The notes under the pieces: model-generated
The model's database searches: none
What the model was told of the DNA's origin: nothing
Seen by the model: the letters and a program-made list of their open reading frames with translations, nothing else
Translations under genes and position numbers: made by a program
Source: a virus
Taxonomy: Duplodnaviria; Heunggongvirae; Uroviricota; Caudoviricetes
Virus record (IMG/VR): IMGVR_UViG_2547132417_000017
Reading direction: 5' to 3' (one strand)
Length of the DNA: 22,980 bases
In this document: positions 1 to 22,980 of the stretch, piece after piece
Position numbering within the stretch: the stretch's first letter is position 1
How the letters are laid out: each line of letters begins with the position of its first letter

Positions 1-158
1 AACGAGATCACGAACACTCATCTCCGTTCCTTTGGCGTGTCCGTCCATTGATTTATCTGAAGTAATTTCTGGTGGGATTGTGTTGAGGTAACTAATTAAT
101 TTACTAAAATTTTTATCAATAGCTAAAAGCAGTTCAGCTTTTGTTTGCGGCACACTCA
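1..158 (-). CDS. ClbS/DfsB (DUF1706)-like protein, N-terminal 52 codons only; gene continues beyond the window start
   Basis: Minus-strand ATG at 158-156 preceded by GAGGGAA about 7 nt upstream. Translation MSVPQTKAELLLAIDKNFSKLISYLNTIPPEITSDKSMDGHAKGTEMSVRDLV matches the N-terminal pattern I recall for the ClbS/DfsB four-helix-bundle family (the GHAKGT region). Absent from the ORF track because it is truncated by the window edge. Confidence 0.45.
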
Positions 159-477
159 TAAGAATTCCCTCTCATGTAAAAAGAGACACCATAAAGGTAC
201 TGTGTGGTGTTTGAAAATCACTCAATTATGTACCACCCACCACAACAGGGGAAGACCCATAAATATACAGTAACCCTATGGGAGGGATTTCATGGTTGGC
301 GAACATTTCAGCCGAACGCAGCAAAAGTGGGCTTGTGTGCAATTTATTGCCGAGGTATCTCTGATTGCAAACTGCAAGCCATCAGACTTAAAGCTCGCGC
401 TCACTCTCATTGCAGACCTAGCAAACAGCGAAAATAACGAAACCGAAGATGATAATTTTTATAAGGCTGATTAGATT

Positions 478-711
478 ATGAGAATCAATATCACGTTGGA
501 TAAAGAGCAAAAAATTAGTCAGGCAACGTTGGATGCACTTGAGGCTGAGCTGTACCGCAATCTTCAACCTATTTACCCAAAGACTGCTATCCGCATTCGT
601 AAGGGCTCAGCTAATGGCGTTGAGTTAAGCGGTTTGAAACTGGACGAAGATAAAAAACGAGTAATGGAAATCATGCAGCAGGTATGGGAGGACGATAGCT
701 GGCTGCATTAA
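478..711 (+). CDS. dinI: DinI-family DNA-damage-inducible protein (77 aa)
   Basis: Translation MRINITLDKEQKISQATLDALEAELYRNL...MEIMQQVWEDDSWLH has the length and hallmark motifs of DinI/MsgA-like proteins, including the acidic C-terminus with W-x-DD-W. Family call is from memory, not a search. Confidence 0.7.
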   Translation: MRINITLDKEQKISQATLDALEAELYRNLQPIYPKTAIRIRKGSANGVELSGLKLDEDKKRVMEIMQQVWEDDSWLH

Positions 712-713
712 CA

Positions 714-787
714 AACGCCGTCGGTGCTGAATCTTGCTTTCAGTGCTGGCGGGGTTGAAACTGGCTCCGAGAGGTGTTAGTTCTACC
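714..787 (+). repeat. Copy 1 of a ~75-nt conserved element starting 3 nt after the dinI-like stop codon; contains a 14-bp hairpin at 718-752
   Basis: AACGCCGTCGGTGCTGAATCTTGCTTTCAGTGCTGGCGGGGTTGAA...GGTGTTAGTTCTACC aligns by eye with 1117-1192 at roughly 75-80% identity. Arms 718-731 and 739-752 pair with four G-U wobbles, so the structure is only possible in the plus-strand transcript. Confidence 0.6.
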
Positions 788-904
788 TTTCAAACTTTCT
801 CGATGTTTTATTGGTTACACACCGGTGATTAATGGGACGTTACCTTAGAGGATTTTATAGTGGCGCTTTGACAGCACTGAATAAAATTCATTGAGGGCGA
901 TAAT

Positions 905-1114
905 ATGCATCGACTACCGGGCGAAATTCCGCAGCACAAAACTAAAAGCATAAAACTGATGGCTATCGTTCATCGCTTGCAGACGATAATGGTCAATGAG
1001 AACCTGACGCCAGCGGAATTGGTCGGGTGTGCAGAAATAGTCAGGGATAACTACGATAAGCTGAACGATATCAGCAGGCCGACACAATATGCGCCACCAC
1101 CATGTCGAAGATAG
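905..1114 (+). CDS. Hypothetical small protein (69 aa), no recognisable family
   Basis: ORF with GAGGG about 8 nt upstream of the ATG. Sits between the two copies of the repeat and is co-directional with the dinI-like and HNH genes. Confidence 0.45.
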   Translation: MHRLPGEIPQHKTKSIKLMAIVHRLQTIMVNENLTPAELVGCAEIVRDNYDKLNDISRPTQYAPPPCRR

Positions 1115-1116
1115 CG

Positions 1117-1192
1117 AACGCCGTCGGCGCTGAAACTTGCTTTCGGTACTGGAGGGTTGAACAACGAGTCCCTCTAGGGGTTAGTCTGTTCC
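1117..1192 (+). repeat. Copy 2 of the ~75-nt conserved element, starting 3 nt after the stop of the 69-aa ORF
   Basis: AACGCCGTCGGCGCTGAAACTTGCTTTCGGTACTGGAGGGTTGAA...GGGGTTAGTCTGTTCC. Same position relative to a stop codon as copy 1; the hairpin is retained with two mismatches. Confidence 0.6.
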
Positions 1193-1207
1193 GTAGAGAT
1201 TGGCCCA

Positions 1208-1232
1208 AACCGGCACTATTAAAGCCGGTTTT
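1208..1232 (+). terminator. Putative intrinsic terminator after the 69-aa ORF and repeat copy 2
   Basis: AACCGGC (1208-1214) pairs with GCCGGTT (1224-1230) around a 9-nt loop, followed by T residues. Confidence 0.35.
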
Positions 1233-1326
1233 CGTATGTCCAATCTAAAGAATGGGGGCTGACATCCCATCATCAGATTTGTGTTATTTTAGTGCTACTC
1301 ATTCGTCATTAGACATTGTAAGGGCA

Positions 1327-2043
1327 ATGTATATGAAACCAAGCACACACTGCGTTTATTGCGGTGTTCTCATGAATAAGGTTGAAAATCCCCCCCACTG
1401 CCGCTCAGTTGAACACATGATTCCGCAAGTTTCAGTCTCCATTCATAGAACCAACGGCGAAGGTGATTTCTATGTATGCAAAAAGTGCAATGGCGATAAA
1501 AGCCGAATTGACGAGGTGTTAGGTGTCATTTGCCGCATGGTAGGAGAGCACTCAACAGGCAGCTTTGATGCTGTTAATAAATTCCATAATGCGCTTAAAA
1601 GAAAAGACTCGAAATTTCGTGAAGCATTCCAGAGTGTTAGGCATACAAAAAAAGGTGCGCAGATAACATTACCCCTAAATGGTAGGGAGATTTACCAATA
1701 CGGCACCTGGTTAGCCAAGGGAGTATTTTTCTTAGAGTATGGGCAATTGTTGACTGTAGATAAATTAATTTGGATTAATATCGTTCGCCACGATGAAGTA
1801 ATGGCTATTAAAGAAATGTATAGAAATGAACGTGGCTCTGAGGCATTTGATGATTTATCGAAGAATAGCAACATTCCAAATATTAATGGCGAGTCGTTTC
1901 TGATTGTTGGCCAGGATGCCCGAGAAATGTTTATTTGCTTCAATAGAGTAATGATGTTTCATATAAAGATACTGGATAGAACGTTTATTAATCAAAAAAA
2001 ATGCAAAAAAGCCCTACTCAATCTGGAAAAAAGGGTTCGATAA
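1327..2043 (+). CDS. HNH endonuclease-domain protein with an uncharacterised ~170-aa C-terminal domain; AT-rich cargo gene
   Basis: HNH signature in the translation: CVYCG ... VEHMIPQ ... RTNGEGDFYVCKKCNGDKS. Start is ambiguous: the ORF opens at 1252 with no SD, while ATGs at 1327 and 1333 follow AAGGG. The gene is markedly more AT-rich by eye than the flanking structural genes and sits on the far side of cos. Confidence 0.6.
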   Translation: MYMKPSTHCVYCGVLMNKVENPPHCRSVEHMIPQVSVSIHRTNGEGDFYVCKKCNGDKSRIDEVLGVICRMVGEHSTGSFDAVNKFHNALKRKDSKFREAFQSVRHTKKGAQITLPLNGREIYQYGTWLAKGVFFLEYGQLLTVDKLIWINIVRHDEVMAIKEMYRNERGSEAFDDLSKNSNIPNINGESFLIVGQDAREMFICFNRVMMFHIKILDRTFINQKKCKKALLNLEKRVR

Positions 2044-2188
2044 GATAAATAAGATGTAATGAATGTGTGCATGCCACTGCATTTTTTTGCATGCGTTGAT
2101 CCAACCGCCAAAACATAAGGAGTACCGGTAGTAGCTTAGCTAAAGCGAGGTCATGCAACTGCATTAAAACCGACCCATAAAGCGGGCA

Positions 2189-2207
2189 GGCGTGGCGGGG
2201 AAAGCAT
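2189..2207. other. Putative cos cohesive-end sequence of a P2/186-family phage
   Basis: GGCGTGGCGGGGAAAGCAT is present at 2189-2207. From memory the P2 19-nt cohesive end is GGCGAGGCGGGGAAAGCAC and the 186 one is GGCGTGGCGGGGAAAGCAT. The location, about 490 bp beyond the 3' end of portal gene Q, fits P2 genome organisation. Confidence 0.5.
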
Positions 2208-2433
2208 TGCGCGCCAGCGGTGGTGCGTATTATTAAAAAATACCGTCTGAGTGCGTTGTGGTGGAGCTAACGAGAGCGTTGCTAGATCGTGGGAGTTCTG
2301 ATGCGAACGTGGGGCTATGTTTTGTCTGTGGAGCGATGAGAGAGGGTGAGATCAGTCGCACAATTCTACGGCTGTGCTTCCGTTAATATCTTCATCGGTA
2401 TGTCATGTTCCCTACCAACAGCTGGAGGCTTTA

Positions 2434-2658
2434 ATGGATAACTATCACATTACAAAAGATGGCGATAAGTGGAAGCTTCAAAAGGAAGGAAATGAGCGGC
2501 CTAGCAAGACTGCAACAACTAAGGCTGAGATCATCAAAGATACTCAAGATTACATGTCCAATAAGACTGGCTCAGTAAAAATTCACAAAGAGGATGGGAA
2601 GTTTCAGGAAGAGCGCACTTACCCTCGTAAAGCTGATCCTAAAAAGTCCAAAGGTTAA
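2434..2658 (+). CDS. DUF2188-like small protein (74 aa)
   Basis: Translation MDNYHITKDGDKWKLQKEGNERPSKTATTKAEI...GSVKIHKEDGKFQEERTYPRKADP matches the DUF2188 pattern (N-Y-H-V/I-T, G-x-W-x-V/L-x-K-E-G, I-H). GGAGG lies 6 nt upstream of the ATG at 2434. The longer ORF from 2374 has no SD. Confidence 0.6.
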   Translation: MDNYHITKDGDKWKLQKEGNERPSKTATTKAEIIKDTQDYMSNKTGSVKIHKEDGKFQEERTYPRKADPKKSKG

Positions 2659-2666
2659 TAAAGTCA

Positions 2667-2688
2667 AAGCCGCCATGATTGGCGGCTT
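2667..2688. terminator. Perfect 9-bp hairpin between convergent DUF2188-like gene and portal gene Q; likely bidirectional terminator
   Basis: AAGCCGCCA (2667-2675), loop TGAT, TGGCGGCTT (2680-2688). Lies just past the stops of both convergent genes. Confidence 0.4.
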
Positions 2689-2695
2689 AACTGGA

Positions 2696-3742
2696 TTATT
2701 CCGGGTTGTCGAGGGTGTACTCTTTGAACCTGATGACCTCTATACCGAGCCAGTCGTTTACCTCCCTGAACCTGTCCTGCAGCGGCGACAGCTCGTTACG
2801 CACAAATACCTTTGCCACCTTCTCAACGTCACCGAGTGAGCCGATATTCTCGGGCTTGCCACCCATTAGCTGGAACGGCACGCGGTGCGCATCCATCAGG
2901 TCGGCGGCACTGGCTTTCTTGATATTGAAAAAGTCATCCTTTGTGGCGACCTCGCTCAGTGGCACGATTTTGATGCCGTCCGGTTTTCCGCCGGGGGCGT
3001 AGAAAAACAGGTTCTTAAAGTTGCCGAGCCCTTTCGAGTTACGCATCGCCTCGCGTAGTGATTCGACGTCGGTCGCGCTCTGCGCCGGGTCGGTCACATA
3101 CATGATGTAGCCCGCGTGCGCGCCGTTCTGGTAATACTTGCGACGGAACAGCGTCGCGGATTCATTCAGCCAGGCAGAATTAAGCGCGCTGAGATATTCC
3201 GGCAGGCCGTAAATCTCCTGATTAATATCAGGCTCCAGCAGGTGAAACACGGTGTCAGGCGCGAACTCATGCGGCTGAGTGAAGTTTTCCACAAACCAGA
3301 AAATTGAATCATCAACCCCACGGCGGGTGTATTTTGCTGGTGATGCCAGCAACTTGATTAACTGGCCGGTGACGCTGTGGCGCTGCTCAAGAAAAGCGTT
3401 GCCGAAGACCAGATAGTCGAGAGCAAAACGGCTGAAATCCTGACGGGACAGCAGCGGGTGCGGAATGTAGGTGCTCGCGAGTACGTTGCGTTTAACGTAA
3501 ATCGGTGAGCTGTGATGTACGGCAGAGCGCAGGCTCTTTGCCAGCCCGGAAAAGCTGACCGGCGGCTCGTACCATTTGCCGTTACTGATGCACTCGACAT
3601 AATCCAGAATGTCGCGCTTATCGAGCACCGGAACTGGCTCACCGAAGGTGAACGCTTCCATTTTTTGCGGTGCGCTGGCTTTCAGTTGCTGTGGTGCGCG
3701 TGTTTTCTGCGCGGCGGCTTTGCGGGATTTTTGCTTACCCAT
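2696..3742 (-). CDS. Q: Portal protein (P2 gpQ-like)
   Basis: 348-aa translation has the size and sequence character of P2-family portal proteins and sits immediately downstream of the terminase gene on the same strand. Confidence 0.92.
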   Translation of the reverse strand: MGKQKSRKAAAQKTRAPQQLKASAPQKMEAFTFGEPVPVLDKRDILDYVECISNGKWYEPPVSFSGLAKSLRSAVHHSSPIYVKRNVLASTYIPHPLLSRQDFSRFALDYLVFGNAFLEQRHSVTGQLIKLLASPAKYTRRGVDDSIFWFVENFTQPHEFAPDTVFHLLEPDINQEIYGLPEYLSALNSAWLNESATLFRRKYYQNGAHAGYIMYVTDPAQSATDVESLREAMRNSKGLGNFKNLFFYAPGGKPDGIKIVPLSEVATKDDFFNIKKASAADLMDAHRVPFQLMGGKPENIGSLGDVEKVAKVFVRNELSPLQDRFREVNDWLGIEVIRFKEYTLDNPE

Positions 3743-5511
3743 TAGTTGAACTCCAGAATAGATTTAGGCTGCATGCCGCTACCGGCAGAAAGCGGTTCGT
3801 TTAACAGGGCGTGCATGGTCGCCCATGCGATATCGGCGTGACTGGCTTCCTCGGTGCGGCTGGCCTCGTAGGTGGCGCTGCGCCCGCTGCTGGTCATGGT
3901 TTTGCGAATCGACATAAACGACTGCGTGACGTCGGTTGCCCCTGCGTCGTACTCCAGACAGCCACGGCGAATGGTGTCTTTTGCCTTGAGCACCATTGCG
4001 GTTTTCATTTCAGGTGTGTAACGGATGCCGCGTGCTGCCGGGTAGAATGAGCGCACCAACTGGAACACGCCGAGGCCGAGGCCGGTTGCGTCAATGCCGA
4101 TGTATTCGACGTTGTATTTCTCGGTCAGCTTGCGGATGCCCTCTGCCTGCGCGGCAAAGTCCATGCTTTTCCATTGGTGGCGCTCCAGCATGCGGAACTT
4201 GCTACCCGAGACCACCGGCGGTGCGAGCACGACGCACCCGGCACTGTCGCCAGTGTGCGACGGGTCGTAGCCAATCCAGACCGGGCGAGAACCGAAAGGA
4301 TGGTCGGCGAACGGGGCAAAGTCCTCCCATTCTTCCATCACATCGACCATGCAGCGCTGCAGCTCCTCGAACGGGAATACCGATGCTTTATCGTCGACAA
4401 ACTCGCACATAAACAGGTTTTTAAAATCATCATCACTGTTTTCTCGTTTGAGCTGGTCGAGGTCGAACAGGGTGCAGCCCCCGGCAAGGGCATCCTCAAT
4501 GGTGACAATCTGCCGCCACTGGCCATCGTCGCAGAGCTGACCACCGGCGAGCGCGCGGTGACTGATGTCGATTTCGATGCGGTCAGCGGCACTGGCGCGC
4601 CCCTTGTTGAACAGCTCACCAGACCAGAAGGGGTAAGCCCCGTGCGCCAGTGTTGAGGGTGTCGAAAAGTAGGTCGAGCGCAGGTGCTTCTGCGAAGCCA
4701 TGCCCGAGGCGACTTTGCGCAGTTTCTGAAAGTTCGGGATCCAGAATATTTCATCGACATACAGGTCGCCGTTATGGCTCTGCGCGGTGTTGGAATTGGT
4801 ACCGAGAAAAATCAGTTTTGCGCCGTTGTTACCGATGGCAATCGGGTCGCCGGTCAAGTCAACGTCGACCAGTCGTGCAAACTGGATGATGTATTCGCGA
4901 AACACGTAAGCCTGCGTTTTACTGGCTGATAAAAATATCTGGTTATGGCCTGTTTTGAGCGCGCGCAGCAGCGCCTCGCGGGAGAAATAGAACGTCGCAC
5001 CAATCTGGCGGGATTTGAGAATGTCACGAATACGGTGCTCCAGTCCTGCGCGGTACCACTGCAACTGGTACTCGAAAGACTGGTCGAAAAATAATTCCTC
5101 CAGTTTCTCGATAGCCTCGTCGCTGAAAAAATTCTTTTTCGGCTTTTTGCGCTCCCCTTTGTTGCGGTTGGCGACGTTGGGGTTAAGGTCGGCTTCGTTG
5201 CCGGTCTGGCTGTAGCGGTTGACGCGCGCCAGCCGCTCAATCTGCCGCCCGAGCAGGTCAATCTCTTTGAAATCACAGCCCGTCTTCTGTGGTTTCGCGA
5301 TGAGCTGAATCAGGCGCGCCTCAAGGCTGCTTTCAACGCGGGAAATCGGTGCGATGCCGTCCCAGCCGTCGCGCTGCTTCCAGCTCTGCACGGTCGGGCG
5401 CTTGACCTGCAGCATTTCGGCAATCTGTGGCACGGAAAAGCCCTGCCAGTAAAGCAGCGATGCCTGTCGTCGCGGGTCATGCAACAAGGTTGTATCGGTG
5501 GAAATGGTCAT
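3742..5511 (-). CDS. P: Terminase large (ATPase) subunit (P2 gpP-like)
   Basis: 589 aa with an N-terminal helix-turn-helix-like region and a terminase ATPase/nuclease body. Position divergent from O, as in P2. Confidence 0.93.
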   Translation of the reverse strand: MTISTDTTLLHDPRRQASLLYWQGFSVPQIAEMLQVKRPTVQSWKQRDGWDGIAPISRVESSLEARLIQLIAKPQKTGCDFKEIDLLGRQIERLARVNRYSQTGNEADLNPNVANRNKGERKKPKKNFFSDEAIEKLEELFFDQSFEYQLQWYRAGLEHRIRDILKSRQIGATFYFSREALLRALKTGHNQIFLSASKTQAYVFREYIIQFARLVDVDLTGDPIAIGNNGAKLIFLGTNSNTAQSHNGDLYVDEIFWIPNFQKLRKVASGMASQKHLRSTYFSTPSTLAHGAYPFWSGELFNKGRASAADRIEIDISHRALAGGQLCDDGQWRQIVTIEDALAGGCTLFDLDQLKRENSDDDFKNLFMCEFVDDKASVFPFEELQRCMVDVMEEWEDFAPFADHPFGSRPVWIGYDPSHTGDSAGCVVLAPPVVSGSKFRMLERHQWKSMDFAAQAEGIRKLTEKYNVEYIGIDATGLGLGVFQLVRSFYPAARGIRYTPEMKTAMVLKAKDTIRRGCLEYDAGATDVTQSFMSIRKTMTSSGRSATYEASRTEEASHADIAWATMHALLNEPLSAGSGMQPKSILEFN

Positions 5512-5676
5512 TGATGCCTCGCCGTAGTGGATTCAGGGCAAGGCTACTTAATGGCCGTCAGTGATTCGCTAAGGTGCTGTTGTGTGGGCGATTGTCCAGC
5601 CGTCGTTAGTGGTCTGGCGTGCCCTGAGTCTGGAAACTGGCGTTGACCAGTAACCCTAACCTCAGGACTCCTGACA
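5512..5676. promoter_or_regulatory. Divergent intergenic region expected to carry the late promoters for the P-Q and O-N-M-L operons
   Basis: By analogy with P2 PP and PO. I could not find a clean Ogr-type TGT-N12-ACA element; only an imperfect TGT-N12-CCA is present. Confidence 0.35.
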
Positions 5677-6531
5677 ATGGCAAAAAAAGTCTCAAAATTC
5701 TTTCGTATCGGCGTCGAGGGTGATACCTGCGACGGGCGCATTATCAGCGCCAGTGATATTCAGGAAATGGCCGACACGTTTGACCCGCGCGTCTACGGTT
5801 GCCGCATCAATCTTGAGCATATTCGCGGTCTTTTCCCTGACGGCGACTTTAAGCGCCTGGGTGATGTGGTTGAGCTGAAAGCCGAGAAGATTGATGACGA
5901 CTCTGCGCTTAACGGCAAATGGGCGTTGTTCGCTAAAATCACCCCGACCGATGACCTGATTGCAATGAATAAAAAATTGCAGAAGGTCTACACCTCAATG
6001 GAAATTCAGCCGAATTTTGCCAATACCGGCAAATGCTATCTCGTTGGTCTGGCTGTGACCGATGACCCGGCAAGCCTCGGCACCGAATACCTCGAATTCT
6101 GTCGCAATGCAAAAAACAACCCGCTTAACCGCTTTAAGGCTAACCCTGAAAACCTGATTTCAGCGGCAACGCTTGCGGAGCTTGAGTTTGAAGACCAGCC
6201 GGAAACGGTATTTACCGCCCTGGCCGATAAGGTGAAAGCCATTTTCAGCCGTAAGCAGGTCAGCGACGATGCGCGCCTGAATGATGTGCATGAAGCGGTG
6301 ACCACCGTCAGCGAACATGTGCAAACCACCCTGACAAAACAGGACGAGCGCCTTTCCGCTATGGAAACCGCGTTTGCCACTTTCAAACAGGAACTGACCG
6401 GCAAGGTTGAAGAAACCAGCCAGGCATTTTCCGACCTGAAAACCACCCTCGATAAAACCGAAAGTTTCAGCCAGCCGCGACGCACGAAAGCCAGCGGCGG
6501 TGGTGGCGATGAGCTGCTGACCGACTGCTGA
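5677..6531 (+). CDS. O: Capsid scaffolding protein (P2 gpO-like)
   Basis: 284 aa at the position and with the sequence character of P2 gpO. Confidence 0.9.
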   Translation: MAKKVSKFFRIGVEGDTCDGRIISASDIQEMADTFDPRVYGCRINLEHIRGLFPDGDFKRLGDVVELKAEKIDDDSALNGKWALFAKITPTDDLIAMNKKLQKVYTSMEIQPNFANTGKCYLVGLAVTDDPASLGTEYLEFCRNAKNNPLNRFKANPENLISAATLAELEFEDQPETVFTALADKVKAIFSRKQVSDDARLNDVHEAVTTVSEHVQTTLTKQDERLSAMETAFATFKQELTGKVEETSQAFSDLKTTLDKTESFSQPRRTKASGGGGDELLTDC

Positions 6532-6607
6532 TAAACCGCAGACCAGAAACCGGGCGGCATCCCCGCCCGATGCAGTGACTAACCGATAAATTCAAACAGG
6601 AAATACT

Positions 6608-7675
6608 ATGCGCCCGGATACCCGTTTTAAGTTCAATGCCTATCTGACCCGCGTCGCTGAGCTGAACGGCATCAGTACTGATGATGTCAGTAAAAAATTC
6701 ACCGTCGAGCCGTCCGTCACGCAAACACTGATGAACAAAGTGCAGGAGTCATCCGCGTTTCTGCAGACGATTAATATTCTGCCGGTCGCAGAAATGAAGG
6801 GTGAGAAAATCGGCGTCGGTGTGACCGGTACTATCGCCAGCACGACCGACACCTCGGGCGATGATGAGCGTAAGACCGCCGACTTCACCGCGCTTGAGTC
6901 CAACAAGTACGAGTGCGACCAAATTAATTTTGACTTCCATCTGAAATATAAAACCCTCGACCTGTGGGCGCGTTTTCAGGACTTCCAGCGCCGCATCCGC
7001 GACGCCATTGTCAAACGTCAGGCACTGGATTTCATCATGGCCGGTTTTAACGGTACCACCCGCGCCGCCACCTCTGACCGCACCAAAAATCCGATGCTGC
7101 AGGATGTGGCCGTCGGCTGGCTGCAGAAATACCGCAATGAAGCCCCGACGCGCGTGATGAGCAACATCACCGACGCTGACGGTAAGGTCGTTTCAGCAGT
7201 GATTCGTGTAGGTCGAAACGGCGACTATGAGAACCTCGACGCGCTGGTGATGGACGCCACCAACAACCTGATTGACGAGGTTTATCAGGATGACCCGAAA
7301 CTCGTTGCCATCGTTGGCCGTAAGCTGCTGGCCGACAAATATTTCCCGCTGGTGAACAAGCCGCAGGAAAACAGCGAGGCGCTTGCGGCAGATATCATCA
7401 TCAGCCAGAAGCGAATCGGCAACCTGCCTGCTGTGCGTGTGCCGTACTTCCCGGCGAATGCCGTGTTAGTGACCACGCTGGAAAACCTCTCTATCTATTT
7501 CATGGATGAGAGTCACCGCCGCAGCATTGATGAAAACCCGAAAAAAGACCGCGTTGAAAACTACGAGTCGATGAATATCGACTATGTGGTCGAGGCGTAT
7601 GCCGCCGGGTGCCTGCTGGAAAACATCACCCTGGGCGATTTCACCGCACCTGCAGCACCGGAAAGCGGAGCCTAA
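6608..7675 (+). CDS. N: Major capsid protein (P2 gpN-like)
   Basis: 355 aa at the position of the P2 major capsid precursor; AGGA RBS upstream. Confidence 0.92.
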   Translation: MRPDTRFKFNAYLTRVAELNGISTDDVSKKFTVEPSVTQTLMNKVQESSAFLQTINILPVAEMKGEKIGVGVTGTIASTTDTSGDDERKTADFTALESNKYECDQINFDFHLKYKTLDLWARFQDFQRRIRDAIVKRQALDFIMAGFNGTTRAATSDRTKNPMLQDVAVGWLQKYRNEAPTRVMSNITDADGKVVSAVIRVGRNGDYENLDALVMDATNNLIDEVYQDDPKLVAIVGRKLLADKYFPLVNKPQENSEALAADIIISQKRIGNLPAVRVPYFPANAVLVTTLENLSIYFMDESHRRSIDENPKKDRVENYESMNIDYVVEAYAAGCLLENITLGDFTAPAAPESGA

Positions 7676-7678
7676 ACC

Positions 7679-8428
7679 ATGACGAGCCCCGCACAGCGTC
7701 ACATGATGCGGGTCTCGGCCTCTCAAGCCGCGCAGCGGGAGCAAGCCCCGCTGCGCCATGCAACCGCCTATGAGCAGATGCTGGTTAAGCTGGCCGATGA
7801 CCGCCGCACGTTAAAAAACATCCGTTCAAACGAACGTAAAGCCGAGAAAAAGCGCGAGCTGCTGCCGTTCTATGCGCCGTGGGTCGCCGGTGTGCTGGCT
7901 GATGGCCGTGGTGCGCAGGATGACATTGTCATGACCGTCATGCTGTGGCGTCTCGATGCCGGTGATATCGCTGGCGCGCTGGAAATTGCCCCGTACGCGC
8001 TGAAATACGGCCTCACCTCTGACCACCGCCGCACAACACCTTACATGCTGGTTGAGGAAGTGGCGCTTGCTGCGCAGCGCCTGCGCGATGCCGGTGAGTC
8101 TGTCGACCTTTCCTGGCTGCAGACCACTATCGACCTGACCGACGGCGCTGACGTTCCCGATATGGTGCGCGCCCGTCTGCATAAGGTGACAGGCCTGACC
8201 CTTCGTGATGCCGGTATGAATGCAGAGGCGCTGGCGCAGTTTCAGCGCGCGATGCAGCTCGACCGCAATGCCGGTGTGCGCAAGGAGATTGAGCGACTGG
8301 AACGGGCATTGAAGCCAAAGCCAGAGGCCGCGCCCCGTAAAACGACTAAACCGCGCACGCGCAAACCTGCCAACAAACCGGCGGCAAAGCGCGGGCGTCC
8401 ACCAAAGGCGGTAAAAACCGCCGGTTAA
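7679..8428 (+). CDS. M: Terminase small (endonuclease) subunit (P2 gpM-like)
   Basis: 249 aa following N, with a basic C-terminal tail, as in gpM. Confidence 0.88.
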   Translation: MTSPAQRHMMRVSASQAAQREQAPLRHATAYEQMLVKLADDRRTLKNIRSNERKAEKKRELLPFYAPWVAGVLADGRGAQDDIVMTVMLWRLDAGDIAGALEIAPYALKYGLTSDHRRTTPYMLVEEVALAAQRLRDAGESVDLSWLQTTIDLTDGADVPDMVRARLHKVTGLTLRDAGMNAEALAQFQRAMQLDRNAGVRKEIERLERALKPKPEAAPRKTTKPRTRKPANKPAAKRGRPPKAVKTAG

Positions 8429-8521
8429 CTGAACGCTCCCCGAGCCGGGCGGCACGCCGGTCAAAGCGGGTTTTGACCCTGACGGCGACCGGCGTCCACC
8501 GCCCAACCTAATGAGGTTGTC

Positions 8522-9031
8522 ATGACGACAGTAATACTGAATCAGCCCGACGAACCGCAGGACGTACCGGGCGTGGTGATTCCCGCACCGGAGACGGGCG
8601 ACGCAGTGATTAAAAACACGTTCTTTTTCCCTGATGTGGATCCGAAGCGGGTGCGCGAACTGATGCGCCTTGAGCAGACGGTTTCCGATGCGCGCCTGCG
8701 CAACGCCATCAAGACCGGCATGGCGGAAACCAATGCGGAGCTTTACGACTACCGGCTGCGCCAGATTGCCGCAGGGTTTAAGACACTGGCCGACGTGCCT
8801 GACGCCGAGGAAATCGACGGCGAGAATGTGCGCGTTTTCCACTACCTCAGCGCCGTGACGGCGATGGCGACCGCCACCCTGTATGAGCGTTATCGCGGGG
8901 TTGAGGCCACGGGCAAGGGTGACAAAAAAGCCGACAGCGTCGAAACCACCATTGATGACCTGTGGCGGGATATGCGCTGGTCGGTCTCGCGTCTGCAGGA
9001 CAAGCCGCGCTGCATCGTGGGTCAGCTCTGA
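8522..9031 (+). CDS. L: Head completion/stabilisation protein (P2 gpL-like)
   Basis: 169 aa. Its TGA stop overlaps the ATG of X at 9029-9033. Confidence 0.88.
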   Translation: MTTVILNQPDEPQDVPGVVIPAPETGDAVIKNTFFFPDVDPKRVRELMRLEQTVSDARLRNAIKTGMAETNAELYDYRLRQIAAGFKTLADVPDAEEIDGENVRVFHYLSAVTAMATATLYERYRGVEATGKGDKKADSVETTIDDLWRDMRWSVSRLQDKPRCIVGQL

Positions 9032-9234
9032 TGAAAGTCTACGCGATTCAGGGCGACACCCTCGACGCGCTTTGCGCCCGGTATTACGGGCGCACTGAGG
9101 GCGTGGTCGAGACGGTGCTGCAGGCTAATCCCGGTCTGTCTGAGCTGGGCGTCATTCTGCCGCATGGCACGGCGATTGACCTGCCCGACGTGGCATCGTC
9201 ACCCGTAACAGAAACTATCAACCTTTGGGAGTAA
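9031..9234 (+). CDS. X: Tail protein X (P2 gpX-like)
   Basis: 67 aa, MKVYAIQGDTLDALCARYYG..., starting at the ATG at 9031 inside the longer track ORF 8962-9234. Confidence 0.85.
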   Translation: MKVYAIQGDTLDALCARYYGRTEGVVETVLQANPGLSELGVILPHGTAIDLPDVASSPVTETINLWE

Positions 9235-9237
9235 ACC

Positions 9238-9534
9238 ATGACAGAAGGGGAAAAAGGCGTCCTGTCACTGTTTGTGATTGGCGTGATGATTGTTGTCGGA
9301 AAAGTGCTGGCGGGTGGTGAGCCCATTGCCCCGCGCCTGTTTATCGGCCGCATGCTGCTCGGCGGTTTTGTTTCAATGGTCGCCGGTGTTGTTCTGGTGC
9401 AGTTTCCAGATATGTCACTGCCTGCCGTTTGCGGGATTGGATCCATGCTCGGCATTGCAGGTTATCAGGTGGTGGAAATCGCCATTCAGCGCCGCTTTAA
9501 GTCACAACAGGGGGATAGCGATGCCGGTCATTAA
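9238..9534 (+). CDS. Holin
   Basis: 98 aa with two or three hydrophobic transmembrane stretches and a charged C-terminus, immediately upstream of the endolysin; GGAG RBS. Confidence 0.78.
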   Translation: MTEGEKGVLSLFVIGVMIVVGKVLAGGEPIAPRLFIGRMLLGGFVSMVAGVVLVQFPDMSLPAVCGIGSMLGIAGYQVVEIAIQRRFKSQQGDSDAGH

Positions 9535-10018
9535 TACTCACCAGAATATCGCCGCATTTCTGGACATGCTGGCCTATTCCGAAGGGACGGCGACGCATCC
9601 GCTGACGAAAAATCGTGGTTACGACGTCATTGTCACTGGCCTTGATGGCAAGCCGGAAATTTTCACCGACTACACCGACCACCCTTTCGCACATGGCAGA
9701 CCAGCGAAAGTGTTTAATCGACGCGGCGAAAAATCCACGGCATCAGGGCGTTACCAGCAGCTTTATCTCTACTGGCCGCATTATCAGAAACAACTCGCAT
9801 TGCCTGATTTCAGCCCGTTGTCGCAGGACAAACTTGCGATTCAGTTAATCCGCGAACGCGGTGCCATTGAGGATATTAAGGCGGGGCGTATTGAGCGGGC
9901 AATTTCACGGTGCCGCAATATCTGGGCGTCGTTACCGGGTGCCGGTTACGGCCAACGTGAGCACAGCCTCGACAAACTGGTCACCGTATGGCGCACCGCT
10001 GGCGGGGTAATGGAATGA
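9521..10018 (+). CDS. K: Endolysin (P2 gpK-like lysozyme)
   Basis: 165 aa starting MPVINTHQNIAAFLDMLAYSEGT, characteristic of the P2 K / lambda R lytic transglycosylase family. Starts at the ATG at 9521 within the longer ORF. Confidence 0.88.
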   Translation: MPVINTHQNIAAFLDMLAYSEGTATHPLTKNRGYDVIVTGLDGKPEIFTDYTDHPFAHGRPAKVFNRRGEKSTASGRYQQLYLYWPHYQKQLALPDFSPLSQDKLAIQLIRERGAIEDIKAGRIERAISRCRNIWASLPGAGYGQREHSLDKLVTVWRTAGGVME

Positions 10019-10428
10019 AAATCCTGATTACACTTCTGGTGCTGACTGTGCTCGGGATGTTGTGGTTGCGCCATGAGAACGGCAATTTATCCCGCTCCTT
10101 TGAGACAGCAAACCGCGTCGCGAGCGAACAAAAGACGACGATTGGCATGCTGAAAAATCAGCTCAGTGTTGCCGGTCAGCTTGCCAGACGTAATGAATCT
10201 GCGCAGGTGGCACTGCGTGAACAGCTCGCAAAGGCCAGCGAGGAAGCCAGCCGCCGCGAGCAATCAATAACGAGGTTACTTAATGAAAATGAAGCCTTTC
10301 GCCGCTGGTATAACGCTGCTTTACCTGATGTTGTGCGTCGGTTGCACATCCGCACCGCCTGCGCCAGCGCCGGTGATTGTGGTCAACGGATGCCCGAGAG
10401 TGAGCCTTTGCCCGATGCTGGGAAGTGA
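10015..10428 (+). CDS. lysB: Inner-membrane spanin (LysB/Rz-like)
   Basis: N-terminal transmembrane helix (MKILITLLVLTVLGMLW) followed by a coiled-coil-like charged region. Start overlaps the K stop. Confidence 0.75.
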   Translation: MKILITLLVLTVLGMLWLRHENGNLSRSFETANRVASEQKTTIGMLKNQLSVAGQLARRNESAQVALREQLAKASEEASRREQSITRLLNENEAFRRWYNAALPDVVRRLHIRTACASAGDCGQRMPESEPLPDAGK

Positions 10429-10573
10429 CCCGAAAACCAATGGTGACCTGAGCGCAGATATCCGCCGCCTTGAGGGTGCGCTGATCGCCTGCGCGCTACA
10501 GGTCAAAACCGTCAAACACTGTCAGGATGAACTCGATGCAGAAGCACAAAAGCCTGCGCAAAGCGCTGATTAA
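10283..10573 (+). CDS. lysC: Outer-membrane lipoprotein spanin (LysC/Rz1-like)
   Basis: Begins in the +1 frame inside lysB and runs past its end. Signal peptide with a lipobox-like LCVGC and a proline-rich segment. Confidence 0.7.
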   Translation: MKMKPFAAGITLLYLMLCVGCTSAPPAPAPVIVVNGCPRVSLCPMLGSDPKTNGDLSADIRRLEGALIACALQVKTVKHCQDELDAEAQKPAQSAD

Positions 10574-11003
10574 CGCCGTGCCGCAGCTCCGAAACAACCC
10601 CGATATACTGCGCCTTTTTGCCGACAACGGCCATACCGATTCCAGACTGGCGAGCTCGCTGTCGTTTGAAAAGGTGTACGTGCTTAACGTGGTGGTGACC
10701 GACTTCACCGGTGACCTTGATTTGATATTCGTGCCGGTGCAGGCGTGGCTGCGTGAACATCAGCCGGACATTATGACCACCGACGACGGGCGGGAAAAAG
10801 GATTCACCTGGATTATTGATATCAATAACGACGATTCGCTCGATATCAGTATCAGCCTGAGGCTCACCGAGCGCACGCTCGTCAAAGAGGTCGACGGCGC
10901 GCTGCATGTCAGCTATGCCCCTGAGCCGCCGCTGCCTGAGCCGGTGACGCGCCCGGTCGAGCTGTACGTTAACGGCGAACTGGTGAGTAAGTGGGATGAG
11001 TGA
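10527..11003 (+). CDS. R: Tail completion protein R (P2 gpR-like)
   Basis: 158 aa at the R position of the P2 order. Confidence 0.87.
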   Translation: MNSMQKHKSLRKALINAVPQLRNNPDILRLFADNGHTDSRLASSLSFEKVYVLNVVVTDFTGDLDLIFVPVQAWLREHQPDIMTTDDGREKGFTWIIDINNDDSLDISISLRLTERTLVKEVDGALHVSYAPEPPLPEPVTRPVELYVNGELVSKWDE

Positions 11004-11445
11004 GTTAACCGCACTGCAGGAACGCCTTGCCGGTCTGATTGCCAGCCTGTCACCGGCGGCGCGTCGGCAAATGGCGGCTGAGATTGCGAAAAAGCTGCGT
11101 ACCAGTCAGCAACAGCGTATCAAGCGCCAGCAGGCACCAGACGGCACCCCGTATGCGGCACGAAAGCGCCAGCCGGTGAGGAGCAAGAAAGGTCGGATTA
11201 AACGTGAAATGTTCGCCAAACTGCGCACCAGTCGCTTTATGAAAGCCAAAGGCAGCGACAGTGCGGCGGTGGTGGAGTTTACCGGAAAGGTGCAGCGCAT
11301 GGCGCGGGTGCATCAGTACGGCCTAAAAGATCGGCCAAACCGAAACCGCCGGGATGTGCAGTACGAGGCGCGCCCGTTGCTCGGTTTCACTTGGAATGAT
11401 GAGCAGGCAATTGAAGATATTATTATCAGCCATTTAAATAAATAA
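10996..11445 (+). CDS. S: Tail completion/virion morphogenesis protein S (P2 gpS-like)
   Basis: 149 aa; overlaps the end of R. Confidence 0.9.
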   Translation: MSELTALQERLAGLIASLSPAARRQMAAEIAKKLRTSQQQRIKRQQAPDGTPYAARKRQPVRSKKGRIKREMFAKLRTSRFMKAKGSDSAAVVEFTGKVQRMARVHQYGLKDRPNRNRRDVQYEARPLLGFTWNDEQAIEDIIISHLNK

Positions 11446-11464
11446 TTACTATGTGAGTCATTAC

Positions 11465-11492
11465 AGGAACTGTCAGAGTTGGTGCAGTTCCT
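11465..11492. terminator. 8-bp hairpin between convergent S and the reverse-strand cargo gene
   Basis: AGGAACTG (11465-11472), 12-nt loop, CAGTTCCT (11485-11492), followed by an AT-rich stretch. Confidence 0.35.
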
Positions 11493-11519
11493 ATATTTAG
11501 GTATTAAGTTTGTTTTAGA

Positions 11520-12305
11520 TTATAAAGTTAAGTTTATCCCCAGCTCTTTTTTTGCAATATCTAATACATATTCGGAATTACTCCAAGAACCATTGGTGTC
11601 TCCACAACACTCAGGGCTCAGGCATATGGTCAAGCAGGCTATTTTATTCTTATCAATGCCCGCCCTTACTGTTTTAAATAACTCCTTAATGAACGCGTCA
11701 TCAATAAATTTAAGATAATGTTCACCTGTGAAGAAGTAGTCAAGATCAATATTGATGATGATTTTTTCATGGTTATCAATGGCGCTATCTAAATTCTCAA
11801 GAAGCTCATAAGGCTCAATGTCTCTGAAGCAATGATTAAAAGGATTCTGCGGGTATGTGCCATCATTGTGTGTTGCTAGATAAATACACTCAATATGGTT
11901 TTGAAGTGCATCATCTGAAATAAAAAAGGATAGATAATTATCCCACCGTATCAGTGGTGTTTTATTACCACCGACTGTTACCTCTAGACTTAAGTAGTCT
12001 AGATAGGATTTTAAATTGAACACCCCCGGAAATTTACTTATATAGGGTTCGTATAGGTTGAGAGTATCATAATGCCTATCAATATGAAATAATGCGATAT
12101 TTTTATCAGGCTGTAAGTGTTGCATCCAGCACCATAGTGCGATTCTATGATTGTCACTAATGTATATATTACCATCCTGAGCAAGGAAGTTTAAATTATA
12201 TGCCAATGATGGGCCTTTTTGGGTTGGCGGAATTAACAACTTCATAAGAACTCCATATAAAATATGTTTTCCCAGCAATGCTAACGCAAGAGCAATGCTT
12301 TTCAT
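11520..12305 (-). CDS. AT-rich cargo gene of unknown function between S and V; possible metal-dependent hydrolase fold
   Basis: Full ORF is 261 aa. A better-supported start is the second ATG at 12245 (GGAG 5 nt upstream, 241 aa); the first ATG at 12305 has only a distant AGGGA. Contains H-I-D-R-H-Y-D and I-D-L-D-Y-F motifs reminiscent of arginase/deacetylase-type metal sites. Opposite strand to the late operon and much more AT-rich by eye than its neighbours. Confidence 0.6.
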   Translation of the reverse strand: MKSIALALALLGKHILYGVLMKLLIPPTQKGPSLAYNLNFLAQDGNIYISDNHRIALWCWMQHLQPDKNIALFHIDRHYDTLNLYEPYISKFPGVFNLKSYLDYLSLEVTVGGNKTPLIRWDNYLSFFISDDALQNHIECIYLATHNDGTYPQNPFNHCFRDIEPYELLENLDSAIDNHEKIIINIDLDYFFTGEHYLKFIDDAFIKELFKTVRAGIDKNKIACLTICLSPECCGDTNGSWSNSEYVLDIAKKELGINLTL

Positions 12306-12375
12306 AGCGTTGTGCCATCCCTGAAAGAAAATATCTGATTAGCAAATATTCCACCCAAAATTCAAAATAGTCCCT

Positions 12376-13017
12376 ATGAACACTCTGAACAGCATACAAG
12401 AATTAGCGCGCGCGATTCGCAACCTCATCCGCTCAGGTGTGGTGACTGAGGTCGATATCGTGCAGGGGCTGTGCCGCGTACAAAGCGGTGGGATCCAGAC
12501 TACATGGCTGAACTGGCTGACTACCCGAGCTGGACGCTCGCGCACATGGTGGGCTCCCTCGGTCGGTGAGCAGGTGCTGCTGCTGGCAATTGGTGGCGAG
12601 CTTGATACTGCTTTCGTGCTGCCGGGGATTTTCTCCGACGATAACCCCGCCCCATCTGCCTCGGCGGATGCATGGCATGTGGTTTTCCCTGATGGTGCGG
12701 TCATTGAGTACGAGCCCAAGACCAGCGCGCTGACGGTCAGCGGCATCAAGACTGCTGATGTGACGGCATCGCGATCCATCACGGCTACCGTGCCGTTGGT
12801 ACTTGTGAAAGCAGAAACCCGCATAACCCTCGATACCCCGGAGGTGGTTTGTACCAACAAGCTGACGACAGCAACGCTTGAGGTACAAAAGGGCGGCAAG
12901 ATGAAAGGCAACATCGAACATTCCGGCGGGAAATTAACCTCTAACGGTGTGCAGGTTGATGACCATGACCACGGCAATGTGCAGAGCGGTGGAAGTTGGA
13001 CTAAGGGGGTTAAATGA
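12376..13017 (+). CDS. V: Baseplate spike protein V (P2 gpV-like)
   Basis: 213 aa starting MNTLNSIQELARAIRNLIRSG, close to P2 gpV. Confidence 0.92.
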   Translation: MNTLNSIQELARAIRNLIRSGVVTEVDIVQGLCRVQSGGIQTTWLNWLTTRAGRSRTWWAPSVGEQVLLLAIGGELDTAFVLPGIFSDDNPAPSASADAWHVVFPDGAVIEYEPKTSALTVSGIKTADVTASRSITATVPLVLVKAETRITLDTPEVVCTNKLTTATLEVQKGGKMKGNIEHSGGKLTSNGVQVDDHDHGNVQSGGSWTKGVK

Positions 13018-13361
13018 CAGCCCGTTATCTGGGGATGAACCGCAATACCGGCCTCGGCATCAGTGACACTGAGCATATCAGCCAGAGCATGCGCGACATT
13101 CTGCTGACGCCGGTCGGCTCGCGGGTAATGCGCCGTGAATATGGCTCGCTCCTGTCTGCGCTGATTGATATGCCACAAACCCCGGCGCTCAGGCTGCAAA
13201 TCATGGTGGCGTGCTATTCCGCGATCCAGAACTGGGAACCACGTATCAGGCTTACATCCATCAGCTTTGAGCACGGCGACACTGGCGAAATGTATGTCGA
13301 TATTACCGGGGTGCGTACCGATACCGGTGCGTCAGTTTCAACCACTGTTTCACTGAGTTAA
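13014..13361 (+). CDS. W: Baseplate protein W (P2 gpW, gp25-like)
   Basis: 115 aa; start overlaps the V stop. Confidence 0.92.
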   Translation: MTARYLGMNRNTGLGISDTEHISQSMRDILLTPVGSRVMRREYGSLLSALIDMPQTPALRLQIMVACYSAIQNWEPRIRLTSISFEHGDTGEMYVDITGVRTDTGASVSTTVSLS

Positions 13362-13367
13362 ATCACT

Positions 13368-14276
13368 ATGGCAACTGTTGACCTGAGCCTGCTACCTGTT
13401 CCCGATGTGGTCGAGGAACTGGACTATGAAACTATCCTTGCGGAACGCATTGCGACGCTGATTTCGCTCTATCCAGAAGACCAGCAGGAAGCCGTCGCCC
13501 GGACGCTCGCGCTTGAGTCTGAGCCGGTTGTTAAGCTGCTGCAGGAAAACGCCTACCGTGAGGTTATCTGGCGTCAGCGAGTGAACGAAGCCGCGCAGGC
13601 GGTGACGCTGGCCTATTCCGCCGGTAACGACCTCGACGTCGTGGCAGGGAATAACAATACCGAACGCCTGACCATCACCCCGGCGGATGACACCACCATT
13701 CCGCCGACACCTGCCGTTATGGAATCCGATACCGACCTGCGTCTGCGCACGCAACAGGCGTTTGAGGGCTTGAGCGTGGCGGGTCCGGTCGGAGCATACG
13801 AGTATCACGGTCGCAGTGCCGACGGGCGTGTCGCTGACGTGTCGGTCGCAAGCCCGTCGCCAGCCTGCGTGACGATTACCGTGCTATCGCGCGAGGGTGA
13901 CGGCACTGCCAGCCCTGAACTACTGGCGATTGTTGATAAAGCGCTGAACGCCGAAGATGTGCGCCCGGTGGCTGACCGGGTTACCGTCCAGTCAGCCGAG
14001 ATTGTGCCGTACCAGATTGACGCGACGCTCTACGTTTACCCCGGTCCCGAATCTGAACCCATCAGGCAGGCATCAGAGCAGAAGCTGCAGAGCTACATCA
14101 GCGCGCAGCACCGCCTCGGGCGTGATATCCGTCTGTCAGCCATTTATGCGGCGCTGCATGTTGAAGGGGTGCAGCGTGTCGAGCTGGCATCACCGCAGAC
14201 CGACATAGTGCTGAGTAAGTCGCAGGCGTCGAACTGCACAGAGTACCAGATAACTATCGGGGGCTCGGATGAGTGA
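13368..14276 (+). CDS. J: Baseplate assembly protein J (P2 gpJ-like)
   Basis: 302 aa at the J position of the P2 order. Confidence 0.92.
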   Translation: MATVDLSLLPVPDVVEELDYETILAERIATLISLYPEDQQEAVARTLALESEPVVKLLQENAYREVIWRQRVNEAAQAVTLAYSAGNDLDVVAGNNNTERLTITPADDTTIPPTPAVMESDTDLRLRTQQAFEGLSVAGPVGAYEYHGRSADGRVADVSVASPSPACVTITVLSREGDGTASPELLAIVDKALNAEDVRPVADRVTVQSAEIVPYQIDATLYVYPGPESEPIRQASEQKLQSYISAQHRLGRDIRLSAIYAALHVEGVQRVELASPQTDIVLSKSQASNCTEYQITIGGSDE

Positions 14277-14877
14277 CAGATTGTTACCCGTTGGCTCGTC
14301 GCCGCTGGAAGTTGCCGCCGCTGCTGCACTCTCTGAGATTCAGCGCGTGCCGGTACCGTTGCGCACCCTGTGGAACTGGCGTACCTGCCCGGTAAACCTG
14401 CTGCCGTATCTGGCGTGGGCGCTGTCGGTCGACCGGTGGGATGAGAAGTGGCCGGAGGCGACAAAGCGCAGCGTCTGCGCGTCTTCGTTTTTCGTCCATC
14501 AGCACAAAGGCACCATCAGCGCATTGCGTCGGGTGGTTGAGCCGCTCGGCTTCCTGATTGAGGTGCGCGAGTGGTGGCAGCTCGACGAGGAGCCAGGCAC
14601 ATTCCGCCTCGTTGTCGGCGTGCTCGACAGCGGCATCACTGACGAAATGTATCATGAGCTTGAGCGCCTGATTGAAGACGCCAAACCGGCAAGCCGCCAC
14701 CTGACCGGGCTGGCTATCAGCCTGAGTGCAACCGGCGAGCTGTATGTCGGCGCTGGATGTTACGACGGCGACGCGCTGACCGTTTACCCCTACACCCCCG
14801 AGGAAATTGTCGTCGGCGGTGAATATTACCCGGCCTCGGCCATCCATTTGATTGATAACCTGAGAGTGAACGCATGA
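14269..14877 (+). CDS. I: Baseplate protein I (P2 gpI-like)
   Basis: 202 aa; overlaps J and H. Confidence 0.9.
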   Translation: MSDRLLPVGSSPLEVAAAAALSEIQRVPVPLRTLWNWRTCPVNLLPYLAWALSVDRWDEKWPEATKRSVCASSFFVHQHKGTISALRRVVEPLGFLIEVREWWQLDEEPGTFRLVVGVLDSGITDEMYHELERLIEDAKPASRHLTGLAISLSATGELYVGAGCYDGDALTVYPYTPEEIVVGGEYYPASAIHLIDNLRVNA

Positions 14878-15887
14878 CCGCAAAATATTTTGCCATTCTG
14901 ACCAATCAGGGCGCGGCGCGGCTGGCGAACGCGGCGGCACTCGGCACCAAACTCAACCTGACGCAGATGGCCGTCGGTGATGCGAATGGTACGTTGCCGA
15001 CCCCTGACCCGGCGCAGACGAAGCTCATTAACCAGAAGCGCATCGCGTCGCTGAACCTGCTGACCGTTGACCCGACCAATACCAGCCAGATTATCGCGGA
15101 ACAGATTATTCCCGAGAATGAAGGTGGTTTCTGGATCCGCGAGATTGGTCTCTATGACGACGACGGCATCCTGATTGCCGTGGCGAACTGCCCGGAGACC
15201 TACAAGCCGCAACTGCAGGAGGGAAGCGGTCGCACGCAGACCATTCGCATGATTCTGATTGTGTCGAGCACGTCGGCCATCACCCTGAAAATCGACCCGT
15301 CGGTCGTGCTGGCAACGCGCCAGTATGTCGACGATAAGGTTATTGAGGTGAAAGCCTATGCCGATAGTCTGCTGGCCGCACACCTCGCCGCCGCTGACCC
15401 GCACGCGCAGTACCTCAAAACGGCGGATATTGATAAATACATTCCGGTCGGTTTCCCGCTGCCGTGGCCGCAGGCAACACCGCCGAGCGGCTGGCTGAAA
15501 TGCAATGGCGCGGCTTTTGACAAGGCGAAATATCCAAAGCTGGCCATCGCTTATCCGTCCGGTAGTCTGCCTGATTTGCGTGGTGAGTTTCTGCGCGGGT
15601 GGGACGACGGGCGCGGTGTGGATTCAGGGCGTAGCCTGTTGTCTGCTCAGTCAGACTCTATCCAGAATATCGTCGGTTCATTTGGCCGTACTCAGCTTTT
15701 CAAAGATACCGTCTATACGGGGCCATTCCGTCAGGATGGAATGATTTTATCCTTAGGCTTAACACCATCCACTGAGGGTGGTTATGGTGCTGCAAACTGG
15801 ACGTTTGATGCTTCACGCGCGGTGCGAACAGCGACCGAAACCCGTGCGAGGAACATTGCATTTAACTACATCGTGAGGGCGGCATAA
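14874..15887 (+). CDS. H: Tail fibre protein (P2 gpH-like N-terminus with a tail-collar-type C-terminal domain)
   Basis: 337 aa. The N-terminus (MTAKYFAILTNQGAARLANA...IREIGLYDDDGILIAVAN) is the conserved gpH baseplate-attachment region. The C-terminus carries GWLKCNGAAFDKAKYPKLA...LPDLRGEFLRGWDDGRGVDSGR, typical of the phage tail collar domain. Confidence 0.88.
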   Translation: MTAKYFAILTNQGAARLANAAALGTKLNLTQMAVGDANGTLPTPDPAQTKLINQKRIASLNLLTVDPTNTSQIIAEQIIPENEGGFWIREIGLYDDDGILIAVANCPETYKPQLQEGSGRTQTIRMILIVSSTSAITLKIDPSVVLATRQYVDDKVIEVKAYADSLLAAHLAAADPHAQYLKTADIDKYIPVGFPLPWPQATPPSGWLKCNGAAFDKAKYPKLAIAYPSGSLPDLRGEFLRGWDDGRGVDSGRSLLSAQSDSIQNIVGSFGRTQLFKDTVYTGPFRQDGMILSLGLTPSTEGGYGAANWTFDASRAVRTATETRARNIAFNYIVRAA

Positions 15888-16483
15888 TGGCGAAAGCGAC
15901 ACTGAACAAAAACGGCATTGCCACAAAGGCCGGTGAGATTACCGTTTATAATTTTGACCTCATCACTCGTGAATATCTGGCGGAATCGGTCGAGTTTCTG
16001 GCTGTTGGGGTGGGGATTCCTGCTAATTCCTGCACTGATGCGCCGGTCGAAGGAAAAGACGGCTTTGCCGTGTGCCGTAAGGCCAGCCTTGATGGTTGGG
16101 AGTATGTCGCAGACCACCGGGGCGATACGGTTTATGACACGCAAACTGGTCAGACTGTCGAAATTACCTCGCCGGGAGAGTATGCCGATAACGTGACCAC
16201 GATTGCACCATCAACCCCATATGACCGCTGGAACGGTAGCGCATGGGTGACGGATGAGGATGCACAGAAAAGCGGTCAGGTTATGGAGGCGCAACAGAAA
16301 AAAGCCGTATTGCTGGCGGAAGCCCAAAGCACAATCAGCCTGTGGCAGACTGAGCTGCAGCTCGGCATCATCAGCGACGATGACAAGGCCAGCCTGATTA
16401 CGTGGATGAAATACATTCAGGCGCTGAACGCGGTCGACACTTCCACGGCACCGGATACCGAGTGGCCGGTTAAACCGGAGTAA
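15887..16483 (+). CDS. G: Tail fibre assembly chaperone (P2 gpG-like)
   Basis: 198 aa immediately downstream of the tail fibre gene. Confidence 0.85.
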   Translation: MAKATLNKNGIATKAGEITVYNFDLITREYLAESVEFLAVGVGIPANSCTDAPVEGKDGFAVCRKASLDGWEYVADHRGDTVYDTQTGQTVEITSPGEYADNVTTIAPSTPYDRWNGSAWVTDEDAQKSGQVMEAQQKKAVLLAEAQSTISLWQTELQLGIISDDDKASLITWMKYIQALNAVDTSTAPDTEWPVKPE

Positions 16484-16487
16484 CGCA

Positions 16488-16512
16488 GGGCGGGCTGATG
16501 CCCGTCTTTTTT
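16488..16512 (+). terminator. Rho-independent terminator after the tail fibre module
   Basis: GGGCGGGC (16488-16495), loop TGAT, GCCCGTCT (16500-16507, two G-U pairs), with a T-run at 16507-16512. Confidence 0.6.
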
Positions 16513-16614
16513 ATGATTTGTTTATGTGCCATCAGCCACCCATCGCCGACAAATAGCCCATCACCAGACCAGCCAGGACAATAACACTCGCCCACTAACC
16601 ACGGAGTTAACCGG

Positions 16615-17793
16615 ATGAGTGATTTTCACCACGGCACGCAGGCCATCGAAATCAATGACGGAACGCGTGTTATTTCTACGGTCGCGACTGCAATTGTCGG
16701 CATGGTCTGCACGGCCAGCGATGCGGATGCCGCGACATTCCCTCTCAACGAGCCGGTACTGATTACCAATGTGCAGAGCGCCATTGCGAAAGCCGGTAAA
16801 AAAGGCACGCTGTCTGCCTCCCTGCAGGCCATCGCCGACCAGTCAAAGCCCGTCACCGTTGTCGTGCGTGTTGCCGAAGGTACCGGAGAAGACGCGGAAG
16901 CGCAGACCATTTCAAATATCATCGGCGGCACGGATGAGAACGGTAAATACACCGGTATCAAGGCGCTGTTGACTGCCGAAGCGGTCACCGGCGTTAAGCC
17001 GCGCATTCTCGGCGTGCCGGGGCTCGATACCAAAGAGGTCGCAGTCGCACTTGCGTCGGTCTGTATCAGCCTGCGCGCCTTTGGTTATGTCAGCGCATGG
17101 GGTTGTAAAACCATTTCCGAGGCGATGGCCTATCGCGAGAATTTCAGCCAGCGCGAGCTGATGGTCATCTGGCCTGATTTCCTTGCATGGGATACCACCA
17201 CAAACGCCACCGCACCGGCATACGCAACTGCGCGCGCACTCGGCCTGCGTGCCTATATCGACCAGACCGTCGGCTGGCACAAAACCCTGTCTAACGTCGG
17301 CGTGCAGGGTGTTACCGGCATCAGTGCGTCAGTGTTTTGGGATTTGCAGGCATCCGGCACCGATGCTGATCTGCTCAACGAGGCCGGGGTCACGACACTG
17401 GTGCGTAAGGATGGCTTCCGCTTTTGGGGTAACCGCACCTGCTCTGATGACCCGCTTTTCCTGTTTGAGAACTACACCCGCACCGCGCAGGTGCTGGCCG
17501 ACACGATGGCCGAGGCGCACATGTGGGCGGTCGATAAGCCCATCACCGCATCACTTATCCGTGACATTGTCGACGGCATTAACGCCAAATTCCGCGAGCT
17601 GAAATCAAACGGCTACATCGTGGACGGTGAATGCTGGTTCGACGAGGAATCGAACGATAAGGAAACCCTCAAGGCCGGGAAACTGTATATCGACTACGAC
17701 TATACACCGGTTCCACCACTGGAAAGCCTAACCCTGCGCCAGCGTATCACCGATAAATATCTGGTGGATCTGGCCGAATCGGTCAACAGCTAA
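16615..17793 (+). CDS. FI: Contractile tail sheath protein (P2 gpFI-like)
   Basis: 392 aa at the FI position of the P2 order. Confidence 0.94.
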   Translation: MSDFHHGTQAIEINDGTRVISTVATAIVGMVCTASDADAATFPLNEPVLITNVQSAIAKAGKKGTLSASLQAIADQSKPVTVVVRVAEGTGEDAEAQTISNIIGGTDENGKYTGIKALLTAEAVTGVKPRILGVPGLDTKEVAVALASVCISLRAFGYVSAWGCKTISEAMAYRENFSQRELMVIWPDFLAWDTTTNATAPAYATARALGLRAYIDQTVGWHKTLSNVGVQGVTGISASVFWDLQASGTDADLLNEAGVTTLVRKDGFRFWGNRTCSDDPLFLFENYTRTAQVLADTMAEAHMWAVDKPITASLIRDIVDGINAKFRELKSNGYIVDGECWFDEESNDKETLKAGKLYIDYDYTPVPPLESLTLRQRITDKYLVDLAESVNS

Positions 17794-17808
17794 GGAGCCT
17801 GAAACAAC

Positions 17809-18327
17809 ATGGCACTACCCCGCAAACTTAAATATCTGAACATGTTCAATGATGGCCTTAGCTACATGGGCGTTGTGGAATCCGTGACGCTGCCGAAGCT
17901 GACCCGCAAGCTCGAAAACTATCGCGGCGGCGGCATGAATGGCGCGGCGGCGATTGACCTTGGTCTCGACGATGATGCGCTCACCGTCGAATGGTCTGTC
18001 GGTGGCCTGCCTGATGTGGCGCTGTGGGCGCAGTACGCCGCGCCGGGTGCTGACGCTGTGCCGTTGCGTTTTGCTGGCTCTTACCAACGTGACGACACTG
18101 GCGAAATCGTGGCGGTCGAGGTGGTCATGCGTGGCCGTCATAAAGAAATCGACGGCGGCGAGAATAAGCAGGGTGAAAACACCTCGACCAAACTGTCGAC
18201 CGTATGCACCTATTACCGCCTCACGATTGATGGTAGCGACGTCATCGAAATCGACACCGTCAACATGGTTGAGAAGGTGAACGGCGTCGACCGTCTGGAA
18301 CAGCACCGCCGCGCAATCGGGCTGTAA
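17809..18327 (+). CDS. FII: Tail tube protein (P2 gpFII-like)
   Basis: 172 aa following the sheath gene. Confidence 0.93.
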   Translation: MALPRKLKYLNMFNDGLSYMGVVESVTLPKLTRKLENYRGGGMNGAAAIDLGLDDDALTVEWSVGGLPDVALWAQYAAPGADAVPLRFAGSYQRDDTGEIVAVEVVMRGRHKEIDGGENKQGENTSTKLSTVCTYYRLTIDGSDVIEIDTVNMVEKVNGVDRLEQHRRAIGL

Positions 18328-18390
18328 TTCCCTGACCGGTCAGCACTGCTGGCCGGTTATTAATCCCCATTCAGAACAGAGAAAAACATC

Positions 18391-18726
18391 ATGGCAAAAG
18401 CACCACGTAAAACCGCTGAATTTGTTGATATGGCTGGCAATGAAATTGACACCGTAAACCCGAACGTCGTGACCCTCGACAAGCCGATTAAGCGCGCCGG
18501 TCAGGCGATTGATAAAGTCACACTGATTGAGCCGAACGCCGGTACCCTGCGCGGTGTCAGTCTGGCAGCGGTGGCGCAGTCCGAAGTCGATGCGCTGATT
18601 AAGGTATTGCCACGCATGACCTACCCCGCGCTTACGGCGCAGGAGCTTACCGCAATGAACCTGCCCGATATGCTGTCGCTGGCCGCTAAGGTGATTGGTT
18701 TTTTGTCACCGGCTTCGGCGGAGTAG
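18391..18726 (+). CDS. E: Tail assembly chaperone E (P2 gpE-like), zero-frame product
   Basis: 111 aa. The slippery heptamer TTTTTTG lies at 18699-18705 near the 3' end. Confidence 0.88.
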   Translation: MAKAPRKTAEFVDMAGNEIDTVNPNVVTLDKPIKRAGQAIDKVTLIEPNAGTLRGVSLAAVAQSEVDALIKVLPRMTYPALTAQELTAMNLPDMLSLAAKVIGFLSPASAE

Positions 18727-18878
18727 ATTTCCCGCCCGACCTGTCGACCGATGACCTGATGGCGGATATCGCGGTGATATTCCACTGGCCGCTATCAGAT
18801 CTCTATTCCCTGAGCCTGACCGAGCTCATCACATGGCGCGAAAAGGCGCTGCAGCGTAGCGGACACCACAATGAGTAA
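18391..18878 (+). CDS. E': Tail assembly chaperone E+E', predicted -1 programmed frameshift product
   Basis: After a -1 slip at TTTTTTG (18699-18705) the -1 frame stays open to TAA at 18876-18878. My hand translation of the extension is FFVTGFGGVDFPPDLSTDDLMADIAVIFHWPLSDLYSLSLTELITWREKALQRSGHHNE, which resembles the P2 E' extension. It ends overlapping the start of T. Confidence 0.7.
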
Positions 18879-21315
18879 TAACCTGAGACTTGAGGTTTTG
18901 CTGAAAGCGGTCGACCAGGCGACCCGACCGCTTAAATCCATCCAGACCGCGAGTAAAACCCTGTCGGGTGATATTCGCGACACACAAAATGGGCTGCGTG
19001 ACCTGAACGGGCAGGCCGCGAAAATCGACGGCTTTCGCAAAACCAGCGCTCAACTGGCCGTAACCGGCCAGTCGCTGGAGAAGGCAAAGCGCGAGGCTGA
19101 AGCGCTTGCCACGCAATTCAAAAATACTGAGCGCCCGACGCGAGCGCAGGCACAGGTGCTCGAATCCGCAAAACGTGCCGCCGAGGGACTGCAGGTTAAA
19201 TACAACAGCCTCACCGAGTCGGTTAAACGCCAGCAACGCGAGCTGGGTGCCGCCGGTATCAATACCCGCAATCTGGCAAACGATGAGCGGGGGCTTAAAA
19301 CACGCATCAGCGAGACGACGGCGCAGCTCAACCGGCAGCGTGAAGCATTGGCGAAGGTCAGCGCACAGCAGGCACACCTAAACCGAGTGAAAGAGCGATA
19401 TAAATCGGGTAAGGAGCTTGCCGGTAACATGGCTGCTGCAGGTGCTGCCGGGGTCGGTATTGCGACAGCGGGAACGATGGCCGGGGTTAAATTGCTGATG
19501 CCCGGTTATGACTTTGCGCAAAAAAACTCCGAGCTGCAGGCTGTGCTCGGGGTCGATAAGCAGTCACCAGAAATGGAGGCGCTACGCAAACAGGCACGCC
19601 AGCTCGGCGATAACTCAGCGGCCTCAGCAGATGATGCCGCCGCCGCGCAGATTATCGTAGCCAAATCTGGCGCAGATAAAGACGGCATAGTGGCGCAAAC
19701 ACCGGCCATTCTGAATATGTCGCTGGCAAATAAAAAAACTATGGAGGAAAACGCCGCTTTGCTTATTGGCACCAAATCGGCATTCGGGCTCGCAGATGAC
19801 AAGGCATCGCATATAGCAGATGTCATATCGATGGCGATAAATAAAACACAGGCATCATTTGAGGGATTAAACGACTCACTTACATATGTTGGTCCAGTTG
19901 CCAAAGATGCCGGTGTCAGCCTAGAAGAAACCGCCGCGATGCTGGGTGCGTTACACGATGCAAAAATCATAGGTTCGATGGCAGGAACCGGTAGCCGAGC
20001 TGTTTTAAGTCGACTGCAGGCTCCAACTGGCAAAGCCTATGATGCCATTAAAGAGCTTGGCGTTAAGACGATGGATAAAAAAGGCAATACACGGCCAATC
20101 TTTACCATCCTGAAAGAAATACAAGCCAGCTTTAAGCGCAACAACCTCGGTACAGGTCAAAAAGCCGAGTATATGAAAACGATATTCGGCGAGGAAGCCA
20201 GTTCCGCTGCAAGTGTGTTAATGGCCGCAGCGGCCAGTGGAAAACTGGATGAACTGACCAAGATAATTAAGGATTCTGACGGTAAAACCGAGGAATTGGT
20301 TAAGGTCATGCAGGATAACTTAGGTGGCGACTTCAAAGAGTTTCAATCCGCTTATGAGGCCGTCGGTACCGACCTCTACGACCAGCAAGATAGCTCATTG
20401 CGTCAGCTAACTCAGACAGCAACACGGTATGTGCTAAAGCTTGATGACTGGATCAAAGACAACAAGGAGTTAGCGGAAAATATCGGCATCATCGCCGGTG
20501 GTGCGCTGGCGCTGATTGGTATCATCGGCGGCATTGGTCTCGTTGCGTGGCCGGTTGTCATGGGGATTAATGCCATTATCGCCGCTGCTGGCGTGCTGGG
20601 TACGGTCTTTACTGTCGTCGGTAGTGCCATTGCGACAGCGCTCGGTGCGATTACCTGGCCGATAGTGGCCGTCGGTGCGGCGATTGTGGCGGGGGCGCTA
20701 CTCATCCGTAAATATTGGGAGCCCATCAGCGCATTTTTCTCGGGAGTGATTGAGGGCATCATGAGTGCCTTTGCCCCAGTCGGGGAAATGTTCGCTCCAC
20801 TGGCTCCCATTTTTGATGGTCTCGGCGAGAAACTGCGCGGCGTCTGGCAGTGGTTTAAAGACCTGATAGCACCGGTTAAGGCCACGCAGGAAACGCTTGA
20901 TAGCTGCAAAAATGTCGGCGTCATATTTGGTCAGGCACTGGCCTCTGCCTTGATGGCTCCGCTCAATGTTTTTAACAAGCTGCGCAGCGGTGTCGACTGG
21001 CTTCTCGAAAAGCTCGGCATCATCAACAAAGAGTCGGACAGCCTCGACCAGACCGCCGCCAAAACCAATGCCGCCACACAGGGTAATTCCTACATCCCGG
21101 CAACCAGCACATATGGCGGCTATCAGGCTTATCAGCCAGTTACCGCACCGGCGGGGCGCTCTTACATTGACCAGAGCAAAAGCGAATACAACATCAATCT
21201 GCCGGGAGGTGTTGCGCCGGGGCATCAGCTTGACAGACAACTACGCGACACGCTCGAACAGATTGAGCGCGATAAACGCGCCCGCCAGCGTGCCAACATG
21301 ACCCACGACTATTGA
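18871..21315 (+). CDS. T: Tail tape measure protein (P2 gpT-like)
   Basis: 814 aa, with an N-terminal coiled-coil region, a central domain, and a glycine-rich hydrophobic segment. Confidence 0.93.
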   Translation: MSNNLRLEVLLKAVDQATRPLKSIQTASKTLSGDIRDTQNGLRDLNGQAAKIDGFRKTSAQLAVTGQSLEKAKREAEALATQFKNTERPTRAQAQVLESAKRAAEGLQVKYNSLTESVKRQQRELGAAGINTRNLANDERGLKTRISETTAQLNRQREALAKVSAQQAHLNRVKERYKSGKELAGNMAAAGAAGVGIATAGTMAGVKLLMPGYDFAQKNSELQAVLGVDKQSPEMEALRKQARQLGDNSAASADDAAAAQIIVAKSGADKDGIVAQTPAILNMSLANKKTMEENAALLIGTKSAFGLADDKASHIADVISMAINKTQASFEGLNDSLTYVGPVAKDAGVSLEETAAMLGALHDAKIIGSMAGTGSRAVLSRLQAPTGKAYDAIKELGVKTMDKKGNTRPIFTILKEIQASFKRNNLGTGQKAEYMKTIFGEEASSAASVLMAAAASGKLDELTKIIKDSDGKTEELVKVMQDNLGGDFKEFQSAYEAVGTDLYDQQDSSLRQLTQTATRYVLKLDDWIKDNKELAENIGIIAGGALALIGIIGGIGLVAWPVVMGINAIIAAAGVLGTVFTVVGSAIATALGAITWPIVAVGAAIVAGALLIRKYWEPISAFFSGVIEGIMSAFAPVGEMFAPLAPIFDGLGEKLRGVWQWFKDLIAPVKATQETLDSCKNVGVIFGQALASALMAPLNVFNKLRSGVDWLLEKLGIINKESDSLDQTAAKTNAATQGNSYIPATSTYGGYQAYQPVTAPAGRSYIDQSKSEYNINLPGGVAPGHQLDRQLRDTLEQIERDKRARQRANMTHDY

Positions 21316-21328
21316 GGGGGATTAAACG

Positions 21329-21814
21329 ATGATGCTTGCTCTCGGAATGTTTGTGTTTGAACTTCGCACCCTGCCTTACCAGTCGATGCAGCATTCGAAA
21401 GATTATCGCTGGGTGTCCAATGACCGGGTGGGTAAACCACCTGCCTATCAGTTTCTTGGCGAGGGGGAAACCTCTATACAGCTTGCTGGTACGCTATACC
21501 CCGCTATCACTGGCGGTTGGATCTCACTTAAGGCTGTAGAGGTGATGGCCAATGAAGGCAGAGCGTGGCCGTTGATAGAGGGAACCGGAAATATCCTCGG
21601 GATGTATATCGTCGATAAAGTATCGACTACACGCACCGAGTTTTTCAGTGATGGTGCGGCCAGAAAGATTGATTTCACGCTTTCGCTAAAACGGGTTGAT
21701 GAATCGCTGACAGAGATGTTTGGTGACCTGAATAAACAGGCCAGTGAGCTTCTCGGCTCTGCCGGTAATTTGACAGATAAACTGCAGGGTATGCCCGGAG
21801 GTTTCACTGCATGA
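21329..21814 (+). CDS. U: Tail protein U (P2 gpU-like)
   Basis: 161 aa following T. Confidence 0.9.
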   Translation: MMLALGMFVFELRTLPYQSMQHSKDYRWVSNDRVGKPPAYQFLGEGETSIQLAGTLYPAITGGWISLKAVEVMANEGRAWPLIEGTGNILGMYIVDKVSTTRTEFFSDGAARKIDFTLSLKRVDESLTEMFGDLNKQASELLGSAGNLTDKLQGMPGGFTA

Positions 21815-22980
21815 TAACGGGGATGGCAATTGACGCCGGTGCCAGCCTTGCACCGGCTTTTATGCTGACGCTGAACAGTCAGGACATTACCAGCAATTTT
21901 AGTGACCGATTGATTTCTCTCACCATGACGGACAATAGGGGCTTTGAAGCTGACCAGCTCGACATTGAGCTCGATGACACCGATGGGAAAGTCGAGTTAC
22001 CCCTGCGCGGGGCAGTGCTGACGTTGTGGCTTTGCTGGCAGGGGTCGGCGCTGCTGAATAAGGGGGGTTTTACGGGCGATGAGATTGAGCACCGGGGGGC
22101 TCCTGATACCCTGACCATCCGGGCGCGCAGCGCGGACTTTCGCGGCACGCTAAATTCCAGGCGTGAAGAGTCATGGCACGACACCACCATCGGCGAACTG
22201 GTCAGTACCATCGCAAAGCGCAACAAACTGACGGCCAACATTGCGGAATCGCTGAAAAAAATCCCGGTACCGCATATCGACCAGTCGCAGGAATCCGACG
22301 CGGTATTTTTGAGTCGACTGGCTGACCGCAACGGGGCAACGGTATCGGTGAAGGCAGGGAAACTGTTGTTTCTGAAAGCCGGTAGTGCGATGACGGCCAG
22401 CGGCAAACCCGTCCCGCAAATGACGCTGACCCGCAGTGATGGTGACCGTCATCAGTTTGCCATTGCCGACCGTGGGGCTTATACCGGCGTCACTGCTAAA
22501 TGGTTGCACACCAAAGCCCCGAAGCCACAAAAGCAGAAAGTAACGCTGAAACGCAAGCCAAAAGAGAAGCACCTGCGCGCACTGGAACACCCAAAAGCAA
22601 AGCCGGTCAGCAAAAAGACAAAGGTCAAAAAAGAACAGGAAGCACGTGAGGGTGAGTACATGGCCGGTGAAGCCGATAACGTGCTGGCGCTGACGACGGT
22701 CTATGCCTCAAAGGCACAGGCGATGCGCGCCGCTCAGGCTAAGTGGGATAAACTGCAGCGAGGCGTTGCGGAGTTTTCAATCACACTGGCGCTAGGGCGA
22801 GCGGATTTATTTCCTGAGACGCCTGTACGCGTGTCAGGCTTTAAGCGCGTCATAGACGAGCAGGCATGGTTAATCAGCAAGGTGACCCACAACCTCAATA
22901 ATAACGGCTTCACGACGGGCTTAGAGCTTGAGGTTAAACTCTCCGATGTGGAATACAGCTCAGAAGAAAATGAGGAGTGA
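21811..22980 (+). CDS. D: Tail protein D (P2 gpD-like)
   Basis: 389 aa. Start overlaps the U stop, and the stop codon is the last three bases of the window. Confidence 0.92.
   Translation: MITGMAIDAGASLAPAFMLTLNSQDITSNFSDRLISLTMTDNRGFEADQLDIELDDTDGKVELPLRGAVLTLWLCWQGSALLNKGGFTGDEIEHRGAPDTLTIRARSADFRGTLNSRREESWHDTTIGELVSTIAKRNKLTANIAESLKKIPVPHIDQSQESDAVFLSRLADRNGATVSVKAGKLLFLKAGSAMTASGKPVPQMTLTRSDGDRHQFAIADRGAYTGVTAKWLHTKAPKPQKQKVTLKRKPKEKHLRALEHPKAKPVSKKTKVKKEQEAREGEYMAGEADNVLALTTVYASKAQAMRAAQAKWDKLQRGVAEFSITLALGRADLFPETPVRVSGFKRVIDEQAWLISKVTHNLNNNGFTTGLELEVKLSDVEYSSEENEE

Follow-up and report, generated by a model that had tools for sequence, protein, structure and literature searches.

The window analysed here, the whole stretch of 22,980 nucleotides of virus record IMGVR_UViG_2547132417_000017, begins inside a ClbS/DfsB-like gene that lies near a DinI-like gene of a prophage. 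The question raised by this locus is how a gene of a colibactin-resistance family came to stand beside an SOS-related gene. The earlier note suggests that it may be cargo of the prophage which, next to a DinI-like SOS modulator, would dampen induction by DNA damage. The answer depends on where the phage DNA starts, on what the neighbouring genes are, and on where else the same segment occurs.

The ClbS/DfsB-like gene and its carrier

The gene occupies positions 1..159 on the minus strand, starts with an ATG at 159-157, and runs off the left edge of the window after its first 53 codons, which translate as MSVPQTKAELLLAIDKNFSKLISYLNTIPPEITSDKSMDGHAKGTEMSVRDLV. The reading frame previously described as 52 residues ending at 158 does exist, its start and visible length being corrected to 159..157 and 53 codons. 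Assignment to the ClbS/DfsB (DUF1706) family, made earlier from the fragment, is borne out by the profile scores. Thus, PF08020, with a gathering cut-off of 24.2 bits, matches the fragment alone with 36.9 bits (E=4.5e-9, profile positions 1-51 of 166) and the full-length product of copies with identical DNA (172 aa) with 183.9 bits (profile positions 1-166 of 166). The DNA of the fragment is 100% identical to full-length copies annotated as ClbS/DfsB family four-helix bundle protein (WP_000115885.1), and the 172-aa protein is 100% identical to chain A of PDB 5COF, deposited as 'Uncharacterized protein'; the four-helix-bundle label comes from the RefSeq name and from the 5COF depositors. An end-to-end alignment of the protein with ClbS (PDB 6ANR) gives 54% identity across 166 residues (E=8e-66). 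Ser54-Tyr55 of the full-length copies are aligned with Ser54-Tyr55 of ClbS, in which Tyr55 is reported to be the catalytic tyrosine (Tripathi et al. 2017). The Tyr55 codon falls two codons past the left edge, outside the visible part of the window copy.

As for function, this protein and ClbS of the pks island have the DUF1706 domain, 54% of aligned residues, and Tyr55 in common, and their mechanisms would be expected to be alike. By this analogy, the protein probably detoxifies colibactin as ClbS does, by hydrolysis of the cyclopropane warhead, sparing its host the damage. In contrast to ClbS, it is found outside the pks island, is borne by an insertion sequence (see below), and represents a distinct lineage. 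ClbS homologues with 25-80% identity, all of those tested, blocked colibactin-triggered prophage induction (PMC8907063), and the proteins tested by Silpe et al. include E. albertii WP_000115842 and 'E. coli 69' QDM73539. ClbS gave no protection against mitomycin C (PMC8907063 and its preprint).

Positions 1-258 of the window are base-for-base identical to the ClbS-proximal end of a 1885-bp element in Nissle 1917, composed of an inverted repeat, the ClbS/DfsB-like gene (172 aa), a DDE transposase (406 aa), and a second inverted repeat, in this order. The ends of the element were defined by reading both junctions in Nissle 1917 fimB and in AR_0081. The 406-aa transposase starts 18 bases after the ClbS-like gene and is named 'ISL3-like element ISEc53 family transposase' in RefSeq; its Pfam domains in identical elements are PF01610 (DDE_Tnp_ISL3, E=1.3e-58), PF13542, and PF14690 (DDE, HTH, Zn-ribbon). 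The terminal inverted repeats begin with GGGTCTTCCCC and match at 11 of 11 positions at the tips and at about 19 of 23 overall. Comparison of both element ends places the repeat of the window copy (GGGTCTTCCCCTGTTGTGGTGGG, minus strand) at about 236-258, within the element leader upstream of the ClbS-like gene (160..258, minus strand), and the last base of the element is 258. A purine-rich ribosome-binding stretch, GAGAGGGA, was read off the sequence of the same leader on the minus strand (within 160..258). The leader (160..258) also has a weak promoter-like stretch, and the promoter scan gave no site above threshold in it. No LexA box (CTG-N10-CAG) by which the ClbS-like gene and the transposase might be regulated is present within the element.

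Positions 1-258 thus belong to an insertion sequence of the ISEc53 family (ISL3), of which they form the ClbS-proximal end. Because the inverted repeat of this element ends at 258 and an 8-bp target duplication comes next, the ClbS-like gene is not phage cargo, and the cargo claim gives way to that of a passenger of the insertion sequence.

The distribution of the segment is broad. Window 1-262 has 936 occurrences at 100% identity, spread over 674 of the 5426 complete E. coli genomes, on chromosomes and plasmids, with up to 9 copies per genome, and it has no match among the 50,697 phage records searched. Element copies are found on E. coli prophages as well as on chromosomes and plasmids, and one of them interrupts fimB of Nissle 1917. 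Duplications of 8 bp flank the element at all 12 of the complete-copy insertion events that were read. For the window itself, the evidence consists of the right-hand copy of the duplication plus the empty site in a relative, Ecol_545.

Both the gene and the element carrying it are already known, and the finding of the earlier note alone adds little to them. A clbS-like gene with a single ISL3 transposase on pUTI89-like plasmids, chromosomes, and prophage regions is described in bioRxiv 10.1101/2025.11.17.686825, which argues for a role of this clbS-like transposon in colibactin resistance. An ISL3-like insertion in fimB of ST131 has been under discussion since 2011 (PMC3203889). The clbS-like transposon of the 2025 preprint and the ST131 fimB insertion are the same element, the fimB copy being identical in sequence.

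Regarding the origin of the passenger, its chromosomal homologues across Enterobacterales share 70-91% identity with it, and the closest of these (87-91%) are genes that stand alone in the chromosomes of Citrobacter, Providencia, Proteus, and Edwardsiella. Those of Citrobacter freundii and Providencia, at ~88% identity, occur singly and lack an adjoining transposase. In Citrobacter freundii (L046, 2540-3139), the homology begins at element position 40, just inside the inverted repeat, which fits a chromosomal gene captured by the element. The Providencia sequence (L054, 2501-3163) is 86.6% identical to the element from its first base, inverted-repeat-like sequence included. These chromosomal clbS-like copies may record the capture of the passenger or, alternatively, a decayed element.

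Two variants of the element were also observed. In one of them (L036-L045), the ClbS-like protein is 189 aa long, and an IS66-family element with the domains HTH_Tnp_1, TnpB_IS66, and DDE_Tnp_IS66 lies directly after the gene or in its 3' end; this nesting of one insertion sequence in another is seen in copies at sbmC and in copies at the plasmid umuDC-like site. The other (L010-L014), from a Klebsiella plasmid and human-gut metagenome contigs, is 98% identical to the element and has a transposase truncated to 337 aa. Its site, ATGTTTAA-CCAGTA, adjoins an Xre/RES toxin-antitoxin pair, and this arrangement recurs in several assemblies.

The landing site in a PSP3/186-type prophage

The host of the element is a PSP3/186-type (Eganvirus, P2-family) prophage, of which the window holds the tum operon, accessory genes, portal, terminase, and late genes through a D-like gene. 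The order of A, tum, accessory genes, cos, and portal/terminase is the same as in 186 and PSP3. Prophage relatives align to the window from 259 onward only. Among them, four E. coli genomes are 99.9% identical to the window over 259-1300, and PSP3, SW9, and SEN1 are ~92% identical over 259-1168; the element is absent from all of these.

The first phage bases identify the site that was hit. Positions 259..266 (no strand assigned) are ATAAATAT, the right-hand copy of the 8-bp target duplication, which in the uninterrupted Ecol_545 is the spacer of a LexA box. They are followed on the plus strand by ACAGTA (267..272), which the alignment with 186, PSP3, and Ecol_545 marks as the orphaned right half-site of the tum (p95-type) LexA operator, and then by a ribosome-binding site and the tumA ATG at 292. 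The empty site in Ecol_545 reads ...GCCAATACGTGC TACTGT ATAAATAT ACAGTA ACCC..., and the intact operator in it, TACTGTATAAATATACAGTA, is located 18 bases 5' of the tumA ATG. This operator, as reconstructed for the prophage, gives a 19/20 match to the LexA consensus TACTG(TA)5CAGTA.

For the homologous bases, the record of phage 186 gives the p95 -35, the p95 -10 (TACTGT), and a putative LexA site, TACTGTATGTTTATACAGTA. The same record speaks of 'SOS-dependent transcription of SOS operon' and describes tum as 'expression repressed by LexA; inhibits CI DNA binding'. The -35, -10, and LexA-box region of the 186 SOS operon and of PSP3 tumA-tumB is conserved in this prophage, and LexA control at its tum operator is presumed from the annotation of 186, in which the site is a putative one. 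This prophage differs from 186 in that its operator is split by a 1.9-kb element and that Tum corresponds to two ORFs, as in PSP3.

The first gene of the SOS operon is a tumA-like ORF of 60 aa (292..474, plus strand), with ~92% DNA identity to the tumA region of PSP3, for which the PSP3 record gives 'UV induction of prophage' and 'similar to 5' end 186 tum'. The ORF has no Pfam match, and BLASTP of it against 186 Tum returned no alignment; the tumA label, and with it the antirepressor module, is a putative one taken from the PSP3 annotation at ~92% DNA identity. It is followed by tumB (478..711, plus strand), which encodes a DinI-family protein of 77 aa (PF06183, E=7.4e-24), is named tumB in the PSP3 record, and is 47% identical (E=5e-28) to the C-terminal, DinI-like half of phage 186 Tum. 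The earlier description of a gene inside a prophage and adjoining a DinI-like gene is therefore accurate, the neighbour being the PF06183 gene at 478-711 on the plus strand. The role proposed for that neighbour, a partner in dampening induction, is replaced by that of TumB in the LexA-controlled tum operon, to which SOS induction of phages of the 186/PSP3 type is due.

Several further features of this region were noted. A direct repeat of ~45 nt, 84% identical and extending to ~80 nt, is present at 709-753 and 1112-1156, and its two copies come after the stop codons of tumB and of the ORF at 905-1114, respectively. The first copy forms a strong hairpin (714-756, -36 kcal/mol, z=-4.0) that may correspond to the partial terminator t95a of 186, and the second folds no better than shuffled sequences. 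The region from the tum operon to the portal gene contains two accessory genes that are also found in the uninterrupted Ecol_545: a 263-aa ORF at 1252-2043 (plus strand), with no Pfam match and several Cys/His pairs near its N-terminus, and a gene at 2374-2658 (plus strand) for a DUF2188 protein (E=2.7e-16). The Rfam scan of 1-2800 reported only a sub-threshold match to the STnc430 sRNA, at 2656-2726 (minus strand) between the DUF2188 and portal genes, with 30.2 bits against a gathering value of 47 (E=0.04), and this match is probably due to chance.

Taken together, it is quite likely that an ISEc53-family element transposed into the spacer of the tum LexA operator of this PSP3/186-type prophage and duplicated that spacer. 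The element would have entered TACTGT-ATAAATAT-ACAGTA between the two half-sites, duplicating the 8 bp. As the point of entry directly follows the -10, the left half-site and the promoter should be on the other side of the element, outside the window. The left half-site TACTGT, which is also the -10 of the LexA-repressed p95 in 186, would now be found past the far end of the element, and the left flank expected there is ...TACTGTATAAATAT with the phage replication gene, GGGTCTTCCCCGATC being preceded by ...GCTACTGTATAAATAT and the A gene. On the near side, tumA and tumB would be left with the right half-site alone and without a recognisable promoter, and p95 would be 1.9 kb off, reading into the transposase gene in antisense.

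Since the element separates the promoter from tumAB, Tum is probably uncoupled from SOS control. Expression of Tum in response to SOS is probably abolished or much reduced, and with it SOS induction of the prophage; dampening of induction, if any, would be due chiefly to the physical break that the element makes in the tum operator and promoter. With a divided operator, p95 itself would probably escape LexA control, and transcription from it might in principle continue across the 1.9-kb element into tumAB; only two weak terminator-like sites are present on the read-through strand of the element. A weak promoter-like site at 83-110 (plus strand) faces tumA, at chance level. Consensus promoter and terminator scans detected neither p95 nor a replacement promoter for tumAB nor a promoter of the ClbS-like gene, with counts at chance, and the position of p95 is for this reason taken from the phage 186 annotation.

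The insertion in the tum operator was read in one sequence, with one junction in view. The transposase, the left junction, and the early region of the prophage lie past the edge of the window, and this copy may be incomplete or the trace of a rearrangement. According to the exact search, the junction at 258/259 is absent from complete E. coli genomes, GTDB species representatives, and metagenome contigs.

Target sites of the element and LexA boxes

The flanks of all copies returned by the searches were surveyed in the tools' own ordering, which yielded 14 distinct sites and 15 independent events. Copies were found by exact-protein look-ups, and a scan of GTDB representatives and IMG/VR with the element ends gave 4 loci only. 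At 13 of the 14 distinct sites, the duplicated bases are the middle 8 bp of a CTG-N10-CAG motif. The probability of finding CAG at a fixed offset in at least 13 of 14 sites by chance is ~5e-23.

Besides the tum operator of the window (TACTGT ATAAATAT ACAGTA), the matching sites include a lambdoid prophage, occupied in both orientations in different strains (TACTGT ATAAATAT ACAGGT), sbmC, where the element lies between dacD and sbmC (CACTGT TTTTATAT ACAGTA), dinD, adjoining rph-yicC (AACTGT GTTTATAT ACAGTT), and symE, adjoining hsdR (TACTGA TGATATAT CCAGGT). They are joined by the dinI/umuDC locus (CACTGT ACATTAAT ACAGTA), a plasmid dinI-umuD-umuC-like operon (TACTGT ATATACAT ACAGCA), a locus near cbtA (AACTGT ACATAAAA ACAGTC), and the transposase gene of an IS3-family element (L027, TACTGG AGACAAAT ACAGCT). 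Of the other four, three are on Klebsiella plasmids and one is on an IMG/VR viral contig. The sole exception, fimB (AAGTGT ATATATAT CCATCG), is still motif-like. Among the genes named, sbmC, dinD, symE (yjiW), and umuDC are reportedly established members of the E. coli LexA regulon (Fernandez de Henestrosa et al. 2000).

The element has no fixed orientation relative to the downstream SOS gene, and both occur: its ClbS-proximal end abuts tumA, symE, and the plasmid operon, and its transposase-distal end abuts sbmC and dinD. In this second, co-directional orientation, the ClbS-like gene and the transposase may be driven by the SOS promoter that the insertion has cut from its own gene. At the lambdoid site, a LexA-box-like target of 20 bp (TACTGTATAAATATACAGGT) in one type of prophage, the element lies in opposite orientations in L001 (4374-6258) and L031, which represent two independent insertions upstream of a 59-aa ORF and DUF1367/YbcO/Q genes. 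One candidate explanation, that CTGT and ACAG are part of the element, was rejected, since the variable 8-bp duplication separates them from the element ends and empty sites keep an intact box.

The number of genomes per site is very uneven. The fimB junction is found in 407 complete genomes, the junction with the plasmid umuDC-like operon in 236 records, and the sbmC LexA box (L029, L037-L045) is occupied in 81 complete genomes. The dominance of fimB is due to clonal expansion and is not a count of insertion events. Of the 5418 genomes that match a 400-bp query for the empty sbmC site, 5130 have it intact, and the dacD-sbmC region is split or diverged in roughly 290 genomes.

In this sample of 14 sites, the element strongly prefers LexA boxes generally, and the ClbS-like gene stands beside a DinI-like gene because the element inserts into such boxes. 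The preference may be for a TGT-AT-rich-CA palindrome and not for LexA operators as such, given that fimB contains no LexA box. The target could be recognised either by the transposase reading the palindromic CTGT-AT-rich-ACAG or via LexA-bound DNA; the fimB site and the site inside the IS3-family element favour sequence recognition.

Other insertion sequences are known to seek out repeated structures: IS1397 and ISKpn1 home to REP/BIME repeats, and the IS1111-attC group homes to integron attC sites. The present element is like them in choosing a short structured or palindromic motif with many copies per genome. It differs in that the motif is here the operator of a global stress regulator and each insertion severs a gene or operon from SOS. 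Searching full texts for a link between ISL3 or ISEc53 and LexA or SOS boxes returned nothing relevant and no report of LexA-box targeting. The 2025 preprint refers to the neighbours of the transposon as 'otherwise unrelated genes' and makes no mention of LexA or SOS, and neither the tum-operator insertion nor the LexA-box register appears in it.

Alternative explanations and consequences

Among the alternatives that concern the anatomy of the locus, retention of the ClbS-like gene as the prophage's own cargo (a moron), kept with the DinI-like gene to dampen damage-driven induction, would fit with the location of the gene next to a DinI-family gene, in the accessory DNA that separates cos from the replication gene in a P2-family prophage, and with the ability of ClbS homologues to suppress colibactin-triggered induction (PMC8907063). 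However, the segment ends in an ISL3 inverted repeat and a target duplication, hundreds of 100%-identical copies of window 1-262 exist outside phages and none in 50,697 phage records, and both the near-identical prophages (99.9% over 259-1300) and PSP3, SW9, and SEN1 do without it, which makes this explanation extremely improbable. We regard as equally implausible that the junction is an assembly artefact, produced by a contig that was misjoined or ended in a repeat. The window does start in a multicopy repeat, and its exact junction was matched nowhere else searched, but the element is joined to phage DNA exactly at its last base, with 8 bp and then ACAG following as at other sites, and the flanking 8-mer is the spacer of the intact operator in relatives, which a chance misjoin would not give. 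The passenger might also serve another role of the DfsB family and not colibactin resistance, for example one related to a Paenibacillus sibling-killing bacteriocin. DUF1706 is a broad family, 5COF was deposited as 'Uncharacterized protein', and bioRxiv 10.1101/2025.11.17.686825 raises the DfsB bacteriocin precedent and calls for experiments. Such a role nevertheless seems unlikely in view of the full-length 54% identity to ClbS with Tyr55 aligned, the 70-91% identity to chromosomal homologues of Enterobacterales, and the protection against colibactin given by all tested homologues down to ~27% identity.

The remaining alternative shares the anatomy of an insertion into the tum operator and differs in significance only. 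It explains the LexA-box pattern by a taste of the ISL3 transposase for AT-rich palindromes, with a passenger unrelated to SOS and insertions that are neutral or slightly harmful. ISL3 elements produce 8-bp duplications in AT-rich DNA, the fimB site (GTGT-ATATATAT-CCAT) has no LexA box, no SOS promoter would be expected at the site in the IS3-family transposase gene, and the element is found in both orientations. AT-richness alone is insufficient, however, as CTG and CAG lie outside the duplicated 8 bp and are kept at 13 of 14 sites. This explanation is a tenable one, to which we give somewhat less than even weight.

Returning to the insertion of an ISEc53-family element into the tum operator, a broader interpretation would make the element a mobile 'anti-SOS' module with SOS boxes as its homing target, which combines removal of a genotoxin through colibactin resistance with uncoupling from SOS; we see the chances of this interpretation as even. 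In it, the element would insert specifically into the 8-bp spacer of LexA operators, through its transposase or through recognition of LexA-bound DNA. Prophage switches, umuDC/imp mutagenesis operons, sbmC, dinD, and symE would be cut from LexA one by one. Finally, LexA boxes on plasmids and phages would offer a route between cells, and the prophage of the window would be locked out of SOS induction.

What goes beyond the known gene and carrier is the apparent homing of the element to LexA operators, for which this window offers a clean example, with likely silencing of the SOS switch of a prophage. The presence of defence-like cargo beside an SOS gene is, at this locus, a by-product of the landing choice of a transposon and not of selection on the phage. 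If the preference for LexA boxes is true, this would be an unusual insertion sequence, one that homes to the operator of a global stress regulator, and the preference would explain how a colibactin-resistance gene reached plasmids and prophages, both of which bear SOS boxes. It would also predict which SOS functions are lost or deregulated in successful clinical lineages, as for sbmC (81 genomes) and the plasmid umuDC-like operon (236 records), and would provide a simple route from an SOS-inducible to a non-inducible prophage.

Follow-up and report, generated by a model that had tools for sequence, protein, structure and literature searches.

The left end of the window, as we call the whole 22,980-nucleotide stretch of DNA analysed here, poses a simple question: why do closely similar sequences stand directly behind the stop codons of two small genes that share nothing else? 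A sequence-only reading of this DNA had described the repeats as a duplicated element with a hairpin, and had suggested either a 3'-UTR module or a recombination scar. By sequence comparison, the window is an E. coli prophage like PSP3 and 186. Over its first 2.7 kb it is 92-96% identical to the right end of P2-family phages (Peduoviridae) of the PSP3/186 type, and the chromosome of E. coli Ecol_545 carries a nearly identical prophage. Both repeats are evidently copies of a roughly 67-nt element of enterobacterial P2/186-like phages.

The gene for the gpA replication endonuclease ends at about position 178. It is followed on the plus strand by a tumA-like small gene, the first of a tum/dinI operon (292-474; phrog_1993, E 1e-31; matching PSP3 tumA), and by a dinI/tumB-like gene (478-711, stop codon TAA at 709-711; Pfam DinI PF06183, E 7e-24; homologue of PSP3 TumB). 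Copy 1 of the element occupies 714-780 on the same strand (nhmmer E 2e-16; covariance model 81 bits) and consists of a hairpin, HP1 (714-756), whose predicted helix is backed by covariation across relatives, and a tail, GAAACTGGCTCCGAGAGGTGTTAG (757-780), delimited in alignments A2, A4 and A5. After a 124-nt leader comes a 69-aa gp37/gp92-like gene (905-1114, plus strand, stop codon TAG at 1112-1114; phrog_11386, E 2e-46; homologue of PSP3 gp37), which lies between the two copies. Copy 2 spans 1117-1184 on the plus strand (hairpin 1117-1158, tail 1159-1184; nhmmer E 1e-13; covariance model 68 bits). An intrinsic terminator follows at 1209-1233 (plus strand; ACCGGC, 9 nt, GCCGGT, then TTTT) that matches the annotated t95b of phage 186 in sequence and is absent from a simple terminator scan because its loop exceeds 8 nt.

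Beyond this point the DNA is variable. A cargo gene with an HNH-like N-terminus fills the cos-proximal hotspot at 1333-2043 (plus strand; phrog_31193, E 8e-171) and also gives weak PtuB matches (E 1e-3). Comparison of the window with 186, PSP3 and locus L321 places the right border of the variable region at a TGCATGC...TTGCATGCG motif (2066-2098), where homology to P2-like phages picks up again; megablast homology resumes from about 2149. The 19-nt cohesive end (cos), GGCGTGGCGGGGAAAGCAT, was located at 2189-2207 on the plus strand by alignment to Erwinia phage EtG, whose bases 1-76, annotated as cos, align to window positions 2189-2264. A DUF2188 gene lies between the cos region and the portal gene (2696-3742, minus strand). 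According to PMC9122126, the stretch from gpA to portal is the cos-proximal hotspot that houses anti-phage systems in P2-like phages.

Without gaps, the two copies share a 45-nt repeat at 84% identity, and pairwise alignment extends this to about 67 nt with one small gap. They form the only long local direct repeat of such kind within the window, and an nhmmer profile built from the copies of other phages matches the window in exactly two places, 714-780 and 1117-1184. The homology proposed earlier for 714-787 and 1117-1192 is thus upheld by repeat, profile and covariance model, but its ends are not: similarity between the copies ceases at TTAG, and the former limits at 787 and 1192 therefore lie 7-8 nt too far downstream. 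Each copy begins 3 nt after a stop codon, as had been noted, the first base of the element being the third base past the TAA and TAG codons above. That the upstream proteins, DinI-like and gp37-like, are unrelated was likewise borne out by BLASTP, which returned no alignment at E ≤ 100.

We then consider the folds. HP1 reads as AAC, one mismatch, 14 bp that include four G-U pairs, a 7-nt loop and GTT; the 14 contiguous pairs are those reported before, and to these we add a closing AAC/GUU. As plus-strand RNA, copy 1 folds at -36 kcal/mol (z -5.9), a value equalled by 0 of 200 shuffled sequences, while its minus strand is no better than shuffles (z +0.6). Overall, plus-strand folds scored z -5.9 and -4.1, and the minus strand about 0. 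Copy 2 keeps the register of the hairpin with two mismatches when read from the sequence, as had been proposed, but its predicted minimum-energy fold sits at the level of shuffled sequences (z -0.1), so that the hairpin of this copy is weakened. The tail of copy 1 departs from the family consensus GAACAACGAGC-nnn-GCGAGGCGTTAG and carries a 2-nt deletion. The description of the hairpin as existing in RNA only proved overstated. With DNA parameters the plus strand is still predicted to fold as single-stranded DNA (z -3.5), and the data therefore speak for plus-strand specificity, not for RNA as such. A coding role was rejected: one frame through copy 1 meets no stop between that of dinI and the terminal TAG, but indels of 1-2 nt interrupt this frame in other copies.

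How widely does the element occur? BLAST identified 53 phage records, including 186, PSP3, SEN1, Wphi and P2-like isolates as well as phages of Yersinia, Klebsiella and Erwinia; Salmonella P2-like phages also carry it. Among complete E. coli genomes, 374 of 5426 contain the element, at one or two places each and with almost no annotation there, and pattern scans of IMG/VR yielded hundreds of further copies. In data with one genome per species, all genuine matches fell within the Enterobacterales (Citrobacter, Kluyvera, Trabulsiella, Enterobacter, Scandinavium, Erwinia, Symbiopectobacterium and Escherichia spp.). Sought in phage and bacterial genomes, the element thus recurs widely rather than being confined to this window. 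It is present in hundreds of related phages and prophages and is neither a gene duplication nor an accident of this place. It is unmarked in every annotated record inspected, that of 186 included. Rfam 15 gave no match at gathering scores across the whole window and none up to E = 10 for positions 600-1300. A full-text search with the element's sequence strings retrieved no paper, and a conserved P2 junction may have been described earlier.

Samples chosen by gpA give a measure of how regularly the element is kept. Among Klebsiella-type P2-like phages, 66 of the 74 loci with enough sequence hold one copy at a fixed place after tumA-dinI, and eight are without it. Of 79 gpA-sampled loci of the 186 type, 50 carry the element and 29 do not, a few of the latter being too short downstream of gpA for a decision; in 16 of the 50 there are two copies, about 405 nt apart, around gp37. 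Element-less 186-type loci have, for instance, a full-length tum, then a t95a-type terminator, then cargo. Searches of P2, P4 and phiCTX found no element either. Since these three and many 186-type phages do without it, an essential role in replication or packaging is rejected; the element is beneficial yet dispensable.

The hairpin spans the invariant frame AAC...GTT exactly and comprises 17-19 bp in 42-45 nt. A scan that used the tail alone as its anchor turned up 27 families of hairpin sequence, separated by at least 20%, and almost all of them fold alike. In three alignments fitted to the structure model, and to that extent biased toward structure, pairing exceeded that of shuffled controls: 93.4% against 79.5% in A5 (87 distinct sequences from the tail-anchored scan), 93.9% against 83.2% in A6 (47 distinct sequences sampled through the Klebsiella-type gpA gene only) and 96.3% against 92.5% in A4 (104 distinct sequences of an E. 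coli-type set, drawn from a scan with the HP1 pattern and from 186-type gpA loci). Lone folds of family representatives concur with the fitted structure. Compensatory change in the hairpin is abundant, with double-sided changes at 15 of 18 pairs (266 cells) in A5, 12 of 18 in A6 and 10 of 18 in A4. In A5, the observed values were equalled by none of 500 shuffles, slid controls paired at no more than 46%, and RNAalifold predicted the identical helix independently.

The same alignments indicate which strand matters. Cells with G·U outnumber those with A·C by 152 to 27 among the hairpin families and by 243 to 19 in the E. coli-type set, an excess that identifies the plus strand as the one under selection for the fold. 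All genuine copies are oriented as gpA and the upstream gene. Taken with the tail described below, the pairing kept by 27 diverged stem families argues for purifying selection and not for recent origin. More elaborate structures were rejected. Variants in A2 break the outer AACGCC/GGCGTT pairing of a three-way junction, seen in the minimum-energy fold of 186, without compensation. A pseudoknot between the loop CUNG and the tail CGAG, hinted at by variant L042, is uncompensated in the families of A5 and A6 with a CUGG loop.

The most conserved part of the element, overlooked before, is the invariant tail of 24-30 nt that follows the hairpin. In the unbiased set it reads GAACAACGAG(C)-nnn-GCGAGGCGTTAG and is at least 90% conserved in every column, whatever sequence comes next, with the exception of a hypervariable patch of 3-5 nt. 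This patch lies just 5' of GCGAGGCG, which is also the start of the P2 cohesive end. The tail is invariant across phages of Escherichia, Klebsiella, Salmonella, Yersinia and Erwinia despite stems that differ by more than 20%. A second hairpin across the patch (CGAGC-loop-GCGAG or AAC...GTT) was rejected, covariation there being no better than in controls.

Homology among copies runs from AAC to GTTAG. In 123 of 128 copies, an ORF of 45 codons or more terminates no farther than 27 nt upstream, and in 77 of the 128 its stop codon stands exactly 2 nt before the element. The upstream flanks fall into 16 types, mainly the ends of dinI/tumB, gp37/gp92-like and orf97-like genes and a few others; downstream there are 35 unrelated types that abut GTTAG exactly. 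The suggestion that the element follows cargo genes was therefore mistaken: it is the short list of genes that lies upstream, and the variable cargo lies downstream. The element thus marks where the cos-proximal cargo (defence) hotspot begins on its left side.

The position within transcripts can be read from phage 186, in which the element (30341-30412) lies between the stop codon of orf97 (30335) and t95b (30436-30463), the annotated terminator of the LexA-controlled p95 SOS transcript, and hence within that transcript as annotated in the 186 record. The idea of a 3'-UTR module accordingly holds for the annotated SOS-operon transcript of 186; elsewhere the element is an intercistronic spacer. 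A terminator stands behind it in 186 and behind copy 2 of the window, and most copies are followed instead by a gene start, a cos flank or cargo. In 'empty' phages, the cos-flank motif TGCATG... starts 8 nt past GTTAG. An 85-aa gene, X, has its start 3 nt past GTTAG in Escherichia phage Cartapus and in many phages of the Klebsiella type, and at two loci the start of a UmuD-like gene lies 2 nt past it. A tie between gene X and the element was rejected, as X in the P22-like phage SE1 has a perfect LexA box of its own and no element.

We favour, at a probability of roughly one half, the interpretation that the element serves enterobacterial P2-family phages as a structured RNA module acting in cis, one that would combine a barrier or processing hairpin with ribosome binding. 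Within the message it would form the 3' UTR, or an intercistronic spacer, at the close of a conserved rightward operon, namely the LexA-controlled tumA-dinI/tum operon in 186-, PSP3- and Klebsiella-type phages and the early operon in Wphi-type phages. Its active form would be RNA, with the hairpin forming right behind the terminating ribosome, at the stop codon. There it could block 3'-to-5' exonucleases, serve as a processing site for an RNase III-type double-strand-specific enzyme, or both, and so fix and stabilise the 3' end of the upstream message and uncouple that message from the cargo that follows. The tail would be a sequence-specific site, whose GAGG may serve the first cargo cistron where this begins 2-3 nt past GTTAG.

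Several features fit such an RNA module: the helix is constant at two turns and tolerates G·U pairs, and the element is placed at stop codons and, in 186, inside an annotated transcript. The helix of 17-19 bp, constant in span, is slightly under the 20-22 bp of an RNase III site, and in 186 it falls within the annotated p95 transcript. The GAGG of the tail stands at Shine-Dalgarno distance where gene X or the UmuD-like gene begins 2-3 nt past GTTAG. Weighing against it are the many phages that do without the element, the weakened hairpin of copy 2, the lack of a U-tract, the unsupported second hairpin in the tail and the like fold predicted for single-stranded DNA of the plus strand. Two features go further than parts of this reading predict. 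Invariance of the whole tail is beyond what a ribosome-binding site alone explains, and a plain exonuclease barrier leaves it unexplained, also in the 'empty' phages that have no gene behind the element. Furthermore, a nucleotide-exact junction at GTTAG, against 35 flank types, exceeds the prediction of a purely RNA-level role.

That junction speaks for an alternative in which a recombinase or nuclease would recognise the element, either as DNA or in the form of a single-stranded plus-strand hairpin, and use it as a site-specific docking or exchange site. Under an attC-like logic, or through aberrant cutting by terminase, cargo would be joined exactly past GTTAG and units of a gene plus an element would behave as cassettes. 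We regard this as unlikely; in its favour, 35 unrelated downstream sequences abut one nucleotide, with 98 of 113 parsed copies ending in GCGTTAG. Behind 7-8 tail variants and several upstream genes stands the same cargo flank; the element comes right after the stop codon in no fewer than five unrelated genes, and the window itself presents an array of dinI, element, gp37 and element. The hypervariable patch directly 5' of the cos-like GCGAGGCG is a further point in its favour, and the match makes terminase a candidate among the phage or host enzymes that would recognise hairpin and tail in a cassette-capture variant, which we consider equally improbable; however, this 8-nt match does not follow cos type. 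A likeness of the element to the gpA origin (CGCCTCG) fares no better, and a pseudo-origin was rejected, because the motif is missing from 186-type origins and is common by chance. The right end of the cargo also lacks a second copy of the element.

A known model for capture of this kind is the integron attC site, with several parallels. Both stand after the stop codon of each unit, both keep structure over sequence in a strand-specific manner within an AAC...GTT frame, and both are associated with promoter-less cargo that is swapped. The R' consensus of attC is GTTRRRY, which the right-hand GTTGAAC of the element fits. The left side does not correspond: the sequence 5' of AAC is purine-rich (ACAAAC, GCGAAC, AAGAAAC); it does not fit RYYYAAC and lacks complementarity to the R' side, core pairing being limited to AAC/GTT. 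Moreover, attC sites act through the bottom strand, whereas G·T-type pairs here favour the top (coding) strand (152:27 and 243:19). Homology also continues for about 30 nt beyond the hairpin GTT, the would-be crossover position in attC, and arrays hold at most two units. No integron integrase or attI was seen among the ORFs of the first 3 kb of the window, of the Ecol_545 locus (about 7 kb) or of L321 positions 6300-9500, nor any other dedicated recombinase gene in the locus parts examined; the phages have the usual P2-type integrase only.

Exchange of cargo does not call for such machinery. Conserved sequence ends with the element and the hypervariable hotspot follows; the element is hence a left homology anchor for cargo exchange, and the sharing of one cargo flank among several upstream genes and 7-8 tail variants implies that exchange occurs at the element. 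Homologous recombination within its 67 nt together with a second event at cos is sufficient as an explanation, in keeping with the route that Rousset et al. 2022 (PMC9122126) proposed in general terms, by which hotspot exchange proceeds via the cos end and one homologous crossover. The two copies in the window may thus have arisen when a unit of gp37 and element recombined in behind a unit of dinI and element. Of the recombination scar proposed earlier, the junction remains, with its 16 upstream and 35 downstream flank types shuffled; it is not a scar, because the structure of the hairpin and the sequence of the tail are both under selection. Were a docking site nevertheless at work, promoter-less genes would gain an SOS promoter and a ready ribosome-binding site, and the P2 anti-phage defence hotspot would be supplied by an integron-like capture platform that has no integron integrase.

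A second alternative keeps the RNA of the favoured module but has it act in trans: a 3' UTR of roughly 120 nt would be released as a stable small RNA where a t95b-type terminator follows, and its single-stranded tail would pair with messages of host or phage. The layout of hairpin, tail and terminator in 186 and at window positions 1117-1233 is suggestive of this, a terminator-type flank (CCTGCCCC...) is the commonest downstream class (25 of 115 unique copies), and an invariant tail beside a drifting stem recalls a seed region. Yet the terminator is missing behind most copies, the genome of 186 offers no tail target above chance (the best being 12 nt including 1-3 G·U pairs), and Rfam gave no match, its enterobacterial small-RNA families included. 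We hold a trans-acting role to be unlikely.

We consider it highly improbable that the element acts as single-stranded DNA in rolling-circle replication, as a signal for priming or helicase loading that lies past the gpA origin on the strand being displaced. The fold is strand-specific and is predicted with DNA parameters too (z -3.5), 0.6-2 kb separate the origin within gene A from the element, which follows it downstream in constant orientation, and P2 requires a dedicated protein, gpB, for lagging-strand synthesis according to its record annotation. Against this, P2 itself and many viable 186-type phages have no element, some phages have it in duplicate, and the tight position at stop codons together with the ribosome-binding site points to the transcript. 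Least probable of all is a functionless leftover of local duplication or past recombination that persists merely through youth, a reading to which the many phages without the element, the decaying copy 2 of the window and a hairpin-less remnant at L053 677-731 lend some colour, but which is already contradicted by the covariation counts, 27 diverged stem families holding their pairing by double substitutions, and by a tail invariant across the phages of five genera (Escherichia, Klebsiella, Salmonella, Yersinia and Erwinia).

The element is of interest beyond this window. With 27 sequence families, one structure and an invariant tail, it is a candidate new RNA family of unusually clear comparative support that has gone unannotated in the well-studied model phages 186, PSP3 and Wphi. 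It gives the cos-proximal anti-phage hotspot a left border precise to the nucleotide, such that a covariance model would help to delimit cargo automatically in Enterobacterales genomes, and its exact junctions make the route of cargo exchange in the hotspot accessible to testing. For the P2-like prophage BTP5 of Salmonella, tum is reported to exceed all other prophage transcripts in abundance, and its control was suspected to be post-transcriptional (PMC7067206). A structured module at the end of the SOS-controlled antirepressor (tum/dinI) operon may, where present, explain such suspected control of prophage induction.

Comparison with known classes narrows what the element can be. It is not an intrinsic terminator: behind the hairpin stands the invariant GAACAAC in place of a run of T's, and a terminator scan was blank at both copies. 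The t95a of 186 occupies the same position after the antirepressor gene as copy 1 of the window, and t95b or its equivalent lies 25 nt downstream of both copy 2 and the 186 element, but t95a and t95b are ordinary terminators with a GC stem and a U-tract, whereas the element has no U-tract. A Chi site (octamer GCTGGTGG) was rejected, since the E. coli-type 3' arm, GCTGGCGG, comes within one mismatch of it and other hairpin families do not carry it. A LexA operator was also rejected; the CTG-N11-CAG at the top of the hairpin is one base too long and not AT-rich, and CTGT-N8-ACAG with up to one mismatch occurs in neither copy. ARAGORN found no tRNA- or tmRNA-like sequence in the window.

Three other systems are also close. 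Linkers at the mosaic joints of temperate phages and the P2 cos-proximal hotspot share with the element a short conserved sequence at a sharp junction, here the left edge of the gpA-to-portal region, but a passive linker would not display the compensatory evolution seen in the element; the available text of PMC9122126 does not mention a conserved hairpin or left-border element. REP/BIME sequences likewise stand directly after stop codons, are transcribed, and plausibly block 3' exonucleases and bring about differential operon expression. REP elements number hundreds of copies per chromosome and share a common consensus, whereas the present element has one or two copies per genome, is restricted to P2-like prophages and a single locus, and does not resemble REP in sequence; its one or two places per genome in 374 of 5426 E. 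coli genomes led us to reject REP/BIME or any other dispersed chromosomal repeat. Close counterparts, too, are the R sites of the T7 early region and lambda sib, which are also long, imperfect, strand-specific hairpins between or after the cistrons of phage operons. In these RNase III sites as in the element, the helix measures about two turns, sequence is free while structure is kept, and it is probably the fate of the upstream message that is influenced. The element differs in its near-continuous stem of 17-19 bp, which has no internal loop of the kind typical of T7 and at which cleavage is putative, and in its invariant single-stranded tail of 24-30 nt, found in neither T7 nor lambda sib sites, with which it shares no sequence similarity. 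In kind, then, the element resembles the known intercistronic hairpins of phages.

The variable region downstream of the element (the ~67-nt plus-strand hairpin and its near-invariant tail) ends on the right at the motif TGCATGC...GCAT...TTGCATGCG (2066-2098 of the window), ~90 nt left of cos, since homology among P2-like phages resumes there. In "empty" Klebsiella-type phages, which carry no cargo gene behind the element, just 8 nt separate the element end from this motif. The window itself has a single cargo gene at this hotspot (1333-2043, 236 aa, phrog_31193), the product of which has a Cys/His-rich, HNH-like N-terminus and gave only weak matches to Septu PtuB models (E about 1e-3). It is possibly a defence or exclusion gene that has so far escaped characterisation.

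A different gene, the 85-aa gene X (7602-7859 in L321, 2501-2761 in L384 and 1501-1767 in L382, three of the loci compared), lies 3′ of the element in Klebsiella-type P2-like phages and in Cartapus, and was also found in P22-like and SSU5-like phages. Its protein sequence, MGSKDSNYQVVYR...GGWVLFQRPK...GGGFWLGKTYDG, returned no match in Pfam and PADLOC searches. In the P22-like phage SE1, a perfect LexA box precedes the gene, and we assign gene X as an SOS-controlled accessory gene.

LexA control also bears on the tumA-dinI operon, upstream of the first element copy. At the equivalent position in PSP3, the LexA box is intact (TACTGTATAAATATACAGTA); in the window, the region 5′ of the operon (198-272) reads TACTGT, followed by 55 nt and then ATAAATATACAGTA, and CTGT-N8-ACAG with up to one mismatch was not found in the first 300 nt. 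The operator preceding the operon thus looks split or truncated, and SOS control of tumA-dinI may be altered in this prophage.

Remnants of the element were located in two related loci, L053 (677-731) and L233 (8522-8576), each with a full copy downstream. Both remnants retain the tail, but of the hairpin only AAACGCCG-C-CGGTGTT is left, showing that element copies can decay via deletion between the hairpin arms. The tail itself exists in two versions, CGAGC and CTCGC, among many loci (L037, L088 and L086 differ in this from L001, for example). This four-base reverse-complement swap makes a perfect palindrome with the downstream GCGAG, and appears to have arisen by template switching at a quasi-palindrome, not through substitutions one at a time.

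The invariant part of the tail contains GCGAGGCG (768-775), or GGCGAGGCG in some copies, immediately preceded by a hypervariable patch of 3-5 nt. The P2 cohesive end, GGCGAGGCGGGGAAAGCAC, starts with these same 8-9 nt. The window cos (2189-2207) reads GGCGTGGCG, and the tail matches the P2 end independently of the cos variant carried; the identity is probably due to chance (~0.5%).

For phage 186, the database record describes tR1 (24384-24412) as one of several early-region terminators anti-terminated in early lytic development, naming no mechanism for this anti-termination. The phage 186 copy of the element lies far from the tR1 early region.

Follow-up and report, generated by a model that had tools for sequence, protein, structure and literature searches.

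The window, a 22,980-nucleotide stretch of tailed-phage DNA (Caudoviricetes), carries in its cos-proximal slot an autonomous one-gene cassette, the product of which joins an N-terminal zinc-finger HNH nuclease core to a C-terminal domain without known relatives. By comparison with related phages, the cassette is mobile and its HNH gene is a horizontally acquired, rare cargo of a 186/PSP3-like P2-family E. coli prophage. Position and context suggest that its likeliest role is protection of the lysogen and, with it, of the prophage, a reading that we consider slightly more probable than its opposite.

A low-GC cassette adjoining the cohesive end

The following elements of the locus were located (window coordinates):

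1169–2148 (+): cargo cassette carrying the HNH gene, ~980 bp, 40% GC
1207–1231 (+): hairpin AAACCGGC-9 nt-GCCGGTTT followed by TTTTCG, −15.7 kcal/mol, z −3.4
1282–1290 (+): candidate extended −10 element TGTTATTTT, read from the sequence
2189–2207 (+): cos cohesive end GGCGTGGCGGGGAAAGCAT, 186-type 19-mer, 145 bp downstream of the HNH stop codon
2434–2658 (+): DUF2188 cargo gene beyond cos, matching PADLOC candidate PDC-S16

PSP3, SEN1 and Midge align to the window at 259–1168 and then from 2149 on, with the interval 1169–2148 unmatched. In PSP3 the same slot is occupied by an unrelated 139-aa gp38, and in phage 613R3 by a 313-aa minus-strand gene. The GC content of the HNH gene is 39.1% (39.7% at third codon positions, GC3), as compared with 56.3% (GC3 68.5%) for portal plus terminase. 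The first-pass annotation had taken the gene to be far more AT-rich than its structural neighbours and hence horizontally acquired; the difference from the structural genes is real, yet the accessory arm (1–1168) as a whole is also AT-rich (44% GC). Acquisition itself is corroborated by the low GC content together with the absence of the cassette from PSP3 and its relatives.

The cos site was placed by two landmarks: window position 2188 corresponds to the last base of the PSP3 record, and 2189 to the first base of cos as annotated in Erwinia phage EtG. It thus falls between the HNH gene and the portal gene (2696–3742, minus strand), where the first-pass annotation had expected it. The gene order reads gpA-TumA-DinI-orf69-HNH-cos-DUF2188-gpQ, with HNH as the last gene before cos.

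Upstream of the HNH gene, the hairpin at 1207–1231 marks where, on the left, similarity to the homologous cassette of E. coli P13-6 sets in, as seen in the upstream alignment, and none of 200 shuffled sequences folded as well. It looks like an intrinsic terminator, which would insulate the HNH gene from tum/dinI/orf69 transcription; the consensus scan missed it because its loop is 9 nt long. A consensus promoter scan called no promoter upstream of the HNH gene. The candidate −10 element lies in a block conserved between the window and E. coli P13-6, and CTGACA at 1259–1264 is a possible distant −35. If this putative promoter is used, the ATG at 1252 would be outside the transcript.

Start codon and selection on the HNH gene

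An open reading frame of 263 aa does exist at 1252–2043 (+), as the first-pass annotation had reported, but its start was set 27 codons too early. Residue M28 (ATG 1333) is the first residue of every full-length homologue and of the phrog_31193 profile (PHROGs), and the 27 N-terminal codons of the longer frame show no conservation. The start was therefore assigned to ATG 1333, which is almost certainly the true one on this comparison and is preceded, 8 nt to its 5′ side, by a Shine-Dalgarno-like AAGGG. The resulting features are:

1333–2043 (+): coding sequence with corrected start, 236 aa; 236-aa forms have been deposited
1333–1542 (+): zinc-finger HNH (beta-beta-alpha-Me) nuclease core, residues 1–70, core ~5–60
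1543–2040 (+): helical linker (residues ~71–100) and family-specific alpha/beta domain (~101–236)

The RefSeq start at 1372 is too short, as it loses the first conserved CxxC; part of the active-site zinc finger is thus cut off by the RefSeq start codon of this gene family. The 236-aa protein is a full-length member of phrog_31193 (E 1.2e-170; residues 28–263 of the longer frame on profile positions 1–236), a membership that is uninformative on function because phrog_31193 is unannotated. The gene itself is real, and purifying selection acts strongly on its two halves (dN/dS about 0.1): in comparison with the orthologue of E. coli P13-6, the HNH part has a dN/dS of 0.20 and the C-terminal part one of 0.07, with 0.095 for the whole gene.

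A zinc-finger HNH core at the N terminus

The three motifs from which the first-pass annotation had read an HNH signature (CVYCG, VEHMIPQ and CKKCNGDK) are all present in the translation, and the key residues of the core are C7, C10, E27-H28, C49, C52-N53, K56 and D60. For the window protein alone, no Pfam or NCBIfam HNH model reached threshold, and a single-protein sequence search of the PDB was also blank. The assignment was therefore made at the family level, where several lines agree: (i) the Pfam models HNH_5 and HNH match 22 (best E 1e-6) and 15 of the 39 family members, respectively, and the PADLOC PtuB models also match 22; (ii) the family profile retrieved from the PDB an HNH endonuclease (4h9d; E 1.6e-4) and the Cas9 HNH domain (4ogc; E 0.011), with E27-H28 and N53 aligned to the DH and CN of both; (iii) H28, C52, N53 and K56 are invariant across the 39 sequences, down to 18% identity, and the two CxxC pairs (C7/C10 and C49/C52) are conserved. 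Moreover, the AF2 model (pLDDT 95.5) shows strands 23–27 and 46–49 followed by helix 50–70, that is, a beta-beta-alpha motif. By these comparisons, the N terminus is a CxxC...EH...CxxCN zinc-finger HNH nuclease domain of the PtuB / Cas9-HNH / HNH_5 type, with catalytic residues and zinc ligands intact and nuclease activity predicted.

A C-terminal domain outside known families

The C-terminal domain alone spans ~135 aa of alpha/beta structure, or up to ~170 aa with the linker, and was modelled at a pLDDT of about 96. It carries two conserved motifs, Y123-x2-(W/F)LAKGxYF and G-S-x-x-F-(D/E)-D-L-x-x-N. The linker and domain found no family match in Pfam, NCBIfam, the PDB or viral-structure libraries, and Foldseek with the first structure model (pLDDT 50–63 in the HNH part) returned no recognisable sensor fold for the domain; sequence-profile and structure searches thus uphold the earlier view that this half lies outside known families. 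The top Foldseek matches, which were insignificant, were TATA-box-binding-protein folds. Since the HNH part of that first model was poor, the Foldseek searches are uninformative on likeness to PtuB. Protein-kinase matches to the C-terminal part (E 0.02–1.7) were taken as chance. An independent family of the C-terminal domain was considered and rejected, as the C-terminal-only matches in an exhaustive search look like truncated reading frames. Well folded and strongly conserved, the domain is a candidate for a novel module of sensing or substrate recognition, and the very confident model permits structure-guided mutagenesis.

The TATA-box-binding-protein folds bind DNA, and even as insignificant matches they are in keeping with a free-standing homing endonuclease or other selfish nuclease, which would cut cassette-free P2-like genomes near cos and be copied in by repair, with the C-terminal domain serving in DNA recognition. 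The same reading would accommodate a small, solitary, low-GC HNH gene that is an insertion with conserved phage blocks on either side, keeps its position relative to cos across otherwise diverged P2-like phages and lacks a partner gene. However, the HNH core is of the zinc-finger HNH_5 / PtuB / Cas9 type, and the grounds against a defence role that the first-pass annotation had named, a homing-endonuclease DNA-binding module or an intron, did not turn up: no NUMOD, IENR1, AP2 or HTH module was found by Pfam in the 39 members at E≤1, there is no intron or intein context, and Rfam detected neither an intron nor any other RNA family in the window. Furthermore, the slot hosts many unrelated cargos, homologues occupy unrelated sites (plasmids, a position beside rsmB, a defence island and a P4-like satellite), and the great rarity of the gene among P2-like phages fits poorly with an actively homing element. 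A homing or selfish nuclease is accordingly judged improbable.

Family distribution and genomic neighbours

The family is small, with 84 representatives among 1.84 billion proteins. The HNH gene was found in 7 of 5,426 complete E. coli genomes and in 1 of 50,697 phage records, and a scan of species-representative genomes gave Kosakonia arachidis as the sole match. Across the family the two-part architecture is constant and no partner gene is conserved. The upstream neighbour varies (orf69, nothing, a 243-aa membrane protein, DUF6680, a 106-aa ORF, or SIR2 plus an 84-aa ORF), and distant members occur as solitary genes on plasmids, within a P4-like satellite, on another integrative element or next to rsmB.

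A homologue was also found in a defence island, and a number of the neighbours are defence-related or resemble such genes: a SIR2 protein in Kosakonia (PDC-S25; E 2.5e-145), a PD-T4-6-like Ser/Thr kinase in E. coli P13-6 (E 9e-36), a restriction endonuclease (REase)-like protein at locus L004, and mREase_II (a methyl-directed REase; 2e-65), PDC-S15 and PDC-M14A at L009. At L033 a DUF4238 gene, a type validated against T7 (PMC9122126), starts 6 bp downstream of the homologue, and Dsr1 lies near the homologue on a Shewanella plasmid. Some other homologues have neighbours that say little about function or belong to housekeeping (L013). In general, guilt by association within a hotspot counts as weak evidence.

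These contexts also bear on a multi-gene system, in which orf69 and/or DinI would be an antitoxin or regulator, or DUF2188 a partner across cos. The first-pass annotation had proposed the 69-aa ORF and the dinI-like gene as co-transcribed partners, and the HNH gene, orf69 and DinI are indeed co-directional; as for DUF2188, it has its PADLOC candidate match, and an 'AAA_21 + DUF2188 + HNH' arrangement is included in the P4-hotspot table of Rousset et al. 2022 (PMC9122126). Yet TumA (60 aa)-DinI-orf69 is a conserved backbone of PSP3, SEN1 and SW9 and is also present in 613R3, in all cases without the HNH gene, while the E. coli P13-6 homologue (locus L002; 86% amino-acid identity) has neither DinI nor orf69 nearby. 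Hairpins after dinI and before the HNH gene further separate these genes, so the partnership proposed for the two upstream genes does not hold. DUF2188 was likewise rejected as an obligate partner: it is absent beside the homologues of L002, L003, L006 and L020–L025, and in the linear genome cos splits it from the HNH gene. No neighbour is conserved across ~14 distinct contexts. The comparative context has already largely refuted a multi-gene system, which we regard as very improbable.

The P2 hotspot and the position beside cos

In P2, old/tin occupy the same gpA-gpQ slot, with the start of old 195 bp from cosR. The first-pass annotation had likened the locus to that of old/tin and described it as a site where P2-like prophages exchange defence genes; both the shared slot and a hotspot of variable content (PMC9122126) bear this out. 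Rousset et al. 2022 (PMC9122126) catalogued 1,650 gene arrangements in the P2 hotspot, and of the P2- and P4-hotspot systems that were cloned, more than one-third had anti-phage activity. One arrangement in their Table S5A, hypothetical+DinI+hypothetical+hypothetical+DUF2188, lists WP_000232651, WP_001222154 and WP_001507779, which are the accessions carried by the three upstream genes of the window. Recognisable effectors are thus still to be found among the P2-hotspot entries catalogued as 'hypothetical'. In a further study (PMC13586616), which describes the nuclease+kinase system 'Bandua', six of eight loci of unknown function from P4 hotspots gave phage protection, and only 15–32% of the unknown P2-hotspot proteins were predicted to be defensive.

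The distance to cos is nearly constant. In nine of ten P2-like arrangements, HNH is the last gene before cos and its stop lies 127–195 bp from the same cohesive-end 19-mer or its P2 variant, so that both 186-type and P2-type cos are represented. This spacing could instead point to a cos-related role.

Such a role would lie in the life cycle of the phage itself: the protein might help in cos cleavage and packaging in the manner of HK97 gp74, or act as an early nuclease in host takeover, counter-defence or attack on cos-bearing competitors, for example, P4 satellites. In HK97, too, no gene is annotated between the HNH gene and the right end of the genome, and gp74 reportedly assists the terminase. 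A relationship to gp74 was rejected, given a probability of 1% in profile-profile comparison (hhalign) and the single phage record with the present gene. Moreover, nearly all P2-family phages, including P2, PSP3, SEN1 and SW9, lack the gene and package normally, and homologues are found in replicons or loci with no cos or terminase nearby. The cos-adjacent position is explained by the hotspot, because P2 old, a proven defence gene, sits there too. A function in packaging or elsewhere in the life cycle of the phage therefore appears unlikely.

A proposed role in prophage protection

For the favoured role in protecting the lysogen and thereby the prophage, the cassette would consist of a terminator, its own promoter and the gene, and the HNH domain, as effector, would cleave nucleic acid. 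The C-terminal domain may keep the HNH domain inactive until an infection cue arrives, in the style of abortive infection; alternatively, it may select the substrate in the style of restriction, for example, modified or otherwise foreign DNA. Protection would be directed against other phages or mobile elements. Expression in the lysogen, an anti-phage phenotype and the role of the C-terminal domain are all predictions. Literature searches, run by accession and on one-gene HNH defences of P2 hotspots, returned no characterisation of the protein.

Beyond this, the protein may found a new single-protein defence family, a proposal to which we give somewhat less than an even chance: a PtuB-like HNH nuclease without PtuA, controlled by an attached alpha/beta sensor or targeting domain and spread by P2-like phages, P4-like satellites and plasmids. 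More speculatively, the fixed place beside cos might reflect action on cos-bearing competitors. If protective, the gene would add to the defence repertoire a compact nuclease system that fits into a single gene of about 0.7 kb, and it would show how regulation of a Septu-type HNH effector is possible in the absence of an ATPase partner.

Comparison with known systems

The best match of the protein in a defence library (PADLOC) is PtuB, the HNH effector of Septu and Retron-Eco7/Ec78, which has a four-Cys zinc finger with a catalytic His and a C-terminal domain of three helices that docks onto PtuA (PMC12673091). The two proteins share an N-terminal four-cysteine zinc-finger HNH, a further C-terminal region and a total length of about 215–240 aa, and both occur in phage and satellite hotspots. 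Their similarity is, however, limited to ~55–65 residues of the HNH core (profile positions ~43–108 of ~216), with no match of the PADLOC models beyond it, and the C-terminal domain is here a ~135-aa alpha/beta domain in place of the three helices. TIGR02646 (NCBIfam) did not match the window protein and gave three weak matches among the 39 members, all at E 0.017 or weaker. No PtuA ABC-type ATPase gene is adjacent in the window or in the ~14 distinct homologue contexts, the sole AAA gene seen being ~0.9 kb downstream on one Shewanella plasmid. With no adjacent PtuA, no full-length homology and an alpha/beta C-terminal domain, membership in the PtuB of Septu or retrons was rejected.

Among other HNH proteins, the alignment with Geobacter Gmet_0936 (PDB 4h9d) and the Cas9 HNH domain (4ogc) spans CxxC...(D/E)H...CxxCN..K. 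Small HNH_5/HNH endonucleases are bare HNH domains or pieces of large proteins, none of them with the present C-terminal domain. HK97 gp74 is alike in that its gene adjoins cos at the right end of the genome, but it has 119 aa and no extra domain; in addition, the P2-family terminase works without an HNH protein, and most P2-like phages lack the present gene. P2 old and tin are, like the HNH gene, non-essential lysogenic-conversion cargo within ~200 bp of cos, but they encode unrelated proteins (Old being an ABC ATPase plus TOPRIM), run in the opposite direction and have phenotypes that are proven.

Gene extent and coding capacity

The plus-strand ORF at 1252-2043, with the HNH motifs quoted in the first-pass annotation, is present in the sequence, but its proposed start at 1252 did not stand, as the first 27 codons are not conserved. 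About twenty homologues, together with the phrog_31193 profile, start at M28 of this 263-aa ORF (ATG 1333), which is preceded by AAGGG. The RefSeq/PGAP start at 1372 (M41; 223 aa) would drop the conserved STHCVYCG segment with the first CxxC of the zinc finger and is too short. Therefore, the product was taken as 236 aa (residues below are counted from ATG 1333); deposited lengths of 223, 236 and 263 aa coexist for the family.

Relative to the E. coli P13-6 orthologue (86% amino-acid identity), dN/dS is 0.095 overall, 0.20 in the HNH part and 0.07 in the C-terminal part; for more distant orthologues, synonymous sites are saturated while the proteins are still 55-70% identical. By the measure of dN/dS, the gene is real and functional as a gene. 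Its GC content is 39.1% (GC3 39.7%) versus 56.3% (GC3 68.5%) for portal plus terminase, in line with the AT-richness noted at first pass; the adjoining tum/dinI arm is also fairly AT-rich (44% GC).

An HNH family with a conserved C-terminal domain

As a single sequence, the protein falls below every Pfam and NCBIfam threshold and shows only weak matches, to PtuB (the HNH nuclease of Septu), in PADLOC. When 1.84 billion representatives were searched exhaustively with the family profile, 84 proteins were returned, nearly all of ~235 aa and matched end to end. Among 39 aligned members, 22 matched Pfam HNH_5, 15 matched HNH and 22 matched PtuB models. At E 1.6e-4 the family profile further matched HNH endonuclease 4h9d, and at E 0.011 the A. 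naeslundii Cas9 HNH domain; each alignment spans CxxC...(D/E)H...CxxCN..K. H28, C52, N53 and K56 do not vary among members, even at 18% identity. With a deeper alignment, AlphaFold (pLDDT 95.5, pTM 0.92) predicted strands at 23-27 and 46-49 and a helix at 50-70, forming a beta-beta-alpha-metal motif, followed by helices to approximately residue 100 and then an alpha/beta domain. Profile matches, invariant residues and the predicted fold thus make the HNH assignment clear at the family level.

The C-terminal part adopts the same topology in both AlphaFold models and carries the conserved motifs Y-x2-(W/F)LAKGxYF and GSxxF(D/E)DLxxN. Foldseek against PDB and BFVD returned nothing at E<=0.001, and no consistent Pfam or NCBIfam family was found; the region, described at first pass as unassignable, is therefore confirmed as lacking a family assignment.

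Prophage context and the cos-proximal slot

The prophage in the window belongs to the P2 family and is of 186/PSP3 type; the window covers its late-gene half and the right end of its early region. Among complete E. coli genomes, the HNH gene was found in four at 99.9% identity and in three more at 85%. The local order in E. coli Ecol_545 is CI, CII, Fil, replication endonuclease gpA, TumA-like, DinI/TumB, orf69, HNH gene, DUF2188, gpQ and gpP. The features around the gene are:

292-474, TumA-like gene (60 aa)
478-711, DinI/TumB gene
714-760, hairpin after dinI (-36 kcal/mol, z -4.2)
905-1114, orf69 (69 aa)
1207-1231, terminator-like hairpin before the HNH gene (z -3.4)
2189-2207, 186-type cos cohesive end, 19 nt, GGCGTGGCGGGGAAAGCAT (from the PSP3 record and the EtG cos annotation)
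2434-2658, plus strand, DUF2188 gene
2696-3742, minus strand, portal gpQ
3742-5511, minus strand, terminase gpP

Window position 2188 is where the linear PSP3 record stops, and 2189 is the first position of the cos annotated in Erwinia phage EtG. The SOS antirepressor module (292-711, plus strand) is split into the 60-aa TumA-like protein and a DinI-like TumB, as in PSP3 (98% identical), which assigns the prophage to the 186/PSP3 (Eganvirus-like) group and not to that of P2 itself. The Ecol_545 prophage is near-identical with an intact HNH gene, except that an IS21-family element (ISEc12 istB; 11357-12783 of that locus) interrupts the major capsid gene, so that this copy is defective. Elsewhere in the window, a 261-aa minus-strand ORF (11520-12305) lies amid plus-strand tail and baseplate genes; it matches the UPF0489 domain (E 5.6e-8), has no PADLOC match and probably represents a second piece of cargo, carried in a different variable slot.

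PSP3, SEN1, SW9 and Midge align to the window on either side of this slot, as far as 1168 and then from 2149 onward, which defines 1169-2148 as a replaceable cassette. Other occupants of the slot are an unrelated gene of 139 aa (PSP3), a minus-strand gene of 313 aa (phage 613R3) and, in P2, old and tin, with 195 bp between cosR and the start codon of old; this bears out the equivalence to the old/tin position recognized at first pass. TumA, DinI and orf69 occur without the HNH gene in the phages compared and are thus backbone; in the P13-6 prophage, the HNH gene directly follows TumA, with no DinI or orf69. Moreover, hairpins intervene, and the sequence common with the P13-6 cassette begins exactly at the one at 1207-1231. 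The suggested co-transcribed partnership with orf69 and DinI is therefore not supported. Within the gene's own upstream sequence, TGTTATTTT at 1282-1290 can be read as a possible extended -10 promoter.

A GC-rich hairpin, (C/T)(C/G)(G/A)GTGCTG-loop-CAG(Y)(R)C(Y)GG, recurs at gene boundaries within the hotspot: in the window at 714-760 and, as a degenerate second copy after orf69, at 1116-1160; in four homologue loci (L015 2368-2396, L020 5915-5943, L023 5401-5429 and L026 4988-5016); after gp37 in PSP3; and, in Klebsiella-type loci, directly before the HNH gene. Its possible roles are as a shared terminator, as a junction at which cassettes recombine and are exchanged, or both.

Distribution and neighbours

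The HNH gene resides in enterobacterial P2-like prophages (E. coli, Salmonella, Citrobacter, Cronobacter, Klebsiella, Kosakonia and Lelliottia), where almost without exception no other gene stands between it and cos; its distance to the cohesive end is 127-195 bp, whether cos is of the 186 or the P2 type. A phage life-cycle role linked to cos is less likely, however, as hhalign with HK97 gp74 gave a 1% probability of relationship. Distant members (28-36% identity) are found in a P4-like satellite with Toprim primase and Ogr/Delta, an element with AlpA and integrase, another phage and Shewanella plasmids, while one adjoins rsmB in a housekeeping context. A selfish homing nuclease is likewise a less likely reading of an HNH gene so distributed.

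The directly upstream neighbour varies: orf69, a membrane protein of 243 aa, a DUF6680 protein, an ORF of 106 aa, or a SIR2 protein together with an 84-aa ORF. In many cases the genes nearby are established defence genes or candidates for defence (PDC, PADLOC defence candidate):

SIR2, PDC-S25 (E 2.5e-145)
PD-T4-6-like kinase (E 9e-36)
REase-like protein
methyl-directed REase (E 2e-65), with PDC-S15 and PDC-M14A
DUF4238, starting 6 bp downstream of the homologue; this domain protects against T7 (PMC9122126)
Dsr1

A multi-gene system with its neighbours is a less likely reading of the HNH gene; no conserved partner gene was found across the homologue loci.

In E. coli P13-6 (L002 6083-10477) and L019, the orthologue (86% amino-acid identity) comes before a Ser/Thr kinase of 535 aa that resembles PD-T4-6; beyond the kinase gene lie, in order, cos, two genes without known function and the portal; a nuclease+kinase system, 'Bandua', has been described from P4 hotspots (PMC13586616). 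On a metagenome contig (L007 1407-2967), 47 bp separate a distant homologue (31% identity) from the gene upstream of it, whose 259-aa product has a CapH-like HTH domain (E 3.6e-8) and may act in that lineage as a dedicated regulator of transcription. The DUF2188 gene (40% GC), with which the left arm opens after cos, matches PADLOC candidate PDC-S16 (E 1.4e-13); since an 'AAA_21 + DUF2188 + HNH' arrangement is included in the P4-hotspot table of Rousset et al. (PMC9122126), DUF2188 may be tied to Septu-like modules elsewhere.

A candidate one-gene defence cassette

Rousset et al. (2022; PMC9122126) described 1,650 arrangements in the cos-proximal gpA-gpQ region, which they defined as a defence hotspot. 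One row of their Table S5A, 'hypothetical + DinI + hypothetical + hypothetical + DUF2188', lists WP_000232651, WP_001222154 and WP_001507779, the three genes upstream of the HNH gene in the window; we infer that the fourth entry, WP_032143468, neither annotated nor tested there (PMC9122126), is an older accession of the HNH protein. No mention of the family was found in the literature open to search. In a 2026 survey, six of eight unknown-function P4 hotspot loci were protective, and defence was predicted for 15-32% of unknown P2 hotspot proteins (PMC13586616).

The best-supported reading, and a plausible one, is that the gene forms a mobile nuclease cassette, complete in itself, which would shield the lysogen from other phages or mobile elements. 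The HNH domain would act as effector, with the C-terminal domain as its regulator or substrate selector, and protection would be abortive-infection or restriction-like. The first-pass observation was thus largely right once the start codon is corrected, and its defence interpretation, plausible as it stands, is strengthened by the comparative context, apart from the proposed partners.

The closest characterized relative is PtuB of Septu and Retron-Eco7, which shares the four-Cys zinc finger and catalytic His (PMC12673091). Membership in the PtuB family was nevertheless excluded, because the likeness does not extend beyond the HNH core, the protein scores below the TIGR02646 threshold, no PtuA (the Septu ATPase) adjoins the gene and the C-terminal domain is different. 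The protein would be an HNH defence effector in a prophage hotspot, and its main interest lies in a confidently folded C-terminal domain without family match and in the loss of the ATPase partner.

Follow-up and report, generated by a model that had tools for sequence, protein, structure and literature searches.

A horizontally acquired gene between tail genes S and V of a P2-family prophage encodes a small arginase-fold protein with a possible role in mobile-element conflict

The window analysed here is a 22,980-nt stretch of DNA of IMG/VR virus record IMGVR_UViG_2547132417_000017 (Duplodnaviria; Heunggongvirae; Uroviricota; Caudoviricetes). Between the tail genes S and V of this 186-like, P2-family E. 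coli prophage lies an AT-rich block of approximately 0.85 kb (Table 1). In 200-nt windows over 11400-12400, GC falls to 0.31-0.38 from 0.52-0.63 on either side, and the coding sequence of the block, termed here the cargo gene, has 35.8% GC compared with 55-57% for S, V, W, and R, about 20 points under its flanks. The ORF list of the window gives a reverse-strand ORF of 261 aa with an ATG start at 11520..12305, which, together with the GC profile, agrees with the opposite-strand ORF of strongly atypical base composition described in a first-pass annotation of this DNA. S is annotated as a "phage virion morphogenesis protein" in the near-identical prophage of E. coli A38. In a nucleotide comparison, a 2201-nt query covered just ~1335 nt in 186/PSP3-type phages. 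The insert is filled by the cargo coding sequence alone and is thus a single-gene module; the conserved TTGT at -66 from V was used to set its right limit.

Table 1. Coordinates of genes, motifs, and regulatory features at the S/V junction of the window
Feature	Coordinates	Strand	Basis or remark
gpS / 186 gpO homologue, tail completion, virion morphogenesis	10996..11445	+	ORF; S matches in 186, PSP3, and Yersinia phages
Hairpin, 11-bp stem 11462-11472/11485-11495, 12-nt loop	11462..11495	.	Inverted repeat between S stop and cargo stop
AT-rich inserted cassette, ~0.8-0.87 kb	11500..12305	.	GC profile, junction alignments; missing in 186, PSP3, and many relatives
Cargo CDS from conserved start M21, 241-aa UPF0489/arginase-fold protein	11520..12245	-	Pfam, homologue starts, AF2, fold matches, dN/dS
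I-D-L-D-Y-F, residues 186-191, second Asp pair (D187, D189)	11733..11750	-	D187, D189, and F191 invariant
H-I-D-R-H-Y-D, residues 74-80, DxHxD metal motif (D76, H78, D80)	12066..12086	-	H74, D76, H78, and D80 invariant
His53 codon, predicted first metal ligand, motif D-N-H-R	12147..12149	-	Invariant in 51 homologues; aligns with OspR His12
In-frame upstream extension M1-L20, hydrophobic	12246..12305	-	Broken in orthologues
Shine-Dalgarno GGAG, 5 nt upstream of M21 ATG	12251..12254	-	Read from sequence
Two copies of near-palindrome AGCAATGCT, 17 nt apart	12274..12299	.	Direct repeat
Putative Ogr/B-type activator site of V-operon late promoter	12307..12334	+	TTGT position; P2 pV site annotated at same position
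gpV, baseplate spike, first gene of V late operon	12376..13017	+	ORF; A38 and phage-record annotation; operon start from P2 record

The annotated P2 record has S closing the O late operon, with an O-operon terminator following it, and shows the pV activator site and the start of the V operon ahead of V. The slot thus marks a boundary between two operons, and the original description of an interrupted late operon does not hold. P2 Orf30 is also encoded by a reverse-strand gene between S and V, and the order of S, terminator, reverse-strand AT-rich gene, pV activator site, and V is shared by both phages. In an S-V junction comparison, nothing occupied the slot in 30 of 70 E. coli prophages or in 186 and PSP3, while other prophages carried different reverse-strand genes there. 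The cargos found comprise the enzyme described here, a pentapeptide-repeat protein, a HIT-family pair, and two small hypotheticals, all uncharacterised and none known to PADLOC. Given its GC content and a slot that is empty or differently filled in relatives, the gene is horizontally acquired cargo. The proposal that it occupies the same exchangeable slot as P2 orf30 is borne out by position, orientation, and the varied contents of relatives. Homology to P2 Orf30 itself (NP_046770), which the first-pass annotation had raised as a conserved-homologue scenario, was considered because both ORFs are on the reverse strand and exactly 261 aa long; the best BLASTP match spans 18 residues with E = 0.29, and the two proteins are unrelated, Orf30 being apparently a multi-pass membrane protein. 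Published work (PMC3091744; PMC6823313) describes the S/V slot of P2-like phages as a place where genes acquired horizontally are found. Recent hotspot surveys focus on the cos-proximal and Z/fun loci. The P2 genes old, tin, and fun are morons expressed in the lysogen; to our knowledge, an exclusion phenotype is known for these three and for no cargo of the S/V slot.

The first-pass annotation had also placed a hairpin on the 3′ side of the cargo gene, and one is present there, lying 25 nt past the stop codon and folding on the minus strand at -15.3 kcal/mol (z = -3.4 versus shuffles). Its CAGGAAC/GTTCCTG stem is kept in orthologous prophages, it sits in the same place as the intergenic hairpin of 186/PSP3, and the O-operon terminator of P2 is annotated at the equivalent place. 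A consensus terminator scan did not call it as an intrinsic terminator; the hairpin probably terminates one or both of the convergent transcripts. At the other end of the cassette, a TTGT occupies -65/-66 relative to the start of V in the window and in all orthologous prophages, in 186, PSP3, and P2, and in prophages with other cargos. A scan of the TGT-N12-ACA pattern for late-promoter activator sites gave 3 matches against 4.7 expected, none of them upstream of V, and was replaced by positional comparison with the annotated P2 site, which points to a probable Ogr/B-type activator site of the V late promoter. The stretch containing the AGCAATGCT repeats remains similar at the DNA level in orthologous prophages whose reading frame there is broken, and the repeats may serve the cargo gene as an operator or promoter element. 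A consensus promoter scan of the minus strand upstream of M1 or M21 returned no sigma-70-like site at threshold, and expression in the lysogen is for this reason assumed by analogy.

Both 261-aa and 241-aa versions of the protein are found in annotations, with PGAP giving the longer form in strain A38. The shorter form is favored by comparison: 497 homologues of ~240 aa begin at the M21 position, as do 49 of 51 aligned homologues, and the orthologues are called at 239-243 aa. GGAGT-N4-ATG precedes M21 in 7 of 7 orthologues examined, while M1 is preceded by a distant AGGGA only. One orthologue (L003) has a frame shift in the extension, two others (L009 and L106) have a stop 8 codons upstream that closes it, and the ATG that would open it is absent from L006 and L009. 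Over residues 1-20, the AF2 pLDDT is 62-71. The true start is most likely M21, giving a protein of 241 aa, and 12246..12305 is most likely a noncoding 5′ leader or regulatory DNA. With the conserved start and Shine-Dalgarno sequence at M21, the protein is predicted to be cytoplasmic. The ORF is intact in every allele, and dN/dS is 0.30 against the 86%-identity orthologue and <0.1 where measurable; the cargo gene is under purifying selection and hence functional. The identical protein is present on >100 contigs.

The protein scores 33.8 bits (E = 5.6e-8) against PF12640 (UPF0489; renamed FlmR_OhkR_N), for which the gathering cut-off is 27; the match spans only the N-terminal model positions 1-39 of 167. 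Precomputed matches to PF12640 were present in 119 of 120 homologues among those listed, with a 151-aa partial sequence as the exception. The AF2 model (pLDDT 92.9) and its fold matches display an arginase-type three-layer alpha/beta/alpha fold. The structural neighbours are agmatinase, guanidine hydrolase, metformin hydrolase, formiminoglutamase, OspR, and an uncharacterised arginase-superfamily protein of T. cruzi, and matches in a BFVD fold search were limited to a giant-virus arginase and HDACs. FHIDRHYD lies at residues 73-80 of the translation and NIDLDYFF at residues 185-192. Six predicted ligands (H53, D76, H78, D80, D187, and D189) are invariant in 51 homologues down to 35% identity. 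Fold, ligand set, and membership place the protein in the UPF0489 (PF12640) branch of the arginase/ureohydrolase superfamily. It keeps the complete ligand set of a binuclear metal site, with Mn2+ as the probable metal. The HIDRH and IDLDYF motifs, the likeness to the arginase/deacetylase fold, and the possible UPF0489-like membership had all been put forward from the letters of the DNA; the translation contains both motifs, the fold matches and aligned metal ligands agree with the second suggestion, and the above-threshold Pfam hit, with those of the listed homologues, upholds the third. PADLOC-DB 2.0 defence models yielded no families at E <= 1, and PHROGs returned only phrog_32422, a function-unassigned family of essentially the same protein.

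Prophages of Citrobacter, Klebsiella, and Enterobacter carry orthologues with 65-86% identity in this slot, so that six enterobacterial alleles from four genera share one prophage position. The gene is present in 1 of 5426 complete E. coli genomes, and a tblastn search with the window protein found no relative in 50,697 sequenced phage records, P2 included. Among 1.84 billion representatives, the family makes up 880 clusters when grouped at 50% identity, and it is patchily spread on mobile elements; no informative domain fusion was found in these clusters, the N-terminal extensions of the few long members being without a Pfam match. In Morganella, a relative lies among BREX-like, Gabija-like, and T6SS-effector genes; in Bradyrhizobium, one adjoins SIR2-HerA on an integrative element; and in one MAG lineage, a relative at a prophage end is co-directional with ThsB-like TIR and caspase-like genes. 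Further neighbours at individual loci include QatA, a CBASS cyclase with a 4TM effector, AbiE, PD-Lambda-2_B, PDC-S01, integrases, and, for one relative, the anti-restriction gene ardA. Such defence-island or prophage-hotspot locations recur in several independent lineages, against 29 of 80 genome loci, from Bacteriovoracaceae and Maridesulfovibrio, in conserved housekeeping synteny, for instance with metH, metF, and an aldose-epimerase-like gene. This housekeeping location suits a general metabolic enzyme more than an immune gene. Across the 80 loci, in 46 contexts, no conserved partner gene was found, synteny being confined to lineages, and no transporter or catabolic partner is conserved nearby. 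Literature searches retrieved nothing relevant on arginase or UPF0489 in phage defence and no experimental work on members of this clade.

Taken as a whole, our explanation is that the locus is a prophage moron encoding an arginase-fold enzyme of ~241 aa that is expressed in the lysogen and has a role in conflict, to which we assign a probability of roughly 0.6. The locus is a single-gene moron of the orf30 slot, with the O-operon terminator on one side and the late-promoter activator site of V on the other, a placement that would therefore leave tail-gene expression undisturbed. Transcription from its own promoter, apart from the late operons, would allow expression in the lysogen, as for other P2 morons. 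Two metal ions would activate a water or hydroxide, which would attack the carbon of a guanidino-type group or of a related amidino or amide group. The substrate would be an arginine in a peptide or protein, as for peptide arginases, or else a small molecule, and urea or an equivalent would be released. Our best guess at function is an amidinohydrolase acting in mobile-element conflicts. In its most speculative part, this reading takes the family's recurrence in cargo regions of prophages, on integrative elements, and in defence islands to make such conflict the most likely role, with the lysogen protected against other phages through modification or depletion of a target; a metabolic role appears less likely.

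Such a metabolic moron would be a small-molecule ureohydrolase acting on agmatine, guanidine, a guanidino acid, or a compound of that kind, providing a nutritional or detoxification gain to the lysogen unrelated to phages. Small-molecule enzymes do make up the structural neighbours save for OspR and the T. cruzi protein, the gene is standalone and partnerless, and the metH/metF synteny in Bacteriovoracaceae and Maridesulfovibrio points the same way. We nevertheless regard this reading as unlikely, though a serious candidate: the closest solved relative by sequence is a peptide arginase, a conserved transporter or catabolic partner is missing from the vicinity, the family is both rare and patchily distributed on mobile elements, and the gene sits in a single complete E. 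coli genome. An enzyme serving the prophage itself, by removing or altering a molecule or protein residue used by host immunity or a rival element, is a less probable account again. Anti-defence genes too cluster in phage accessory regions, ardA neighbours one relative, and one slot has been retained across four genera; however, its orientation against the late operons and its distance from the early region recall lysogen-expressed P2 morons rather than early anti-defence genes, relatives in chromosomal defence islands suit defence better, and the 50,697 phage records searched gave no relative.

The remaining readings fare considerably worse than the moron with a conflict role. The first-pass annotation had noted that a start at M1 could turn the first 20 residues into a signal peptide and the protein into a secreted lysogenic-conversion factor. 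M1-L20 (MKSIALALALLGKHILYGVL) is indeed hydrophobic and in frame, PGAP calls the 261-aa form in A38, and a 57%-identical homologue (P0012) also carries a hydrophobic extension. The idea fails because the extension is not conserved, being disrupted or lacking its ATG in the orthologues named above, whereas nearly all aligned homologues start at M21, GGAG is found there in every orthologue, no A-x-A cleavage site could be read at a plausible distance, and model confidence for residues 1-20 is low; we consider secretion highly improbable. Comparably improbable is an OspR/FlmR/OhkR-type enzyme, a RiPP peptide arginase that would turn Arg into Orn within its own dedicated precursor. The shared Pfam family, OspR as the best PDB sequence match by profile alignment, and the name "peptide arginase family protein" given by NCBI to one orthologue all speak for it, but the protein scores only 13.8 bits against NCBIfam NF052474 (cut-off 350), its first motif and C-terminal length depart from those of peptide arginases as detailed below, and the insert is a single gene without precursor or maturase and without any conserved neighbour. 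Least probable of all is a decaying, functionless remnant. Occurrence in one complete E. coli genome, an AT-rich and possibly silenced sequence, and the lack of a called promoter would fit decay, but the ORF is intact with catalytic residues invariant down to 35% identity, dN/dS is at most 0.30, the Shine-Dalgarno sequence is conserved, and the exact protein recurs on more than a hundred contigs.

A further, tentative proposal, which we hold to be possible rather than probable, is that the small standalone UPF0489 clade constitutes a single-gene effector of immunity or inter-element conflict that uses arginase chemistry. It might, for example, turn arginine residues of a phage or host protein into ornithine, or degrade a guanidino/amidino-bearing metabolite or nucleic-acid modification on which an invading phage depends. 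If true, prokaryotic immunity would gain its first effector with a ureohydrolase fold, and the little-studied S/V (orf30) slot would become a third defence-gene reservoir of P2-like phages. The old/tin and Z/fun loci of P2 have yielded many new anti-phage systems, while the S/V slot has been noted merely for foreign genes. The intact metal site, the slot kept in four genera, and the defence-gene neighbours make this protein a cheap and concrete candidate for a new conflict enzyme. Its small size and bacterial origin would also make it a tractable model of the UPF0489 family, human C5orf22 included; should it prove a plain metabolic hydrolase, the result would be useful yet ordinary.

Among characterized systems, the peptide arginases OspR (PDB 8brp), FlmR/OhkR, and BipC share with the cargo protein the PF12640 family and the arginase-type alpha/beta/alpha fold. 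The ligands of the binuclear Mn site of OspR, for which His12 is included in the published list (PMC10028609), align residue for residue: H12/D39/H41/D43/D165/D167 with H53/D76/H78/D80/D187/D189. HVDEHSD and DIDIDYF of OspR correspond to HIDRHYD and NIDLDYFF, such that the DxHxD and (I/L)D(I/L)DYF motifs of RiPP peptide arginases, and a match to their LDIDLDYFSC signature, are present. The differences are nonetheless considerable, with ~15% identity to OspR over 171 aligned residues. The motif EEH(N/H)EAF, which comes first in peptide arginases (PMC10028609), is replaced in the cargo clade by invariant D51-N52-H53-R54, followed by A56..W58-C59-W60 (DNHR..(L)W). Glu11 of OspR, the proposed guanidinium holder, is thereby an invariant Asn, with an invariant Arg after His53, and the substrate may therefore not be arginine. 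The protein is also shorter (~241 versus ~305 aa) and bears an extra conserved N-terminal segment of ~25 residues; with only 72 residues beyond D189, it is too short there to accommodate the 65-residue dimerisation domain of OspR (residues 170-234), and that domain is missing. Unlike the genes of peptide arginases, the cargo gene is standalone and found on prophages and genomic islands.

Conventional ureohydrolases are more distant. Arginase, agmatinase, guanidine hydrolase, and formiminoglutamase show 8-16% identity with a TM-score of ~0.44, their GGDHS and SxDxDxxDP motifs are replaced in the cargo protein, which is ~50 residues shorter, and the prophage gene is without metabolic gene context. 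Human C5orf22, eukaryotic and by description without mobile-element context, belongs to the same Pfam family, is likewise uncharacterised, and has been proposed, from motifs only, to be an atypical peptide arginase.

A single-gene foreign cassette occupies the boundary between two late operons of this prophage, and its product displays an arginase fold with a complete, invariant two-metal site. The reverse-strand ORF that the first-pass annotation placed between tail genes S and V is present, with the atypical composition and sequence motifs ascribed to it: GC content is 0.31-0.38 over 11400-12400 versus 0.52-0.63 on either side (200-nt windows), the cargo coding sequence has 35.8% GC versus 55-57% for adjoining S, V, W, and R, and the translation includes FHIDRHYD and NIDLDYFF, which hold the reported HIDRH and IDLDYF. 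The hairpin claimed on the 3′ side of the gene was also found. Its reverse-strand fold has an energy of -15.3 kcal/mol (z = -3.4 against shuffles), and a consensus scan did not call it an intrinsic terminator; its position matches that of the intergenic hairpin in 186/PSP3, and orthologous prophages retain its CAGGAAC/GTTCCTG stem. The earlier observation and main interpretation were correct, failing only in the idea of secretion and the wording "interrupted operon".

Features of the window and of compared loci (L numbers denote genome loci)
Feature	Position	Strand	Remarks
Cargo long ORF	11520-12305	-	261 aa, ATG start
Hairpin	11462-11472/11485-11495		11-bp stem, between S stop codon (11445) and cargo stop codon
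Near-palindromic 9-mer AGCAATGCT	12274-12282, 12291-12299		Two copies 17 nt apart, directly upstream of conserved cargo start
TTGT motif	12310-12313		65-66 nt upstream of V start codon
DinI-like ORF	478-711		Cos-proximal hotspot
AT-rich Cys/His-rich ORF	1252-2043		263 aa, cos-proximal hotspot
DUF2188/PDC-S16-like ORF	2374-2658		94 aa, cos-proximal hotspot
Other slot cargos	L100:1527-2363; L101:2952-4071; L102:1417-2351; L002:2643-3479	-	
P2 Orf30	L112:440-1225 (NC_001895 9439-10224)	-	786 nt, 261 aa
Morganella morganii island	L013:1-12720		Surrounds UPF0489 gene
Four-gene run	L107:5290-8738		Also at L108, L109/L021

Within the P2 family, the window is of the 186/PSP3-like type. The flanks of the cargo match S and V homologues in 186, PSP3, SEN1, and several Yersinia phages at 87-89%, and a prophage integrated beside rplS in E. 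coli A38 shares 96.3% identity with positions 2715-22969. In 186-type phages, the stretch matched by a 2201-nt window query measures only ~1335 nt, leaving ~0.87 kb extra in the window. The annotated P2 record gives the order S, O-operon rho-independent terminator, reverse-strand Orf30, pV activator-binding site, and V-operon start. The cargo gene therefore lies between two late operons and inside neither, rather than interrupting one as first described, and the slot tolerates cargo because it follows the O-operon terminator and precedes the pV activator site. A TTGT motif is found 65-66 nt before V in P2, 186, PSP3, the window, all orthologous prophages, and prophages with other cargo (compared in L002, L003, L006, L009, L098, L099, L101-L103, L106, and L112), and in P2 it falls within the annotated pV activator site; this conserved position sets the cassette's right boundary at ~12305-12310. 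No Shine-Dalgarno sequence is visible upstream of V, and in the P2 record V-operon transcription begins right at the start codon of V; both observations suggest a V mRNA that is leaderless or near-leaderless.

The proposal of an exchangeable slot shared with P2 orf30, which the literature already counts among three P2 loci acquiring foreign genes (PMC3091744; PMC6823313), is borne out by the relatives in E. coli. The S/V pair was found in 70 complete E. coli genomes, with the slot empty (~66 nt) in 30 and the S-V gap exceeding 900 nt in 40. The occupants sampled from 186-like prophages of E. coli all have reverse-strand orientation; they include a pentapeptide-repeat protein ("YjcF"), a HIT-family protein with a 160-aa protein, and a pair of small hypotheticals (140 and 170 aa), and none of these other cargos matches PADLOC. 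Of 5426 complete E. coli genomes, one carries this particular cargo, yet the exact protein occurs on >100 draft contigs, annotated as 261 or 241 aa. The window and A38 share 99.7% identity in the cargo region, compared with 96.3% in the surrounding backbone, and on this sequence comparison a recent swap of the cassette between related prophages may have taken place. Recent hotspot surveys center on Z/fun and on the cos-proximal (gpA-gpQ) locus. In the window, the latter (1-2714) contains three ORFs and differs wholly from its counterpart in the A38 prophage; the Cys/His-rich ORF has no Pfam match and gives weak PtuB-like matches in PADLOC (E 2e-4).

Prophages of Citrobacter, Klebsiella oxytoca, and Enterobacter, and those of another E. 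coli lineage, carry orthologues with 65-86% identity. These orthologues share slot and orientation, with exactly 130 nt from start to V start, and all are intact and AT-rich (31-38% GC). The dN/dS of the cargo gene is 0.30 against the closest orthologue and <0.1 where synonymous change is unsaturated; the gene is under purifying selection. A signal peptide had been suggested for translation from the upstream ATG (M1, 261-aa form), an idea that the comparison with homologues does not support. In an alignment of 51 homologues, 49 start at the position of the internal ATG (M21, 241-aa form), gene calls for all enterobacterial orthologues give 239-243 aa, and GGAG lies five bases before the M21 ATG (GGAGT-N4-ATG) in seven of seven orthologues examined. 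The extension is broken by a stop codon 8 codons upstream of the conserved start in L009 and L106 and by a 1-nt indel that puts the upstream ATG out of frame in L003, and L006 and L009 lack that ATG. Since this stretch stays conserved as DNA, with its AGCAATGCT repeats, even where coding is impossible, it is read as leader or regulatory sequence, and the repeat pair may be an operator or promoter element. The protein would then be 241 aa and cytoplasmic.

The cargo protein belongs to PF12640 (UPF0489, now FlmR_OhkR_N), as had been surmised, scoring 33.8 bits versus a cutoff of 27 through the N-terminal motif only, and to the arginase superfamily. PADLOC returned nothing for it, and its sole PHROGs match is a family of unknown function that is essentially the protein itself. 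A search of 5.8 billion proteins retrieved 497 relatives, nearly all 236-250 aa; among the matches listed, every full-length relative contains PF12640, the lone exception being a 151-aa partial. The clade is rare, as an exhaustive profile search covering 1.84 billion representatives yielded just 880 clusters (50% identity). The top PDB-sequence profile match is the RiPP peptide arginase OspR (8brp, E 5.5e-6), aligning YvMDNHRaAlWCW with YIMEEHNEAFFIW, HiDrHyD with HVDEHSD, and niDLDYF with DIDIDYF. Across the 51 aligned members (identity down to 35%), H53, D76, H78, D80, D187, and D189 (numbered on the 261-aa form) are invariant, as are D51, N52, R54, W58-C59-W60, H74, N123, T226, P231, W241, and E245. 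By alignment, the first six are the counterparts of the binuclear Mn ligands of OspR: H12, D39, H41, D43, D165, and D167 (PMC10028609). Of the arginase/deacetylase-type fold and metal site originally proposed, the two-metal arginase kind thus stands and the one-zinc deacetylase kind does not. Following the well-established two-metal ureohydrolase mechanism, as summarized for OspR (PMC10028609), a metal-bridged hydroxide would attack a guanidino-type carbon, releasing urea or an equivalent. Judging from its orientation and from the analogous P2 genes old, tin, and fun, the gene would be expressed in the lysogen from its own promoter; no cargo promoter passed a consensus scan.

We tentatively favor a role in conflict between mobile elements, that is, defense of the lysogen, at a probability of roughly 0.25-0.3. 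The UPF0489 clade is recurrently carried by prophages and genomic islands, and several independent contexts are mobile or defensive. In Morganella, the gene lies between BREX-like and DEAD-helicase genes, IS elements, PAAR/Tae4/TsiV, and a Gabija-like pair; this dense island comprises a BrxC/PglY-like gene, a DEAD helicase, IS110/IS3 elements, DUF4145, a resolvase, PAAR-Tae4-TsiV (T6SS effector/immunity), and a Gabija-like OLD-TOPRIM + UvrD pair. A Bradyrhizobium gene adjoins SIR2-HerA on an integrative element, a 38%-identical relative in a Bacteroidetes-type MAG lineage ends a non-P2 prophage beside its lysozyme, and other loci are near Mom/PolB/LexA-like/ISL3 or KfrA/Xre genes. Among 150 neighbors from about 40 contexts are integrases, PDC-S01, QatA, PD-Lambda-2_B, AbiEi/Eii, a CBASS cyclase with 4TM effector, methyltransferases, a pPIWI-associated nuclease, and ArdA. 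In the MAG lineage, the relative is the last of four close, co-directional genes, encoding a ThsB-like TIR, a caspase-like peptidase C14, a 333-aa unknown, and UPF0489, which may form a multigene defense operon.

The main rival, a small-molecule metabolic role, is improbable in our estimate. Counting against defense are 19 Bacteriovoracaceae loci, syntenic next to an aldose-epimerase-like gene, metH, and metF, and a further 10 loci, from Maridesulfovibrio, with a common chromosomal context. Across 80 UPF0489 loci from many phyla, no neighbor is conserved, and 46 different contexts occur. The literature searched gave no link between arginase-fold or UPF0489 proteins and phage defense, and the human UPF0489 member C5orf22 is still uncharacterized. 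The finding would gain in weight should the cargo enzyme prove to be an immune effector.

The nearest characterized relatives by sequence act on arginine within peptides, making this a candidate substrate. Set against it, the position of OspR Glu11, the proposed guanidinium holder, carries Asn in this clade, with Arg as the next residue, both invariant, and the protein has no room for the dimerization domain that shapes the OspR peptide-binding cleft (PMC10028609). Membership in the RiPP peptide-arginase group fails on the first motif, the dimerization domain, gene context, and the NCBIfam model (13.8 versus a cutoff of 350). Like the cargo ORF, P2 Orf30 encodes 261 aa on the reverse strand of the same slot, but it is strongly hydrophobic and unrelated (BLASTP E 0.29); the shared slot is not matched by homology, and the equal length appears coincidental. 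ORF30 is described as "261-bp-long" in PMC6823313, versus 786 nt in the P2 record. The cargo represents a known enzyme family in a distinct, uncharacterized form, at a slot already described yet neglected.
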